From an uncultured bacterium (GTDB lineage: Bacteria > Bacillota_I > Bacilli_A > RF39 > UBA660): a stretch of 64,000 nt of DNA. The stretch covers positions 13,498 to 77,497 of the forward strand of contig CAUERX010000002.1 of the NCBI GenBank assembly GCA_959020415.1, written 5' to 3'. The position numbers were made by a program, and so were the translations under genes. Of the stretch, positions 1 to 64,000 are shown piece by piece. The notes under the pieces are model-generated. The model ran no database searches and was not told where the DNA came from. It saw only the letters and a list, made by a program, of their open reading frames with translations. Every line of letters starts with the position of its first letter. Positions within the stretch are counted from its first letter, which is position 1.

Positions 1-250
1 TTTTAAGTTTAAAACAATAGAAGTAACATCTTCAACTACACCTTCAATAGTTTGGAACTCATGCATAACACCGTCAATTTTAACAGCAACGATAGCACTA
101 CCTGGCATGCTTGAAAGCATTACTCTTCTCAAGGCATTTCCTAAGGTTGTTCCGAAACCTCTTTCTAAAGGTTCTAATTCGAATTTTCCATAATTATTAT
201 TTTCAACATATTCTGTTATTTTATATACTGGTTTTTCAAAATTTAACATA
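1..250 (-). CDS. rpoA: DNA-directed RNA polymerase alpha subunit, N-terminal part (gene runs off window start)
   Basis: Reverse-complement of 1-250 translates [47 protein letters not shown]..., a typical RpoA N-terminus; lies downstream of rpsK as in the alpha operon. Confidence 0.85.
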
Positions 251-264
251 ATGACTCCCTTCTT

Positions 265-648
265 TTATCCGCGTGGTCGTTTTGGTGGACGACATCCGTT
301 ATGTGGGATAGGTGTTGTATCAGAAATTGAAGTAATTTCTAATCCTGCAGTTTGTAATGAACGAATTGCTGTTTCACGTCCAGAACCTAATCCTTTAGCG
401 TATACTTCAACTCTTTTCATACCCATTTCAGTAGCAGCTCTTCCAGCAGCTTCAGCAGCTTGACCTGCAGCGAATGGAGTTGACTTTTTACTACCTTTAA
501 ATCCTAATGTTCCAGCTGATGCCCAACTAATAGCATTTCCGTCTTTGTCAGTAAGAGTTACGATAGTATTGTTAAATGTTGAATGAATAAAGGCTTTTCC
601 TTCTGGAATATTTTTCTTAACTTTACGTTTTCTTGCTTTATAAGCCAT
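265..648 (-). CDS. rpsK: 30S ribosomal protein S11
   Basis: 127 aa [33 protein letters not shown]..., alpha-operon context. Confidence 0.9.
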
Positions 649-672
649 ATATAATAACCTCCTTCACGTTTA

Positions 673-1038
673 TTATTTTTTCTTGTTTGCGATTGTTGTA
701 GGTTTTCCTTTACGAGTACGAGCATTTCTGTTTGTTCTTTGTCCTCTAACTGGTAAACCTCTTTTATGACGAGTACCTTCGTAAGAATTGATTTCCATCT
801 TTGTTTTGATGTTCATATTAGTTTCGCGACGTAAGTCACCTTCTGTTAAATATTTATTAACTTCGTCACGAATAGCTACTAATTCTTCGTTTGTTAAATC
901 ACCCGCTTTTTTATCTTTATTAACTTTTGCATCTTTTAAAATTTGGTTTGATAAACTTCTACCAATACCATAGATATAAGTTAAAGCGATTTCGATTCTT
1001 TTATTGTTTGGTACATCTACACCTTTTATACGTGCCAT
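673..1038 (-). CDS. rpsM: 30S ribosomal protein S13 (start taken at internal MARIKGVDV)
   Basis: ORF 673-1086; conserved S13 N-terminus [26 protein letters not shown] begins at 1038. Confidence 0.9.
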
Positions 1039-1051
1039 AAAACACCTCCTA

Positions 1052-1165
1052 TTAACCTTGTCTTTGTTTATGTTTTGGGTTGTCACAGATTACGTAAACT
1101 TTCCCTTTTCTTCTAACTATTTTACATTTGTCACATATTTTTTTGACTGATGGTCTTACTTTCAT
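1052..1165 (-). CDS. rpmJ: 50S ribosomal protein L36
   Basis: Not in the ORF track (37 aa); reverse-complement reads [37 protein letters not shown]. Confidence 0.85.
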
Positions 1166-1178
1166 AATATACCTCCTA

Positions 1179-1394
1179 TTATTTTCTATAGGTTATACGC
1201 CCGCGTGTTAAGTCGTAAGGTGATAATTCCACAGTTACTTTGTCACCTTTTAAAATGCGGATATGGTTAAGGCGCATTTTACCAGAAACGCGAGCTTTTA
1301 TAACGTGTTTGTTTTCAAGGGTTACAACGAATTCACCGCCTGGGATTACTTCCACGACTAGTCCTTCTACTTCTATAACGTCTTGTTTGGCCAT
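1179..1394 (-). CDS. infA: translation initiation factor IF-1
   Basis: 71 aa [41 protein letters not shown]... Confidence 0.9.
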
Positions 1395-1398
1395 CTTA

Positions 1399-2145
1399 TC
1401 ACCTCCTGGTTAAAATTTCATATCCATCTTTAGTAATGAGAACTGTATGTTCAAAATGTGCGGATGGTTTATCATCAGCTGTTATGATTGTCCAATCATC
1501 ATCTAAAATGTATATATTTCTAGTGCCCAAATTAAGCATTGGTTCCACCGCAATAACCATTCCTTCTTTTAAAATAGGTCCGGTATGAGGATTACCATAG
1601 TTAGGAACATCCGGCTGTTCATGAACATCAGTTCCAACACCATGACCAACTAGTTCCTGAACTACTGCTAAATTATGAGCCTCTGCGTATTTACTAACAG
1701 CATGGCCAATATCACCTACTCTGATACCATCTTTTATGACAGAAAGTCCTTCAAATAAAGATTGTTCAGTATGTTTTAGTAAATACTCTTTTTCTTCTGA
1801 TATTTTTCCAACTGGGTAAGTCCATGCGGAATCACCATGATAGCCTTTATAACAGGCGCCAATATCAATGGAAATAATATCTCCTTCTTTTAATTTTCGA
1901 TTACTTGGTATTCCATGAACAACTTCTTCATTAATTGAAGCACAAATTGTTCCTGGAAATCCATCATACCCTTTGAATGATGGAGTTGCTCCTCTTTTTA
2001 TTATGTAATCGTACGCTAAATCGTCTAATTCCTTGGTTGTAATACCTGGTTTAATAAAAGGTTTTAAGTAATTATGTGTACTTCCAGTTATTTCACCAGC
2101 AATTCTTAAGAGTTCGATTTCTCTTGGAGTCTTAATGCTTATCAT
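1399..2145 (-). CDS. map: type I methionine aminopeptidase
   Basis: 248 aa; position between adk and infA as in the spc/alpha region of Firmicutes. Confidence 0.85.
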
Positions 2146-2779
2146 AAAGGCCTCCTATAATTTGTTCAATACCTTTAAAGGCATAATCCGAATTTTTACT
2201 GCTATCAACATGATAAGCCATATTCTTGCTTTCATAATACTTGATTAGCGGTGCAGTTTCTTTTTGATAAATTTGATAGCGTCTTTCAAATGTTTCCTTG
2301 CTATCATCATCACGGTTTATTAAATTACCATGACATTTATCACAAATACCTTCTTGTTTTGGCTTGCTTTCTTCAATTAAATCATTGAAAACTTCGCCAC
2401 AATTTGAGCATATTTTGCGGCCAATTATTCTTTTAGCGGCAATTTCTTTATCTAAATCTAATACGATAACAATGCCTTTATCTTTGTGAAGTTTTTCTAA
2501 CAATTCATCGTAAATTTTTGCTTGCTTAAGGTTTCTTGGAAAACCATCTAAGACATAGCCTTTATCACAATCATCTTCTTTTAGTCTTTCTTCTAGCAGT
2601 CTAGTAACTAATTCATCACTAGCAAATTGTCCTTGACTTAATTTATTTTGTAAATCTTCATCGTCAACATTTCGAAGCAAGTCACCAGTGGAAATATGAG
2701 GTAACCCATATTCCCTACTTACTTTAGCTGACTGTGTGCCCTTACCTGCCGCCGGAGGGGCGATAAAAGTTATATTCAT
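2132..2779 (-). CDS. adk: adenylate kinase (zinc-lid type, CxxC...CxxC)
   Basis: 215 aa; P-loop GAPGAGKGTQ-like APPAAGKGTQ, CSNCGEV...CDKCHG lid. Confidence 0.9.
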   Translation of the reverse strand: MNITFIAPPAAGKGTQSAKVSREYGLPHISTGDLLRNVDDEDLQNKLSQGQFASDELVTRLLEERLKEDDCDKGYVLDGFPRNLKQAKIYDELLEKLHKDKGIVIVLDLDKEIAAKRIIGRKICSNCGEVFNDLIEESKPKQEGICDKCHGNLINRDDDSKETFERRYQIYQKETAPLIKYYESKNMAYHVDSSKNSDYAFKGIEQIIGGLYDKH

Positions 2780-4041
2780 TAATGCCCTCTTCTTTTTTTG
2801 TAGCTTCGGCTAATTAGATTACTTTCAAGTTGTTTATATGCTTCTAAGACAACGGCAACAACGATTATCAAACCTGTACCACCTAGTGATACGGTTGTTG
2901 GTAAGGTTGAAATTGCTCCGAAGATATATGGTAGTCCTGCAATAACTGCTAGGAAAATTGAACCAACGATTGTAATTCTAATTAGAACTTTACTAACATA
3001 TTTTTCAGTTTCTGCTCCCGGGCGTACCCCAGGAATATATCCACCATTTTTCTGCAAGTTTTCTGATAATTCTTTTGGTTTGATTGTTACAAACGTATAG
3101 AAATATGAGAAAGCTACGATGAAAATAATGAATAAGATAAATCCAGTTACTGATGAAAGACTTAGCCATTTATTGACAAAAGCCATCCACGAATCGTTCT
3201 TTGAAAATTGAGCGATTAGGGCTGGAACTGAAATTAGGGCAGATGCGAAGATAACTGGTATAACACCTGCTGAATTTAATTTGAATGGCATATATGTTTG
3301 ATTACCACCATAACTACTTGTAGTTTTATTCGCATATTGTACGGGAATTCTTCTTTCAGCAAGCTGAACATATAGAACGCCCAAAATAATTGCGACATAA
3401 ACAAGAACAAAAACAATGAATGAAACAACACCTAAGAATGCACTTTGGGTTGTAGCAGTATTAACTAAAGTACTCCAAGCTTCAGTAAACATATATGGAG
3501 TAGATGCTAAGATACCGGCCATAATAATCATTGAAATACCGTTTCCTAAACCTTTAGTAGTGATTTGATCACCAATCCAAAGTAATAATGAGGTACCAGC
3601 AGTTAATACTAATGATACTTCTAGATAATCAATTACCTCACCATTTGGCATAAAGGCAAATGAGAACATATAACCTTGAACAAAGGCTAAAACAATACCT
3701 ACTATTCTTGTAATTTGATTAATTTTATTTCTTCCAGTTTGTCCTTGTTTTGATAATTCGGTAAAATACGGAATTATATCCATTTGCAGAAGTTGCATAA
3801 CAATTGATGCTGTGATGTATGGCATAACGCCTAAAGCAAAAATTGAGAAATTTTGCATGGCGCCACCGCCCATCATATCAAGTAGTTGTAAAAATCCAAC
3901 GTTTAAATTTTCGTTATCAACACCAGGAACAACAACAGCTGTTCCTAATTTAAAGATAAATAGGCATGCTAAGGTAAACCATATTTTTTTACGCAAATCT
4001 TTGTTAGCTGGGCTAAAGATCTGCTTAACCCATTTAAACAA
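2779..4041 (-). CDS. secY: preprotein translocase SecY
   Basis: 420 aa polytopic membrane protein following rplO. Confidence 0.9.
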   Translation of the reverse strand: MFKWVKQIFSPANKDLRKKIWFTLACLFIFKLGTAVVVPGVDNENLNVGFLQLLDMMGGGAMQNFSIFALGVMPYITASIVMQLLQMDIIPYFTELSKQGQTGRNKINQITRIVGIVLAFVQGYMFSFAFMPNGEVIDYLEVSLVLTAGTSLLLWIGDQITTKGLGNGISMIIMAGILASTPYMFTEAWSTLVNTATTQSAFLGVVSFIVFVLVYVAIILGVLYVQLAERRIPVQYANKTTSSYGGNQTYMPFKLNSAGVIPVIFASALISVPALIAQFSKNDSWMAFVNKWLSLSSVTGFILFIIFIVAFSYFYTFVTIKPKELSENLQKNGGYIPGVRPGAETEKYVSKVLIRITIVGSIFLAVIAGLPYIFGAISTLPTTVSLGGTGLIIVVAVVLEAYKQLESNLISRSYKKRRGH

Positions 4042-4485
4042 TTAGATCACCTCTGCTTTTCCACCTAATTTTTCTATCTGTTCTTTAGCGGTTTTAGAAA
4101 ATTTATTAGCTTTAACAGTTAATTTTTTTTCTAAAGTGCCATTTCCTAAAATTTTAAGTCCATCTAAGGTGTTCTTTACTAATCCCATGTTTTTTAAGAT
4201 TTCTGGAGTAATTTCTGCTCCATCTTCAAATTTATTTAAATCATCTAAGTTCATAATAGCATATACTTTTTTGAATCTGGCATTTGAGAAACCTCTTTTT
4301 GGAAGTCTTCTGAATAATGGTGTTTGACCACCTTCAAAGCCGATTCTTACGCCGCCACCACTTCTTGAGTTTTGACCGTTTTCACCGCGTCCAGCTGTTT
4401 TACCTGTGCCGCTTCCTGGTCCACGACCTACTCTTTTACGAGTTTTAGTTGCGTTTGGATTTGGTTTTACTGTATGTAATTTCAT
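4042..4485 (-). CDS. rplO: 50S ribosomal protein L15
   Basis: 147 aa, glycine/arginine-rich N-terminal region [17 protein letters not shown]. Confidence 0.9.
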
Positions 4486-4991
4486 TATAAAATCTCCTCC
4501 ACTTTTTTTCCACGTAATTTAGCTACTTGTTCAACAGTTTTTTGTTGTTTTAAAGCATCTAAAGTGGCATATGCCATATTAACTTTGGTATTTGAACCTA
4601 ATGATTTAGATAAAATATCTTTTACACCGGCAAGTTCTAGGACAGCTCTAACTGGTCCACCGGCTTTAACTCCTGTACCTTTAGAAGCTGGCTTAAGCAT
4701 AACTTTACTTGCCCCTCTTCTACCGATAGCTTCATGTGGGATAGTATGTTCATCTACTAATGCTACTTTAGTGATATTTTTAGTAGCGGCAGCAACGGCT
4801 TTTTTAATAGCATCTGGCACTTCAGCAGCTTTGCCTGAACCGATACCAACTTTACCTTTTCTGTCTCCTACAACTACAGTAGCAGCGAAACGTAATTGAC
4901 GACCACCTTTTGTTACTTTTGTAACACGTCCAATATTAATAACTTCTTCGTCATATAATTTTGGGCGAGGTTCTCTTCTTCTAGTTTCCAC
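4485..4991 (-). CDS. rpsE: 30S ribosomal protein S5 (no rpmD/L30 gene between S5 and L15)
   Basis: 168 aa; directly abuts rplO. Confidence 0.9.
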
Positions 4992-5004
4992 TTCTTTCCC
5001 TCCT

Positions 5005-5367
5005 TTAGAATTCTAATCCATTTTCGCGAGCAGCATCAGCTAATGCTTTAACACGCCCATGATATAAGTATCCGCCTCTATCGAATACTACTTTTGTAAT
5101 TTTTGCTTCTTTTGCTCTAATAGCCACTAATTCTCCGACTTTGGTAGCTGCTTCTATGTTTCCACCATTAACTAGATTCAATTCTTTATCAATTGAAGAA
5201 GCACTTACTAAAGTTTTACCCTCACTATCATCAATGATTTGAGCGAAGATATTGCTATTAGATCTAAACACGTTTAATCTAGGGATTTCAGTAGTTCCAG
5301 CGATTTTTGCTCTAACTCTGTCGTGTCTAGCAAGACGTACTTTATTACGATTTTCTTTTTTTATCAT
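5005..5367 (-). CDS. rplR: 50S ribosomal protein L18
   Basis: 120 aa. Confidence 0.85.
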
Positions 5368-5392
5368 AATATCTTCTCCTTTATTTTTTTAA

Positions 5393-5923
5393 TTAAGCAG
5401 CTTTTTTACCAACTTTACGGATAATGTGTTCATCTTTATAACGAATACCTTTTCCTTTGTATGGTTCTGGTTTTCTAATTTTTCTAACATTTGCAGCGAA
5501 TTCACCAACTAATTGTTTATCAATTCCTTTAACTGTTAGTTCAGTGTTGCTTGGACTTTCTAAAGTGATGCCTGCTGGGATTTCTATATTTACTGGATGA
5601 GAATATCCGGCAGTTACGACTAATTCATTTCCCTTAATAGCGAAACGATATCCAACACCTACTGATTCTAATTTCTTTTCAAAACCTTCTGTTACACCAA
5701 CAATCATATTTTGAATGTTAGCGTTAGCTGTTCCGTGGAAGTTTTTATATTCATCGTTTTTTCTTTCAACGATAACTTCATTTCCTTCTACTTTAACTGT
5801 AATGTGTTTGTTTATTTCAGTAGAAAGTTCTCCCTTTGGACCTTTAACTGTAACGATGTTGCCATCAGTAGTTAATGTAACATTTTCAGGTAATGAAAGT
5901 ACTCTGTTTCCAATTCGACTCAT
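5393..5923 (-). CDS. rplF: 50S ribosomal protein L6 (start at MSRIGNRVL)
   Basis: ORF 5393-5947; canonical L6 N-terminus MSRIGNRVL. Confidence 0.85.
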   Translation of the reverse strand: MSRIGNRVLSLPENVTLTTDGNIVTVKGPKGELSTEINKHITVKVEGNEVIVERKNDEYKNFHGTANANIQNMIVGVTEGFEKKLESVGVGYRFAIKGNELVVTAGYSHPVNIEIPAGITLESPSNTELTVKGIDKQLVGEFAANVRKIRKPEPYKGKGIRYKDEHIIRKVGKKAA

Positions 5924-5940
5924 TTTACTTTCCTCACTTT

Positions 5941-6336
5941 CTACCAAACGTATGCTAAAACTTCGCCACCTAATGATTTGGCTTTAGCATCCTTACCAGT
6001 CATAACACCTTGTGATGTAGAGACGATAGCGATGCCTAGTCCGTTTAAAACTTGTGGCATGTCTGAAGCTTTTGCATATACACGTAATCCTGGTTTAGAA
6101 ATTCTCTTTAGTCCTGTAATTACGCGTTCTTTTTTATCTCCATATTTTAGAGTTAATACTATTGTATTTTGAATATTCTTTTCTACAACTTTGTAGTTAG
6201 CGATATATCCTTCTTCTTTTAAAATCTTTGCGATTTCTTCTTTGATGTTTGAAGCGGGTACTTCAACTTCGATGTATCGCATTTGATTAGCATTACGAAT
6301 TCTCGTAAGCATATCAGCGATTGGATCTGATACCAT
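5941..6336 (-). CDS. rpsH: 30S ribosomal protein S8
   Basis: 131 aa [18 protein letters not shown]... Confidence 0.9.
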
Positions 6337-6365
6337 CTATATCCTCCCTTCATTTTGCCAAGTGA

Positions 6366-6551
6366 TTACCAACTTGATTTAGTAACTCCTGGTATTTGTC
6401 CTTTATAAGCTAAGTTTCTGAAGCAAATACGGCAAATTCCATATTTTTTAAGTACTGAATGTGGTCTTCCACAAATTTGGCAACGTGTATAAGCACGTAC
6501 TTTGTACTTTGGCTTTCTGTTAGCTTTTACAATCATACTTTTTCTAGCCAT
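6366..6551 (-). CDS. rpsN: 30S ribosomal protein S14 type Z (zinc-binding, 61 aa)
   Basis: CQICGRP...CRICFR Cys motif, 61 aa. Confidence 0.9.
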
Positions 6552-6568
6552 AATTTCCTCCTAATTTG

Positions 6569-7111
6569 TTATTTTTTAAATGGCATACCGAAACCTTTAA
6601 GTAAGTCTAATGCTTCTTCATTAGTTTTTGCAGTCGTTACAAATACGATATCCATTCCACGCACTTTAACAACATTATCATATTCTATTTCTGAGAAAAT
6701 TAATTGTTCGTTAAGACCTAAAGTGTAGTTTCCTCTACCATCAAATGATTTTGGACTAATTCCTCTAAAGTCTCTAACACGTGGTAATGTAATACTAATT
6801 AGTTTGTCTAAAAAGTTATACATGTTTTCACCTCTTAAAGTTACTTTACAACCAATTGCTTGGCCTTCACGAACTTTAAATCCAGAGATAGCTTTTTTAG
6901 CTTTAGTAACAATAGGCTTTTGTCCAGTGATGATTTTTAAATCTTCTACAGCAGCATCTAATAGCTTACTATTTGAAGTAGCATCACCAACACCCATATT
7001 TACAACTATTTTATCTAATTTAGGTAGTTCCATTACACTTTTATAATTATATTTTTCTCTTAAACTAGGTACGATTTCTTTACTATACTTTTCTTGTAGG
7101 CGGTTCATATA
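6569..7111 (-). CDS. rplE: 50S ribosomal protein L5 (start at MNRLQEKY)
   Basis: ORF 6569-7144; conserved L5 N-terminus. Confidence 0.85.
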
Positions 7112-7127
7112 TACCCTCCTTTCAGGT

Positions 7128-7436
7128 TTAGTCAAGCTTTTCATTGGATTTTCTTGACGTTCTTATTTTCTTACCATCTTTTGTAGTAGTGTGTCCGATT
7201 CTAGTTCCCTTTTTGGTTTTAGGATCAATTATCATAACGTTAGATGCATGAATTGGTCTTTCGATTTCGATAATTTCACCATTTTGTCCACCGTTTGGTT
7301 TAACATGCTTATGGGCGATATTAACACCTTCAACGATGACTTTATCATCGGCTTTAAGGGTTTTTATAATTTTGCCTTCTTTGCCTTTGTCTTTACCAGC
7401 AATGACAACTACTTTATCTCCTTGTTTTAATTTCAT
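7128..7436 (-). CDS. rplX: 50S ribosomal protein L24
   Basis: 102 aa [23 protein letters not shown] (KOW motif). Confidence 0.9.
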
Positions 7437-7453
7437 ATTATTCCTCCAAACGA

Positions 7454-7822
7454 TTATAGTACTTCTTTTGCAAGTGATACTATTTTCATAAAATCTTTCT
7501 CACGTAATTCACGTGCAACTGGTCCAAAGACACGAGTTCCAACTGGTGATTTATCGTCTTTGATGATGATGCATGCATTGTCATCAAACTTGATATAAGA
7601 CCCGTCTTCTCTTCTTAAACCTTGTTTTGTTCTAACGATTACTGCTTTAACAACTTTTCCTTTGCCAACAGTACCGTTTGGTGTTGCCTGTTTAACAGTT
7701 CCAACAACTATATCTCCAATGTTACCGGTTTTAACTTTGCTGCCTCCTAACACTCCAATGACTAACAGTTTGCGAGCACCAGAATTGTCAGCTACTTTTA
7801 ATACGGTTTCTGGTTGAATCAT
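7454..7822 (-). CDS. rplN: 50S ribosomal protein L14
   Basis: 122 aa [20 protein letters not shown]. Confidence 0.9.
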
Positions 7823-7844
7823 ATTATTCCTCCTTTATTTTGAG

Positions 7845-8099
7845 TTATAAAATAACTGCTTTTTCAACTATTTCTACTAAACGATAATGTTTAGTCTTTG
7901 ATAGTGGCCTAGTCTCGACAATTCTTACTGTGTCACCAAGTCCAGCAATATTATGCTCATCATGTACAGTATATTTCTTTGAATAAATTGCTCTTTTCTT
8001 ATATTTTGTATTTGTTCTATAAGTAGAAACTACAACTTGTATAGTTTTATTGTTTTTTATACTAGTAACCTTTCCAATTAATTCATGTTTTCTTTCCAT
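7845..8099 (-). CDS. rpsQ: 30S ribosomal protein S17
   Basis: 84 aa. Confidence 0.85.
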
Positions 8100-8108
8100 A
8101 ATAACCTC

Positions 8109-8303
8109 CTAGTCTTGCATTTCGCGTTCACGTAAGATTGTTTTCATACGTGCGACAGCCTTTCTAAGTTCTTTGATTCTAGCTGGCTTTTCAAGACTAC
8201 CAGTAGCTTGGCTGAAACGTAGATTAAATAATTCTTCTTTGCATTCAGCGATTTTTGCTTTTAAATCTTCATCGCTTAATTCTCTTAGTTCATTACTTTT
8301 CAT
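8109..8303 (-). CDS. rpmC: 50S ribosomal protein L29
   Basis: ORF to 8315; [14 protein letters not shown] start. Confidence 0.8.
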
Positions 8304-8724
8304 TTGCCTCACCACTTTCTTTCTTTACAAACTTACACTTAATTGGAAGTTTATGCATTGCTAAACGTAATGCTTCGCGTGCTACTTCCTCACTTACTCC
8401 GGCTACTTCGAACATAACTTTACCTTTTTTAACTACAGCAACCCACTCTTCTGGAGCTCCTTTACCTTTACCTTGACGTGTTTCAAGAGGTTTCTTTGTT
8501 AATGATAAGTGTGGGAAAATATTAATCCATACTTTTCCTCCACGTTTCATGTAACGAGTCATGGCTACACGAGCTGCTTCAATTTGTCGTTGAGTAATCC
8601 AAGCGCCTTCAAGAGCTTGCAAACCATATTCTCCAAAATGGACTGTTTTATTTCCTCTAGTTTCGCCATCGTATCTTAAACGATGTGGACGACGATATTT
8701 AGTTTTCTTTGGAATGACTGCCAT
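8293..8724 (-). CDS. rplP: 50S ribosomal protein L16 (start at [12 protein letters not shown])
   Basis: ORF 8293-8829 overlaps rpsC; internal start gives canonical L16 N-terminus. Confidence 0.8.
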
Positions 8725-9379
8725 TGCTATTACCTCCCTTGTTTTTCTTTTCAGGAAGGATTTCTCCTTTATAAATCCATACTTTGACACCGATTTTACC
8801 GTAAACGGTATTTGCTTCTTTATGAGCATAATCTACATCAGCTCTTAAAGTATGAAGCGGAACTGTTCCCTCAGTATAATGTTCGCTTCTAGCAATTTCT
8901 GCTCCATTTAAACGTCCTGATACTTGAGTTTTAATTCCTTTTGCTCCTGATTTCATTACATTTCTAATCGCTTTCTTTTGAGCTACTCTAAATGATACGC
9001 GATTTTCAATTTGATGAGCAATGTTTTCAGCAACTAGTGCCGCTACCATATTAGGGTTTTTAATTTCCTTGATTGAAATATGAATATTTTCATTAACAAC
9101 TTTGGATAATTCTTTTTTTAACTTTTCAATTTCATCTCCACCGTGACCGATTACCACACCAGGTTTAGCTGTGTTGATAATAACTTCGGTCTTATCGGCG
9201 CTTCTTTCAATAAGAATATTTGAAACTGCTGCGTCTTTTAATTTTTTTTCTAGATATTTACGGATTTGGTAATCGTTATTTAGGTATTTAGCAAAATCTT
9301 TACCTTCGGCATACCAATTCGATTCCCAACCTTTGTTGATCCCGATTCTAAGTCCGACTGGACTAACCTTTTGACCCAT
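8699..9379 (-). CDS. rpsC: 30S ribosomal protein S3
   Basis: 226 aa [24 protein letters not shown]. Confidence 0.9.
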
Positions 9380-9396
9380 CAGTTTACCTCCTTCGT

Positions 9397-9732
9397 TTAA
9401 TTTTTCTCACTTACAACTACTGTAATGTGGCTTGTTCTTTTTAAGATAGGATCTGGACGACCTTTAGCGCCAGCTCTACCTCTTTTCATTGTTTTACCTT
9501 CATTTATATAAGCTTCTTTAACATAAAGATTTTCTTTGTCTAATTCTAGATTGTTTTCAGCGTTAGCTACAGCTGATGTTAAAACTTTACGAATTAATCT
9601 TGAAGCTTCTTTATTAAGGTTTGCTAAAATCTTATCAGCCTCAGCTACGTCCTTACCACGTATTAAATCGATAACCAGACGAGCTTTTCTTGGAGCGATT
9701 CTAACGCCCTTAGCAATTGCTTTTGCTTCCAT
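9397..9732 (-). CDS. rplV: 50S ribosomal protein L22
   Basis: 111 aa. Confidence 0.85.
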
Positions 9733-9750
9733 TTATATCATCCTTTCTGG

Positions 9751-10029
9751 TTATTTTTTACCTTTTTTCTTGTCGTCACCGTGACCACCAAATTTACGTG
9801 TTGGTGCGAATTCTCCTAATTTATGTCCAACCATATCTTCTGTTACATAAACAGGAATAAATTCTTTACCATTATGAACAGCAAATGTGTGTCCAATAAA
9901 TTCAGGATAAATTGTAGAACGGCGAGACCATGTTTTAATTACTTCTTTTTTTCCAGATTCGTTTACATTAGCAACCTTTTTCATTAAATGTTCATCAATG
10001 AAAGGTCCCTTTTTTAAACTTCTAGCCAT
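9751..10029 (-). CDS. rpsS: 30S ribosomal protein S19
   Basis: 92 aa [15 protein letters not shown]. Confidence 0.9.
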
Positions 10030-10045
10030 TTATAATCATCCTTTC

Positions 10046-10876
10046 TTATTTTTTACGACGACGTACAATTAACTTACTTGAAGCCTTTTTCTTATCACGT
10101 GTCTTATATCCAAGTGCTGGTTTACCCCATGGAGTCATTGGTGCTTTGCGTCCGATCGGAGCGCGTCCTTCTCCACCACCATGTGGATGGTCGTTAGGGT
10201 TCATAACTGAACCACGAACCGTAGGTCTAACACCCATGTGTCTTTTTCTTCCAGCTTTACCAATATTTACTAGCTCATAATCAGCATTACCAACTTCACC
10301 GATTGTAGCACGGCAAACGCTTAAAACTTTTCTAACTTCGCCACTTGTTAAACGTAGTAAAGTATAATTTCCTTCGCGTCCTAATATTTGAACACTAGCA
10401 CCGGCACTTCTTGCCATTTGACCACCTTTACCAGGTTTCATTTCAATATTGTGAACCAATGTTCCTTCTGGAATGTTTGCAAGTGGTAGACTATTACCAA
10501 CTTTAATGTCAGCGTTTTCTCCACTTTCGATTTTCATTCCAACTTTTAAGCCTTTTGGAGCGATAATATATCTTTTTTCTCCATCGGCATAATTAATTAA
10601 AGCAATGTTAGCACTTCTGTTTGGGTCGTATTCGATTGAAGCTACTTTTCCAACAACACCATCTTTATTTCTTTTGAAATCGATGATACGATATTTTCTT
10701 TTAGCTCCGCCACCTTGGTGTCTTACTGTGATTCGACCTTGGTTATTACGACCAGCTTTTTTCTTAATTGTAGTAACTAATGATTTTTCTGGAGTAGTTT
10801 TTGTGATTTCATCGTTTGTCAAAGTTGTCATTCCACGTCTACCATTAGTTATTGGTTTATACGATTTGATCGCCAT
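10046..10876 (-). CDS. rplB: 50S ribosomal protein L2
   Basis: 276 aa. Confidence 0.9.
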
Positions 10877-10894
10877 ATGTATCCTCCCTTAAGT

Positions 10895-11170
10895 TTAATT
10901 AAGTTCGATTGAACTTCCTTCTTTTAATTTAACAATTGCTTTTTTTACTCTATTTGTTTTACCAGCGTAACGACCTACTCTTTTTTTCTTAGGCTTTACG
11001 TTGATTGTATTAACACTTTCAACTTTAACATCGAAAATAGCCTCTACTGCTTGTTTGATTTGCGTTTTGTTGGCTTTTATATCAACGCTAAATACGATTG
11101 TGTTGTTGTTTGCTAAATCAGAAGTTTTTTCTGTAATGATTGGAGCTTTTATAACGTCTCTATGTTCCAT
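10895..11170 (-). CDS. rplW: 50S ribosomal protein L23
   Basis: 91 aa. Confidence 0.85.
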
Positions 11171-11793
11171 TACGCAAGCACCTCCTCTATAGCTTTAACC
11201 GCATCTTCAGTAATCACTAAAGTGTCAGCTGCGATAATATCTAATGTACTAATTTCACTATTTTGTAATAATACAACATTTGGAATATTACGAGTGCTTA
11301 AGATCACATTGTCTGTAAGTTCGCTAACTACGATTAAAACCTTTTTTTCTGCTTTGATAGCTTCTAAAATTTTAAGCATATCTTTTGTTTTATTTGTTTC
11401 GATATTTAAATTATCTAGTACAATAATTCCTTTGTCTTGAACTTTATAAGATAGAGCAGATTTAAGAGCTAAAACCCTTTCTTTCTTATTCATCTTTTTG
11501 TTATAAGTTCTTGGTTTTGGTCCGAAGACAATTCCGCCTCCTGGCCATTGTGGAGCTCTAGTACTACCTTGTCTAGCACGTCCAGTACCTTTTTGTCTCC
11601 AAGGCTTTTTTCCGCCTCCACTTACTTCACTACGTGTTTTTGTACTATGAGTACCTTGTCTTTGAGAATTTCTAGCTAATGTAATAGCATCGTATAATAC
11701 AGCATCATTTGGAGTGATACCCCATACTGTTTCATTTAAAGTGATGTCTCCAACTTTTTCACCTTTTATATTTAATACAGAATTCTTTTTCAT
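11170..11793 (-). CDS. rplD: 50S ribosomal protein L4
   Basis: 207 aa. Confidence 0.85.
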
Positions 11794-11804
11794 GTCCTAT
11801 CCTC

Positions 11805-12593
11805 CTACTTTTCTTCCTCAGTAGTTTCAGTTTGAGCTTCTGCGTTTTCTAAAGATGCTTCGGTTTCTGCTTCTTGAACTTCAGTTTCTACTGTTTCAAC
11901 AGTTTCTGCTGGAGTTTCTTCAGTAACCCAAGAAATTAATTCAGGTCTTTCGTTAATCTTGTTAGGTTTTTTAACAGCACTTTTAATGATTACTAATCCT
12001 TTTTTAGGTCCAGGAATGTTTCCTTTAACTAAAATTACATTATTCTCAATATCTACTGCAACGATTTCTAAGTTTTGAATAGTTACAGTGTTAACTCCCA
12101 TATGACCTGGTAATTTTTTACCTTTGAATACACGCATTGGTCTCATTGTTCCCATACTACCTGGACGTCTGTGGTAGTGTGAACCATGCCCCATAGGGCC
12201 TCTGTGTTGTCCGTGTCTCTTAATAACACCTTGGAACCCTTTACCTTTTGAAGTTCCAGTTACATCAACGACTTCTCCTCTAGTAAAAATATCAGCTGTG
12301 ATTTCTTGTCCTAAAGTATAGTCTTCAACATTAACACCTCTAATTTCTTTAAAGAAGCGCTTAGGTGTAGTTTTTGCTTTAGCTGTATGACCAGCTGAAG
12401 CTTTTGTCGCTAACTTTTCTCTCTTTGTGTCAAATCCAAGTTGGATAGCATCATAACCATCATTAGCTTTTGTTTTAACTTGAGTAACAACATTTGGAGT
12501 TACTTCAACAACAGTTACTGGTGTTAATTTGCCTTCTTGGTCAAACACTTGAGTCATACCAATTTTACGACCTAAGATTCCTTTCATTTTCAT
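11805..12593 (-). CDS. rplC: 50S ribosomal protein L3 with a ~45-50 aa acidic Glu/Thr-rich C-terminal extension
   Basis: 262 aa; core [16 protein letters not shown]...; tail ...[39 protein letters not shown]. Confidence 0.85.
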
Positions 12594-12598
12594 TCCTC

Positions 12599-12907
12599 CT
12601 ATAATTTAATTTGAATATCAACGCCGCTTGGAATATCTAGATGCGATAAAGCATCGATAGTCTCCTTGCTTGGGTTATTGATATCAATAAGTCTTTTGTG
12701 TGTTCTTTTTTCGAATTGCTCACGTGAATCTTTGTCTTTGTGAACAGCTCTTAAAATTGTTATTTTTTCAACTTCAGTTGGTAGTGGAATTGGTCCACTT
12801 ACTTCCCCACCAGTTCTTTTTACAGTCTCAACGATTTTAGCACAAGCTTTATCCAAACTTTTGTGTTCAAATGCCTTAAGTCTGATACGAACTTTAGTTT
12901 TAGACAT
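12599..12907 (-). CDS. rpsJ: 30S ribosomal protein S10
   Basis: 102 aa [19 protein letters not shown]. Confidence 0.9.
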
Positions 12908-13041
12908 ATTGTATCCTCCTTTCGCCTATATCTTCAGTATAGACTGCTCCGTGTAAAAACCCGAGTATGCCGTTGCAAATGTTTGCAACTTAACCTAGCG
13001 TCTCGGCAACCTCACACATCATCGCACGCCACACATTCAAA

Positions 13042-13070
13042 AGTATACATGATTATTCTATGAAAATCAA
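13042..13070 (-). promoter_or_regulatory. candidate sigma-A promoter of the S10 operon (TTGATT-17-TATACT on the minus strand)
   Basis: -35 is the reverse-complement of 13065-13070, -10 the reverse-complement of 13042-13047, with a 17-nt spacer; followed by a ~130-nt GC-enriched leader (12908-13040). Confidence 0.5.
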
Positions 13071-13161
13071 GGGCTTTTTAGAACTTTTTTCAATTTATTT
13101 GACATTTTTTGATGTTGGTAAATTTCTAATCTTTATTAAGTACTTCTGAATTTAAAAGTAT

Positions 13162-13190
13162 TTGACTTTATATTTGTTTTGTGTTAGAAT
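13162..13190 (+). promoter_or_regulatory. candidate sigma-A promoter TTGACT-17-TAGAAT for the 13222 gene
   Basis: TTGACT 13162-13167, TAGAAT 13185-13190, 17-nt spacer, ~30 nt upstream of the ATG. Confidence 0.55.
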
Positions 13191-13221
13191 ACACCATCAT
13201 ATATTAAAAAGGGAAAGGTTT

Positions 13222-14163
13222 ATGGAAGAAAATATTGAAAGACGTAGATTTTTAAAATTGGCCGGAACTACTGCACTTTCTGTGGCATTCGGAAGTTTTT
13301 TAGAAGGCTGAGCTAAAAAGGAAGACAATATAAGTGCTATTTCAATTGAGAGATGTTTTCACGATGAAAATAATGAAGGAATTGATGATACGTTTGAGCA
13401 AATAGTTGAAAGTAGTGATGAAAAGATTGCAGAAATCGCTAAAATTGAAGCGTATGTAAATTTTATAAAAGTGTGCAATGATAATTTTACAGATTCGGTT
13501 GTTAAGCCAAGCACTAAAGAGAATATCTTGGATAGGCTTCAACAAGGGGAGGAATACTCTTTGGCAGATATTGAAACTCTTACTAAAAAAATGGACAGAT
13601 TTCAAGAACTTAGCCAAGATGAAGCAATTAAAACTGCTTCTGGGGAGCAAGAAGAATATTATCACATTGCTAGAGATTTATATCGTGACTTTTTAATTAC
13701 AAATGATTATCTAAAGAGACAGTCGTTTGATGTACTAGCTAATTTTGGACTTGATTTAACTAAAGCTATTTTAATTGATACTGCTGGTTTTAGTGGTACT
13801 ATTGATAATGTTACTATTCCTCAACGTCCTTCTACTTCGGATCCTACTTTACAAGACTATAGCATTTCTTATGAGAATGATGGATATGTAGCAAAATTAT
13901 CTGTTCCGTCGGGGTCTTGTGTTTATGATATTGTTGATAACGTATATAAATGTCAAAATTCACATACCAGATATAACCAAGGTGAGTTTGATGGAGCGTA
14001 TGATAATGATGCCATAGAATTAATCCAAACAACTATTGATTCATATAAGACCGGAACTGCTTTAAGTGCTGAAATTACTGAACCTAGTTTCTTATCTTAT
14101 AGTGATTGTTTAAAATCAAATTCTCGCGAAGAAGCAGGTAAAGCTTTAGTGGCTAAATTATAG
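13222..14163 (+). CDS. hypothetical exported protein. N-terminal twin-arginine (RRRFLK) signal region 13222-13308, in-frame UGA at 13309-13311, then an uninterrupted frame to 14163 (ORF-track CDS 13471-14163)
   Basis: ATG 13222 with AAGGGAAAGG RBS; MEENIERRRFLKLAGTTALSVAFGSFLEG-TGA-AKKEDN... in frame with the 230-aa ORF; possible pseudogene, recoding or error. Confidence 0.45.
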
Positions 14164-14165
14164 CA

Positions 14166-14200
14166 TTCAAAAAAACAAGTAAACTCACTTGTTTTTTTAT
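14166..14200. terminator. bidirectional rho-independent terminator between convergent genes
   Basis: aaaaaaacaagtaaactcacttgttttttt hairpin flanked by A/T runs. Confidence 0.7.
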
Positions 14201-15069
14201 TTGATTACTTCATATTTTGTTAAATAAAAGTTGTCATTTTCTTTTTTAAATGTATATTTATATTTTGGGTAACTAGCTTTTTTGCTTTTAAAGTTATTCT
14301 CATAATCAGAGATTATTTTATTGGTGTTGATGCTTCCGTCGTTGTTTAAATACGTTTCAAAATCAGCAATTTTTACAGTTCCAGTTGGATCTGCTGAAAT
14401 AAATTCGTTATCACGCATATTAGTATAAATGTTTGTTACAATTAAAGTATAGTTACCTTTTTCTTTTTCAATGCTAATTACTTTAGTATACATCGGCTCA
14501 CTACCTTTAACTAATCCATCATGTGGATGCTCACCTGTGAAACTATATTCTTTGGTTAAACTATCATATTTATAAATTGGAGTTTTATCGACTGGGCATA
14601 TGATTGTTTGATAGCCTACATTAGTTATTCCAAAATTATCTTTAAAATAGTTATCTAAAGTTTCTACCGGTAAAGAAGAACAACTTCTATTGTTTAAACA
14701 ATTACCAACAGCAGTAAGGGCGGCAGTAAGTACTTCGTTGTCAATAAGTTCATTATCAAATGTTATACTCGATGGATAGTTTTTTGCTCCAATTATTAGC
14801 CATACATTATCTTCTTCTATTGTTGTGACTAATCTTTCAGCAATACCATTTAAATCTTCCTTAGGTTCTTCTTTATTTTCTTCCTTTTTAGTTTCTGATT
14901 CTTTTACGTTTTCTTTGGCAAAGAATTTATCATAAATAAGATATCCACCTAATCCTAGGATAATTAAAAATAAAATAACAGTAATTATTGTTTTTCCCTT
15001 TTTATTTTTTTTGTTTGGTTTCACTGGATTTTGATATACATTTAATGTTTCTTCTTTATTTTTGTTCAT
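14197..15069 (-). CDS. hypothetical N-terminally membrane-anchored protein with a Lys/Glu-rich linker
   Basis: 290 aa, one TM helix (TIITVILFLIILGLGGYLIY), no recognisable family. Confidence 0.6.
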   Translation of the reverse strand: MNKNKEETLNVYQNPVKPNKKNKKGKTIITVILFLIILGLGGYLIYDKFFAKENVKESETKKEENKEEPKEDLNGIAERLVTTIEEDNVWLIIGAKNYPSSITFDNELIDNEVLTAALTAVGNCLNNRSCSSLPVETLDNYFKDNFGITNVGYQTIICPVDKTPIYKYDSLTKEYSFTGEHPHDGLVKGSEPMYTKVISIEKEKGNYTLIVTNIYTNMRDNEFISADPTGTVKIADFETYLNNDGSINTNKIISDYENNFKSKKASYPKYKYTFKKENDNFYLTKYEVIK

Positions 15070-15154
15070 ATTTCCTCCTATCTTGCTTTAATTATAGCAT
15101 GTATTTCTTTTTTAGCTTATAGTTTTTTAGGCTTGTTGACAATAACAATGTCTA

Positions 15155-15183
15155 TTGATTAAGTTTACTAGTTATTGTATAAT
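15155..15183 (+). promoter_or_regulatory. candidate sigma-A promoter TTGATT-17-TATAAT for gpsA
   Basis: 15155-15160 TTGATT, 15178-15183 TATAAT. Confidence 0.55.
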
Positions 15184-15200
15184 TAAATTTAGGTGATATA

Positions 15201-16172
15201 ATGAAAATATGTGTTTTAGGATGCGGAGCTTATGGTTCAGCATTATCAATGATTTTAAGTGAAAATAAAAATGAAGTAGTCGCTTGGACAGCTTTTGAAG
15301 AAGAGGCAAAAGCCCTTAATAAAACTAGAATTGCGCCTAAACTTCCAGGTGTGGTTTTACCAGAGGATATTAAGTTTACTACCGATTTAAAGAAAGCTTG
15401 TGAAGACGCTGCTTTTGTTTTAGTGGCTATTCCAACAGCTTTTGTCCGTGATACTTTAAGCAAAGCTAAAGAATATATAAAAGATAAACCTATTTGTATT
15501 GCATCTAAAGGTATTGAACAAGATAGCTGCTTGTTTGTTTCTGACATTGCCAAGAAGATTTTAGATACGGATAATATTGCAGCTTTTTCTGGACCATCTT
15601 TTGCAATTGACGTAGCAAATAAAGTACCGGTAGGACTTACTTTAGCTTGTCAGCACAAAGAAACAACTTCAATGATTACAAAGGCTTTTTGTAATAGTCA
15701 TTTTAAATTAAGAATTTGCAGTGATATTGTGGGAACAGAAATTTGCGGAGCTATTAAAAATGTTATTGCCATAGCAGCCGGAATTTTAGATGGAATGGGA
15801 ATGCCAGAAAGCACTTCAGCAATGTTTATAACAGAATCAATTCACGATATTAAAGAATTAATTAAAGGATTAGGGGGCGATGGTAGTACTATTTTATCAT
15901 TTGCCGGATTTGGTGACCTTTTGTTAACTGCAACTAGTCCCAAGAGTCGTAACTACTCTTTTGGCCATTTAATTGGTAGTGGGGCAACTAAGGAAGAAAT
16001 TGATAATTATATTAATAATACAACAATTGAAGGGTTATATACTTTAAAATCAGTTCATCAATTAATTCAAGGGCGTAATGTAGAAATGCCAATTATTGAT
16101 TTAATAGATGAAATTATATATGGTAATAAAGAACCTGAAGCTTTAGTCGATTTCTTAATTCAAAAACCTTAA
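15201..16172 (+). CDS. gpsA: NAD(P)H-dependent glycerol-3-phosphate dehydrogenase
   Basis: 323 aa MKICVLGCGAYGSALSMIL (Rossmann GxGxxG), typical GpsA length. Confidence 0.85.
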   Translation: MKICVLGCGAYGSALSMILSENKNEVVAWTAFEEEAKALNKTRIAPKLPGVVLPEDIKFTTDLKKACEDAAFVLVAIPTAFVRDTLSKAKEYIKDKPICIASKGIEQDSCLFVSDIAKKILDTDNIAAFSGPSFAIDVANKVPVGLTLACQHKETTSMITKAFCNSHFKLRICSDIVGTEICGAIKNVIAIAAGILDGMGMPESTSAMFITESIHDIKELIKGLGGDGSTILSFAGFGDLLLTATSPKSRNYSFGHLIGSGATKEEIDNYINNTTIEGLYTLKSVHQLIQGRNVEMPIIDLIDEIIYGNKEPEALVDFLIQKP

Positions 16173-16189
16173 TGCATATAAAAAAGCGA

Positions 16190-16525
16190 TTAATCGCTTT
16201 TTATTTTGAATGAAGGAAGAATAATTTTTTGTCTTGGAGACATAATTTCAAATCTTTCTTGAAATGTTTGGCTGCTTATAGCATTTAATACTGTGATTGG
16301 CCTTTTTGTGTTCTCATACTCATAAGTTTGACCAATTTCAAATTGATCTGGCAAGTCATTAATTCCAGTAACATTGTGATAGCAATGTATCCCTAAAACA
16401 TTTAAAACAACTTCTATCATTACCCCCCATTTTATAACCTCTAACCCTTGTGATTGTAAAGATAAAACGTAGCCTCTCCAAACCGCGTAATCAGGATTTT
16501 CATTTGCTTTAGCGTAAGATGTCAA
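16190..16525 (-). CDS. hypothetical protein (TTG start; last codons run into the gpsA terminator hairpin)
   Basis: 111 aa ORF, no family recognised, weak start. Confidence 0.3.
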   Translation of the reverse strand: MTSYAKANENPDYAVWRGYVLSLQSQGLEVIKWGVMIEVVLNVLGIHCYHNVTGINDLPDQFEIGQTYEYENTKRPITVLNAISSQTFQERFEIMSPRQKIILPSFKIKSD

Positions 16526-16840
16526 TCTATATAAAACATTCTTAGCTGAAAAGAAATTCTTAATAGTATACGTGTGATGTAAAAATGATATTTTATCACT
16601 TATTTAAGCTTTGAAGTAATGATTGCCCACGTTAATCGGTTGATTTAATTTCAGAAAAATCAATATATGGGATATCCCAATTTTTATTAGTAATTTGAAA
16701 AAAATTCACAATCTTCAGTTAATGCACGTTTTAAAAGTACGACATAGCTAATTTAAGTTTTTATTTTTTGTTAGTATATTATTAATTTGAATTATTCTAT
16801 ACCTTCTTTCTTATTTTTTTAGATAAAAAGGCAATGATTA

Positions 16841-18829
16841 TTAATCTTTGCCTTCTTTTAAATTATCAATTAATTCTTCTTTAGTCATTTTACTGTAACC
16901 TTTTATTTTTTTCTCTTTAGCCATTTCTTCTAATTCTTCAATTGATAAATCAACCAAAGATGCTTCTTTAATTTCTTCTGCTTCAACATTTTCTGGCATA
17001 TGTCCATTTTCTACAAGGTAGTCAATTTGTTCTTTGGTAATGGTTTCATATTTTAATAATGATTGAGCAATTAATTCTAAGAGATCCATGTTATCTTTAA
17101 TAAGTTTTTTAGCAACTTCATATTGACCTAGGATAATCTTACGAACTTCTTCGTCCACTTCATTAGCCACAGCTGATGAGAAGTTTTGTTTTTTATTATA
17201 ATCCCTTCCAAGGAAGACATTTGATGATTCTTGACTTTCAAATTGAATTGGTCCTAAATCGCTCATTCCATATTCGGTAACCATGGCTCTAGCAACTTTG
17301 GTTGCTCTTTCGATATCATTGCTAGCGCCGCTTGTTTTTTCGTTAAATAATAACTCTTCTGCAACACGGCCACCTAATAATCCGGCTATTTCTTCTAGTA
17401 AGTCTTTCTTAGTAGCTAAAGCACGGTCTTCTTTTGGTAGCATCATGTTATAACCTAAGGCTGGCCCTCTTGGAATAATTGTTATTTTATGAACATCATT
17501 AGCACCATTTAATTTCAAGCCAATAATAGCATGCCCTGCTTCATGATAAGCCGTTATCTTAGCTTCATTATCACTAATTTTTCTAGTAACTTTTGCCGGT
17601 CCCATAAGAACACGATCTTGGGCTTCATCAATTTCATTCATAGTTATAGCATTTTTATTACGCCTTACTGCTAGCAATGCAGCTTCGTTTAATAAGTTTT
17701 CAAGATCTGCACCACTGAAACTTACAGTTCGTTTAGCAACGTTTTTCATTATTACGTCTTTAGCAAATGTTTTTCCTTTTGCGTGAACTTTTAAGATTTC
17801 TTCACGACCTTTTGCATCTGGTAAATTAACAGTAATTTGTCTGTCGAATCTTCCAGGTCTTAGTAAGGCAGGATCTAAAACATCTGGACGGTTAGTAGCA
17901 GCAATTATAATAATTCCTTCATTAACACCAAAACCATCCATTTCAGTTAATAATTGGTTTAATGTTTGTTCTCTTTCGTCGTGTCCACCACCTAAGCCGG
18001 CACCTCTTTGTCTTCCAACAGCATCAATTTCATCGATAAAGATTAAACATGGAGCATTTTGTTTAGCCTGTTTAAACATATCACGAACACGTGATGCTCC
18101 TACTCCGACAAATAATTCAACGAATTCCGAACCACTAATAAAGTAGAATGGGACATTAGCTTCACCAGCTACGGCTTTAGCAAGTAAAGTCTTACCTGTT
18201 CCTGGAGGACCAACTAGTAAAACACCTTTTGGTATTCTAGCGCCCATTTTTTGGAATTTCTTAGGGTTTTTTAAGAAGTCAATTAATTCTGATACTTCTT
18301 CTTTTTCTTCAGTAAGTCCAGCAACTTCTTCAAAGGTTACTTTTCCTTCTCCCGTTGTTAATCTTGCTTTACTCTTACCAAAGTCCATTGATTTGCTATT
18401 ACCACCCATTTGTCTAGTAATAAAGTAGAAACCTAATCCTATTAATAGTACCATTGGCAAAACGTTCATTATGAATAGTAATAAAGTGCTTGACTCTGGG
18501 TCAGTAGTGGTTGTCATTTTGAAACCATTTTTATCTTCGGCTTCCAATAGTTTTACCATTGTTTCATTCGTAAGTGGCATATTGAAAGTGAAGGTTTCAT
18601 TACTCTTATAATCTTTTAATTTACCACTGATAGTATAAATACTAGCACGGCTTCTTGGAGTAACATTTATTTCTTTTACCTGTTTATTTTCAACAGCATC
18701 AGTAAATTCACCATAAGTGATTTCGTGAACTTCTTTATTTAATGTACTAAAGATGATCATGATACCGAATAAGAAAATTAATAAAAACAGATAAGGTAAC
18801 AATCCTTTTTTCACAGTGTTTTTGTTCAT
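16841..18829 (-). CDS. ftsH: ATP-dependent zinc metalloprotease FtsH
   Basis: 662 aa; Walker [16 protein letters not shown] zinc motif, two N-terminal TM helices. Confidence 0.95.
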
Positions 18830-18847
18830 GACAAAACTCCCTTCTTT

Positions 18848-20200
18848 TTAGATATACTCCAATATTATATCATAGTTTTCGTCTTTTTGTTTATCAAATT
18901 TTGATTTTTTAAGTCCTGGAATCCAAAGTACGACTCCTTCGCTATCAACAAGGATAGGCCAGGTACGTCTTTCGATTGCTGGAATCTTTTCATCAATAAA
19001 AATATCTTTGATTTTTTTAGTACCATTTAAGCCCTTAATTTCAATCTTGTCACCATCTTCTTTATTCCTTATATAAAGAGGTAATTTTAAGTCTTTTGTA
19101 TTTAAACGACAAATATTGTTACTATTGTTGTTTGTTTCTTTAATTATTTTTATTGTTTTTTGGTTTGGTAAAGTTATAAAATCGAATAATTCTAATTTAT
19201 AATTTTCTTTTGGATTATTTTCTTTAATACTCAATTGATTATAACTTTTAACGACAGTTTTATTATTTGGTAAGTTGATTATTTGATTGGGTTTTTCACT
19301 AAAAATAAGTTCTTCAATAAGTTCAGTATGTTTATCAGTTATTAGCATCAAATCATCTTGATAAAACTTTTCTAAAATTTGATTAATGATTTTAAGTCTA
19401 ATAACTTGGTCAAGATTCTTAAATTTAGAAATATTTAAAACTTCATTTTGATAAACTTCATTTTGATGCTTATTTGCTTCCTTATTAATATAGTCATCAT
19501 ACATTTCTAAAGTTTTATTGAATTTATAAAATTTATGGTGAACATTTTTATCTTCATTTTTTAAAGGTGGCAATATATATTTTCGGAAACGATTTCTGGT
19601 ATATACATCTTTTTCGTTGGACTTATCCACAGCATAGGGTATTTTGTTTTCTTGAACATAGGATAATATCTCATCTTTAGTGTAAGTGATGAGTGGTCTT
19701 AAAATAGTATAATTTTCTTTTTGGGATTTTTCTGAAAATCCGGCATAGCCTTTAAGACTTGATCCTCTAACAATACGCATAAGAACTGTTTCCATTAAAT
19801 CATCACCATGATGGGCTGTCAAAAGGTGCTTAGCTTTACACTTGTTTACAATTTTTTCAAAAAAATTATATCTTTTAATTCGTGCATCATTATGAAAATT
19901 ATCGTCATTATAAGCATCAATGGTCATAAATTCGAAAAATATGTCTTTTTTTGTACAAAAATCTTTGACCATTACAGCTTCGGCTTCGCTTTCAATTCTA
20001 AGCTTATGATTTACATGAGCACAAACGACTTTTAAGTTTAATTCTGTTTTTAAGCTATTAACTAGGTGTAATAAAGCCATGGAATCTGGTCCACCTGAGG
20101 TGGCTACAACAACTGTTTCATTTTTCAAATTATTTCTTAATCTATCTAAGGCATCATTCATTATTGTCACCCCAATTGATTGGTTTAATACCATGTTCAA
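18848..20200 (-). CDS. tilS: tRNA(Ile)-lysidine synthetase (true start may be the internal Met at ~20161)
   Basis: PP-loop SGGPDSMAL; sits just after ftsH in transcription order. Confidence 0.8.
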   Translation of the reverse strand: MNMVLNQSIGVTIMNDALDRLRNNLKNETVVVATSGGPDSMALLHLVNSLKTELNLKVVCAHVNHKLRIESEAEAVMVKDFCTKKDIFFEFMTIDAYNDDNFHNDARIKRYNFFEKIVNKCKAKHLLTAHHGDDLMETVLMRIVRGSSLKGYAGFSEKSQKENYTILRPLITYTKDEILSYVQENKIPYAVDKSNEKDVYTRNRFRKYILPPLKNEDKNVHHKFYKFNKTLEMYDDYINKEANKHQNEVYQNEVLNISKFKNLDQVIRLKIINQILEKFYQDDLMLITDKHTELIEELIFSEKPNQIINLPNNKTVVKSYNQLSIKENNPKENYKLELFDFITLPNQKTIKIIKETNNNSNNICRLNTKDLKLPLYIRNKEDGDKIEIKGLNGTKKIKDIFIDEKIPAIERRTWPILVDSEGVVLWIPGLKKSKFDKQKDENYDIILEYI

Positions 20201-20819
20201 CTAAAAAATTATTAGTTTTAGAAAATGGCTTACTTCCAAAGAAGCCACGACTAGCAGATAATGGTGATGGATGTGGGCTTTCTATAATATAGTGATTAGG
20301 GTTTGTAATTAATTCTTTTTTACTTCTTGCATATGCTCCCCAGAAGATAAAGACAATCGGTTCTTCTCTTTTATTTAATAACTTTATTAAATCATCAGTG
20401 AAAGTTTCCCAGCCTTTACCTTTGTGGGCTAAAGGAGTGTCTTTGACAACTGTCATAATTGAGTTTAAAAGAAACACACCTTGTTTTGCCCAGTCTGTTA
20501 AATTATTATTTGTTCTTTTAATTCCTAGGTCACTATATAATTCTTTGAAAATATTATCTAATGATGGTGGTCTTTTAACACCTGCTTCTACTGAAAAGGA
20601 TAATCCGTGAGCTTCTTTAGGACCATGATATGGATCTTGACCGAGAATCACGACTTTTACTTCATCATAATCTGTATATCTTAATGCGTTGAAAATATTT
20701 TTATATTCTGGATATATTATTTTTTTATTATATTCATTCTTAACAAAGACGCCTAATTTTTTGAAATATGGTTTTTGCATTTCTTCTTTTAAGACTTCAT
20801 CCCATTTTTTATTGATCAT
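20154..20819 (-). CDS. ung: uracil-DNA glycosylase
   Basis: VILGQDPYHGPKEAHGLSFSV and HPSPLSA motifs. Confidence 0.9.
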   Translation of the reverse strand: MINKKWDEVLKEEMQKPYFKKLGVFVKNEYNKKIIYPEYKNIFNALRYTDYDEVKVVILGQDPYHGPKEAHGLSFSVEAGVKRPPSLDNIFKELYSDLGIKRTNNNLTDWAKQGVFLLNSIMTVVKDTPLAHKGKGWETFTDDLIKLLNKREEPIVFIFWGAYARSKKELITNPNHYIIESPHPSPLSASRGFFGSKPFSKTNNFLVEHGIKPINWGDNNE

Positions 20820-20834
20820 ATATAACACCTCTGG

Positions 20835-22118
20835 CTATATTCTATCATATTTTTGATGATATTTAACAATTTCTTCCTTTAATTTGTACATTGCATAAAT
20901 ATTAATAATGGCTAAAACAGCAACTAAAATATCAACTATTTGCCAAATGATACTTGGTGAGGTAACGGTTCCGGATAAAACGCTTAAGGGAACGATTATT
21001 TTTAAAAAGCTGATATTAATTTTTTTAGAAAGAAATTTCAAACTTGATTCGCAATAATAATAGCCGGTCAAAATGGTTGAAAAAGAGAATAGTAAAATAC
21101 ACAAAACCAAGAGAACATTTCCAACATTACCAAAGTGATAATTAAAAGCTAAATTAGTTAATTCAATACCATTTGGGTTATCGATAAAGACATCTTTATA
21201 ATCAAAAATTAAAATCATGAAAGCGGTGGCCGTACAAATAAGAATTGTTGTTATATAAATTCCGAGGACTTGGATATAACCACTTTTATTACCATTATCA
21301 CTATTTGAACTACTGGCTGCTATGGCCCCTAAACCAATTCCCGATTCGTTAGAAAAAATACCTCTTTGGACACCTATTAACATAGTAACCAAAAATCCAC
21401 TTAAAAATGGTTTTAGGTTGAAAGCATTGGTTACAATTAATTTAATAACTTCAGGAAATTTTTCAAAGTTGACTATTATAACAAAAAGGGCCATTCCAAT
21501 ATATAAAATTGTCATGAATGGTACTAGCTTATCAGTTACTTTAGTTATCTTTTTAATACCGCCACTAATTATGACAAAGGAAAGAATAGCTAAAATAATT
21601 CCTATTAAAAGATGATTACTGATAAAAAGCATATCCATTGATTTTACAATAGTGTTAGATTGTATTGGAATAAAACCACTTAAATAAGCAAAAATAACAA
21701 TTAATGAATAAATAATAGCTAGATGCTTGTTTTTTAAACCGTTCTTTATATAATGTGAAGGGCCACCGAGGCTCTCTTTATTACTAGTTTCTTTATATTT
21801 AATGGCAAGTAAGGTTTCGGTATAGGCTAAAACACCTGATATTAAAGCGATGGTCCACATCCAGAAAATTGTCCCTGGACCACCTATATAAATAGCTAAA
21901 GCAACGCCAGCAATGCTGCCGACACCAATTCTTCCTGCTAAAGTTAAGCATAAAGTTTTGATAGGAGTGATACCTTGATGGTTGGTACTTTTCAATGATT
22001 TAATTATTTTTTTAAAATTAAACTGTGGAAAAGTTAGTTTTTTACTGAAATACACACCAAACATAATAATTAGGGCTGTTACAATTGCCCAGAGAACGGC
22101 ATTGATATTTTCAAGCAT
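20835..22118 (-). CDS. sodium:alanine (AGCS family) symporter
   Basis: 427 aa polytopic membrane protein with AGCS-like N-terminus. Confidence 0.6.
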   Translation of the reverse strand: MLENINAVLWAIVTALIIMFGVYFSKKLTFPQFNFKKIIKSLKSTNHQGITPIKTLCLTLAGRIGVGSIAGVALAIYIGGPGTIFWMWTIALISGVLAYTETLLAIKYKETSNKESLGGPSHYIKNGLKNKHLAIIYSLIVIFAYLSGFIPIQSNTIVKSMDMLFISNHLLIGIILAILSFVIISGGIKKITKVTDKLVPFMTILYIGMALFVIIVNFEKFPEVIKLIVTNAFNLKPFLSGFLVTMLIGVQRGIFSNESGIGLGAIAASSSNSDNGNKSGYIQVLGIYITTILICTATAFMILIFDYKDVFIDNPNGIELTNLAFNYHFGNVGNVLLVLCILLFSFSTILTGYYYCESSLKFLSKKINISFLKIIVPLSVLSGTVTSPSIIWQIVDILVAVLAIINIYAMYKLKEEIVKYHQKYDRI

Positions 22119-22184
22119 ATAAAATCACCAAAACTATTTTATGCTTTGGTGACTTAAAATATTTATATGGCGGAAAAGTGGATA

Positions 22185-23006
22185 CTATAGATTGTTAGAA
22201 ATCTCAACAAAAACTTCAATAGGAATTGCTTCAGCACGAATGTTTAAATCCATGTTGTATTTTTTTAAAATTTCCGTCACTTTATCTAAATTATAACTTT
22301 TAAGATTGTTCCTTAAGGTTTTTCTTTTTTGGGTAAAACTGTCTCTTATTAATTTAAAGAAAATTGCTTCATTTTTAAGTGGTAATCTTTCTCTTTTTTT
22401 AGTGAAGCTTACGATAATGCTATCTACATTAGGTTTGGGCATAAAAACATTACGACTAATATCCATAACTTTAGTTACATCAAAGTAATAGTTTAGAAAG
22501 ATAGATAATGAATTATAGTCTTTAGAATTTGGTTTGGCTTTAAAGCGATCACCAACCTCCTTTTGAACCATAACAACTATTTTATCGACTGGGATTTTAT
22601 CTTCAATTAATTTGATAATAATTGGGGTTGTTATATAATAAGGCAAGTTAGCAACGACATAAAGCTTTTCATAACTATATTCTTTTAAATCCTCTAGAAT
22701 GTTTCTTTTTAGAAAATCATCATACACTATTCGGGTATTATTACTGATGTGTTTCTCTAAAATAGGTTTTAGGGTTTTATCAATTTCATATGCTAGAACA
22801 TTTTTAGATACCTTACCTAGTTCACTCGTTAATGATCCAGCACCTGGGCCAATTTCAATTACTAATGTAGTTTCATCAATTCCGGCTTTTGAAACTATAC
22901 TATGGATAATATTTTTATCCACAATAAAGTTTTGACCAAATTTTTTTTTAAAGTTAAAATTATTATTTTGAAGATTTGCTTTCATTTTGTTTGGTGAATA
23001 ATCCAT
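22185..23006 (-). CDS. rsmA: 16S rRNA (adenine1518/1519-N6)-dimethyltransferase
   Basis: KKKFGQNFIVDKNIIHSIV, IEIGPGAGSLT, NLPYYITTPII motifs. Confidence 0.9.
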   Translation of the reverse strand: MDYSPNKMKANLQNNNFNFKKKFGQNFIVDKNIIHSIVSKAGIDETTLVIEIGPGAGSLTSELGKVSKNVLAYEIDKTLKPILEKHISNNTRIVYDDFLKRNILEDLKEYSYEKLYVVANLPYYITTPIIIKLIEDKIPVDKIVVMVQKEVGDRFKAKPNSKDYNSLSIFLNYYFDVTKVMDISRNVFMPKPNVDSIIVSFTKKRERLPLKNEAIFFKLIRDSFTQKRKTLRNNLKSYNLDKVTEILKKYNMDLNIRAEAIPIEVFVEISNNL

Positions 23007-23441
23007 TTAATCCACTCCTTTTGCACATATTTTAATAAACTCTTTAAATATATTGTTCATATTTTCGTCTTTTTTATATAAATATTCTGGGTGGAAGCGA
23101 AGTCCCATGTAAAACTTTTTACTTTCTGCTTCTACTCCGTCAGTATATCCGTCATTGCAAAAAGCGACTTTTTTTAAACTAGGGGTAACGTTTACGACTT
23201 TTTTATGTATTGAGTTAACCATTATATTTTCCTTTTTTATAATAGAATACAATTTAGATCTTTTATTTATTTTTATATTATGAACATAATCTTCCCCTGG
23301 TTTCCGATGATCCTCTGGATTTATTATTTTTTTATTTGTGCCGCCTAGAGCTCTAACAATGTTATTTTGTCCAACACAAAAGCCCATAATTGGTATATCT
23401 TTATCATATGCATATTTACAAATCCAACTTTCTAAAATCAT
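23007..23441 (-). pseudogene. 5'-truncated class I glutamine amidotransferase (peptidase C26 / gamma-glutamyl hydrolase-like) remnant
   Basis: 144 aa beginning only 17 residues before the catalytic-Cys motif (PIMGFCVGQ); the ~75-residue N-terminal half expected for this family is absent. Confidence 0.5.
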
Positions 23442-23527
23442 TCATAAATATTTATTATTATGGTATTAGTATAGCATTTATCATTATTAAGTACAAGATT
23501 AGTATAATTTTTCAGCAAAAAAGGGAT

Positions 23528-24229
23528 TTACCATCCCCATCTTTGTACGCTATATTTAACGTTCGAACTGGTTGCAGAATAAACACCTTTACTTGTTTCA
23601 CTTATAAAGGCTAAGTCCATATGCACGAGGCCATTTTGCCAAGCGGCTTTCATAGCGCCTCCAGTATCCATAACGACAGCGTTAAAGGTTCCTAAGCCCG
23701 GATTTTGAACTTTAATAATTGTTCCACAGGGAAATTTGTTTAATGCAGCGGCTAAGATTCTAACTTTACCGTACTCATCATCAACGTAGGTTTCGCCATC
23801 TCTAGTTAAACTCCAAGTTTTACCAGATTTGGTACGACATGATAAATTTCCTGTACATCCAGCGCAATCGGCGCCATAACCTGTCATTTTACCAACAAAC
23901 TGTCCATAATCTCCTGTTCCCACTTCAACAACAGCATTAACTGGATTTTCAATAATCTCTACCGTATTATTTAAGTTATCCTTATAAGCAAGACCTTTTT
24001 TGCCTTCCTTTTTTGTTATGGTCATATCTTTTGGTAATTTGCTATTATATATAGTAGTTGTATCGTAGGCAAGCTCTGTAATTGAGGCTGCCGAGTTTTT
24101 CGTTTGATTTATATTATCAACTTCGATTTTCTCTTCTGAAAATAGCGATCCAGAATTAAATAATCCTGCGACTGAAATGGATACAATTGATACCCATTTT
24201 GAAATCAGCCCCAGTAAATATGTATTCAT
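23528..24229 (-). CDS. secreted 3D-domain protein (YabE/YocH-like cell-wall binding or lytic transglycosylase-like)
   Basis: signal-like N-terminus MNTYLLGLISKWVSIVSISVAG; C-terminal 3D domain with conserved Asp residues (RILAAALNKFPCGTIIKV...VVMDTGGAM). Confidence 0.7.
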   Translation of the reverse strand: MNTYLLGLISKWVSIVSISVAGLFNSGSLFSEEKIEVDNINQTKNSAASITELAYDTTTIYNSKLPKDMTITKKEGKKGLAYKDNLNNTVEIIENPVNAVVEVGTGDYGQFVGKMTGYGADCAGCTGNLSCRTKSGKTWSLTRDGETYVDDEYGKVRILAAALNKFPCGTIIKVQNPGLGTFNAVVMDTGGAMKAAWQNGLVHMDLAFISETSKGVYSATSSNVKYSVQRWGW

Positions 24230-24275
24230 AAATACCTCCATCTCAAAATTGAAACCGAAGCCTATTATAGCATAA

Positions 24276-25043
24276 CTATATATTGATGTCAAATAGAGAT
24301 AATGCGTTTTGCGTTGTAATATCTAGTGTTTTTTCCAAATTTATACATTTTAGCTCTGCTATTTTTTCAGCAACATATTTAATATTATTTGGTTCGTTTT
24401 TATGACCTCTAAATGGTTCTGGAGTTAAATATGGACTATCTGTTTCTAAAACAAAATGTTTTAAATCTAGTTCTTTAACTATTTCTTTTAATTTCTTTTC
24501 GTTTTTAAAAGTTAAAATGCCACCAATTCCAAAATATGTATTTAAGGGAATAAAGCGCTTTGCCATCTCTAGACTGCCACTGTAACAATGAAGGTCACAT
24601 TTAATATTTTGATTTTTATATTCTTTTAAAATATTGTATGTATCTTCTATCGCTTCGCGACTATGGATAACAATAGTTTTGTTATATTTATTTGCAAGGT
24701 CTATTTGTTTAATAAACAAATTTATCTGCTTAGCTTTATTGTCTTTAGTATAGTAATAATCAAGCCCTATTTCACCAACACCAACTATCTTGGGATGTTT
24801 TAGACTGTTTTCAATTTTCACTAAATCTTCTTTAGTGTATGTACTAGCAAACTCTGGATGTATACCAACTGTCCCATAGATATTTGGATATTTATTACAA
24901 AGTTTTATTATATCGTCTACATCATTAGGACTAGCAGTACTTACTATCATAATATTATTTCCCATATTTTTTATGACTTCTTCTCTATTTTCATAATCTT
25001 CTTTGCCTAAATGGCAATGTGTATCTATCATCATTTTTATCAC
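24276..25043 (-). CDS. tatD: TatD-family metal-dependent DNase/hydrolase
   Basis: MIDTHCHL..., 255 aa; metG-proximal context as B. subtilis yabD. Confidence 0.85.
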   Translation of the reverse strand: MIKMMIDTHCHLGKEDYENREEVIKNMGNNIMIVSTASPNDVDDIIKLCNKYPNIYGTVGIHPEFASTYTKEDLVKIENSLKHPKIVGVGEIGLDYYYTKDNKAKQINLFIKQIDLANKYNKTIVIHSREAIEDTYNILKEYKNQNIKCDLHCYSGSLEMAKRFIPLNTYFGIGGILTFKNEKKLKEIVKELDLKHFVLETDSPYLTPEPFRGHKNEPNNIKYVAEKIAELKCINLEKTLDITTQNALSLFDINI

Positions 25044-25077
25044 CTAAAAAGATTATACCATAAATCGATATAATCTT

Positions 25078-25281
25078 TTAATGAGTCTTAATGTAAATAA
25101 ATCTTACGAAACATCCAATCAAAAATATTAAATAAGCAAAATCAACAAGGGTAAATTGACTGACTAAATTAATTGTTAAAACTAGTATTATACCTATAAA
25201 TAACAAACTAATGATACTACTTTCCCTATCTTTCGTAATCATTGTCTCCCCTTCTATACAAGTCCTATTTAAATATAACAT
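25078..25281 (-). CDS. small hypothetical membrane protein (67 aa)
   Basis: two hydrophobic helices. Confidence 0.4.
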   Translation of the reverse strand: MLYLNRTCIEGETMITKDRESSIISLLFIGIILVLTINLVSQFTLVDFAYLIFLIGCFVRFIYIKTH

Positions 25282-25608
25282 TTAATGTTAATATTTTCAA
25301 TTGTTTCTATTCGACAATTTCCTACACTTTACAACGTTCGCGTAAACTTATTGCTAATTTTAAATAATCTTAGGTAATTATAAGTTAAACGATAGTAGTT
25401 TATATTGTTCATAAATCGATAACAATTTTATTATCCAGTTTAAATTTTATAGAACCTTCAGATTTCTGTAATCCTTAAATTTTTGTGTTTTTGAAATTAG
25501 TACTAATGATTTTTCGTCATTAATATAAGTAAAATACATCATATTTTCATTGATTATATAATACATTTCTTAAATTGTTGTCAAAAGAAAAGTCAAAATA
25601 ATTTGACT

Positions 25609-27444
25609 TTAAAATCTTTTTATCATTCGTTTTATTTCAGAATCTAGTTTAGACTTCATTATACAATCAGCAAAGCCATCTTTTAAATAATGGAGTTTAA
25701 TTCCTTCTTTGTTATCATTTATCATAACAACGACAGGTGTTTTAAAACCTTTGATTTTTTGTAATTCTTGAAGAATGGCAAGAGCGCTATAATTTGGCAT
25801 TTCATCATCTAGAATAATTAAATCATATTTTGCCTTAGCTCGCACTTTCTCAATACAATCTCTACCAAATATAGAAGAATTTACGACTATATCTTCATTT
25901 TCGAATTTCTTTACTATTTTTTGTAATTCCATATCATCATCATCAATAACTAGAATTTTTTTATTGCCATATATAGTCTGTTCATAATTTTCAAGTTTTT
26001 TGCTAAGTTCTGTTTCTTCGGTTTCAACTATTTTTTGATCTAAGACAACAGTAAAAGTGGTTCCCTGATTGATTTCACTTTTGACCATTAAACTACCACC
26101 AAGCATATTAATAATTTTTTTAATGCCTTTAAAATCTAATTCTTTTTCATCAAGCTTATCAATATCTATTCCTTTTAAATTTTCTGGATTTGTACTTAAA
26201 ATGTCATTCACTTTATTGACATCCATACCTGTACCAGAATCTTCAATATTAATAATTAATCTACATATATTATATTTTATAATAGCACTAACATCCAAAT
26301 TGATAAATCCATCTGTTGTATTTTGAACGGAATTCATGAGTAACGATGATATAGCTTGTTTTAATTTTATTGCATCACCATATAGGAAATCCGGAATCGT
26401 ATTACTCATAGTAAAATTATATTTGATTTCTGGATTTATATCTGCTTTTATCCGATAGCTAAGTTCCTTAAATAAATTGCCAACATTATATTTGTTTTCA
26501 AAAATTTTAATTTTTTGAGTATCCATACTCGAAATGTTTAAAGCACTATTTATAATATAGTCAATTTGATTACTATAATTGTTAATTATCATTGAATCGT
26601 GCTTCAATGATTCAACATCTTTAGATTCTATCATTTCCCGGCTAATTGTAACGATTTGTCTTACCGGATTTTTAATATCTTGAGTTATTCTAAATAAGAA
26701 TTTCGAAGTATCTTCGTTGGATTTTTCTATAAGTTTTTTATTTTTATATAATTCGCCAATTAGTTGGGCATCAGGATTTTCAATAGTATGAAACATTAAT
26801 GCGGTTATAAATGCAAATGTTGAATTAATTAAAATTATCCCCGGGTTAACATTTCTAATTATCAAAACAATAATCATTAATACTATTAATACAAACAATG
26901 GATAATATTGTTTATTCCTAATATTCTTCCTATTTTTTAGCACACAGAAAATGTCAAAGATAATTGAAAATCCGCCAAAAATTACTAATAATGATGTTGC
27001 TGGACCATAACTATAAACATAATTACCATCATTAAAGTATTCTAATGGTAAGATTAAGGTTAACGCAAACAAGATCAAATATATAATACCAGCAACTATA
27101 ATAAATCTACGTTTATATTTATCAAGTTCTTTTTTTATTTTATGATGCTGACTAAAAGTTATATAAAATATATAAAAAGTAAAAACAAATAACCAGGTTA
27201 ACATATATATTATAAAAAATCTGTTACAAATTATACACATTAAAGTATTAAACGTCGTGGTACCATTATTATATGTAAAATAACAACACGCTAATTCTAA
27301 CAGTAAACCAAAAACGTTAATTACAACTAATATGCTATATATTTTATTTTCCATGTTATCAATTCGTCTTTTAGAAAAATATAAAATCAATAACATAATA
27401 CTATAAACTAAACAACATGTTATTACTGAAACACCTATGACCAT
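25609..27444 (-). CDS. membrane-bound hybrid sensor kinase-like protein (polytopic N-domain, HisKA-like region, HATPase_c, C-terminal receiver domain). The H-box appears to carry Gln in place of the phospho-accepting His
   Basis: 611 aa; ITQDIKNPVRQI aligns with the (S)HELRTPL H-box; N/G boxes LLMNSVQNT, DSGTGMD, GGSLMV; receiver KKILVIDDDD...LIILDDEMP. Confidence 0.7.
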   Translation of the reverse strand: MVIGVSVITCCLVYSIMLLILYFSKRRIDNMENKIYSILVVINVFGLLLELACCYFTYNNGTTTFNTLMCIICNRFFIIYMLTWLFVFTFYIFYITFSQHHKIKKELDKYKRRFIIVAGIIYLILFALTLILPLEYFNDGNYVYSYGPATSLLVIFGGFSIIFDIFCVLKNRKNIRNKQYYPLFVLIVLMIIVLIIRNVNPGIILINSTFAFITALMFHTIENPDAQLIGELYKNKKLIEKSNEDTSKFLFRITQDIKNPVRQIVTISREMIESKDVESLKHDSMIINNYSNQIDYIINSALNISSMDTQKIKIFENKYNVGNLFKELSYRIKADINPEIKYNFTMSNTIPDFLYGDAIKLKQAISSLLMNSVQNTTDGFINLDVSAIIKYNICRLIINIEDSGTGMDVNKVNDILSTNPENLKGIDIDKLDEKELDFKGIKKIINMLGGSLMVKSEINQGTTFTVVLDQKIVETEETELSKKLENYEQTIYGNKKILVIDDDDMELQKIVKKFENEDIVVNSSIFGRDCIEKVRAKAKYDLIILDDEMPNYSALAILQELQKIKGFKTPVVVMINDNKEGIKLHYLKDGFADCIMKSKLDSEIKRMIKRF

Positions 27445-27563
27445 TTTTTACCTCCCTAACTATTTACATTATAACACGCCTATTTTTAGAAGTAAATTTA
27501 TTATCTTAATTTTATAATAATAATAATAAAAAATAATGAGCTAATTACTCATTATTTTTTTAA

Positions 27564-29531
27564 TTATTGATTACTAATCAAGGCACCTCTACGATAAACA
27601 TGCTTCCCTTCTTTTTCAGCCTTTGATTTGGCTTCAGCATCTTCACGAAGGGCTAGAACATCTATCTTACCAGAGTTTGTTAATGGTAAAGAAGGTAAAC
27701 ATTCATAATCAAGTGGGCATTTATAATCAGCAAGTTCGCTTTCACACATTAAATTAGCGGTATCTTCAATGTCACGAATATCCTGAGGATGATCTTTATC
27801 TAATAAAGTATAATATACTTTTATAACAGTTCCTCTTTCTTCATCTGGATCATCATAAACAATGGCCTTACAAGCATCTATTCGACTATCTTTTAAAATT
27901 ACATCTTCAATTTCCAGTGGAGTTATCTTAAAACCATCATGACCGACACTAACATATTTTTCTCTATCTATAAAATAAACATATCCATCCTCATCAATAT
28001 AACCAAGATCCCCTGTGTGAAGCCATTCCGTACCATCACTATGTGTTCTTTTTGCAATATTGGTCGCTTCTTCGTCGTTTTGATAACCTACCATTACATT
28101 ATCACCTTGAACGCATAACTCACCAATCTGATCTTCAGTCACATTATCTATTTGATCATTCGGGACATATTTTAATTCTTCATATTCACCAGTTTTTTCA
28201 TCTTTTTTAAATACTCCCATATTTTCTAAAGGTAAAATTTGTCCAACTGATCCAATTTTTACACGATGGTTACCAGGCGCTACGCTATTAGCACCGGTTC
28301 CTTCACTTTCGCCATATCCTATATTTATAACTAGCTTGTCTTCTTGATCGCCATAAAATCTTGCTTTATCAAAATCTTTTGGTCTTTCTATTTGTTTTAA
28401 TTGCTCATTGGCACGAGCTAACTGTGTTTTATTTAATGAATCTCCACCAACAATGAAATTAATCATACTATGTGGATTTTCTTTCCATTCTTGGCTATTT
28501 AAAAGAGCAGATACATGATTCGGAGCACAAGCCAAAGTATGTGGATCAAATCTTACTAAGTCTTCAACCATTTGTAACTGATAAGGTTTTTTAAGACTCA
28601 TAGCCGTTGGATCTGGGTTAAGCCTAACTTCATTGCCTAAAGCAAATGGTAACATAGAACCATCGGCCATTCCATAAGCAATAGAAATTGGCATAATATC
28701 ATACCAGCGAGCTTCTTCTGGAAAAATTCCTGTTAAAATACATTGGGTTGCTGCAGTAATAATATTTCTACTAGATAATACTACGTTTTTAGGTAACCCT
28801 GTTGTTGATCCTCCAGTTGATACTGTAGCTACTGGCATATCAGATGTATAATCTTGGAAAACTAAACCACGACTATGAGAACCATCTTTTATAAATCTTT
28901 TCCAAGAATAGTAATCTCGAAAATTACTTTTTTGTCTATCAAACATGGCAGCACGGATAGTATCATTTTTTAAAATAGAATTTAATGATATTGAACTACT
29001 TGCTGGCAAACCGATAACCGTTTTAGCTGGCGTATTTGCAATAACATCACCTATTTTGTCTAAAACGTGTTGTTTTCTATACTGTTTTGTTCTTCTATTA
29101 TAGGTTTTTACAACACCATCAAAGCCAATTACTAAGTCAGAATTGGCTTTGTTGATTTTGTGTTCAATTGCTTTTTCTCCATATCTTGGATCAACTAAAC
29201 TAGCTACTGCACCAATTCTACTAGCACCAACTAATATATAGAAAGCTTCCGGTAAAGTAGGCGCAACAACGGTAACATAGTCTCCTTCTTTTACCCCATA
29301 GTGGTCTAAAGCTAAAGCTACTTGCGTACTTTTGTCTAGAAATTTTTGATATGAAATACGATTATCAAAATAATTTATAGCCGGTAAATGTAGGCGCCCT
29401 TCATTTTGATAATGAAGAAAATCATATAGAGTCACGTCTGGAATTTCACGTGATAACATTTCTGGTTCATAAAAGTCTTCATGGTTTCTATCCTTTGACG
29501 GATATCCAGTTTTTTCTTTTTGCATACTCAT
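27564..29531 (-). CDS. AMP-binding (ANL superfamily) adenylate-forming enzyme, acyl-CoA synthetase-like
   Basis: 655 aa; TGGSTGLPK, GYGESEG and WLHTGDLG motifs. Confidence 0.8.
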   Translation of the reverse strand: MSMQKEKTGYPSKDRNHEDFYEPEMLSREIPDVTLYDFLHYQNEGRLHLPAINYFDNRISYQKFLDKSTQVALALDHYGVKEGDYVTVVAPTLPEAFYILVGASRIGAVASLVDPRYGEKAIEHKINKANSDLVIGFDGVVKTYNRRTKQYRKQHVLDKIGDVIANTPAKTVIGLPASSSISLNSILKNDTIRAAMFDRQKSNFRDYYSWKRFIKDGSHSRGLVFQDYTSDMPVATVSTGGSTTGLPKNVVLSSRNIITAATQCILTGIFPEEARWYDIMPISIAYGMADGSMLPFALGNEVRLNPDPTAMSLKKPYQLQMVEDLVRFDPHTLACAPNHVSALLNSQEWKENPHSMINFIVGGDSLNKTQLARANEQLKQIERPKDFDKARFYGDQEDKLVINIGYGESEGTGANSVAPGNHRVKIGSVGQILPLENMGVFKKDEKTGEYEELKYVPNDQIDNVTEDQIGELCVQGDNVMVGYQNDEEATNIAKRTHSDGTEWLHTGDLGYIDEDGYVYFIDREKYVSVGHDGFKITPLEIEDVILKDSRIDACKAIVYDDPDEERGTVIKVYYTLLDKDHPQDIRDIEDTANLMCESELADYKCPLDYECLPSLPLTNSGKIDVLALREDAEAKSKAEKEGKHVYRRGALISNQ

Positions 29532-29713
29532 TTATATTCCCCCTTCGATGCTATAGTAATATATTTTACTACTTGATATACAACCTCTTTTTATTTCATT
29601 TTACTATAATTATAATATATCACCGTCCTTCTTTCTGTCAAGTCCTGTTTTTCAATAGTGTCATTTGTATTGCCTAAATTTGGAATATAAAAAAGCCCTT
29701 TGGCTTTTCTTGT

Positions 29714-31264
29714 TTAATTATTGATTTCCTCGAGTTTTTTTTCTTTATCGATTCTAGCAAACAAAACCTCTGGTTCATTTAGTTTAATTCCGCTATCCAT
29801 ACCATCAAAATTATCTACTGAATCAATAGTCCTATTTTGGGTATTTAATTGTTTAAATATCTCGTCAGATGTTTCTGGTAAGAAAGCTTGTAAAAATACG
29901 GTTGCCGTTCTAATTGCTTCAAGCAAATTATAAATAACAGTTTTTAATCTTTCTTGTTGTGCTTCGTCTTTGGCTAATACCCATGGAATTGTTTCATCAA
30001 TATATTTATTACTTCTTCGATAAATGTCAAATATGGCAGCAAGGGCTTCTGATACTTTTAGCTCGTTCATTTTAGTTTCAACTTTATTTTTTAAATCTTT
30101 AACTAAGTTTATAAGTTCATCGTCTTCGGCTTTTTTAGCTAAAGGTTCATAAACAATACCACCAAAGTATTTATGGGCCATAGTAATAGTACGGTTGACT
30201 AGGTTACCTAAGGTATTGGCTAAATCAGAATTGTATCTATCGATTATTAAATCCGCTCCAATATTTCCATCATGGGATATTCCTAATTCACTTAATAAAT
30301 AATATCTAACAGCATCTGTACCAAAATAGTTTACTAAATCATCAGCATATAAAGTATTTCCCTTTGATTTACTCATCTTTTCACCTTTTGAATCAACGAA
30401 AAATGGATGAGCAAAAACTTGTTTTGGGATTGGTAAATTTAAGGCTTTTAACATAATTGGCCAATAAATTGAGTGAAATCTTAAAATATCCTTACCAACT
30501 ACATGGACATTTGCTGGCCAATACTTATTAAATTCATTGTCGTTTGTTAAATAACCGGCAAAAGTAATATAGTTTGTTAAAGCATCTAACCAAACGTAGA
30601 TAACATGTTTTTCATCGAAAGGAACTTTTATTCCCCAGTCAAAAGTGGTTCTTGAAACACATAAATCATCTAGCCCTTTATCAATAAAATTAAGCATTTC
30701 ATTACGTCTAGTACTTGGAACAATAAAATCAGGATTATCTAAAATATGTTTTTTTAACCAATCTTCGTATTTTTTTAATTTTAAGAAATAAGCTTCTTCA
30801 CTAGTTTGGTGGACTTTTCTTCCACAATCTGGACATTTACCATCTACGAGCTGAGACTTAGTAAAGAATGATTCACATGGGGTACAATAAAGACCTTCAT
30901 ACTTTCCTTTGTAAATATCACCTTGTTCATAAAGCTGCTTAAATATTTTTTGAACGACCTCTTTATGATTATTATTGGTTGTTCTGATAAAGCGATCATA
31001 ATCAACATTAACTGTTTTTAAAATTCTCTTGACTTCTAGCGCAATTTCATCAACAAATTCTTGGGTTTTTTTATTTTGTTCTTCGGCTTTTAATTCAACT
31101 TTTTGGCCATGTTCATCCATTCCAGTTTGAAAAATAACATCATAGCCAGCTATTTTTTTATATCTGGCAATCGCATCAGTTAAGACTGCTGTATAGGCAT
31201 TACCAATTTGAGGTTTGCCTGATGCATAAAATATTGGGGTTGTTATATAAAATGTTTTATTCAT
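29714..31264 (-). CDS. metG: methionyl-tRNA synthetase (short form without C-terminal tRNA-binding domain)
   Basis: start at MNKTFYITTPIFYASGKPQIGN; KMSKS motif; zinc knuckle CTPCE...CPDCG. Confidence 0.9.
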   Translation of the reverse strand: MNKTFYITTPIFYASGKPQIGNAYTAVLTDAIARYKKIAGYDVIFQTGMDEHGQKVELKAEEQNKKTQEFVDEIALEVKRILKTVNVDYDRFIRTTNNNHKEVVQKIFKQLYEQGDIYKGKYEGLYCTPCESFFTKSQLVDGKCPDCGRKVHQTSEEAYFLKLKKYEDWLKKHILDNPDFIVPSTRRNEMLNFIDKGLDDLCVSRTTFDWGIKVPFDEKHVIYVWLDALTNYITFAGYLTNDNEFNKYWPANVHVVGKDILRFHSIYWPIMLKALNLPIPKQVFAHPFFVDSKGEKMSKSKGNTLYADDLVNYFGTDAVRYYLLSELGISHDGNIGADLIIDRYNSDLANTLGNLVNRTITMAHKYFGGIVYEPLAKKAEDDELINLVKDLKNKVETKMNELKVSEALAAIFDIYRRSNKYIDETIPWVLAKDEAQQERLKTVIYNLLEAIRTATVFLQAFLPETSDEIFKQLNTQNRTIDSVDNFDGMDSGIKLNEPEVLFARIDKEKKLEEINN

Positions 31265-32210
31265 GTTTTTCTTCCTCCTTTGGGTCTTCAGTGAACTCAA
31301 TATCATTAAAAATTAATTTAGTTATGTTTTTTAATAAGTTTTCTGGTAGTGGACTGCCTGAAGCATTTTTATGACCACCTCCGCCATATTTTGCTGAAAA
31401 AATAGAGAGGTCTACCTTGTTGTCACTACGATAACTAATACTTTTTGAAACATTAATTATAATAACAAAATCTAAATTGGGATTTTTGCTAGCTAAATAA
31501 TGTCCTAAATCACTACGATATTTTTCAGCATAGACAATTCCTACTTGGTGGCCATCTAATTTGGCTTTGATGACTTCTTTTTCTCTACTTTCAAGATAAT
31601 TATTCATTTTATCTTTTTCTAATTTTATTAAGAATAGTTCCTGATCATTATATTTAAATTCTTCATTATTTTCTAAAAATTTTAAAAAGTAATCAATGTA
31701 ATTATCACGGCCTAAAATGCTAAATAGGGCATCAATGTTATGGGCTATTTTATCGTCTTCCGTTTTAAAATCATAAGTATCAATAAGACGAACCTGGTTT
31801 ACTAACCCTTCTGTTACTTTTTTGTGAAGAATTTCATTATTAGAAATACTCTTTAAATAATTATAATAAATACTGGTTGCGCTTTCTTTTTGACTTTCGG
31901 TTTCATCGATAACTGTAGAAAAATCGTATTTATTCAAAGAAAGTGCACTTTTATGATGATCAAACAATTTAACTTTTTTCTTCCACTCTTCACTATTATT
32001 AATTTCAGCAGCTAATTGTTCAGACATCGACAAATCAATAACATGAATTTCATCATATTTATCAATATTTTCCTTTAAGTTTATGTCGACGTCTTTGGGA
32101 TTTAATAATAATCTATCAAAATTTTGATAAACTAGTTTGGCTAATATTATTGGGGTAATTCCATCCGGATCAGCTATATGTGTAATTATAAGTAATTTTT
32201 TATCTTCCAT
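31257..32210 (-). CDS. DHH/DHHA1 phosphoesterase (NrnA-like nanoRNase/pAp phosphatase)
   Basis: ITHIADPDG, FDHH and GGGGHKNASG motifs; start at MEDKKLLIITH. Confidence 0.75.
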   Translation of the reverse strand: MEDKKLLIITHIADPDGITPIILAKLVYQNFDRLLLNPKDVDINLKENIDKYDEIHVIDLSMSEQLAAEINNSEEWKKKVKLFDHHKSALSLNKYDFSTVIDETESQKESATSIYYNYLKSISNNEILHKKVTEGLVNQVRLIDTYDFKTEDDKIAHNIDALFSILGRDNYIDYFLKFLENNEEFKYNDQELFLIKLEKDKMNNYLESREKEVIKAKLDGHQVGIVYAEKYRSDLGHYLASKNPNLDFVIIINVSKSISYRSDNKVDLSIFSAKYGGGGHKNASGSPLPENLLKNITKLIFNDIEFTEDPKEEEKHE

Positions 32211-32694
32211 TATGTTCCTCCTTATTAGTACTGCCAAAGCCACCATTTCTTTCATTTGTAATTTCGTCTTCATCATCTGTTATTAAATACTTAGTAAAAA
32301 TTCCTTGAACAAAGTTATCACCTTTATTAAAATGAATTCTTTCAGTACCTTCATTTTGAATTTTTACAAATATATGACCTTCATTATTTTGATTATTATA
32401 GTAATCACTATCAATAATCCCAACTTGATTACACATTCGAATGTTATATTTAAAGCCAAGGCTACTTCTAATGAAAATCATTAATACTTCATCACTTTCC
32501 ATACACGCTTTTATCCCGGTTGGAATCTTTTTTGTTTCACCAGGTAATATATCTAGATCAAACAGTAAACTAAAATCGTAACCAGCGCTATATTTTGTAC
32601 TTCTTTTTGGCAGGCTGTATTCGCTATATTCCTGCTTTGTTAACCCTGTATCTTTAATAAATTCATCTAAACTTATTTTTTCAAATTTACGCAT
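32200..32694 (-). CDS. dut: dUTP diphosphatase (trimeric dUTPase)
   Basis: SAGYDF, RSSLG, GIIDSDY and GGFGSTN motifs. Confidence 0.8.
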   Translation of the reverse strand: MRKFEKISLDEFIKDTGLTKQEYSEYSLPKRSTKYSAGYDFSLLFDLDILPGETKKIPTGIKACMESDEVLMIFIRSSLGFKYNIRMCNQVGIIDSDYYNNQNNEGHIFVKIQNEGTERIHFNKGDNFVQGIFTKYLITDDEDEITNERNGGFGSTNKEEHNGR

Positions 32695-32696
32695 TT

Positions 32697-32925
32697 TATC
32701 TCTCCTTCAATAAAAAAACGTCCTTAGTATAAGGACGTGATTTGACGTGGTACCACCTTAATTTGTAAGTAAATACTTACCTCAAACGTTTAACGCACGT
32801 TATCGTTCTAACCTAAATATCGATTAGAAGGCTCCAGAGCCATTCGAAATAGTCACCTTGTTTATTTACACCAACCATAAACTCTCTATAAAGTCACCTA
32901 TTTTTCTCTCTTTCGTCGCTTTTCT
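32697..32925 (-). ncRNA. T-box riboswitch leader (own promoter TTGAAG-17-TATAAT at 32932-32960; T-box sequence plus intrinsic terminator) in front of the dut-nrnA-metG operon
   Basis: minus-strand read: AAUUAAGGUGGUACCACG (T-box consensus AAUUAGGGUGGUACCGCG), then terminator ACGUCCUUAUACUAAGGACGUUUUUUU; ~230-nt leader. Confidence 0.7.
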
Positions 32926-32949
32926 TTTTTCATTATAGCATATATTTTT

Positions 32950-33483
32950 TTATCCTTCAATATGCTTAGCTAGAAAGTTAGCGACAATTTTAGCGGTTTG
33001 AAAATCACTTTCGGTTACTTCTTCTTTTTTAGACATCACCATAATTACCCCAACAACATCACCACCAGCAATTATTGGCGAAAATATATAACTGGCATTT
33101 TCTTTTTTATCTTCAGACATTTCCACATCAGTCATATCTGGGTGAAAAATCTCTTTACGGTCATGCATAGCTTTAATGATTTGACCAGAGAGAGCTTTAT
33201 CTAAATACTCCTTTTTTAAACTACCACTAATCGAAATAAAAGTATCAGTATTAGTAATAAGAACGTTTTTCTTGGTGATTAAATGAATAGATTCAGCCAC
33301 TTCACTAGCTACATCTTTTAATTTATCGATTTGGCTATACTTTCTTAAAATGATATTATCATTTTCATCGATAAAAATTTCAAGGTTTTCACCATTTTTA
33401 ATTCTTAAATTTTTTCGTATTTCTTTTGGAATAACAATTCTTCCTAAATCGTCAATTCTTCTTACGACTCCTGTTGCTTTCAT
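32950..33483 (-). CDS. AbrB-family (SpoVT/AbrB N-terminal domain) transcriptional regulator with a C-terminal GAF-like domain, SpoVT-like
   Basis: MKATGVVRRIDDLGRIVIPKEIRKNLRIKNGENLEIF swapped-hairpin domain; 177 aa like SpoVT. Confidence 0.7.
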   Translation of the reverse strand: MKATGVVRRIDDLGRIVIPKEIRKNLRIKNGENLEIFIDENDNIILRKYSQIDKLKDVASEVAESIHLITKKNVLITNTDTFISISGSLKKEYLDKALSGQIIKAMHDRKEIFHPDMTDVEMSEDKKENASYIFSPIIAGGDVVGVIMVMSKKEEVTESDFQTAKIVANFLAKHIEG

Positions 33484-33600
33484 AGATTACCTTCTTTCTA
33501 AAAATATTGTGTGAGTAAATGGTAAAATTATACTCTTAACTTTTGCCTTTTTTGCAAGATTATGTTATTATTAAAAAAAGTAATAAGAAGAGGTTTTTGT

Positions 33601-34293
33601 ATGGAGAAGGAATGTATTTTACAAAAGTATGCAGCAATAGGCATCAACTCACAAAATGGATTATATGAATTTTTAATAAATAACGAGGAAGCTAAAGTTG
33701 GAAACAAAAAGTATAACTTAACAAAAAGTAATGAAGTTATGGAATTTATGGCGCCTTTTTTAGAGGCTTTGGGGTTTGAAGTTATTCGTCTTTATCTAGA
33801 AAAAGACAAAGATGTTAGTAGTAAAAAACAGATTCAAAATTTTCATTGGTTTTTAGCTTTTCATAGTGGATTAAAATGGTATTACTATGAAACTGCTTTG
33901 AAAGAGTTTCAAGGACAATATACTTTTGAAAACTATAATAATTTAACAACGTTCGCAGCAGTTAATTTAATCAATGTTTTAGAAAGTAAAGACGATGATG
34001 ACAAAGCTTATGAAAAATATACTTTAAAAGAAATTAAACCACTAAATAATTTTAAAATTCTAGATAACATTAAACAAAGTCAAGACGGAACAGAAATTTT
34101 GGTCTGGAGTGATTTAATTGGTAATTTTAATTACGAACAATTTATACCACAAACTGAAACGGAAAAATCAATCCCTAGACGGAAAAGAAGAAATACTAAT
34201 TTTGGGCTTTTTCTAATTGGCTTTGCTTTTACTTTAGTAATAAGCTTACTTATTTTATGGATTTTTGCAATAATTTATTATGGAAACAGATAA
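33601..34293 (+). CDS. hypothetical protein with a C-terminal transmembrane anchor
   Basis: ORF 33562-34293; ATG with RBS at 33601; C-terminal hydrophobic LFLIGFAFTLVISLLILWIFAIIYY. Confidence 0.5.
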   Translation: MEKECILQKYAAIGINSQNGLYEFLINNEEAKVGNKKYNLTKSNEVMEFMAPFLEALGFEVIRLYLEKDKDVSSKKQIQNFHWFLAFHSGLKWYYYETALKEFQGQYTFENYNNLTTFAAVNLINVLESKDDDDKAYEKYTLKEIKPLNNFKILDNIKQSQDGTEILVWSDLIGNFNYEQFIPQTETEKSIPRRKRRNTNFGLFLIGFAFTLVISLLILWIFAIIYYGNR

Positions 34294-34360
34294 TGTTTCT
34301 TTTATTTTTGGGGCAAACATGCTATAATGAAAATGTTTATTTTTTAAAAGGAGGATTTTT

Positions 34361-35983
34361 ATGGAAAAAACTTTGATATTTGGGCATCAAAAACCAGATA
34401 CTGATAGTGTTACTTCAGCTATTGTTTTATCTTATTTAAAAAATCAATTAGGCGAAGATACAGAGCCAAGAGTTTTAGGTAATATTAATAAAGAAACAAA
34501 ATTTGTTTTGGATTATTTTGATTTTGAAACACCAAAATATTTAAATGACGTTAGATTGGAAATTAAAGATATAGATTATGTAACTGACTGCTTTTTACAT
34601 GAAACTGATTCTATATATAAAGGATATAACTATATGAATGAAACTAAAATTGGAACTATTCCTGTTGTTTCTAAAGATGGAAAATATTTAGGCGCTGTTT
34701 CAATGAAAGATGTCGCCGGAAATTTAATTTCTGGAAAATTAGAATATATTAATACTTCTTATGATAATTTGTTAGAAGCATTAAAAGCTAAAGAAATCTT
34801 ACGTTTTGATAAAGAGATTACCGGAAATATAATTGTTCCATCATATAGAAGTACAACTTTTAAAGAGCTTATTAAGATCGATAAGGATAGCGTTCTAATA
34901 GTTGGTGATCGTCACAGCATTATTGAATATGCAGTTAACAACTCAGCATCAATTATTATTTTAACTAATGGTGTTGAAATGAAACCCGAACATTTAGAAA
35001 TTGCAAAGAAAAATCATGTTGATGTTATTAGTACTGATTTTGATGGTATTACTACGGCTAACTTAGTAGTTTTAAGTAATTATATAAAAGATAAAATTCA
35101 AAAAGATGAAATTATCGTAGTTAATGAAAATGATAATATATATGATGTTCTAGAGATTGCAAACAAGAAAAAATATAGCAACTATCCAGTTGTAGATAAT
35201 GATGGACATTGTTTGGGAATATTTAGAGCAAACATTTCAGATAATAAACATCCTAAAAAAGTTATCTTAGTTGATCACAATGAAAAAGAGCAAAGCGTTA
35301 TCGGATTAGATGAAGCTGAAATAGTTGAAGTTGTCGATCATCATAAAATTGGTAATATTGGTACTTCAGCGCCAATTAACTTTAGAAATATGCCTTTGGG
35401 ATGTACAGAAACTATTCTTTATTTAATGTATAAAGAAAATAATATTGAAATTCCTAAAAATATTGCTGGATTAATGATGTCAGGTATTATTTCTGATACT
35501 TTATTATTGACTTCACCAACCACAACGGAAACCGATAAAAAAGCTTTAGAAGAACTGGCAAATATTGCTGGCGTGAAATATGAAGAGTATGGCATGGAAA
35601 TGTTTAGGGCTGGATCTTCAATTGAAGGTATGAGTATTAGTGAAGTTATTCATGGCGATTTTAAAAACTTTACCATTGATAATCAAAAGGTTGGAATTGG
35701 TCAAGTTTCAACAATGAGCACCGAGGAAATCATGAGCAAAAAACAAGAATTTATTGATACGTTAAATGATATTGCTAAAAATGAAGATTATACTGCTGTA
35801 GCTTTATTTGTAACTGATATTCTTAAAAACGGTTCATATATTTTATTTAATGATAGTAGTAAACATATCTTTGGTGGTTCTTTCGGAGCTCAAGATATTG
35901 AACAAGGTTATTTCTTCGAAGGTTTAGTCTCTCGTAAGAAACAAGTAGTACCTAAAGTTATGAATTATATGGATAACAAATAA
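34361..35983 (+). CDS. ppaC: family II (Mn-dependent, DHH) inorganic pyrophosphatase with an inserted CBS-domain pair (CBS-PPase)
   Basis: MEKTLIFGHQKPDTDSVTSAIV N-terminus; 540 aa versus ~310 for plain PpaC; DHHA2 C-terminus. Confidence 0.8.
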   Translation: MEKTLIFGHQKPDTDSVTSAIVLSYLKNQLGEDTEPRVLGNINKETKFVLDYFDFETPKYLNDVRLEIKDIDYVTDCFLHETDSIYKGYNYMNETKIGTIPVVSKDGKYLGAVSMKDVAGNLISGKLEYINTSYDNLLEALKAKEILRFDKEITGNIIVPSYRSTTFKELIKIDKDSVLIVGDRHSIIEYAVNNSASIIILTNGVEMKPEHLEIAKKNHVDVISTDFDGITTANLVVLSNYIKDKIQKDEIIVVNENDNIYDVLEIANKKKYSNYPVVDNDGHCLGIFRANISDNKHPKKVILVDHNEKEQSVIGLDEAEIVEVVDHHKIGNIGTSAPINFRNMPLGCTETILYLMYKENNIEIPKNIAGLMMSGIISDTLLLTSPTTTETDKKALEELANIAGVKYEEYGMEMFRAGSSIEGMSISEVIHGDFKNFTIDNQKVGIGQVSTMSTEEIMSKKQEFIDTLNDIAKNEDYTAVALFVTDILKNGSYILFNDSSKHIFGGSFGAQDIEQGYFFEGLVSRKKQVVPKVMNYMDNK

Positions 35984-36001
35984 AAAAACTGGGATTAAAT
36001 C

Positions 36002-36514
36002 TCAGTTTTTTTTATATAACATTCTTGTGACACGCTGTTTGGCATATTGTTTTCTTTTTTCTTTTTCTTCACGTTTTTTCTTTTTTCTTCTATCATGTAG
36101 TGAATCACTGGTAACTAATATACCTCCAAACAATAATGCACTTCCGGAGCAAAAAAATAAATCTTTAAATCCGACTTCTTTTCTTGGAGTTACTGAACAT
36201 TGATGACCATTTAGTGGATAGGAATTATATGCAAAATAGCTAAGATCTTCTTGGGCCAACATATCTTTGGTAACTTTAGCATAAGTCCCATCTTCGAAGG
36301 TAATATTATAAGTGTTGTCTTCTAAAACCGCATTATCCATTTCTGGGCCATTAAACCAATAAGTTGTTGGCTCTTCTGGGACAAAGCAGCTTATGGCTAA
36401 AGATAAAGCTCCAACCATAAATAATCCTTTAGCAATTTGAGTCTTTGTTGGTGTATCTTTTGACAATTTTGGACTTTGACATTCTGAAATTGTATTAAAG
36501 GTTCTTATTTTCAT
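36002..36514 (-). CDS. hypothetical membrane/exported protein with a Lys/Arg-rich C-terminus
   Basis: ATG 36514 preceded by AAAGGGGGGG RBS; one TM segment. Confidence 0.5.
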   Translation of the reverse strand: MKIRTFNTISECQSPKLSKDTPTKTQIAKGLFMVGALSLAISCFVPEEPTTYWFNGPEMDNAVLEDNTYNITFEDGTYAKVTKDMLAQEDLSYFAYNSYPLNGHQCSVTPRKEVGFKDLFFCSGSALLFGGILVTSDSLHDRRKKKKREEKEKRKQYAKQRVTRMLYKKN

Positions 36515-36589
36515 ACTCGTCCCCCCCTTTCTAGCGTTATATATTACCAAATTATTTTTCTTATGTCAATTTGAGATGGTTTACTATTA

Positions 36590-39500
36590 TTAATCCCTTT
36601 TTTTAATACTACTTTCTAATATTTTCATTAAATCAATTAAATAATAAATAAAATGTTTATCTAATTTAATAGTATCCAAGGTAATTATTAATCTTTCAAA
36701 TTTCATACTAAATCTAAACATACGGCTTAATTTGCTAGCCTCATAAAATAATGTTTCACCATTTATTTTTTTTGTTAATTCTTTATCTAAAGTAATTTCA
36801 ATAAAGTTTTTGGTTTGTCTTATTTGTTTTATACCAATTTTATTAGCTAATTTTTCAAACCATTCTTCATGCATATAAATTATCAGGTCTTCAGATACTT
36901 TTCCGAAACGATCTTCTAACTCATTTTTTACTTCGTTCAATTTATCATACGAGTTTATACTATTAATCTTTTTATGAATTTCTATTTTTAAATCTTCTTC
37001 TGATACGTAATTATCATCTATTGCTGTTTTTACTTCAATCAGTGGATTAGTACTTGTATCTTCTTCTTTATATACTTCTTTACCTTGAAGCTTTTGAACT
37101 GCTTCATTTAACATTTCTAAAAAAAGTTCAATACCAATGCTGTCAATAAATCCTGCTTGCTCACTACCTAAAATATCACCAGCGCCTCTTATTGATAAAT
37201 CACGCATAGCAATTGCAAATCCGCTGCCTAATTCGGTAAAATCTTTAATAACTTTTAATCGTTTAACGGCAATTTCTGATAGTAATTTCTTATTATCATA
37301 CATCAAATAACAATAAGCTATTTTATTGCTACGGCCAATACGCCCTCTAATTTGGTACAATTGCGACAATCCAAAACGGTCAGCATCAATAATAATTAAC
37401 GTATTAACGGTTGGTATATCAATACCAGTTTCAATAATTGTCGTGCAGAGTAAAACATCAAATTCATGATTATTAAATCTAAACATAACATCTTCTAATT
37501 CATTTTTTGTCATTTGACCATGAGCTATTTCTATTTTTACATCAGGGATTAAGGCTTGTAACTCGCTTAACTTTGTATTCATATTTTTAATTTGATTAAA
37601 TAAAATGAACGTCTGCCCATTTCGCGCTAATTCCTTATACACTGCTTCTTTGATTATTTGGTTATTTTCAGCAAGGACGTAAGTTTGAATTGGATATCGA
37701 TCGACTGGTGGAGTTTCAAGCATTGATAAACTACGAATTCCGGCCATTGACATTTGAAGGGTTCTTGGAATTGGGGTTGCTGACAAGGTTAAAACATCTA
37801 CATTATTTTTGTATTGTTTTATTTTTTCCTTATGTTTAACACCAAATCTTTGCTCTTCATCAATAACTAGCAATCCTAAATCTTTGAATTTAACATCTTC
37901 ACTTAATAGACGATGCGTTCCAATTAATAAATCGATTTTGCCTTCTACTAATTTTTCTAAAATTTCTTTAATTTTTTTTGAACTAACAAAACGATTTAAA
38001 ATTTCAATATTAATAGGAAATGACTTGAATCTCTGAAGCGCATTTTTATAATGTTGTGATGAAAGAATCGTGGTTGGACATAGCATAGCAGCTTGCTTTC
38101 CAGATAAAATACATTTGAATATAGCGCGAAAAGCGACTTCTGTTTTTCCATAACCAACGTCACCACATAAGAGTCGATCCATTGGTCTAGGTTTTTCCAT
38201 GTCTTGTTTTATTTCTTCAGTAACTCTTATTTGATCGGCTGTTTCTGTATGTTCAAATTCTTTTTCGAAATCTATTTGTTCATCAGAATCTTTTACGAAA
38301 GCATATCCCTCTTTAGATTCTCTAATAGCATATAGTTCTAGTAATTCTTCTGCCATGTCTTCAGCACGTTTACGAGCTTTAGCTTTGGTTTTTTCCCATT
38401 CATGACTACCAAGTTTATTTAGTTTGGGTTCACTGCCATCTTTGCCAGAATATTTAGTAATTAAATCTAATTTTTCCACAGGAATATATAGCTTATCATT
38501 GTTTTTATATTCAATTGTTAAATAATCTTTGTTAAGACCATTTTTAGGCATAGTTCTAATTCCTAAATATCTACCAATTCCATGGGCGCCATGAACAACG
38601 TAGTCACCTATTTCTAATTTGGTAATATCTTTAATACGACTTCCATAACGAAATTTTGTTTTATAATTATTCTCTTCATTTTGATTGAATAATTCTCTTG
38701 GCGTGATTACAACATATTTATCGGTTTCAAATCCACTAGTTAGTTTTTTTACAATTAGATTTAATTTCCCGGGAAATAATTCTTGTTCGTTTGTATAGAT
38801 TAATTTAGGATTTTCTAAATTATCTATTAACTTATTAACTTGATAACGATTATCTAAGCAAATTATAACGTTTTTCTTTGATTTTAAATATACAGTTAAA
38901 CGATCATTAATATCCTTCGGAGTTTTTGAAAATGGTTCGATATCAAAAGTTTTATAACTTTGAATATTTTTAATATTATGATGATAATTTTCAAAAGTTT
39001 CAAATATTAACGGTTTCGATGCCTTAATATCTCCAAAATCATGCATATACTTTGTATCTTTTTCACGGTTAGCACTAATATTATAATTGGTTATTTCCTC
39101 TTGTAATAATTTATAGTTAGTTAGTAAATTATGATAATTATCATATACCGTTATTGGCTCATTCATATAACCTTCAATATTGGATACTTTTGTATATTTG
39201 TACATATCGCGATACGGAACCTCAAAAATATCTTTATCAATCAAAAACTCAGTATTTGGATAAATTGTTATTTCGCTTATGTTTTCATTTGTTCTTTGGG
39301 TATCAACATTAAAGGTTTTTAGTGAATCAATAGTGTCACCCCAAAATTCAATTCTTATGGGATCTGAATTGTTTAGTGGAAATACATCAAGGACAAAACC
39401 ACGAACGGCTATTTCACCGGTCATGTTAACAGTAGTCTCTCTTTTGTAACCAAGTTTATAGAACTTTTCAATCAATTTTTCGATTTTATAATCGCTGCCT

Positions 39501-39883
39501 ACTTTTAACTTTAAATAGCTCTCTTTAAAGTTTTTCTTTGGAGGTAAAAACCTTAAATATCCCATTAGATTAGTGATAACTATTCCCTTTTCTTCATTTA
39601 AAAGGTTATTAATGGTTTCTAAGCGGCTAATTTTAAACTCTGGGGAAATAGCTATTGCCTCACTAGTAAGAAAATCGTCCATTGGAAAAAACCATACTTT
39701 GTTAGTATAGTGGGATAATGAAGTATAAAGCTTTCCCGCTTCATGAAGATTTGAAGTTACTAATAGTAAGGATTTATTTTCTTTTTGAAATTTTTTATAT
39801 AAATACAAACTTTTTAATTCACTAGTAAGACCAATAACTTCTTCTTCTTCCTTAATATCAAAGATGTTATCTAGAAAACTCAT
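36590..39883 (-). CDS. mfd: transcription-repair coupling factor
   Basis: 1097 aa; DEAD/DEAH helicase motifs GYGKTEVA, DEEQRFG; pth-mfd context. Confidence 0.9.
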   Translation of the reverse strand: MSFLDNIFDIKEEEEVIGLTSELKSLYLYKKFQKENKSLLLVTSNLHEAGKLYTSLSHYTNKVWFFPMDDFLTSEAIAISPEFKISRLETINNLLNEEKGIVITNLMGYLRFLPPKKNFKESYLKLKVGSDYKIEKLIEKFYKLGYKRETTVNMTGEIAVRGFVLDVFPLNNSDPIRIEFWGDTIDSLKTFNVDTQRTNENISEITIYPNTEFLIDKDIFEVPYRDMYKYTKVSNIEGYMNEPITVYDNYHNLLTNYKLLQEEITNYNISANREKDTKYMHDFGDIKASKPLIFETFENYHHNIKNIQSYKTFDIEPFSKTPKDINDRLTVYLKSKKNVIICLDNRYQVNKLIDNLENPKLIYTNEQELFPGKLNLIVKKLTSGFETDKYVVITPRELFNQNEENNYKTKFRYGSRIKDITKLEIGDYVVHGAHGIGRYLGIRTMPKNGLNKDYLTIEYKNNDKLYIPVEKLDLITKYSGKDGSEPKLNKLGSHEWEKTKAKARKRAEDMAEELLELYAIRESKEGYAFVKDSDEQIDFEKEFEHTETADQIRVTEEIKQDMEKPRPMDRLLCGDVGYGKTEVAFRAIFKCILSGKQAAMLCPTTILSSQHYKNALQRFKSFPINIEILNRFVSSKKIKEILEKLVEGKIDLLIGTHRLLSEDVKFKDLGLLVIDEEQRFGVKHKEKIKQYKNNVDVLTLSATPIPRTLQMSMAGIRSLSMLETPPVDRYPIQTYVLAENNQIIKEAVYKELARNGQTFILFNQIKNMNTKLSELQALIPDVKIEIAHGQMTKNELEDVMFRFNNHEFDVLLCTTIIETGIDIPTVNTLIIIDADRFGLSQLYQIRGRIGRSNKIAYCYLMYDNKKLLSEIAVKRLKVIKDFTELGSGFAIAMRDLSIRGAGDILGSEQAGFIDSIGIELFLEMLNEAVQKLQGKEVYKEEDTSTNPLIEVKTAIDDNYVSEEDLKIEIHKKINSINSYDKLNEVKNELEDRFGKVSEDLIIYMHEEWFEKLANKIGIKQIRQTKNFIEITLDKELTKKINGETLFYEASKLSRMFRFSMKFERLIITLDTIKLDKHFIYYLIDLMKILESSIKKRD

Positions 39884-39887
39884 GCGA

Positions 39888-40451
39888 TCATCCTTTCGAA
39901 TTATACTTGTTCATGACATTGTCAAAATTCATTGATAAAAAGTCATCTATTAAACTTTCAGCTTTTTTATTAACAGAGTTCATTAAATTTAATTCGTCTA
40001 CTGGAACTTTACCAATGACATAATCAATTGAATCTTTATTCTTATCGTTCGAAATTCCAATTTTTAAACGTTTATAGTCCTGTGTTTTTAAATGGTTTTC
40101 AATATTTTTCAAACCATTATGCCCGCCTGATGATCCTTTATAACGAAGTTTAATTTTCCCTATTTCGGTATCTAAATCATCAACTATAATTAACAAATTG
40201 TTAACTTCAATTTTGAAAAAATCGAGATATGCCTTAATAACTTCACCTGATAAATTCATATATTTCTGGGGCTTTAATAATATAATCTTTTCACCATTAT
40301 GAAGAAAATCAGTATACAAGCCATTAAATTTTTCTTTATTGAAACTTAAGTTTTTGGCTTTAGCGTAACTATCGATAAATCTAAAGCCGGCATTATGTCT
40401 TGTATTTTCATATTCTTTACCTGGATTTCCAAGTCCGACGATTAATTTCAT
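39888..40451 (-). CDS. pth: peptidyl-tRNA hydrolase
   Basis: MKLIVGLGNPGKEYENTRHNAGF. Confidence 0.9.
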   Translation of the reverse strand: MKLIVGLGNPGKEYENTRHNAGFRFIDSYAKAKNLSFNKEKFNGLYTDFLHNGEKIILLKPQKYMNLSGEVIKAYLDFFKIEVNNLLIIVDDLDTEIGKIKLRYKGSSGGHNGLKNIENHLKTQDYKRLKIGISNDKNKDSIDYVIGKVPVDELNLMNSVNKKAESLIDDFLSMNFDNVMNKYNSKG

Positions 40452-40546
40452 ACATCTCACCTTTTTCTCTAATAGTATACTACATTTTTAATGAAATAAA
40501 AACATTTCATCAAAGATAACTGAAATGTTTTTGTTTGTTTACTATT

Positions 40547-41386
40547 TTAATTCAGATGGTGATATTCATTATATACTTCACTTTTAGGAATGTTACGGTC
40601 TTTAGCGACTAGTTTAATTGCTTCTTTTGAACCTTTTCCTTCTTTTAAATATATATTTATATGGTCAATTATTGAAAGATTACTAAAGTCTTTTTCTTCT
40701 TTATTACCTTCAATAATTAATACAATTTCACCTTTTAAATTATCAGCAGATTTTATTAATTCTTCAACAGTTCCTCTAATTACTTCCTCATATCTTTTAC
40801 TTATTTCTCTAGCAATTGCGCCTTTTCTATTTCCAAAAATGGATTTAATATTGTTTAAAGTTTTTGTAATGCGATGTGGAGCTTCATAAAAAACTATAGT
40901 AAATGGAGATTCTTTTAATTCTTCTAATTCTTTTTTACGTTTTGTTTCTTTACTGTTTAAAAATCCGTAAAAGGTAAATGGACCTTCACCTAATCCCGAC
41001 ATTACAACAGCGGGTATTACTGCTGTGGCACCTGGCAAACAGACAACATTATAACCTTTTTTAATAGCTTCTTTAACTAATATATAACCCGGATCACTAA
41101 TAACTGGTGTTCCACGATCACTAACTACGGCAACATTTTTCCCTTCTTTTAAATATTCTATTTCTCGATTGCAATTGCTATTTTCATTATAAAGATGACT
41201 CGATATTAACGGCTTTTTAATATTGAAATAGTTTAGTAATTGATTGGTTACTCTAGTATCTTCAGCAAATACTACATCAACTTCTTTTAAAATATTTAAA
41301 GCCCGATAAGTTATATCCTCCATATTACCAATTGGCGTTGGAACTATATATAGAGTTGGACTGTTATCATAACTTTTTTGACGCAT
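40547..41386 (-). CDS. rsmI: 16S rRNA (cytidine1402-2'-O)-methyltransferase
   Basis: LYIVPTPIGNMEDITYRALNILKEVDVVFAEDTR tetrapyrrole-methylase fold. Confidence 0.8.
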   Translation of the reverse strand: MRQKSYDNSPTLYIVPTPIGNMEDITYRALNILKEVDVVFAEDTRVTNQLLNYFNIKKPLISSHLYNENSNCNREIEYLKEGKNVAVVSDRGTPVISDPGYILVKEAIKKGYNVVCLPGATAVIPAVVMSGLGEGPFTFYGFLNSKETKRKKELEELKESPFTIVFYEAPHRITKTLNNIKSIFGNRKGAIAREISKRYEEVIRGTVEELIKSADNLKGEIVLIIEGNKEEKDFSNLSIIDHINIYLKEGKGSKEAIKLVAKDRNIPKSEVYNEYHHLN

Positions 41387-41394
41387 TTTATCAC

Positions 41395-42114
41395 CTACTC
41401 AAAATATGATTGAACTTCTTTGGTATAATTGCCATCTTCTTCATGGCTAATTAAGGGCGGCAAAACTTTTAAACCTTCTTTTCCGTTTTTTTTGCCCTCA
41501 ACTAAAACGATATTGGCTTCTTTGTTTTCTTTAGGATATACAAATCTAATTTTCTTTGGTTCTAAATTATATTTTCTCATGGTCTCTAAAATATCGGTTA
41601 AACGCTCTGGTCTATGGACCATGCCAATAACACCACCATTTTTTAACAGTTTTTTGGCAATTTCACAAATTTGATCTAAATTTAAAGTCACTTCATGGCG
41701 GGCCAAAGTTTTATAATCATTTTTGTTGAACTTTGAAGTATCATGTACTTTAAAAAAGGGGGGATTACAAGTAATTATATCAAAAAAATCTGAAGGATAT
41801 TTTTCCTTTAAGTTATTGATATCTTCATTGATAATTGTAATTTGATCTTTTAAATTATTTAGTTCAACTGATTTTTTCGCTAATTGGCTAGATTTACTTT
41901 GGATTTCTACTCCAATTATTTTACCGTTGGTTTTGGTTGATAATATCAAAGGTATTGGTGCATTACCAGTTCCAATATCCATAATTTTTTGAACATTAGA
42001 ATTAATAGTTATAAAATTAGGAAGTAGAACTGAATCTAATGAAAAGTTAAACATTTCCGTATCTTGATATATTCTTAAATTTTTATACCCTAATAAATAA
42101 TTAATAACTTCCAA
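41395..42114 (-). CDS. tRNA (adenine37-N6)-methyltransferase-like SAM MTase (YabB/TrmN6 family)
   Basis: DIGTGNAPIPLIL, NPPFF motif. Confidence 0.65.
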   Translation of the reverse strand: MEVINYLLGYKNLRIYQDTEMFNFSLDSVLLPNFITINSNVQKIMDIGTGNAPIPLILSTKTNGKIIGVEIQSKSSQLAKKSVELNNLKDQITIINEDINNLKEKYPSDFFDIITCNPPFFKVHDTSKFNKNDYKTLARHEVTLNLDQICEIAKKLLKNGGVIGMVHRPERLTDILETMRKYNLEPKKIRFVYPKENKEANIVLVEGKKNGKEGLKVLPPLISHEEDGNYTKEVQSYFE

Positions 42115-42894
42115 TTACTTGTCCACCATAACGATTCCATGTGATGGCACATCAACTTTATATTGTTGTTTTAAAATATCTAAGCCAATAACGGTTCCAT
42201 GACCAAATTCGGTTTTAACTTTATCACCTATTTTGGGTAAACATCCTCGGCAAGATTTATAGTCTTCATCCTCATACTTTAAGCAACAAAGTAAACGTCC
42301 ACAAACTCCGTTAATTTTACTAGGATTTAAAGATATGTTTTGATTTTTAGCCATATTTATAGAAACGGTATCCAGTTCTTTTAAAAATCTAGCGCAACAT
42401 AATTGCTGACCACAAGGACCACAACCTCCTACTTCTTTGGCTTTATCACGAACCCCTATTTGTCTTAATTCGATTCTAACTTTATAAATACTGGCTAATT
42501 CCTTGGCTAATTCACGGAAATCCACACGATTATCAGCTAGGAAACGAAATATTAATTTATCACGATCAAAAGTATAACTAGCATCAATTATTTGCATTTT
42601 CATTTTTTTCTTTTGAACCAAGTTACGACATTTGGCAAGGGCGTCTTTGCTATCTTTGAGATTTTTCATATGTCTTTTATAATCATCTTTACTAGAAATT
42701 CTAACTACTCGTTTTAGTTCACTTTTTAAAGCTTCTGGGCTGATTTCAATTCTATTGTTAATAACTTTACCAAATTGTAATCCTTGATCGGTTTCAACAA
42801 TAACAGTGACATTTTTCTTTAATTTGTAGCCGTTTGGATCGAAATAATAAATGCGTCCATATTCTTTAAAAGAAACACCCACAACTTCTATCAT
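42115..42894 (-). CDS. PSP1-domain protein YaaT/RicT homologue
   Basis: 259 aa, Cys-rich CGPCGQQLCCARF...CGRLLCCLKYE; follows holB as in B. subtilis. Confidence 0.75.
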   Translation of the reverse strand: MIEVVGVSFKEYGRIYYFDPNGYKLKKNVTVIVETDQGLQFGKVINNRIEISPEALKSELKRVVRISSKDDYKRHMKNLKDSKDALAKCRNLVQKKKMKMQIIDASYTFDRDKLIFRFLADNRVDFRELAKELASIYKVRIELRQIGVRDKAKEVGGCGPCGQQLCCARFLKELDTVSINMAKNQNISLNPSKINGVCGRLLCCLKYEDEDYKSCRGCLPKIGDKVKTEFGHGTVIGLDILKQQYKVDVPSHGIVMVDK

Positions 42895-43841
42895 TGTATC
42901 CCTCCTTCCAAAGTGATAATTAACTTGTCCATAAGTAAGCTCGTATTAGCATTATATTTAATTTTTTCTTTAAATTCGGTAATTATATTTAATTTTTTAC
43001 TAATGGTTTTTAAATTGTTTTTGCCCGCAATGTATTCAATATCATTCTTATAATCAACAAATATTTCTAAATTACGATTAGTTAAATAATTTAAAATATC
43101 TTTATAATATAATGCCATAATGTCAAAAGCAATCAATAAATCTTCTTTTGATTTAATATAATCATGCCATAACTTTTGCATATATATTATAGTATCAATT
43201 TTGTTTTTTTCATAATAATTAACAAATTTTATAACTTTTTCATATTTTTCTAATTCCTCTTCAGCCGCGGCGATTTCACCTTTGCAAAGAAGATGACGTA
43301 GACGCGCTAAAGTTTTTTCTTCTTTAAAATCTTGTTTTTCTTCTTTTAATTTTATTATTTGACAACGGGATCTAATTGTTTCCAATACTTGATAAATGTT
43401 CTCGGTTATTAAAATAGCAATTATTCCCTCTTCTGGTTCTTCTAAAAATTTTAAAATTGAGTTGGCTGCTTGTTTATTTAATTTGTCAGCACCATTTATT
43501 ATATATATTTTTTTATTACCAATAATAGCTTTTTTATTAAATTCTTCCTGAAGCTTTTGGAGTTGATCCTTTTTTATCCACATTCCATCAGGAGATATGA
43601 TTTCTATTTCTGGAAAGTTACCACTTTCAATTACTTCACATTGTTTGCAATCCTGACAATTTTTATTATTAGTATAACTATGTGGGCAAGAAATAGTTTT
43701 AACAAATGAAAATATTAAGTTAAAACTATCATAAAAACCATTGGTCTCAAAAAGATATGCATGCGAATATTTATTTTTTAAAGCGGCATTTCTTAATATT
43801 CTATACACTATTGGTTGTAGGTTTTGATATTCATCTAACAT
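42891..43841 (-). CDS. holB: DNA polymerase III delta-prime subunit
   Basis: 316 aa; Cys cluster CPHSYTNNKNCQDCKQC; AAA-like, lacks an intact P-loop. Confidence 0.75.
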   Translation of the reverse strand: MLDEYQNLQPIVYRILRNAALKNKYSHAYLFETNGFYDSFNLIFSFVKTISCPHSYTNNKNCQDCKQCEVIESGNFPEIEIISPDGMWIKKDQLQKLQEEFNKKAIIGNKKIYIINGADKLNKQAANSILKFLEEPEEGIIAILITENIYQVLETIRSRCQIIKLKEEKQDFKEEKTLARLRHLLCKGEIAAAEEELEKYEKVIKFVNYYEKNKIDTIIYMQKLWHDYIKSKEDLLIAFDIMALYYKDILNYLTNRNLEIFVDYKNDIEYIAGKNNLKTISKKLNIITEFKEKIKYNANTSLLMDKLIITLEGGIQ

Positions 43842-43852
43842 CTTTCATCTCC

Positions 43853-44050
43853 CTAATAAACTAGCAATCTAATTACTATTAAAGCTATTAATCCTGGTAA
43901 ACCAAGGATTGTAAGTATTAATACAGTTATTATATTTATTGGAATTATAGCGGCTGCGGGTACTAATATGTTATAACCATATAACATGAAAAAACCCATA
44001 AGTAGCCTTTTAAATGCACGTGTAATTTTTGATAGCATATTCCACCTCAA
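43853..44050 (-). CDS. small membrane protein (65 aa), position equivalent to yaaL/bofA of B. subtilis
   Basis: two TM helices; downstream of recR. Confidence 0.4.
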   Translation of the reverse strand: MRWNMLSKITRAFKRLLMGFFMLYGYNILVPAAAIIPINIITVLILTILGLPGLIALIVIRLLVY

Positions 44051-44075
44051 TAAATTATATAAAATTTATAATAAT

Positions 44076-44672
44076 TTATGAGATTTGACTACGCTCTGAT
44101 AATGCTATTTCTAAAGTTAATGGATCTATATAGTCAATATCAGCACCTATAGGGATTCCATGAGCAATTTTAGAAATTACGACATCTCTTCCTTCAAGTA
44201 TTTTTCGAATATATAAAGCGGTGGTTTCACCTTCAACTGTTGGTTTAACAGCAAGTATTATTTCTTTAATGTCTTCTTTTTCTATTCTCTTTAATAATGA
44301 AGCAATATTTATATCTTCAGGATTAATCCCATCTAATGGAGAAATTAATCCGCCAAGAACATGGTAAAGTCCATTATATGTTCCTATTTTTTCAAATAAA
44401 ACAATATTTTTACTTTCTTCAACAACACAAAGAACATTTGTATCACGACTTTCGTCTTTACAAATGTCACATTCGTTATCTTCTGAAAGATTACCACATT
44501 TTTCACATTTTTTTATTTTAGTTTTACTGTTTTCTAATGAAGTAGTAAATAACTGAATTGTTTCATCGTCCATGTTTAAACATGAAAGTGCTAAACGTTC
44601 GGCTGTTTTTTCGCCAATTCCTGGAAATTTTTTAAAACATTCAATTAAATTGGTAATTGTTCGTGGATACAT
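44076..44672 (-). CDS. recR: recombination protein RecR
   Basis: HhH FPGIGEKTAERLA, C4 zinc finger CEKCGNLSEDNECDIC, Toprim. Confidence 0.9.
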   Translation of the reverse strand: MYPRTITNLIECFKKFPGIGEKTAERLALSCLNMDDETIQLFTTSLENSKTKIKKCEKCGNLSEDNECDICKDESRDTNVLCVVEESKNIVLFEKIGTYNGLYHVLGGLISPLDGINPEDINIASLLKRIEKEDIKEIILAVKPTVEGETTALYIRKILEGRDVVISKIAHGIPIGADIDYIDPLTLEIALSERSQIS

Positions 44673-44969
44673 TTAAAATAATCCTGGCATTCCTTGAGTA
44701 TATTTACCCATTTTTTGTTCAGTCATTTCATCGACTTTTTTACTAGCTTCATTTACAGCGACTAAAATCATATCTTCAAGCATTTCTATTTCATCGCTTT
44801 CGATATTATTAGTATCAATTTTTACTTTTGTAAGTTTTTTATTTCCCTTCATTTCAACGGTGACAAATGATGATTTGCCTTCGAAGACAGAGTTATCGAT
44901 TTCCTCTTTTGCATTCATCATATCTTTTTGCATTTTTTGTGCTTGTTTCATCATAGCTTGTATATTCAT
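44673..44969 (-). CDS. nucleoid-associated protein YbaB/EbfC
   Basis: 98 aa; dnaX-ybaB-recR conserved triad. Confidence 0.85.
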   Translation of the reverse strand: MNIQAMMKQAQKMQKDMMNAKEEIDNSVFEGKSSFVTVEMKGNKKLTKVKIDTNNIESDEIEMLEDMILVAVNEASKKVDEMTEQKMGKYTQGMPGLF

Positions 44970-44983
44970 ATTATCTTCCTTTC

Positions 44984-46696
44984 CTAATTATATTCAATTA
45001 TATCTTTGAAAACGCTGAATTCACTTTTCTCGTCGTCTTCTTTAAATAGATCAGCTATATTTATTTTTTCTTCTTGATAAGTATATTCTTTTATTTTACT
45101 ATTAAATTCATTTTTTATAATTTCCCAGCTATCTACATCAGTAGCTATAGCTTTATATTTATTGTCTAAAGCTTTAGTTAAAACTTCTTCTATGTTTAAT
45201 ATATTTTCATTAAATAGGTTAGCCATTCGTTCATTTTTGTAAACAAAGATTAAATTTTTTTCACTGGCAGCTTTCAAAGTTCCATCTAAAACCATACCAG
45301 CATATTTACCGAAATCTGGATCAAGTAGAAAGTCATTTAACGAAAGTATCCTTTGTTTTATTGCCATAGCGACCTTTTTATTAAAATTTGCTAAAGTGTT
45401 ATTAATTCGAATTTCTTTTATTTCGTTTAATTTATCATAGTCTACTTGTTTGTTTTTGGGCGTTATTTCTTTTACTGTTTCAACTTTTTCGTCCTGAGAT
45501 TTTACTATTTCTATTTTGGTGCCCAATTCTGATGATTTAACATCTGTTTTCTTTTCTTTTGTATTTTCAGCAAGCTTAGGTATTGGTTCTTCTTTGGTTT
45601 CTTCTAATTTAACCTGTTTTTCACCAATTTCTGTTTTACCTAACATTTTAATAATTGCTAATTCGAGTAATAGTTTTGTATTGCTTGCTTGATGCATTTC
45701 TATTGTACAATCATTTAGTTTATCTATATAATCTAAAATCGTCTCGCTATTAATAATATTTACTAATTCGTTATAAATTTCAAAATTACTGTTAATAGTT
45801 TTGAAATATTCGGGTGCTTTTAAACAAAGAAGAATATTTCTCATAAAAGTAGTTATCTCTTCGGTTAATTTAACAAAATTCTTACCACTATCATTATAAA
45901 AATCTAACTTTTTAAAAATATTTTCTAAGTCGCCTTTTATTATTAAGTTTATAAAGAACTTCAAATCTTTTGGCGTTAACGTACCGTTAATATCATGTAT
46001 GTCTGTAGCAGTTATTTTAGATTCTGAATATGCCACGGCTTGATCTAGCATTCCAATTGAATCTCTCATCCCGCCATCAGATAAACGAGCTATTTCGTAT
46101 AAAGCAGATTCTTCTATATCAATGTTTTCGTTATTAGCAATTTCTGATAATCTTTTAACGATGTTATTTTCACTTATTTTTTTAAAATCTAAACGTTGAC
46201 ACCTTGATAATATTGTTTCAGGGATTTTATGAGGATCGGTTGTTGCTAAAACAAATATAATATGCGCTGGGGGTTCTTCTAAAGTTTTTAGCAGAGCATT
46301 AAAAGCTCCAGTTGTTAACATATGAACCTCATCGATAATATAAACTTTATATTTTCCATAGGATGGAACAAGATTAACCTTATTACGAAGTTCTCGAATT
46401 TCGTCAACTCCATTATTAGATGCTGCATCAATTTCAATAATATCACTATTATTGGGGACTGTACAACTAGTGCATTTTCCACAAGGATTGCCTTTTTCTA
46501 AACTTTCACAATTTACCATTTTAGCAAATATTTTAGCGACACTCGTCTTTCCAGTTCCTCTAGGTCCTGCAAATAGATAAGCATGATTAATTTTATTATT
46601 TAAAATAGAATTTTTAATTATTTTGACAATTGTATCTTGTCCACCAACTTCATCTAGGTTTTTTGGTCTATATTTTCTATACAATGCTTGATACAT
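44984..46696 (-). CDS. dnaX: DNA polymerase III subunits gamma/tau
   Basis: Walker A GPRGTGKTS, zinc module CGKCTSC, 570 aa. Confidence 0.9.
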   Translation of the reverse strand: MYQALYRKYRPKNLDEVGGQDTIVKIIKNSILNNKINHAYLFAGPRGTGKTSVAKIFAKMVNCESLEKGNPCGKCTSCTVPNNSDIIEIDAASNNGVDEIRELRNKVNLVPSYGKYKVYIIDEVHMLTTGAFNALLKTLEEPPAHIIFVLATTDPHKIPETILSRCQRLDFKKISENNIVKRLSEIANNENIDIEESALYEIARLSDGGMRDSIGMLDQAVAYSESKITATDIHDINGTLTPKDLKFFINLIIKGDLENIFKKLDFYNDSGKNFVKLTEEITTFMRNILLCLKAPEYFKTINSNFEIYNELVNIINSETILDYIDKLNDCTIEMHQASNTKLLLELAIIKMLGKTEIGEKQVKLEETKEEPIPKLAENTKEKKTDVKSSELGTKIEIVKSQDEKVETVKEITPKNKQVDYDKLNEIKEIRINNTLANFNKKVAMAIKQRILSLNDFLLDPDFGKYAGMVLDGTLKAASEKNLIFVYKNERMANLFNENILNIEEVLTKALDNKYKAIATDVDSWEIIKNEFNSKIKEYTYQEEKINIADLFKEDDEKSEFSVFKDIIEYN

Positions 46697-46762
46697 TTAA
46701 TCACCCTCTAAAACTATTATAATTATAACATTTATCCACAACAAAAGGAAATAACTTTACAC

Positions 46763-47167
46763 TTATTTCCTTTTATTTTCGAAAAACTTTTTTAATAATG
46801 TTTGGGACTCTTCTAGTCCTTCTTCCAATTTTTTAAATGTTGATTTTGAAATATTTTCTTTAAATCTAGGAGCAGCAAAAAATACTTTTTTTATACGTGC
46901 TTGTTCAATTGCTCCTTGACACATTTTACAAGGTTCTAGAGTAACATACATTTCACAATTGTTTAAATACCAATTTTGTTTCTTTTTGCAAGCTTTTTCC
47001 ACAGCATTTACTTCAGCATGTCTAGTTACTAATTTGGTTTTTTCTTTTGTATTATGTGCTTTGGCTATTACCTTACCATTTTCCACAATTATAGCTCCGA
47101 CAGGAACATCATCGGTTAATAAAGATTTTTGGGCTTCTTTAAAAGCCAATTTCATATATTTATTCAT
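46763..47167 (-). CDS. tadA: tRNA-specific adenosine deaminase
   Basis: HAEVNAV...PCKMC CDA zinc motif; start at MNKYMKLAFKEA. Confidence 0.85.
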   Translation of the reverse strand: MNKYMKLAFKEAQKSLLTDDVPVGAIIVENGKVIAKAHNTKEKTKLVTRHAEVNAVEKACKKKQNWYLNNCEMYVTLEPCKMCQGAIEQARIKKVFFAAPRFKENISKSTFKKLEEGLEESQTLLKKFFENKRK

Positions 47168-47184
47168 TTTATCACCTAAATAAA

Positions 47185-47259
47185 AGGTACACACGTTTAG
47201 TGACCCTTAAGGCTGCTGTCTTCCGACTCTGACCTGGTTCAGATATAAACGTTGTACCT
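47185..47259 (-). ncRNA. ffs: small (4.5S-type) signal recognition particle RNA
   Basis: minus-strand read AGGUACAACGUUUAUAUCUGAACCAGGUCAGAGUCGGAAGACAGCAGCCUUAAGGGUCACUAAACGUGUGUACCU; domain IV motif matches E. coli CCAGGUCAGGUCCGGAAGGAAGCAGCC; 14-bp closing helix; tadA-adjacent as B. subtilis scr. Confidence 0.8.
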
Positions 47260-47395
47260 AAATAATAATATAATATTTTAATAAAAAAAGCAACTGTAAT
47301 AATGTTTTATATGAAATATTATTTATATTTGTATATTTTGGTGATTAAAGTGAGTTTTTGTGGATTTAGTCGGGCTAAAAAATAACATATCTCAA

Positions 47396-47411
47396 GGTTT
47401 CACGTGAAACA
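47396..47411. promoter_or_regulatory. parS: parS site 1 (GGTTTCACGTGAAACA, 15/16 to TGTTNCACGTGAAACA)
   Basis: match to the B. subtilis ParB/Spo0J parS consensus. Confidence 0.7.
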
Positions 47412-47555
47412 TAGTTCAATCGTAATAAAACATAAATATGAATGTTAACAGTTTTTATTTATTCCGGCAAAGCTTATTCTATCATTTGGTAACGATATTT
47501 TCGTTACATTACGAAGATTATCCACATTTTTTATTATTTGAGTTAGTTTGTTTTA

Positions 47556-47571
47556 TGTTTCACGTGAAACA
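47556..47571. promoter_or_regulatory. parS: parS site 2 (TGTTTCACGTGAAACA, perfect palindrome)
   Basis: 16/16 to TGTTNCACGTGAAACA. Confidence 0.8.
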
Positions 47572-47845
47572 TTATATGTTTTTTTCTATTTTTTGATAGA
47601 TTATTTACTTAAAAAATATAAGATTGGAACTTTATTTTCTGAAAACAAAATATAATTTAAAGATGGTTTCACACAAAACATAAAATGATTTTAAATAAAA
47701 AATGTAAATTGCATAATACTTACACTACAGTTGTTAAAAATTTTCTTAAACTAATTTTGTTAAAACAGTCGCTCTCTTTCCCACACTTTTTTTTATTAAA
47801 AATACAGTTTTAAGTATTTAATTAGTTTAAAAGAGCTCCATATAA

Positions 47846-47861
47846 TGTTTCACGTGAAACA
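47846..47861. promoter_or_regulatory. parS: parS site 3 (TGTTTCACGTGAAACA, perfect)
   Basis: 16/16. Confidence 0.8.
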
Positions 47862-47942
47862 TTATAAATAGCAAATAACCGTATAGTCTATTTTCTATAC
47901 TTTCCGATGATTTTGGTGATTTATTAAATACTATATCTTAGA

Positions 47943-47958
47943 TGTTTCACGTGAAACT
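47943..47958. promoter_or_regulatory. parS: parS site 4 (TGTTTCACGTGAAACT, 15/16)
   Basis: one terminal mismatch. Confidence 0.7.
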
Positions 47959-47985
47959 ATAAACTATATAATTTTTGTACGTCAA

Positions 47986-48001
47986 TGTTTCACGTGAAAC
48001 A
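47986..48001. promoter_or_regulatory. parS: parS site 5 (TGTTTCACGTGAAACA, perfect)
   Basis: 16/16. Confidence 0.8.
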
Positions 48002-48034
48002 TAGCTGTAATTTTATCAGGTAAAAAAGATATAC

Positions 48035-50500
48035 CTATTTTGGTATATCCTCTTCGGTAGTAGTATCTAGTTCCTCTTCACCCTCTTCTTTGAATATTAG
48101 AGCCACATTACTAACCATTTGTTCTTCTTTTAGGTTTATTAATCTAACACCTTGAGCTACACGTCCTGTTGTTGACACTTGGGCAACAGATAATCTAATG
48201 ATCATTCCACTATTAGTAATTATCATTAAATCTTCATCACCATTGACTAATTTAAAGGCTACAATGTTACCATTTTTTTCAGTAATATTTAATCCTTTAA
48301 CTCCTTTGCTGCCTCTATGTGTCATTCGATATTCAGTAGCATTGGTACGTTTTCCATAACCTTTTTCTGTTACTACTAAAACTTCCTGACCTGGATTCGC
48401 AATTTCACAGCCTACACAGATTCCATCATCTAAATCTATTCCTTTAACCCCGGCAGCGGTTCTTCCCATGATTCTAATCTCTGTTTCATCAAATCTAATC
48501 ATACGACCGTTTGATGAAGCAATTATTATTTCATTGTTTCCTGTTGTTTTATCCACAGAAATTAATTCATCGTTTTCTTTTAATGATATAGCTATTTTCC
48601 CATTTGATCTGATATTTTCAAATTCTGATAAAATCGTTCTCTTAACAATACCATTTTGTGTACAGAAGACAATATTACCTTCTTTTTCTTCAGAATTTAT
48701 TTTAAGCATAGCTTTTACTGTTTCTTCTTTTTCTAGTGGTAGTAAGTTAACAATAGGTAACCCTTTAGATTGTCTACTGAATTCCGGCACTTCATATCCT
48801 TTAACACGATATACTTTACCTTTATTGGTAAAGAACATGATGTAGTCATGGGTAGTCATAGAAATTAAGTTTTCCACAAAATCTTCTTCGTTTGTGGCCA
48901 TTCCTTTTATTCCTACGCCTCCTCTATTCTGCGTTTTGTAGGTTTCGCTAAGCATGCGTTTAATATACCCTTTGTTTGTTAGTGTAATGACAATGTTTTC
49001 GATTGGTATTAATGATTCATCTTCAATATAGTCAATAGCTGTCATATCAATATTAGTTCTTCTATCATCACTATATTTATCTTTTATTTCTTGCAATTCT
49101 TCTTTAATAATACCTAACACCTTTTCTTCAGATGCTAATATTTCATTGTAATATTTAATTTTTTCTAATAAATCTTTTAATTCATCTTCGATTTTTGCTC
49201 TTTCTAGACCAGTTAATCTTCTTAACTTCATTTCTAGTATAGCTGTAGCTTGAGCCTCTGATAAATTAAATCTTGATATTAATTGAGCTTGGGCGTCTTC
49301 GTCGCCGTTAGCACCTTTTATAATTTTTATTATTTCATCAATATTATCTAAAGCTATTTTTAAGCCTTCCAAAATATGAACACGTTTTTCGGCTTTATTT
49401 AAATCAAATCTCGTTCTTCTAATTATTATTTCTTTTTGATAATCTATATATCTAGAAATTATATCTTTTAATCCTAATGTTTTTGGAACACCATTATCAA
49501 GCATTAATAATGTAATACCATAATTTGTTTGAAATCCAGTATGTTTATATAAATTATTTAAAACAATTTGCGCATTAGCATCTTTCTTTAAAGATATTGT
49601 TATCTTAATACCATTTTTTAGATCTGTATGGTAATCTGAAATTCCTTCAATAGTTTTATTATGAACTAATTCTGCTACTTTATTTTTTAAGTCAGAAGTA
49701 TTTGTTCCATATGGTACTTCATCAATTATTATATATTGGCGGCCATTTTTTTCTTCAATTGTCGCTTTACTTCTTAGTGTTATCGTTCCCTTACCTGTTT
49801 CATAGGCTTTTTTGATTCCACTATTACCTAAAATGGTAGCCCCTGTTGGAAAATCAGGTCCCTTTATATACTGCATTAATCCTACTGTATCAATATCTTG
49901 GTTATCAATATAAGCAATACATCCATCAATAACTTCACCTAAGTTATGTGGAGGAATATTAGTAGCCATACCAACAGCAATTCCCATGGTACCATTTACT
50001 AGGACGTTAGGAAATCTTGAAGGTAAAACGGTTGGCTCTTCTCTTGTTTCATCATAGTTTGTTTCAAAATCAACAGTATCTTTATTAATATCACGAAGTA
50101 ATTCTAAAGATATTTTTGATAAACGTGACTCTGTATAACGCATAGCAGCGGCTCCATAACCTTCAATATTACCAAAGTTTCCATGGCCATCTATTAGCAT
50201 ATAACGATAACTAAAATCTTGTGCCATACGCACCATGGCTTCATAAATACTTGAATCACCATGGGGATGGTAGTTACCCATTACTTCTCCGACAGTTTTT
50301 GCACTTTTTTTATGAGGCTTATCTGGCGTGTAACCTGATTCATACATCGAATATAAAATTCGGCGGTGAACTGGTTTTAATCCATCCCTTAAATCAGGCA
50401 AAGCACGTGCCATGATAACACTCATTGAATAATCTAAAAATGAACTTTCTATTTCATTTACTATGTTATTTTCTTCTAATCTATCTTTACTATGGTCCAT
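48035..50500 (-). CDS. gyrA: DNA gyrase subunit A
   Basis: 821 aa; active-site region AAMRYTE; acidic C-terminal tail. Confidence 0.95.
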
Positions 50501-50510
50501 AATTCACCTC

Positions 50511-52436
50511 CTAAACGTCCAAATTCTGCGCATATGACGCGTTTTCTTCAATAAATTTTCTTCTTGGCTCTACTTCTTCGCCCATTAATTTTGAGAAAGA
50601 TTCATCTGCAGCGATAGCATCATCAACAGTTATCTTTCTTAAAATTCGACTATTAATATCCATGGTAGTTTCGTTTAACTCATCAGCATCCATTTCACCT
50701 AAACCTTTCATACGCATAATGTCGTATTTAGTGTTTGGGTTTAAAGAGGCTAAATAAGAATCTCTTTCTTCTTCATTTAAAACATATTTTATTGTTTTAC
50801 CATGTTTTATACAAAATAATGGAGGCTGTGCAGCATAAACATGCCCAGCTTCGACAATTGGTCTAAAGAAACGATAAAACAAAGTAAGTAATAAAACTCT
50901 TATGTGGGAGCCATCAACGTCGGCATCGGTCATAATAATAATTTTATGATATCTTAACTTTTTCAAATCAAAGTCTTCACCAATTCCTGTGCCGAAAGCT
51001 GTAATAATAGTTCTAATTTCTTCATTGCTTAAAGCACGATCCATTCTTGCTTTCTCAACATTTAAAATCTTACCTCTTAGGGGCAAAATTGCTTGGGTAA
51101 TCGAATTTCTTCCTTTAATTGCTGACCCTCCAGCCGAATCTCCCTCGACAAGGAATATTTCGCATTTTGCGGGATCTTTATCCTTACAATCAACTAGTTT
51201 TCCACCAAAATTTATAACATCTAGATCACTTTTTCTTCTTGTAAGTTCTCTGGCTTTTTTAGCAGCTACTCGTGCTCTGGCAGCAGTCATATTTTTCTCG
51301 ATAATTATTTTGGCTTCATCTGGATGTTCTAGTAAATAACGTTCAAAACCATCAGCAAATACATTATCAGCGATTTTTCTTACTTCCGAATTTCCTAATC
51401 TTCCTTTGGTTTGACCTTCAAATTGAGGATTTGGGTGTTTACAAGAAACGATCATTGTTAATCCTTCTTTAACATCTTCTCCACTTAATGAATCATCTTT
51501 TTCCTTTAATAAGTTAGTCTTTCTCGCATAACTATTAATAATTCTAGTTAAAGCACGCTTAACGCCTTCTTCGTGGGTTCCACCATCGTGAGTATTTATG
51601 TTATTAACAAATGAATAAATACTGTCCGTATAGCCTGTATTGTATTGTAAGGCAACTTCAAATATTACATCGTTTTCTTCACCTTCTAAATGAATTATTT
51701 CACTTTGAATTGGAGTTTTATTTTTATTTAAATATCTAACATATTCACTAATGCCGCCTTCATAGTGGAAGGTTTCACCTGTGGTATCCTCATCATCACG
51801 ATCGTCTCTTAAAGTAAGGCTTAATCCTTTATTAAGAAAAGCTAATTCGCGAGTTCTAACTTTTAATGTTTCATAATCATAAATATCAGTATCAAAAATT
51901 TCAGGATCCGGTTTGAAAGTAACTGTTGTTCCTGTTCTTTCTTCATTACATGTTCCAACTACAGTTAATTTTTGAACAGTTTTTCCACCATTTTCAAATT
52001 TTACTTCTTGAATTTTTCCATTTTTATAGACTGTAACAGTTACACTTTTTGATAAGGCATTTACAACTGAAGCTCCTACACCGTGTAATCCACCAGAGAC
52101 TTTATACCCGCCTCCGCCAAATTTTCCACCAGCATGAAGAACAGTGTATACTGTTTCCACTGTAGATAAACCTGTTTTAGGATGAATTCCCGTTGGTATT
52201 CCACGACCATTATCTTTTACAGTTATTGAATTATCTTTATTAATAACAATTTCAATGGCATCGCAATAGCCGGCTAAAGCTTCATCGATAGCATTATCGA
52301 CAATTTCCCATACTAAATGATGGAGTCCTTTAACATCGGTGGTTCCTATGTACATTCCTGGTCTTTTTCTTACGGCTTCTAATCCCTCTAGGACTTGAAT
52401 ATCCGTTTCATTATAATGTTCTTTGTTTTCTTCCAT
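50511..52436 (-). CDS. gyrB: DNA gyrase subunit B
   Basis: 641 aa; HATPase ([16 protein letters not shown]), Toprim ([11 protein letters not shown]). Confidence 0.95.
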
Positions 52437-53548
52437 TATCTCACCTCTTCTGTGATTTGTCCGCTTTCTATTTTAATTAGTTTGGCTTTATCGATTATCT
52501 TTTGTTCAATATTGCATAAATCAGTCGTAGTTATTATTACTTGCATATCATCATCGATAAATTTTAGTAAATTATTTTTTTTATCATTATCTAATTCACT
52601 AAAAACGTCATCTAATAAAATAATTGGACTTGTTTTCTTGTAATCTCTAAATATTTGAATTTCTGATAGTTTAAGCGCTAATACAGCAACTCGTTGTTGG
52701 CCTTGCGAACCATAATATCTTAAATTTTCATCATCTAAATAAAATTCAAAATCATCATGATGAGGGCCATAAAGAGTCGTTTTCTTTTTTATTTCACGCT
52801 CTAAATTCTCGTTAAGGGTCTTTAATAATTCAGTTCTTATAGTTTCTTTTTCATAATCTGCAAAATCAAGTGATGGTTTATATTTAATATGAAAACCATC
52901 TGCTGAAGCAATATCTTTATATATCTTTGGACAAATTTTATTCAATCTTTGAATATATTTTTCTCTCATTTGATAAATAAAGACACTTTTTTCCACAATA
53001 TAATCAGTTAAAACTTTAAAATAGGCTTCGTCTATTGGATCACCAAGACTTATCTGCTTTAAATAATCGTTGCGGATTTTTAATAATTTATTATAATCAT
53101 TTAAAGTATTATAATAATTTTGCGAGATTTGACTTAACTCAAGATTTAAATATTTTCGTCTTTCACTTGGAAATCCTTTAATTAAGTTTAAATCCTCAGA
53201 ATAAAAAATGATAATATTCATTTTTTCAATGTAGCCACCTATTTTAGTAACTGAATTATTATCAATCTTTACTTGTTTTTTTGTCTTATTTAAGATAATT
53301 TCAAGATTATAAGAAATTTCGTTTAGTATAGTTCCTTTGATGACAGCACATTCCTCACCACTTTTTATAAGATTCTTATCAATAAATGACCGATGGGACT
53401 TAGTAAAAGCTAAAACATAGATACTCTCCAAAAGATTTGTTTTACCTTGGCCATTATCGCCATAAATAATCGTGGTATTTTGATCTAACGAGATATCTAG
53501 GCTATCATAATTTCTAAAATTCTTGATATGTAAGTTTTTTAGGACCAT
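52436..53548 (-). CDS. recF: DNA replication and repair protein RecF
   Basis: Walker [10 protein letters not shown]; 370 aa. Confidence 0.9.
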
Positions 53549-53672
53549 GATTTTCCTCTTTTCAATTTTGATGAGCCTTATTTCAAAAAAGTAGTTTTTG
53601 TAGTACTCCTATACTCCATATTCATTATACCACAAAATAAGCCTTTTTAATCAAAAAATAAGCTTTAGTGGC

Positions 53673-54131
53673 TTATTTTTGGTTCTTTTGGCGATTTCGT
53701 AAAATTAGTAATAATTTGGTTGATCTAAATATTTGACTTTCAAAGGCATCAAAAGATAATGGAAACATTCTTTCTTCGCCACCGCTAAATTTTACTAAAA
53801 CATTATTATCAACGCCTTCATACGAACTAATATGCTTAATAGCTATCCAGCAGCAGTCATCTAATAATGGTGACATAGTTGGAAAAAATATTAATTCATT
53901 ACTTCCCTCTACGATTATCGGTAGTTTATAACACATTCCTAATAGTTTTTTGCTACCTTTGGTCCGACCTTCTAAAGTGCTGCCATAGTATTCACAACTT
54001 TCTCTTAAAATTTTAGATACTGATTTATTTACTACAAAATGTCTCCTTTCCTCTATTATTTCTGTTTTAGAGCCTTCTTTAGCTATTAAAGCACAAGTAG
54101 CATTAGTTATCTCATAGAAGTCTTCTTTCAC
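53673..54131 (-). CDS. comK: ComK-family competence transcription factor homologue
   Basis: aligns by eye with B. subtilis ComK: YEITNATCALIA/YEVNGATIAVLP, ELIFFPTMSP/QIFLFPTLSS, CCWIAIKHI/CGWISHVHV, SFDAFESQIFRS/SYNSFENQVYRT. Confidence 0.65.
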   Translation of the reverse strand: MKEDFYEITNATCALIAKEGSKTEIIEERRHFVVNKSVSKILRESCEYYGSTLEGRTKGSKKLLGMCYKLPIIVEGSNELIFFPTMSPLLDDCCWIAIKHISSYEGVDNNVLVKFSGGEERMFPLSFDAFESQIFRSTKLLLILRNRQKNQK

Positions 54132-54288
54132 TGGCTCTCCTCCTTCTAATCGATAATAATCGATGTGTCTCTTATACTCTTTTTAGTTGTCGATTTTTAT
54201 CAATATTTGTCGGAAAGTTAATTTTTTTGTAAAAAAATATTAATTTTATGGTAATGCTAGTCAATTTAGACTTGAAAAAAAGAACTTT

Positions 54289-55410
54289 TTAATAAGTTCT
54301 TATTGGTAAAATTAATTGAATCAAATCATCACTTTCTGGATTTTTGATAATTATTGGTTTAAATTCACCATTAAATAATAATTCTATTTCATCTGATTCA
54401 AGTACGCGAATTGAATCTAACATGAATTTGGAATTGAAGGCGATTTTAATATCTTCTTCGTTATTTTTTTCCACAGTTATCTTTTCTTCGACATTTCCGA
54501 TTTCCGGTATATTTGATGAAATAATTACTGTTTCTCCCTTACTTTCTAATTTAATAGTGTTTTTATCACTTTCGTTTGTTAATAATGATGCTCTATCAAT
54601 AGCACTGAAGAAGTCCATTAATTTTACTTGCATCTTTAAATTGAATTCTTCAGGTATTAATTTAGAGGTATCTGGATAAGTTCCACTTATTAATCTAGTC
54701 ATCATGATGATTTGGCTAAATTTAAAGATAACTTTGTTATTGAAAATATGCATTTCTACTGCTTCTTCATCTTCACTCATTAATTTAACTAATTCTAAAA
54801 GGTTTTTAGTTGGAATAATTATATTAATGTTTTCACTTACTTCATTATCAAGGTTTATTTTTTTAATCGCTAAACGGTAAGAGTCCGTGGCTGTACATTC
54901 CATAATACTTTTTTCTAATTTAAAGTTAATTCCTGTTAAAACAGGTCTTGATTCTCCTGTTGATGTTGCAAATGAAGTTTGATTTATAATAGTTTTAAAT
55001 ACTTTTTGATTTAAAACAACTGGATCTTTACGATATTCTAATTCTAAATCTGGAAATTCATTTGGATTACTACAATTTAAATTAAATGATGAATTTTTAG
55101 TGGTTATATAAATTTTAGAATCTATTACTTCTTCGATATTTATTATTTCATCTGGTAGTTTTCTAACAATGTCATAGATATAACGTCCTGATACAACGAT
55201 TTCTCCATAGTTATCAATGTTTTCTATATCTTCTTTGGGAATAAATGTTTTAATAGCTATTTCATTGTCAGTACTCATTAAATATAATCCTTCTGTGGTT
55301 AATTCAAATTTAATACAGTTTAAAATAGGTCTTAAATTTTTAGTAGATATGCCTTTTATAACATAGTTTAAATGTTCTAATAGTATTGTTTGTTTTATTT
55401 TTAATTTCAT
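54289..55410 (-). CDS. dnaN: DNA polymerase III beta sliding clamp
   Basis: 373 aa, downstream of dnaA. Confidence 0.9.
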   Translation of the reverse strand: MKLKIKQTILLEHLNYVIKGISTKNLRPILNCIKFELTTEGLYLMSTDNEIAIKTFIPKEDIENIDNYGEIVVSGRYIYDIVRKLPDEIINIEEVIDSKIYITTKNSSFNLNCSNPNEFPDLELEYRKDPVVLNQKVFKTIINQTSFATSTGESRPVLTGINFKLEKSIMECTATDSYRLAIKKINLDNEVSENINIIIPTKNLLELVKLMSEDEEAVEMHIFNNKVIFKFSQIIMMTRLISGTYPDTSKLIPEEFNLKMQVKLMDFFSAIDRASLLTNESDKNTIKLESKGETVIISSNIPEIGNVEEKITVEKNNEEDIKIAFNSKFMLDSIRVLESDEIELLFNGEFKPIIIKNPESDDLIQLILPIRTY

Positions 55411-55463
55411 AATTCATTTCTCCTTTTATTTATTGTTTCTATAAATATATTTTTATTATTGTT

Positions 55464-55546
55464 GTGGATTGTGTGGAAAAGTGATTTTTTCCTTGTTAAT
55501 TATAACTTAAATTGGATATTATGGCTTGTTCAAAAGCTGTGGATTA
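55464..55546. promoter_or_regulatory. oriC part 2: DnaA-box cluster between dnaA and dnaN, next to an AT-rich unwinding region (55411-55460)
   Basis: TGTGGATTG (55464-55472), TGTGGAAAA (55472-55480), TGTGGATTA (55538-55546); these are reverse-complements of TTATCCACA-type boxes. Confidence 0.65.
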
Positions 55547-55563
55547 AAATAAGTTTTCCCCTA

Positions 55564-56913
55564 CTATCTTATTTGAGCAACAATTTTTGTGATTTCATCT
55601 TCAAGATTTTTATCTTTAGTAAGTTCTCTTTTTATTTTATCAACGGAATGCATTACTGTAGTATGGTCTTTTCCACCAAATTCACTACCAATCTTTGGTA
55701 ATGATTCTTTTAAATATATTCGGCAAATATACATTCCGATTTGTCTTGGAACGGCAATTTTAGAAAGTCTTTTCTTTCCTTTAATATCTTCTGGAGTTAT
55801 ATTATAGTTTTTTGCTACTATTTGAATTACTTTATCAATTTTATTTTTTGAAATAATAGCTTTCCCAATATAATCTTTTAAAGCTTCAATTGCTAAATCG
55901 ATGGTGATTTCAGAGCCATTCATAATAGTTGCATACGCAAATACTCTAGTAAGGGCTCCTTCTAGTTTTCTTATATCAGTGGTACAATTACTTGCTATAT
56001 ATTCTTTAACTTCCTCTGGAACATAGCTACTGATTCCTTGGGCTTCTATTTTTTTATCAAGAATTGCCATACGAAGTTCAAAATCTGGTGGCAGGATGTC
56101 AATAGTTAATCCCCAATTGAATCTTGTTCTTAAACGATCTTCTAGTTTTTTTAGATCGTCTGGAGATCTATCCGATGAAATAATTATTTGTTTATTTTTT
56201 GTGTGTAGTTCATTAAAGGTGTTGAAAAATTCTTGCTGCGTTTTATTAGCTATTTCTAAGTATTGAATATCATCAATCATAAGGACGTCGATGTCACGAT
56301 ATTTACGTTTAAAATTATCCACAGCTTTAAAATTGTTATCGTTTTTTCGATACAAACTTAAAAAATCATCAACGAATTTTTCACTGGTTACATAACGGAC
56401 TTTTTTATTAGAATTTGAGGTTATATAATTCCCAATTGCGTGCATTAAGTGAGTTTTGCCAAGGCCACTACTTCCGTAGATGAATAACGGATTATACATA
56501 CTTCCTGGTCTTTCGGCTACTGCTACTCCTATTGCTTTAGCAAATTTATTGCTTTCGCCGGAAATAAAATTTTCAAATGTGTATTTGTTATCTAATCCAC
56601 TTTCGAAAATAGCATCATCATTTTCTTTTATAATAGCAATTCTATCATTTTCTTCAGTGTGTTCTCCTACTGTTACATATTCAAAGTTAAAGATGGAACC
56701 GGTGACTTCCATAAATGTTTCTTTAATAATGTCACTGTAGTTTTCTTTTAGATGTTTTTTATGAACGTCTAGTGGAACTTCAACTAAAGCAATTTCTTCA
56801 TTTAATTTAATAAGCCGAGTGTCTTTAAACCACGTTTGAAATAAAACTGGTTTTACTTTCATTTCAATTTTTTCTAAAAAGACACTCCAGATATTTTCTA
56901 AATCCATAAACAT
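55564..56913 (-). CDS. dnaA: chromosomal replication initiator DnaA
   Basis: 449 aa; AAA+ GSSGLGKTHL; C-terminal domain IV DNA-binding HTH. Confidence 0.95.
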   Translation of the reverse strand: MFMDLENIWSVFLEKIEMKVKPVLFQTWFKDTRLIKLNEEIALVEVPLDVHKKHLKENYSDIIKETFMEVTGSIFNFEYVTVGEHTEENDRIAIIKENDDAIFESGLDNKYTFENFISGESNKFAKAIGVAVAERPGSMYNPLFIYGSSGLGKTHLMHAIGNYITSNSNKKVRYVTSEKFVDDFLSLYRKNDNNFKAVDNFKRKYRDIDVLMIDDIQYLEIANKTQQEFFNTFNELHTKNKQIIISSDRSPDDLKKLEDRLRTRFNWGLTIDILPPDFELRMAILDKKIEAQGISSYVPEEVKEYIASNCTTDIRKLEGALTRVFAYATIMNGSEITIDLAIEALKDYIGKAIISKNKIDKVIQIVAKNYNITPEDIKGKKRLSKIAVPRQIGMYICRIYLKESLPKIGSEFGGKDHTTVMHSVDKIKRELTKDKNLEDEITKIVAQIR

Positions 56914-56977
56914 CCCCCATAATCTGTAAAGTCTTACTTACATTTTACATTATTTTTACTAAAAATTCCAGAAAAAC

Positions 56978-57212
56978 TGTGGAAAAAGTAGAAAAAAAGA
57001 TATCCACACACTTATAAAGTCGATATTTGGTGAAAACTGTCGTTTTTCCACAGAAAATGTGAAAAAGTTAATTATCAACATTGTTAATTATTTTGAAGTA
57101 TTTCACATATGTTGAAATGAAGAGAAATCCCTGAAATTTAAAAATAAATTATGGTGGATAAGTAATGTGGTAAATCTCTTTTATTGTTTTTAATATTTTT
57201 ACTTGTGGAAAA
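56978..57212. promoter_or_regulatory. oriC part 1: DnaA-box cluster upstream of dnaA, in the divergent dnaA/rpmH intergenic region
   Basis: TGTGGAAAA 56978-56986, ATATCCACA 57000-57008, TTTTCCACA 57044-57052, TTATCAACA 57072-57080, GGTGGATAA 57153-57161, TGTGGTAAA 57165-57173, TGTGGAAAA ~57204-57212. Confidence 0.7.
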
Positions 57213-57372
57213 AAAGTAGGGTATTTTATTGTTTTTGAAATAAAATCTTTATTAAAACTATTTTAATTTTGTTTTTGATATTAAATTTTAGAAAAAATGT
57301 GGCTAATTAGCATATTTTTATAATGGTAGTACCAAAATACTAAGTAAAAAAAGGGTAGTTAGGAAAAAAACG

Positions 57373-57401
57373 TTGACAAACAGACCTTTTATCTATATAA
57401 T
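57373..57401 (+). promoter_or_regulatory. consensus sigma-A promoter TTGACA-17-TATAAT for rpmH
   Basis: 57373-57378 TTGACA, 57396-57401 TATAAT. Confidence 0.65.
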
Positions 57402-57439
57402 TAATAGAGCAAACGAAAAAACGAGAGGAGTGGAACTAA

Positions 57440-57564
57440 TGACAAAAAGGACTTTTCAACCTAATACTAGAAGAAGAAGTAAAAAAATGGGTTTTTTTGC
57501 TAGAATGAAAACAAACATTATTAAAAGAAGAAGACAAAAAGGACGCAAAGTCTTATCTCGTTAA
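57440..57564 (+). CDS. rpmH: 50S ribosomal protein L34
   Basis: MTKRTFQPNTRRRSKKMGFFARMKTNIIKRRRQKGRKVLSR; GAGGAG RBS; the longer 57373 ORF is an upstream in-frame extension. Confidence 0.9.
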
Positions 57565-57611
57565 TGACCACTGCTAATCCAGTGGTTTTTAAATATTAGA
57601 GGTGGGAAATA

Positions 57612-57947
57612 ATGAAAAAAATTAATATTTTAAAAAGTAATGACGATTTTGATCGTATTATAAAAAATAATAAACCTTTTAAATTTAAAGATTATATTAT
57701 TTATATAGAAAGAAAAAAGGAAGGCCCATATAAATTTGGACTTTCTGTGGGTAAGAAGATTGGTAATGCGGTTATGCGTAATAAATATAAACGTAGATTA
57801 AAAAATATAATTGATGAAAAGACCTACCAAAATAATTTTAATTGTATTATAATAGTAGGCAAGGGGATAGTTACCCGAAGTTTTAAAGAAATGGAAACAA
57901 ATTTACTTAAAGTTTTTGAAATACTTAAATTAACAAAGGAGAAATAA
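57612..57947 (+). CDS. rnpA: ribonuclease P protein component
   Basis: 111 aa basic protein after rpmH. Confidence 0.85.
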   Translation: MKKINILKSNDDFDRIIKNNKPFKFKDYIIYIERKKEGPYKFGLSVGKKIGNAVMRNKYKRRLKNIIDEKTYQNNFNCIIIVGKGIVTRSFKEMETNLLKVFEILKLTKEK

Positions 57948-57950
57948 TTT

Positions 57951-58946
57951 ATGCATAAAAAGAAAATATTAGTCGTCCTCCTACTTGTGATGACAATATC
58001 ATTAACAGGATGTACTAGTTATGTTAAAGATGATAATGGTGGTGTGGTTAAAGAACCAACAAATGGTCAAAGTTTAGTTTCAAATATTCTTTGTCAACCA
58101 GAGGATCCAACAATTGTTAAAACTTATGAAAAACATGATGTTAATATTGATAAATTACCAACATGTCCAAAATTTACTCCGGCCGATGGTGGTTATGAAG
58201 GAATTTGGAGTACTTTATTTATTAAACCATTAAGTTGGTTAATTATTCAAATTGGTGGATTTGTTAAAAATTATGGTTTAGCGATTGTCATAGTTACATT
58301 ATTAATTCGTTTAATTATTTTCCCAATCAGTAAAAAATCGGCTATGCAATCGGAAAATATGAAGAAGGCGAGTAAGGATTTAGAAAAACTTCAAAATAAA
58401 TATCGTAATCGCACTTCTCAAGAGGATCAAATGATGCAAGCTCAAGAAATGATGAGCATTTATAAAAAATATAATATTAATCCGATGTCAGGATGTATAT
58501 TTGCCTTTATCCAAATGCCTTTATTCTTTGCTTTCTTAGAGAGTTTATATAGAATTCCAGCGGTATTTGAAGGTAAGTTCTTAGGCTTTAGTTTAGGAAC
58601 TAGTCCATTTAATGCTTTATTTGGAACAAGTTTCTCGTTTGATCATTTCTTAAATTCATTTAGTACAGGTAATTGGATTTACTTATTATTACCACTAGTC
58701 GTTGGACTAACAACGTTCTTCTCATTTAAGATGAATTCAGGACTTGGGGCAACTAATCCAGCTCAAGAAAAACAGATGAAGATGATGATGAACATTATGA
58801 TGATATTTATTTTCATCGCATCATTTACTATGTCAACAAGTATTATTATTTATTGGATTACCGGTAGTTTATTTACGATAGTTCAAACTGCGGTTATAAG
58901 GAGGCATAAAGATGCTAGAGATGGTAAGAAACGAATCAAAAACTAA
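57951..58946 (+). CDS. yidC: membrane protein insertase YidC/SpoIIIJ (lipoprotein-type signal ISLTGC)
   Basis: 331 aa; lipobox LTGC; 60 kDa inner-membrane insertase core. Confidence 0.85.
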   Translation: MHKKKILVVLLLVMTISLTGCTSYVKDDNGGVVKEPTNGQSLVSNILCQPEDPTIVKTYEKHDVNIDKLPTCPKFTPADGGYEGIWSTLFIKPLSWLIIQIGGFVKNYGLAIVIVTLLIRLIIFPISKKSAMQSENMKKASKDLEKLQNKYRNRTSQEDQMMQAQEMMSIYKKYNINPMSGCIFAFIQMPLFFAFLESLYRIPAVFEGKFLGFSLGTSPFNALFGTSFSFDHFLNSFSTGNWIYLLLPLVVGLTTFFSFKMNSGLGATNPAQEKQMKMMMNIMMIFIFIASFTMSTSIIIYWITGSLFTIVQTAVIRRHKDARDGKKRIKN

Positions 58947-59526
58947 AGAAGATGCTTTAGCAAAATCTTTGGAACAATTAAATGTTCGTGAAGACGAAAC
59001 TTTTTACTACTTTGAAGAAACTGAAGGTGGATTATTTAAAGGAAAAAAATATACTTCAGTCGTCACTACAAAATATGCGGTTAAAGAGTATATTAAGGAT
59101 TTTTTAAATGATCTTGCTTATAAAATGAATACTAAATTTAATATTGAAGTTAAAGAAACTGATTATGGTTTTTCAGTAATTATTATTGCTGATTATAATG
59201 CAGCTTTAATTGGCAAGAATGGTCGTACTTTAAATAGTATTCAAACTGTTTTGAGACAAGCTATTAAAAAGTACGGAAATTTTAATATCAAAGTTAATAT
59301 TGATATTTCTAATTATAAAGCACGTCGTGAAAGAAATATTAACTATGAGGTTCGAAAGATATGCCGTGAGGTATTGAAAACAAAAATTGCTGTAAAATTA
59401 GATCCAATGAATTCTTATGAAAGAAGAATTGTTCATACAGTTGTTAGTGATTTTGAAGATTTAGTAACTGAAAGTGAAGGTGTCAATCCTAATAGATATG
59501 TAGTTATTAAATATAAAGAAGATTAA
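58912..59526 (+). CDS. jag: Jag/KhpB RNA-binding protein (Jag_N, KH, R3H)
   Basis: 204 aa; overlaps the yidC 3' end; R3H-like YERRIVHTVVSDF. Confidence 0.8.
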   Translation: MLEMVRNESKTKEDALAKSLEQLNVREDETFYYFEETEGGLFKGKKYTSVVTTKYAVKEYIKDFLNDLAYKMNTKFNIEVKETDYGFSVIIIADYNAALIGKNGRTLNSIQTVLRQAIKKYGNFNIKVNIDISNYKARRERNINYEVRKICREVLKTKIAVKLDPMNSYERRIVHTVVSDFEDLVTESEGVNPNRYVVIKYKED

Positions 59527-60472
59527 TTTCTTCTTTTTTTGTATCATTTAGTTTTACTATATTAAAAATATTAGTAATTATATGGATAATAATATAGGGA
59601 AATATGACGTCTAAAGAAATGGCTAATCGATTATATCCAGTGTAGATTTATAGCGATTTACCATCACAACCCTTAACTAGTTTAGAAAAAGAGGCTTTTG
59701 GTAATGAAAATAGCACAATTAAAAAGGAATAGTATATCTATTTAAAATATAGTTAATTGAAATGATCATAATTAAATATTATGATTTTTCATTGTAAACA
59801 TTGTATAAAAAGATGATATATAATTAAAATAAATTTAAAATGTGATATATTTAAATAATTATAGAAATATGGTGTAGGTTAATGAAAAATGTAAATTTAA
59901 TAAAGTGATATATCGGTTAGTGTATGTACGATTGTTTTTGCCTTTGTATGTGCTTGCTTTCAATATGTAACTGATAAATTATTCTATGTATATTTTAACT
60001 TTTCGTGTTACTGTTCCTTTTATATTAATTGGGATATTTTATGTTTTAAAATTGTCATTTATTTTTTTGTATGTATGTGCGCTAATTGCTTTTTTTATTG
60101 AGTATTTAACAAGAAGTTAATTTGGAATATATGCGCTTAATTAATCAAATAAGTATAGTAAACCGAGCTTAGCTACAGAGCTAATAGGTGTTTATTATTT
60201 GTTTGAGGCAGTAGAGCGTTTATTACATTTATAGCGGGAATTATATTAAAGTGCGAAATATAGTCTTTTCTTATATTATTTTAGTATGTTTACTTATAAT
60301 ACCATTATTTTATTTAGCAAATCGTTTAATCTTTTTTTTGAAAAATGAATAAATTTAATTATTTGTATAAAATATTATTTACAATGTAGTATACTAATAC
60401 TAAGCGAAAGCAATTTGACATAATATTAATTTATGATAAAATAATTATTGACTTTGAAAGAGGGAGTTTTAC

Positions 60473-60832
60473 ATGGAACAACAAGAAAATAGATATGGAA
60501 CTAATGTTATTGAAGACATAAAAGACGGAATAAACGTATTTGGTGCTTCAACTGGAAATCTACTAAAGTATACATGGAATATTTTTGGAATGACTATAGT
60601 GGCAGTCGGAAGTATAATTCTTTTAAAAGGGAATCAGGTAGTTAGGGGTTATATTAGTCGTCATTATAGCGGTGACCAAGCAGAAGATAAATCAAACCAA
60701 GCTAACTTAGAAATGAATGATAAATTGAGTACTTTAACTGAAGCTGTATCTTCTATTAGTTTTTCTCAGATACCGAGTTATCCAACAAGTTCTAGTGAAC
60801 ATGGACAAAAATCGATAAATAGAAAATGTTAG
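60473..60832 (+). CDS. hypothetical protein with one TM segment (119 aa)
   Basis: AGAGGGAG RBS; no recognised family. Confidence 0.45.
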   Translation: MEQQENRYGTNVIEDIKDGINVFGASTGNLLKYTWNIFGMTIVAVGSIILLKGNQVVRGYISRHYSGDQAEDKSNQANLEMNDKLSTLTEAVSSISFSQIPSYPTSSSEHGQKSINRKC

Positions 60833-60883
60833 ATAATAACATTTCTTTTTTATAAAACGTAAATATTTATAGTAGGTGGTAGA

Positions 60884-61426
60884 ATGATTAAAAGGCAGAC
60901 TAGAGTAGAGCGTAGAATTTATTTTGATCCTAGATATTATAATATAGTAAAAGGTATTTTAAATAGTCCAGAATTTCAAAAAAGGAAAACTTATAAACAT
61001 CATGATGATTGTTCTGTTTTTGAACACTGTTTAAGTGTTTCTTATATATCTTATCGTTATTGTCGAAAATTAAAATTAAATTACCGTGATGCAGCTATTG
61101 GAGGATTATTACATGATTTTTACGAAACGCCGTGGCAAGATGATTTAACTAGTAAAAAACCCTTTTTTCAGCAACATGGATTTACTCATGCTGGTAATGC
61201 TTTAGATAATGCAGTTAAGTATTTTCCAGATTATATAAATTCCAGAGTTTCAGATATTATTCTAAGGCATATGTTCCCTTTAAATATTCATCCTCCTAGG
61301 TGTCCCGAAGCATGGGTAGTAACTTTTGTTGATAAAAAAGTAAGTATGGGAATATTAAAACCAAATAAAAAATTTTTAAAATATGTTGGAGTGGCTAAAT
61401 ATTTTAATAAAGGAAATGAAAAATAA
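60884..61426 (+). CDS. HD-domain phosphohydrolase-like protein (180 aa)
   Basis: H...HD motif (VFEHCLSVSY...GGLLHDF); AGGTGG RBS. Confidence 0.6.
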   Translation: MIKRQTRVERRIYFDPRYYNIVKGILNSPEFQKRKTYKHHDDCSVFEHCLSVSYISYRYCRKLKLNYRDAAIGGLLHDFYETPWQDDLTSKKPFFQQHGFTHAGNALDNAVKYFPDYINSRVSDIILRHMFPLNIHPPRCPEAWVVTFVDKKVSMGILKPNKKFLKYVGVAKYFNKGNEK

Positions 61427-61508
61427 TAGTTTAAACTATTGTTTTTATTTGACTATTAATGGCATATAGAGTAAAATTACCATAGATAAATTTTTGGAGG
61501 TGAACTTT

Positions 61509-62858
61509 ATGAATGATACAATTGCTGCAATTTCAACAGCGCAAGGAATAGGTGCAATATCAATAATTAGAGTTAGTGGTGAAGATGCTGTTAAAATAGT
61601 TGCTTCTGTTTTTTCAAATGATAAATTTTATAAAGCACCATCACACACTATTCATTATGGTTACATAGTTGATAATGGTGAAAAAATAGATGAAGTTTTA
61701 GTATCATTGATGAGAGCTCCAAAAACCTTTACGATGGAAGATGTGGTTGAAATTAATTCTCATGGTGGAATAAGTACAACTAATAAAATATTAGAGGTTT
61801 TATTGTCACATGGTTGCCGTTTGGCTGAGCCTGGAGAATTTACTAAGAGAGCCTTTTTAAACGGAAGAATTGATTTAACTGAGGCCGAAGGTATTATGGA
61901 TTTAATAAATGCTAAAACAGATAAATCAAGAGAGATGGCACTTAAACAAGTTAATGGTAAGGCATCACTTATGATTAAAGGACTACGTGATGATTTGGTG
62001 GCTATTTTGGCTAACATTGAAGTTAATCTAAATTATCCAGAATATGAAGATATTGAGGATATGACTACTGAAAAAATCAAAGAAAACATGGATAATTTAG
62101 AAAAGAGAATAAATAAAATTATCAAGGAAAGTAAAAATGGAGAACTGCTAAAAAGTGGAATAAAAACAGTAATTATTGGGCGTCCAAATGTTGGTAAAAG
62201 TAGTTTACTTAATAATTTAGTCGGCGAAGAAAAAGCGATAGTTACAGAAATTCAAGGGACAACTCGAGATAGTGTTGAGGCAACGATAGTAATAGATAAT
62301 ATTATTTTAAATTTAATTGATACAGCAGGAATTAGAAAAACTAATGATGTCGTTGAAAGTATTGGCGTCGAAAAGAGTCTAAAATTGATAGATGAAGCTG
62401 ATTTAGTATTGTTTGTTTTAAATTACAATGAGAAACTAACTGAAGATGACAAACAAATTCTTACTAAATTGAAAGGCAAAAATTATATTACAATTATTAA
62501 TAAATATGATTTGCCTAAAGAAATAGATGACAGTAGTTTAGAAAATACGATTTATGTTAGTGCATATAAGAATATTAATATGGAGCAAATAGCATTAAGA
62601 ATTAAAGAAATGTTTAATTTAGAAAAAATAGAAACCGAAGATTTAAGCTATTTATCTAGTGCACGTTCTAGGGCTATTTTAAATGAGGTATCTTTGGCTA
62701 TTAAAGATGTAAGACAAGGTCTTGATGATGGTTTTAGTTTAGATATGATTGAAATTGATTTGAAAAACATTTGGAATTTACTAGGTGATATTATTGGAGA
62801 AAATTACGAAGATGAATTGATAGATGAATTATTTAGTCGTTTTTGTGTTGGAAAGTAG
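61509..62858 (+). CDS. mnmE: tRNA modification GTPase MnmE
   Basis: G1 [11 protein letters not shown]3 DTAG; C-terminal CxGK (CVGK); start at [10 protein letters not shown] with GGAGGTG RBS. Confidence 0.9.
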
Positions 62859-62866
62859 ATGATAAA

Positions 62867-64000
62867 ATGGAATATGAAATAATAGTAGTAGGCGGAGGGC
62901 ATGCAGGGTGCGAAGCCGCTTTAGCTGGGGCCAGAATGGGCCATAAAACTTTATTGGTTACGGGCAATATAAAAAATATAGCGGATATGCCATGCAATCC
63001 ATCAATTGGCGGAAGCGCGAAAGGAATAGTTGTTCGAGAAATTGATGCTTTAGGTGGAGAAATGGGAAGAAATGCTGATAAAAGTTTGATTCAAATAAAG
63101 ATGCTTAACAGTGGTAAAGGACCAGCAGTGAGGGCCTTAAGAGCTCAAGCTGATAAAACTATTTATCCACAAGAAATGCTTAAAACTTTAGAAAGTACTG
63201 ATAATTTAACACTTTTGGAGGGATTAGTTAAAGATATTATAGTCCAAGATGGAAAAGTTCAAGGTATTATTTTAGAAGATGATACAAAAATAACATCATC
63301 AGCTGTAATTTTGACGACGGGAACTTATATGAATGCGGATATTTTAGTTGGAAGTGAAAGACGACGCGAGGGACCTCATGGAGAAAGACCATCTAATTAT
63401 TTAAGCGATAATTTAGCTAAATATGGTTTTGAAATAAAAAGGCTAAAAACTGGGACGCCACAAAGGGTAGCAAAAAATAGTATTGATTTTTCAAAAACTA
63501 AACGTGAAGATGGTGATAGTATTTATCATACTTTTAGTTTTGATATGGATCCAGTTTATGATGTTAATAATCAGGAACCTTGTTATTTAACTTATACAAC
63601 TAATTTAACTCATCAAATAATTCATGAAAATTTGAATAAGTCTAGTATGTATGGCGGATTAGATGATATTAAGGGAATTGGTCCAAGGTATTGTCCTTCC
63701 ATCGAAGATAAAGTGGTAAGATTTGCAGATAAAGAGAAACATCAATTATTTTTGGAACCAGAGAGTTTATATTATGATGATATTTATATTCAGGGTTTTT
63801 CAACAAGTATGCCTTATGATGTGCAAGAAAAGATGGTGAGGTCTTTACCAGGATTAGAAAATGCAAAAATTCTTAAATACGCTTACGCGATTGAATATGA
63901 TTCAATTTATCCAACACAATTGAAACAATCACTTGAAACTAAGTTGATTACTAACTTATATAGTGCGGGGCAAATAAATGGAACTAGTGGTTATGAGGAA
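62867..64000 (+). CDS. mnmG: tRNA uridine 5-carboxymethylaminomethyl modification enzyme MnmG (partial; continues beyond window end)
   Basis: [23 protein letters not shown]-binding N-terminus. Confidence 0.9.

Follow-up and report, generated by a model that had tools for sequence, protein, structure and literature searches.

A conserved gene pair of uncultured gut Bacilli joins an acyl-adenylating enzyme to a 7TM histidine-kinase-like protein that has lost the H-box histidine

To our knowledge, pseudo-histidine kinases are known from a few cases, namely DivL, PsmA and RetS-like mechanisms. RetS of Pseudomonas aeruginosa is a membrane hybrid kinase with a periplasmic sensor domain that signals without autophosphorylation, by binding the kinase GacS. 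DesK of Bacillus subtilis, a polytopic Firmicutes kinase, senses the lipid bilayer through its transmembrane (TM) segments and controls a lipid-modifying enzyme; unlike the 611-aa protein described here, it has a HisKA_3 domain, a functional histidine and no receiver, and it acts on transcription via the regulator DesR. The hybrid kinase RpfC interacts through its receiver with the synthase RpfF. In the Rpf/DSF system of Xanthomonas, this multi-pass membrane kinase and the ANL-family fatty acyl-CoA ligase RpfB are encoded in the same cluster (PMC4504480), and the title of reference 24 in that paper describes a second RpfC signalling mode that runs through receiver-domain-protein interaction rather than phosphorelay. 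RpfC thus offers a precedent for a kinase module that controls an acyl-metabolism enzyme by contact. PsmA of Streptomyces has a conserved kinase core and receiver in which the H-box histidine is replaced by Glu, Asp, Gln, Val or Tyr, depending on the species; its ATP-binding motifs are degenerate and it acts through protein-protein interaction (PMC12963549). DivL of Caulobacter has a kinase fold with Tyr in place of His, and its catalytic domain now serves as a sensor or scaffold (PMC4211667; PDB 4q20).

Here we describe a gene pair with likenesses to these systems in a 64,000-nucleotide stretch of DNA from an uncultured bacterium, hereafter the window. Its features are as follows.

25582-25609, minus strand: weak AT-rich hairpin and T-run overlapping the stop codon of the kinase-like gene (-8.4 kcal/mol, z = -2)
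25609-27444, minus strand: hybrid-kinase-like gene, 611 aa, stop codon included (open reading frame and domain searches)
25612-25965, minus strand: receiver domain, aa 494-611 (Pfam Response_reg, 47 bits, cut-off 30.2)
26020-26409, minus strand: degenerate CA (HATPase_c) domain, aa 346-475 (Pfam, 42.9 bits)
26539-26709, minus strand: DHp-like helical hairpin with a degenerate H-box, aa 246-302 (phmmer alignments, family census)
26770-26781, minus strand: E222-N223-P224-D225 motif at the cytoplasmic end of TM7 (alignment of 89 copies)
26782-27444, minus strand: 7TM membrane domain, aa 1-221, with a beta-hairpin at aa 135-146 (AF2 model, pLDDT 79)
27468-27496, minus strand: candidate promoter TTTACT-17-(TG)TATAAT before the kinase-like gene (consensus match)
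27528-27560, minus strand: long AT-rich hairpin, then a T-run, directly after the ANL stop codon
27564-29531, minus strand: gene for an ANL-superfamily adenylate-forming enzyme, 655 aa (Pfam AMP-binding and AMP-binding_C)
29614-29641, minus strand: candidate promoter TTGACA-16-(TG)TATATT upstream of the ANL gene (consensus match, 11/12)
29685-29710, minus strand: terminator-like hairpin and T-run directly after the metG stop codon (-9.7 kcal/mol)

The sequence-only reading of this DNA had placed two extra genes between metG (29714-31306) and tatD (24276-25043) and called them an accessory insertion. Both open reading frames do lie there; the idea of an insertion, however, did not hold up. Base composition is unremarkable, and the same placement occurs in three related loci whose proteins are 50-71% identical to those of the window, indicating that the pair is old in the lineage and not recently inserted. 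The metG/tatD setting is itself confined to close relatives, and elsewhere the module is not tied to these genes. Between the two genes, the hairpin at 27528-27560 is a possible terminator or attenuator, and the intergenic region as a whole folds at -26.4 kcal/mol (z = -5.3). The kinase-like gene begins with an ATG preceded by a GGGAGG ribosome-binding site, 3' of the promoter-like site at 27468-27496. Given such a strong hairpin and T-run, and a promoter-like site that precedes the second gene, the two genes may be transcribed separately in the window.

The 611-aa protein had been described as a membrane sensor followed by a HisKA-like region, HATPase_c and a receiver, with glutamine in place of the H-box histidine. 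We recovered the HATPase_c and receiver domains and a DHp-like hairpin, but Pfam HisKA (PF00512), which scores 48-65 bits in canonical relatives, gave no match in this protein even at E ≤ 1. The substitution itself was borne out. The H-box alignment from the phmmer comparison with RetS and HK853 reads FLAKISHEIRTPM in the window protein against FLFRITQDIKNPV, and Gln255 (codon CAA, 26680-26682) lies opposite the phospho-acceptor histidine of both kinases; at this column, canonical paralogues within the family have MSHEIRTPLNAI. Loss of the histidine is family-wide. Among 121 close homologues the column holds Gln in 100, Ala in 14, Gly in 6 and Ser in 1, and His in none. A census of 89 kinase-like copies from 80 species-level genomes and the window (81 loci) found the histidine in 19 and not in the other 70, and 81 of 102 cluster representatives at 50% identity lack it as well (21 retain it). 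No column of the linker and DHp region (aa 226-345) carries His in 20% or more of homologues, leaving the dimerization helix with no conserved histidine elsewhere. The protein thus departs from HisKA-type (class I) sensor kinases in its H-box, its HisKA profile score and its G2 box, and shares with the pseudo-histidine kinases DivL and PsmA a kinase fold whose lack of the acceptor histidine is conserved across orthologues.

The nucleotide-binding domain is also degenerate. HATPase_c scores 42.9 bits in the window copy (cut-off 26.4); of seven canonical relatives, one scores 34 bits and the other six 84-100. The N and G boxes had been read as intact: N-box Asn371 and the G1 box (D402-x-G404-x-G406) are indeed present, but the G2/ATP-lid box is lost, reading EKELDFKGI in place of the GTGLGLAIT of canonical relatives. 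Family-wide, G1 DxGxG is found in 87-88 of the 89 copies and the N-box Asn in 79, the window copy among them; the Asn is replaced by Ile in 40 of the 121 close homologues. In the receiver, D501, D502, D546 (25807-25809) and K597 are present, and alignment to 6ont puts D546 and K597 at canonical positions, consistent with the earlier statement that the receiver Asp is kept. The conserved Thr/Ser at the end of beta-4 is Ile575, opposite a Ser in 6ont, and the receiver is therefore not fully canonical. Because the window copy retains G1, the N-box Asn and the receiver Asp, it might still bind nucleotide, and its receiver could in principle be phosphorylated. The model of the cytoplasmic part matched the structures of HK853, WalK, DivL, RetS and GacS.

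Across the family, the loss of catalytic motifs is coupled. The G2 box is absent from all 70 His-less genome copies and all 81 His-less cluster representatives, and present in 18 of 19 and 16 of 21 of those with His. All 19 His copies keep the receiver Thr, compared to 9 of 70 His-less copies; the column is Leu or Ile in 56 of these 70 and missing from 4. The column of the receiver Asp is present in 66 His-less copies, and 27 of these (roughly 40%) have lost the residue. Sequence identity is lower in His-less than in canonical members for DHp (0.33 vs 0.56) and the receiver (0.38 vs 0.56) and equal for the 7TM domain (0.29 and 0.30). Since loss of His always comes with loss of G2 and usually with receiver decay, a pseudo-kinase is favored over a kinase that phosphorylates differently, the two options that the sequence-only reading had left standing. 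The His-type members form a single clan in a neighbor-joining tree. They have the same 7TM domain and ENPD motif, followed by HisKA, HATPase_c and a receiver, in some cases with a second receiver or an Hpt domain, or with an Hpt-REC gene next downstream. That canonical and degenerate members share a sensor domain and a gene partner argues that the family records stepwise decay from kinase to pseudokinase, in the order His, ATP lid, receiver Thr and then receiver Asp. The family is still under selection: at least 578 genome stretches, and 2711 cluster representatives, contain intact open reading frames of ~600 aa, and ENPD, G1 and GG449-450 are close to invariant.

The membrane domain modeled as seven helices and a short beta-hairpin, in line with the six to seven TM segments first proposed. 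It had no match in Pfam, including 7TMR-DISM and other curated membrane-sensor profiles, and structure comparison of the model returned weak, generic 7TM/GPCR-like folds only. A profile of the domain finds 2711 representatives of 50%-identity clusters; this sensor therefore defines a large, natural family, and about four-fifths of its top-scoring full-length members sampled lack the histidine. The ENPD motif is common to His and His-less members (E and N in 89 of 89 copies, P in 88, D in 87). In the structural model, TM7 is part of one helix, aa 206-273, that runs through ENPD into DHp helix 1.

The neighboring 655-aa protein matched Pfam AMP-binding (2.3e-41, 142.3 bits) and AMP-binding_C (2.5e-8, 35.2 bits) above threshold, in agreement with its assignment to the ANL superfamily. 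The A3 P-loop Lys (K248, 28788-28790), A5 Glu (E410, 28302-28304), A7 Asp (D508, 28008-28010), A8 hinge Arg (R523, 27963-27965) and A10 Lys (K622, 27666-27668) are all in place. Each of these core residues recurs in 69-73 of the 73 co-located ANL enzymes, and the enzyme is predicted to be catalytically competent. It fell under every NCBIfam equivalog cut-off, the best score being 190 bits to PRK06187 (cut-off 476); long-chain FadD (PRK08974) was rejected at 129 bits against a cut-off of 884. Its best PDB relatives are of luciferase, 4CL and FadD types. The N- and C-terminal extensions of ~60 aa that had been ascribed to it were not found: alignments to acyl-CoA ligase models of NCBIfam begin at residue 7 or 33 and extend to 638, and the extra length is mostly internal insertions, to which a tail of ~17 aa is added.

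The two genes co-occur widely. In 70 of the 89 copies the next gene upstream, in the same orientation, encodes an ANL enzyme (median gap 60 nt), and in 12 further copies this place is taken by a PlsC-type acyltransferase (PF01553), which brings acyl-handling enzymes to 82 of 89. Elsewhere in the 81 loci, ANL genes account for 3 of 971 other open reading frames. Independent gene calls on a 646-kb contig contain the pair as well. Divergence of the ANL enzymes correlates with that of their kinase-like partners (r = 0.44, above 500 of 500 permutations). However, closely related kinase-like copies can have ANL partners as low as 23-39% identical, which disfavors a tight co-evolving interface. The module may have a signalling role, as had been suggested.

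Each described system differs from this arrangement. RpfC has the cytoplasmic layout of the canonical relatives here, HisKA-HATPase-REC(-Hpt), Hpt included, but it has five TM helices and a functional His. Moreover, rpfB is in an operon with rpfF, convergent to rpfGHC, and not directly upstream of the kinase gene. General clustering of open reading frames in the 81 loci revealed neither an RpfF-type crotonase nor an RpfG HD-GYP protein as a conserved neighbor. Rpf belongs to Gammaproteobacteria rather than gut Bacilli, and the likeness is one of layout. PsmA, from an unrelated lineage, has DivIVA at the hyphal tip as its partner and no ANL partner, and its H-box residue is variable where that of the present family is mostly Gln. 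DivL is among the structural matches to the model of the 611-aa protein, but it has neither a receiver nor a 7TM sensor and belongs to the CckA/DivK network of the cell cycle. Among PDB sequences, RetS (6dk7, 6dk8) matches the DHp-CA region best (E = 6e-15); by contrast, it keeps the H-box His (ISHEIRTP), has tandem receivers and has no ANL partner.

The reading that we prefer, to which we assign a probability of about one half, is that the 611-aa protein is a pseudo-histidine kinase that forms a conserved two-gene module with the ANL enzyme and acts as a conformational switch or scaffold for acyl activation. From the loss of motifs, we infer that kinase activity is absent. The ancestor would have been a 7TM HisKA-type hybrid or relay kinase in which autophosphorylation was lost with the His to Gln change and the loss of G2. 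The 7TM sensor, the TM7-ENPD-DHp helix, the CA domain with N-box Asn and G1, and the receiver would have been retained. In this model the signal sensed by the 7TM domain would be an acyl compound soluble in the membrane or the condition of the membrane's lipids, and DHp-CA-REC would serve as a conformational switch or scaffold with no phosphate relay. The switch would recruit or regulate the acyl-activating or acyl-transferring partner at the membrane (the ANL enzyme, or in some relatives the PlsC-type acyltransferase), or be regulated by it, and the receiver Asp may provide a secondary input or a phosphate sink. The activated acyl group is probably a lipid, judging from generic similarity to fatty-acyl-CoA ligases and from the alternative acyltransferase partner. 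Fixed pairing with diversified acyl-activating enzymes in uncultured gut Bacilli would point to an unstudied link between membrane sensing and acyl or lipid metabolism in bacteria that are common in the gut, and the proposed mechanism lends itself to specific interaction and activity assays.

Several other explanations have to be weighed against this one. That unrelated genes were inherited together by chance is barely credible, although terminator-like and promoter-like signals separate the window genes and the ANL partners are highly divergent. The same-strand upstream ANL gene persists among kinase-like proteins that share only 30% identity and in a wide variety of flanking contexts, its occurrence in 70 of 89 copies has a binomial probability far below 1e-100 at a generous 1% background rate, and the alternative partner is an acyl-handling enzyme too. 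An active kinase with an unconventional acceptor, be it another residue, another protein or its own receiver Asp by direct transfer, would account for the retention of G1 and the N-box Asn in most copies. We regard it as very improbable: the G2/ATP-lid glycines are missing from every His-less copy, the DHp offers no alternative conserved His, the N-box Asn is often Ile, and HATPase_c scores about half of what it does in six of seven canonical relatives. Moreover, PsmA, an analogous His-less hybrid kinase, showed no autokinase activity (PMC12963549).

Two alternatives remain. His-substituted mutants of HisKA kinases can act as a phosphatase or phosphate sink. The 611-aa protein might be such a remnant, with its DHp dephosphorylating a response regulator or its receiver Asp draining phosphate; the window copy retains, in Q-D-I-K-N-P, the D/E-x-x-T/N element on which HisKA phosphatase activity depends (cited in PMC12963549), and receiver residues D501, D502, D546 and K597 are intact. 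However, the motif is not conserved, since the H+4 position of the 121 close homologues is filled by Lys 76 times, by Asn 22 times and by Arg 10 times; the receiver Thr is lost and no partner regulator was found in the neighborhood, all of which makes this account improbable. Somewhat less so, though still doubtful, is a modulator of the RetS or DivL kind, in which the His-less DHp heterodimerizes with a canonical kinase (a paralogue of the His type that carries this 7TM domain would be one possibility) or the protein binds a phosphorylated response regulator. It would thereby tune an ordinary phosphorelay without acting on the ANL enzyme, whose gene would be no more than a co-regulated neighbor or target. 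The RetS sequence match, the presence of DivL, RetS and GacS among the structural matches, the canonical paralogues and Hpt-REC genes in the same family, and the receiver Asp and Lys of the window copy are all consistent with this idea. By contrast, canonical kinase, Hpt and response-regulator genes are all absent from the 64-kb window, none of the three is a conserved neighbor of His-less copies, the receiver Asp is itself lost in ~40% of them, and the acyl-handling enzyme upstream in 82 of 89 copies is left unexplained.

A bolder variant of the pseudo-kinase module, which we think very unlikely, is that acyl-adenylate chemistry replaces the phosphoryl relay and the pair is a two-component-like switch driven by acyl-AMP in place of ATP and His. 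Each of the diversified ANL enzymes would then have a carboxylate of its own to activate, and the pseudo-kinase would either receive the acyl or AMP group or read the acyl-AMP or AMP product. For the acceptor or reader there would be two candidates, the adenine-binding G1 pocket retained in the CA domain and the Asp or Lys of the receiver. If so, one conserved 7TM partner combined with many ANL specificities, tandem arrays included, would amount to a metabolite-specific sensor panel in gut Bacilli with reduced genomes.

Beyond the pair itself, clustering of open reading frames across the 81 loci found third neighbor families in at most 12 loci each. Those that recur are MurD, a putative ABC ATPase-like cluster, a pseudouridine synthase and Hpt-REC. 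Some loci carry tandem ANL-kinase-ANL-kinase arrays. Two of the loci lie on complete chromosomes, of 1.3 and 1.5 Mb.

The pair under study lies between metG and tatD, and the sequence-only reading, which described it as an accessory insertion there, had placed both open reading frames exactly. The gene order on the minus strand is as follows.

Genes around the pair
29714-31306 (-): metG
27564-29531 (-): adenylate-forming (ANL) enzyme, 655 aa; Pfam AMP-binding (2.3e-41) and AMP-binding_C
25609-27444 (-): kinase-like protein, 611 aa; Pfam HATPase_c and Response_reg
24276-25043 (-): tatD, separated from the kinase-like gene by a 565-nt gap
beyond tatD (-): G5-domain YabE-like gene, glutamine-amidotransferase fragment, ksgA

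Predicted transcription signals around the pair (all consensus-level predictions)
upstream side of the pair: metG terminator hairpin
29641-29614: near-consensus promoter, TTGACA-16-TG-TATATT, upstream of the ANL gene
27528-27560: strong hairpin with T-run between the ANL and kinase-like genes
27496-27468: second promoter-like site
after the kinase-like gene: weak hairpin

Judging from these signals, the second, kinase-like gene may be transcribed separately or with attenuation. The window has a G+C content of about 28%, the composition of the pair is ordinary against it, and the placement is common to relatives with 50-71% protein identity; the idea that the pair was recently inserted there by horizontal transfer was therefore rejected. 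No second copy, Hpt gene or acyltransferase gene was found elsewhere in the 64-kb window. Among homologous loci from species-representative genomes (given L numbers), only the closest relatives of the window share the metG/tatD placement (L002, L003 and L009; L032 partly), and the module is defined by the gene pair rather than by its genomic location.

The kinase-like protein had been proposed to carry glutamine in place of the phospho-accepting histidine, and alignment to proteins of known structure bears this out. A phmmer search of PDB sequences aligned residues 247-469 to the DHp and CA domains of RetS (E = 6e-15) and HK853, with an unambiguous H-box match between RetS FLAKISHEIRTPM and the kinase-like protein FLFRITQDIKNPV that sets Gln255 opposite the histidine of both. 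The Gln255 codon is CAA (26680-26682), from which a single third-position change would give a histidine codon. Pfam HisKA had no match in the protein, even at E<=1. None of its five histidines occupies a conserved site in the linker or DHp, and when every column of this region (aa 226-345) was inspected in two alignments, no column had histidine in >=20% of homologues. A conserved histidine elsewhere in the dimerisation helix, which would have overturned the original proposal, is thus absent from aa 226-345 in both alignments.

The remaining domains retain the architecture of a kinase. Pfam places HATPase_c at aa 356-470 (42.9 bits) and Response_reg at aa 497-608 (47 bits). The claim that the N and G boxes are kept holds for the N-box (Asn371) and G1 (D402-x-G404-x-G406) but not for the ATP-lid G2 box, where the window protein reads EKELDFKGI against GTGLGLAIT in canonical, histidine-bearing relatives. 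The receiver aspartate is present as claimed: D546, like D501, D502 and K597, aligns with the canonical residues. The receiver Ser/Thr at the end of beta-4 has been lost (Ile575). A full-length AlphaFold model (pLDDT 77) has seven TM helices, with TM7 and DHp helix 1 forming one helix (aa 206-273). DHp helix 2 comes next, and beyond it lie an alpha/beta CA domain, whose lid loop (aa 424-437) is of lower confidence, and a standard receiver fold. The modelled cytoplasmic part matches the structures of HK853, WalK, DivL, RetS and GacS. These data show a kinase architecture without the histidine and without the ATP lid, a state conserved across the family, in which the 7TM sensor and its helical connection to DHp are intact and the receiver is partly intact.

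The family is large. At least 877 homologues were found in a collection of 5.8 billion proteins; the best 120 are 47-95% identical to the window protein and nearly all about 600-610 aa long, and in these together with the window protein the H-box column reads Q100/A14/G6/S1, with no histidine. Scanning one genome per GTDB species recovered at least 578 coding stretches of the family, and the 80 best plus the window gave 81 loci with 89 copies. Almost all of the 80 best come from MAGs of uncultured gut Bacilli, "Tenericutes" or "Mollicutes"; two complete chromosomes (1.3 and 1.5 Mb) are included. Histidine is missing from 70 of the 89 copies (Q54, G6, A3; the remainder E, T, N or S), and the other 19 have the textbook H-box MSHEIRTPLNAI. 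An exhaustive search with a 7TM-domain profile matched 2711 cluster representatives at E<=1e-3, 460 of which also passed E<=1e-30; among the 150 best-scoring matches, 102 were full-length, 81 without the histidine and 21 with it.

All 19 histidine copies are canonical. H-E-x-x-T, the N-box asparagine and the receiver quintet DD-D-T-K are present in 19/19, and G1 (DGG) and the G2 box GTGLGL in 18/19. By Pfam they consist of HisKA, HATPase_c and REC, and some also carry another REC and a C-terminal Hpt. A separate Hpt-REC gene lies directly downstream of seven (L027, L050, L057, L059, L064, L074 and L075); such a gene follows canonical copies only. The Hpt-plus-receiver proteins at these loci, as at L027 (11883-12683) and, in duplicate, L075 (11847-12680 and 12692-13477), have no recognisable output domain.

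By contrast, the G2 box occurs in 0/70 His-less copies and 0/81 His-less representatives. The receiver threonine is kept in 9 of the 70 (the column is missing in 4), and of the 66 copies in which the receiver aspartate column is present, 27 have a different residue there. Mean pairwise identity in His-less and canonical copies, respectively, is 0.29 and 0.30 for the 7TM domain, 0.33 and 0.56 for DHp, 0.45 and 0.56 for CA, and 0.38 and 0.56 for REC. In both groups the most conserved part is the TM7-E-N-P-D-linker segment, with ENPD essentially invariant. In a neighbour-joining tree the histidine copies fall into a single clan, for which one loss would be enough, though the tree, built without an outgroup, allows more. 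Read most simply, phosphotransfer would have been lost a single time in a 7TM relay kinase, and the pseudokinase would have radiated afterwards, with constraint held on the sensor, the transmembrane-to-DHp connection and part of CA and relaxed on the phosphotransfer surfaces.

Some loci of Bacilli type carry unexpected labels: Muribaculaceae (L002, L007, L023, L040), Bacteroidaceae (L039), Sphaerochaetaceae (L013), Vescimonas (L003) and Paratractidigestivibacter (L014). L002 has the spoVT-metG-tatD-ksgA synteny of the window, which is the Firmicutes order. Since these MAGs are labelled as unrelated phyla, their contigs are probably mis-binned or mislabelled.

Clustering all ORFs of the 81 loci showed that the two genes do co-occur in other genomes. 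An ANL gene lies immediately upstream of the kinase-like gene on the same strand in 70/89 copies, separated from it by 4-284 nt (median about 60). The upstream gene in 12 more encodes a PF01553 (PlsC/LPLAT-type) acyltransferase, fused to a HAD domain in four. ANL ORFs number only 3 among the 971 remaining ORFs, which excludes chance adjacency. Partners of the ANL or acyltransferase type accompany copies with and without the histidine, indicating that the association is older than the loss of this residue. Adjacency to a gene for an acyl-activating or acyl-transferring enzyme is thus a feature of the kinase-like family. No third conserved gene (carrier protein, regulator or crotonase) was found in this clustering, and besides ANL and acyltransferase no neighbour family occurred in >12 loci.

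The HAD-like hydrolase and PlsC-type acyltransferase fusion that replaces the ANL enzyme at L066 (8461-9921) and L073 (8410-9954) is an unusual architecture. A second recurrent setting besides metG/tatD, seen in several lineages, is murD, which lies directly downstream of the kinase-like gene at L004, L005, L007, L011, L013, L018, L066 and L081/L082; the upstream gene is an acyltransferase at L066 and neither ANL nor acyltransferase at L011. Independent gene calls place the pair between FTHFS and murD on a 646-kb contig.

The ANL protein should be active as an adenylating enzyme, judging from its core motifs (A3 ...T-G-G-S-T-T-G-L-P-K248, A5 E410, A7 D508, A8 R523 and A10 K622), which a MAFFT alignment shows to be conserved in 69-73 of the 73 co-located homologues. 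The enzyme is similar to fatty-acyl-CoA ligases, 4CL and luciferase-type enzymes and scores below every NCBIfam equivalog cut-off. Terminal extensions of about 60 aa at either end, as first described, were not found: alignments to NCBIfam models start at residue 7 or 33 and run to 638, so the extra length consists of internal insertions and a short charged tail.

Divergence of the two partners is correlated (r = 0.44; maximum 0.15 in 500 permutations). Tandem ANL-kinase-ANL-kinase arrays occur at L003 (4244-11836), L028 (8132-15472), L016 (2553-10338) and L036 (3955-11809). The kinase-like copies of the L003 and L028 arrays are 74-76% identical and their ANL partners 23-29%, which suggests that only the kinase-like gene was recently duplicated or underwent gene conversion. 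Similarly, L002 has the closest relative of the window's kinase-like protein (71% identity), but its ANL is only 39% identical. Because r is only moderate and the kinase-like paralogues resemble one another much more closely than their ANL partners do, tight co-evolution was rejected for the pair, and we claim no co-evolving interface. The overall picture is of a single conserved membrane protein accompanied by ANL enzymes of many specificities.

The motif losses suggest that the kinase-like protein would not autophosphorylate. It may instead serve as a conformational switch or scaffold, through which a membrane or lipophilic signal would be coupled to the partner acyl enzyme. PsmA, another His-less hybrid kinase, showed no autokinase activity (PMC12963549). 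The nearest functional precedent is Xanthomonas Rpf. [quoted passage not shown] Unlike Rpf, however, the family has no RpfF or RpfG neighbours in the clustering of 81 loci, and both its TM domain and its lineage are different, so membership in the Rpf system is not supported.

The main rival to a switch or scaffold is that the protein acts within a conventional phosphorelay, as RetS or DivL does. A phosphatase or phosphate-sink role ranks second; the window copy keeps a D-x-x-N element after Gln255, but the element is not conserved in the family. Residual unconventional kinase activity ranks after these. Neither protein matched a known defence system in PADLOC. Source-database names for the homologues go no further than "response regulator" or "hybrid sensor histidine kinase/response regulator". 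No paper on the family or on the ANL/kinase-like pairing turned up in full-text searches. Pseudo-histidine kinases are already known as a class; a large 7TM pseudo-hybrid-kinase family, systematically paired with diversified ANL enzymes and with canonical sister genes retained, appears undescribed.

Several other features lie in the window. The gap between the kinase-like gene and tatD contains a 54-aa ORF (25078-25242, minus strand) with two hydrophobic segments, a strong GGGGAG ribosome-binding site and no Pfam match. Between the YabE-like gene and ksgA, a 144-aa ORF (23007-23441, minus strand) matches positions 94-219 of 219 in the Peptidase_C26/GATase profile and, covering only its C-terminal half, looks like a truncated gene or remnant. 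A T-box leader (32728-32925, minus strand; Rfam RF00230, 127.7 bits) with its own terminator hairpin precedes a dUTPase-like gene (32200-32694), a DHH/DHHA1 gene (31257-32276) and metG, and from this position the riboswitch appears to control all three, not metG alone. Its specifier region, read by eye, is ...CGAAUGGCUC..., with AUG (Met) at the expected place. A bacterial small SRP RNA (Rfam RF00169, 63.6 bits) lies at 47171-47268 on the minus strand.

Follow-up and report, generated by a model that had tools for sequence, protein, structure and literature searches.

The spacer between gyrA and the small SRP RNA gene (ffs) in the 64-kb window, i.e., in the whole stretch of 64,000 nucleotides analysed, probably serves the chromosome as a dedicated, centromere-like locus in which sites for ParB nucleation (parS) are clustered, about 9 kb from oriC; the probability of this reading was estimated at roughly 0.72. 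The spacer contains five intact parS sites, three of them perfect copies of the 16-bp palindrome TGTTTCACGTGAAACA and two with one mismatch at the outermost base, all at the positions reported in the first-pass annotation. The features of the array, its borders, and the adjacent origin are as follows:

47171..47268, minus strand: small SRP RNA gene (ffs), bordering the array on its downstream side (Rfam RF00169, 63.6 bits)
47269..48034, no strand: gene-free spacer of 766 bp holding the parS array, from the gyrA stop codon to the 5' end of the SRP RNA
47303..47318, no strand: decayed parS TGTTTTATATGAAATA, four transitions from the consensus (repeat family D2), intact TGTTTCACGTGAAACA in the sister strain L001
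47396..47411, no strand: parS GGTTTCACGTGAAACA, one mismatch at the outermost base, kept in L001
47556..47571, no strand: parS, perfect 16-bp palindrome, kept in L001
47665..47680, no strand: decayed parS GGTTTCACACAAAACA (repeat family D1), intact in L001 at the aligned position
47846..47861, no strand: parS, perfect, within the 26-bp palindrome TATAATGTTTCACGTGAAACATTATA (inverted repeat I19)
47943..47958, no strand: parS TGTTTCACGTGAAACT, one mismatch at the outermost base, kept in L001
47986..48001, no strand: parS, perfect, 34 bp from the gyrA stop codon, kept in L001
48035..50500, minus strand: gyrA, upstream border of the array (Pfam DNA_topoisoIV, 3e-164, and GyrA C-terminal repeats)
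55564-56913: dnaA (Pfam)
56978..57306, no strand: DnaA-box cluster (oriC), upstream of dnaA (box search; GC-skew minimum)

The five intact sites span 47396-48001, i.e., five sites in 606 bp, with spacings of 160, 290, 97, and 43 bp. Beyond these five, no match to TGTTTCACGTGAAACA was present in the 64-kb window, even with three mismatches; in shuffled sequences, a mean of 0.27 matches with up to three mismatches was expected, and none of the 100 shuffles reached five. The sites conform to the 16-bp palindrome TGTTNCACGTGAAACA of chromosomal parS, and each of their half-sites has the G at position 2 and the A at position 7 that mark parS as opposed to NBS; the proposed match to the ParB/Spo0J consensus is exact. 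Two more, degenerate copies were found by a repeat search (47303-47318 and 47665-47680), which also showed the DNA between the sites to be unrelated, the 16-18-bp palindromes being all that the sites have in common. The unequal spacings and unrelated spacers indicate that the sites are clustered and are not the repeat of a fixed unit, so that "tandem", the word first used for them, is too loose for the window. The region had also been described as free of ORFs between gyrA and the SRP RNA gene, and this holds: the longest ORF in the spacer has 52 aa and is not preserved in the sister strain, where 1-nt indels disrupt it, and both flanks were confirmed by Pfam and Rfam.

On the minus strand, the genes run dnaA-dnaN-(ComK-like)-recF-gyrB-gyrA-array-ffs-tadA-dnaX-ybaB-recR. 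Mobile-element genes were absent from the window according to Pfam, and the synteny with a Bacillus-type origin region was intact. The DnaA-box cluster and the cumulative GC-skew minimum, found at ~54-56 kb of the window, place oriC at ~56.9-57.3 kb, about 9 kb from the array, and the distance claimed in the first-pass annotation is borne out by the box cluster, the dnaA gene, and the GC skew together. Further DnaA boxes were located at 55472-55546. The spacer itself has one perfect DnaA box, TTATCCACA (47518-47526), which is kept in the sister strain L001; the spacer was considered as a DnaA-box region and rejected as such, this single box (47518) having no cluster around it.

The turnover of the sites was followed in L001, whose GyrA is 98% identical to that of the window and whose spacer is 92% identical, with indels of 7, 24, and 49 nt. 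The L001 spacer contains seven sites, five of which align with the intact five of the window; the other two align with the degenerate copies, from which they differ by 3-4 substitutions each. Since the copies that are degenerate in the window are intact in L001, the ancestral array had seven sites. The conservation of the sites while the spacers diverge indicates that the sites are selected as protein-binding sites. Judged from the sequences, the turnover pattern is that of a selected binding-site array and not that of a coding region or a dispersed mobile repeat. The array evolves by birth and death, in which tandem duplication of 26-140 bp units makes sites, point mutation kills them, and selection retains several intact ones in the gyrA-ffs spacer.

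In total, 80 species-level loci were obtained by a GyrA search of the genome collection at 73-98% identity. They belong to uncultured gut "Bacilli/Tenericutes" MAGs, including Candidatus Onthousia and Candidatus Faecimonas, and two of them are complete chromosomes of 1.34 and 1.49 Mb. Using the pattern TGTTYCACGTGRAACA with at most one mismatch, 1-12 parS were found in 79 of the 80 loci, starting 9-711 bp past the end of the gyrA match, and both the position and the sequence of parS downstream of gyrA are kept in these 79 species, which speaks strongly for a selected array of ParB-type binding sites with a role as centromere or condensin loader. Among the loci with more than 1.5 kb beyond the last site (n = 62), the median was four sites and the maximum twelve, although array copy numbers in short-read MAGs may be collapsed. 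Of the ten relatives checked, nine have the ffs gene directly after the array and one, L063, has it within the array. A logo built from 372 sites gives an 18-bp palindrome, A-TGTTYCACGTGRAACA-T, whose core positions hardly vary; the sole variable core position is the N of the known parS consensus, and the "two-mismatch" variants of some species represent the other perfect palindrome, TGTTCCACGTGGAACA.

The sites were confined to this place. No parS was detected in 627 kb of upstream sequence and gyrA of the same loci, or in 80 metagenome contigs of relatives that were retrieved with a partial MnmG query and cover 1.09 Mb around oriC/mnmG. A dispersed repeat family, the outcome by which the first-pass annotation would have fallen, is thus contradicted by the lack of sites in ~1.7 Mb of other origin-region DNA of the relatives. 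Nor was any parS found near the par genes of any relative examined. In some relatives, the array consists of regular tandem units of 26, 28, 37-39, 74, 79-85, 95, 106-107, 126, or 140 bp, and in others it is irregular, as in the window; the densest arrays reach seven sites in ~250 bp. In 18 of the 80 loci, the contig stops less than 150 nt from the last site, i.e., within the array, which points to assembly breaks in a repeat; the breaking of short-read assemblies is a minor consequence for metagenomics. The complete-chromosome assembly L009, accession OZ007025.1, has six perfect sites, so multi-copy arrays are independent of fragmented assemblies.

The number and length of these arrays also bear on a different role of the palindromes, as operators of an unrelated CACGTG-binding factor controlling ffs or gyrA read-through. 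In the relatives, the closest site upstream of ffs is ~35-170 bp away from the start of the RNA, and the region must also hold the ffs promoter, as this explanation would have it. However, all 16-18 positions match parS, and not the CACGTG core alone; up to 12 copies over 1.7 kb are unlike an operator architecture; and a promoter and terminator scan of the spacer yielded nothing exceeding the shuffle level, promoter-like matches being no commoner than in shuffles. Control by such a factor is, accordingly, extremely unlikely.

In the F plasmid centromere sopC, a 43-bp unit is repeated 12 times in tandem, and every unit includes a 16-bp inverted repeat to which SopB binds. Comparable head-to-tail units with one palindrome each were observed in L003, L010, and L035 (~37-39 bp), L029 (74 bp), and L018 (126 bp); such fixed units occur in some relatives only and are absent from the window, where the spacing is irregular. 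In contrast to sopC, the array is chromosomal, has the chromosomal parS sequence, and is not beside a parAB operon: its flanks are gyrA and ffs, and the window, free of ParA and ParB, does not encode a parA-parB operon of its own as a plasmid centromere would. Tight clusters of canonical parS were also sought in IMG/VR as two sites 10-40 bp apart. At least 120 contigs classed as viral, with a GC content of 29-65%, carried them (loci L178-L297, e.g., L187:2833-2938, L236:923-1040, L246:7102-7224, and L235); the number of sites per contig was 2-9, and many of the sites followed one another at intervals of 24-55 bp. In the fetched DNA of the 120 IMG/VR matches listed, a ParB-like gene was present in one and a ParA-like gene in none. 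These contigs are possibly mobile elements using the host ParB or misclassified chromosomal fragments.

Tight parS clusters on so many IMG/VR contigs, the clear tandem amplification of short units in the relatives, and the decay of two sites in the window are what would be expected if the array had no function today and were either a neutral or selfish tandem expansion or the remains of a plasmid or phage centromere that had integrated. This origin is nevertheless very unlikely, given that the window spacers are unrelated and share the palindromes alone, that intact sites persist in 79 of 80 species with GyrA identity down to 73%, that the Bacillus-type synteny is undisturbed by mobile-element genes, and that no PLSDB plasmid matches or resembles the region.

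The search for the protein that would bind the array was extended to the other side of the origin. No ParB or ParA gene was detected in the 64-kb window by tblastn with Soj, Spo0J, and Noc N-domain queries. The window ends inside mnmG, and its continuation was read from the metagenome contig L081, whose MnmG is 98% identical to that of the window and whose DNA identity is 94% over 10 kb. The genes of L081 are ordered as rsmG, a gene for an unknown 304-aa protein, a gene for a 551-aa ParB-family protein, a CarD-like gene, merR, and uvrB. The first-pass annotation had expected parA/parB just past mnmG-rsmG; instead, L081 has only the 551-aa Noc-type paralogue there, without ParA or a Spo0J-type ParB:

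L081:13673-15328: 551-aa Noc-type ParB-family gene of the sister strain, shortly past the right-hand end of the window

The encoded protein comprises ParB_N and HTH_ParB domains, a ~300-aa P/Q/T/S-rich linker, and a short C-terminal domain. Among solved structures, Noc 7NG0 (8e-61) ranked ahead of Spo0J 6SDK (8e-49); against the NCBIfam Noc model TIGR04285, the protein scored 274 bits, the cut-off being 315. Only 15 aa separate the start of its ORF from the ILPNRFQPR motif, too few for the N-terminal membrane helix of Noc. Whether parS or NBS is bound is decided by R173/G201 versus Q173/R201, K at 179 or 184 being permissive (Jalal et al., PMC7383237), and parS-specific variants always retained R173 experimentally (PMC7383237). 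The L081 protein has Q173, K179, N184, and R201. The same Q-K-x-R signature was present in all noc-position proteins with a readable HTH from more than 60 related loci (L082-L160 and L172 among them), of which 43 were read by pattern match and the others by eye; residue 184 is N, K, T, or S. Complete ORFs at this position encode 377-867 aa, the range being due to the variable low-complexity P/Q/T/S-rich linker.

Neither soj nor spo0J was found within ~8-10 kb of the noc-like gene in L081 and the more than 60 relatives, and no Spo0J-type ParB was detected in the loci of the window's clade by tblastn, homologue, and gene-context searches. The homologue searches retrieved Soj and Spo0J only from two outgroup clades or from unrelated bacteria. 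A paper on the gene content of RF39/RFN20 makes no mention of spo0J, soj, or noc. The two neighbouring clades, part of the same radiation and both outgroups to the window's clade by FtsH, TilS, and MnmE identity, encode Soj and a ~300-aa Spo0J-type ParB with R173, G201, and the N-terminal motif RRALGRGLEELF, which is the ParA-interaction motif. In the first of them, the order is rsmG-noc-soj-spo0J-...-ychF-rpsF, and in the second, it is rRNA-RF-yitT-tilS-ftsH-soj-spo0J-mscS-DUF951-...-ychF; in L168, L170, and L173, soj-spo0J directly follows ftsH downstream of the rRNA operon. In the window's clade, the place usually taken by the ancestral soj-spo0J-mscS-DUF951-ABGT-ychF block is occupied instead by uvrB-yvlD-lgt-trxB-whiA-rplI-dnaB or tilS-ftsH-S10. 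A location of soj-spo0J after ftsH in the relatives of L097 was considered and rejected, as the S10 operon comes after ftsH in L172. One relative, L094, has an additional, divergent parA-parB pair ~2 kb downstream of its noc-like gene (L094:16227-17949); the pair has 41% identity to the Soj of L161 and ~30-38% to the Spo0J/Noc-domain queries and is probably of plasmid or ICE type.

This gene content raises the question of whether the array is bound by the long Noc-type paralogue after rsmG, with its ParB N-domain, HTH, low-complexity linker of ~200-600 aa, and short C-terminal domain, the clade having lost soj-spo0J and Noc having taken over or sharing centromere binding. It is the sole ParB-family gene in ~85 kb around the origin of the lineage and in the more than 60 related loci, the ancestral soj-spo0J block has been replaced at its usual place, and the protein is atypical for Noc in its missing space for a membrane helix and its low TIGR04285 score. 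However, its DNA-contact residues Q173, K179, and R201 are those of NBS-specific Noc and lack the R173 that parS-specific variants always keep, and the same HTH occurs in clades that also have Spo0J, with no sign of a specificity shift. Binding of the array by this paralogue is on balance unlikely.

The distribution of NBS bears on the same question. In the NBS palindrome TATTTCCCGGGAAATA, positions 2 and 7 of each half-site are A and C, respectively, and none of the window array sites has this form. In terms of the Noc-NBS system, the neighbouring ParB-family gene has Noc-type residues and the window sites are parS. Outside the array, the window has a single perfect NBS core:

38764..38777, no strand: perfect NBS core ATTTCCCGGGAAAT inside the mfd ORF (mfd by Pfam), 0.02 expected

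NBS are rare near the origin in the closest relatives of the window, which fits a Noc-type protein engaged at parS. Against this, perfect or near-perfect NBS lie just upstream of the noc-like gene in many relatives (L096:12609, L095:12585, and L122:12613). NBS are usually scattered around the chromosome and are not co-clustered with parS. In 23 of the 80 relatives, perfect TATTTCCCGGGAAATA sites are interleaved with parS in the array downstream of gyrA, often 25-70 bp from a parS (e.g., L045:3816-6375, L064:9090-9735, L063:8518-10930, and L019:8469-8767), and in the related loci, 38 NBS occur within arrays versus 18 elsewhere. We know of no description of such composite parS and NBS arrays. 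Hybrids of parS and NBS were essentially absent among ~430 sites, although a binder of dual specificity should tolerate them; two discrete site classes without hybrids point to two separate binders.

Taken as a whole, loss of soj-spo0J from this clade of gut Bacilli with reduced genomes, with the expanded parS array serviced by the Noc-type paralogue or by another, unrecognised protein, appears improbable. If it were true, the centromere-binding function would have re-evolved from Noc, and the mixed arrays would be composite loading platforms for two ParB-family clamps. A parS-specific ParB encoded elsewhere in this genome is more likely than loss, as suggested by the strict conservation and expansion of parS, by the two discrete site classes, and by the Noc-type HTH, which is unchanged whether Spo0J is encoded next to it or not.

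If it worked as the characterised ParB-parS systems do, the array would be a place of ParB binding and SMC loading. Each 16-18-bp palindrome would be a loading site for dimers of a parS-specific ParB/Spo0J-type CTPase, which would then form closed, CTP-bound clamps and slide to the flanking DNA; adjacent loading sites would raise the loading rate and the local ParB concentration. The resulting partition complex would recruit SMC-ScpAB to the origin region and, if ParA exists, would also be segregated by it. The models for this mechanism are described in PMC7333895 and PMC7022226. Of the dedicated centromere and condensin platform put forward in the first-pass annotation, the parS match, the origin-proximal location, and the conservation in 79 of 80 species stood, whereas a cognate ParB was not found in the DNA examined.

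Sites of B. subtilis parS are dispersed over the origin region, mostly within genes, with one inside spo0J. The window array shares with the B. subtilis Spo0J/ParB-parS system the 16-bp consensus, the origin-proximal location, and the expected role in ParB nucleation and SMC loading; unlike in B. subtilis, all detectable sites are in one gene-free spacer of ≤0.8 kb, and the local par locus is without soj and spo0J. Clustered parS occur in Caulobacter (a cluster of seven) and Myxococcus, and redundant parS presumably lend robustness to the partition complex. Streptococcus pneumoniae and Staphylococcus aureus have ParB-parS-SMC systems without ParA. For Pseudomonas, a cluster of four parS (P. 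aeruginosa parS1-4) is described (PMC4368675, PMC7022226), and a parS cluster is reported for Corynebacterium (C. glutamicum; PMC7083940). Streptomyces and Listeria have 20-23 parS near the origin (PMC7022226, PMC7333895, PMC7083940), and the copy number of parS ranges from 1 to >20 (PMC7333895). The contrast originally drawn with most chromosomes was therefore too strong, clustered chromosomal parS being already known and the IMG/VR contigs carrying clusters as well; dense parS clusters as such are not new.

Like other clustered chromosomal parS, the sites here are grouped near oriC and vary in copy number between species; compared with them, they are denser, fill a non-coding spacer of their own whose syntenic position is fixed, and often form tandemly amplified units. 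The particular features of this clade are the fixed gene-free syntenic position, the plasmid-like density, the amplification of tandem units, the par genes without nearby parS, and the odd par locus. If confirmed, the spacer would provide a clear-cut case, from nature, of a chromosomal centromere that is non-coding and dedicated to this role. The number of sites shifts fast between close relatives (5, 7, 9, and 12 copies) while their position is fixed. Why the parS number varies, why the sites are clustered, and what drives clustering over evolution are listed as open questions in a review (PMC7333895), and the clade offers ~80 independent "experiments" on parS number and clustering in genomes of 1.3-1.5 Mb. 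The larger question is that of a strongly selected parS array versus a local par locus with only a Noc-type protein.

Two further observations concern the origin region. A ComK-family ORF of 152 aa (53673-54131, minus strand; Pfam ComK, 9e-35) is located between dnaN and recF, an unusual position for a competence regulator, in a genome of ~1.4 Mb. The tilS-ftsH-S10 block is on the gyrA side of oriC in the window (16841-20200) and directly after rsmG-noc, on the other side of oriC, in some relatives (L172 and L097); its presence on opposite sides points to origin-spanning rearrangements within the clade.
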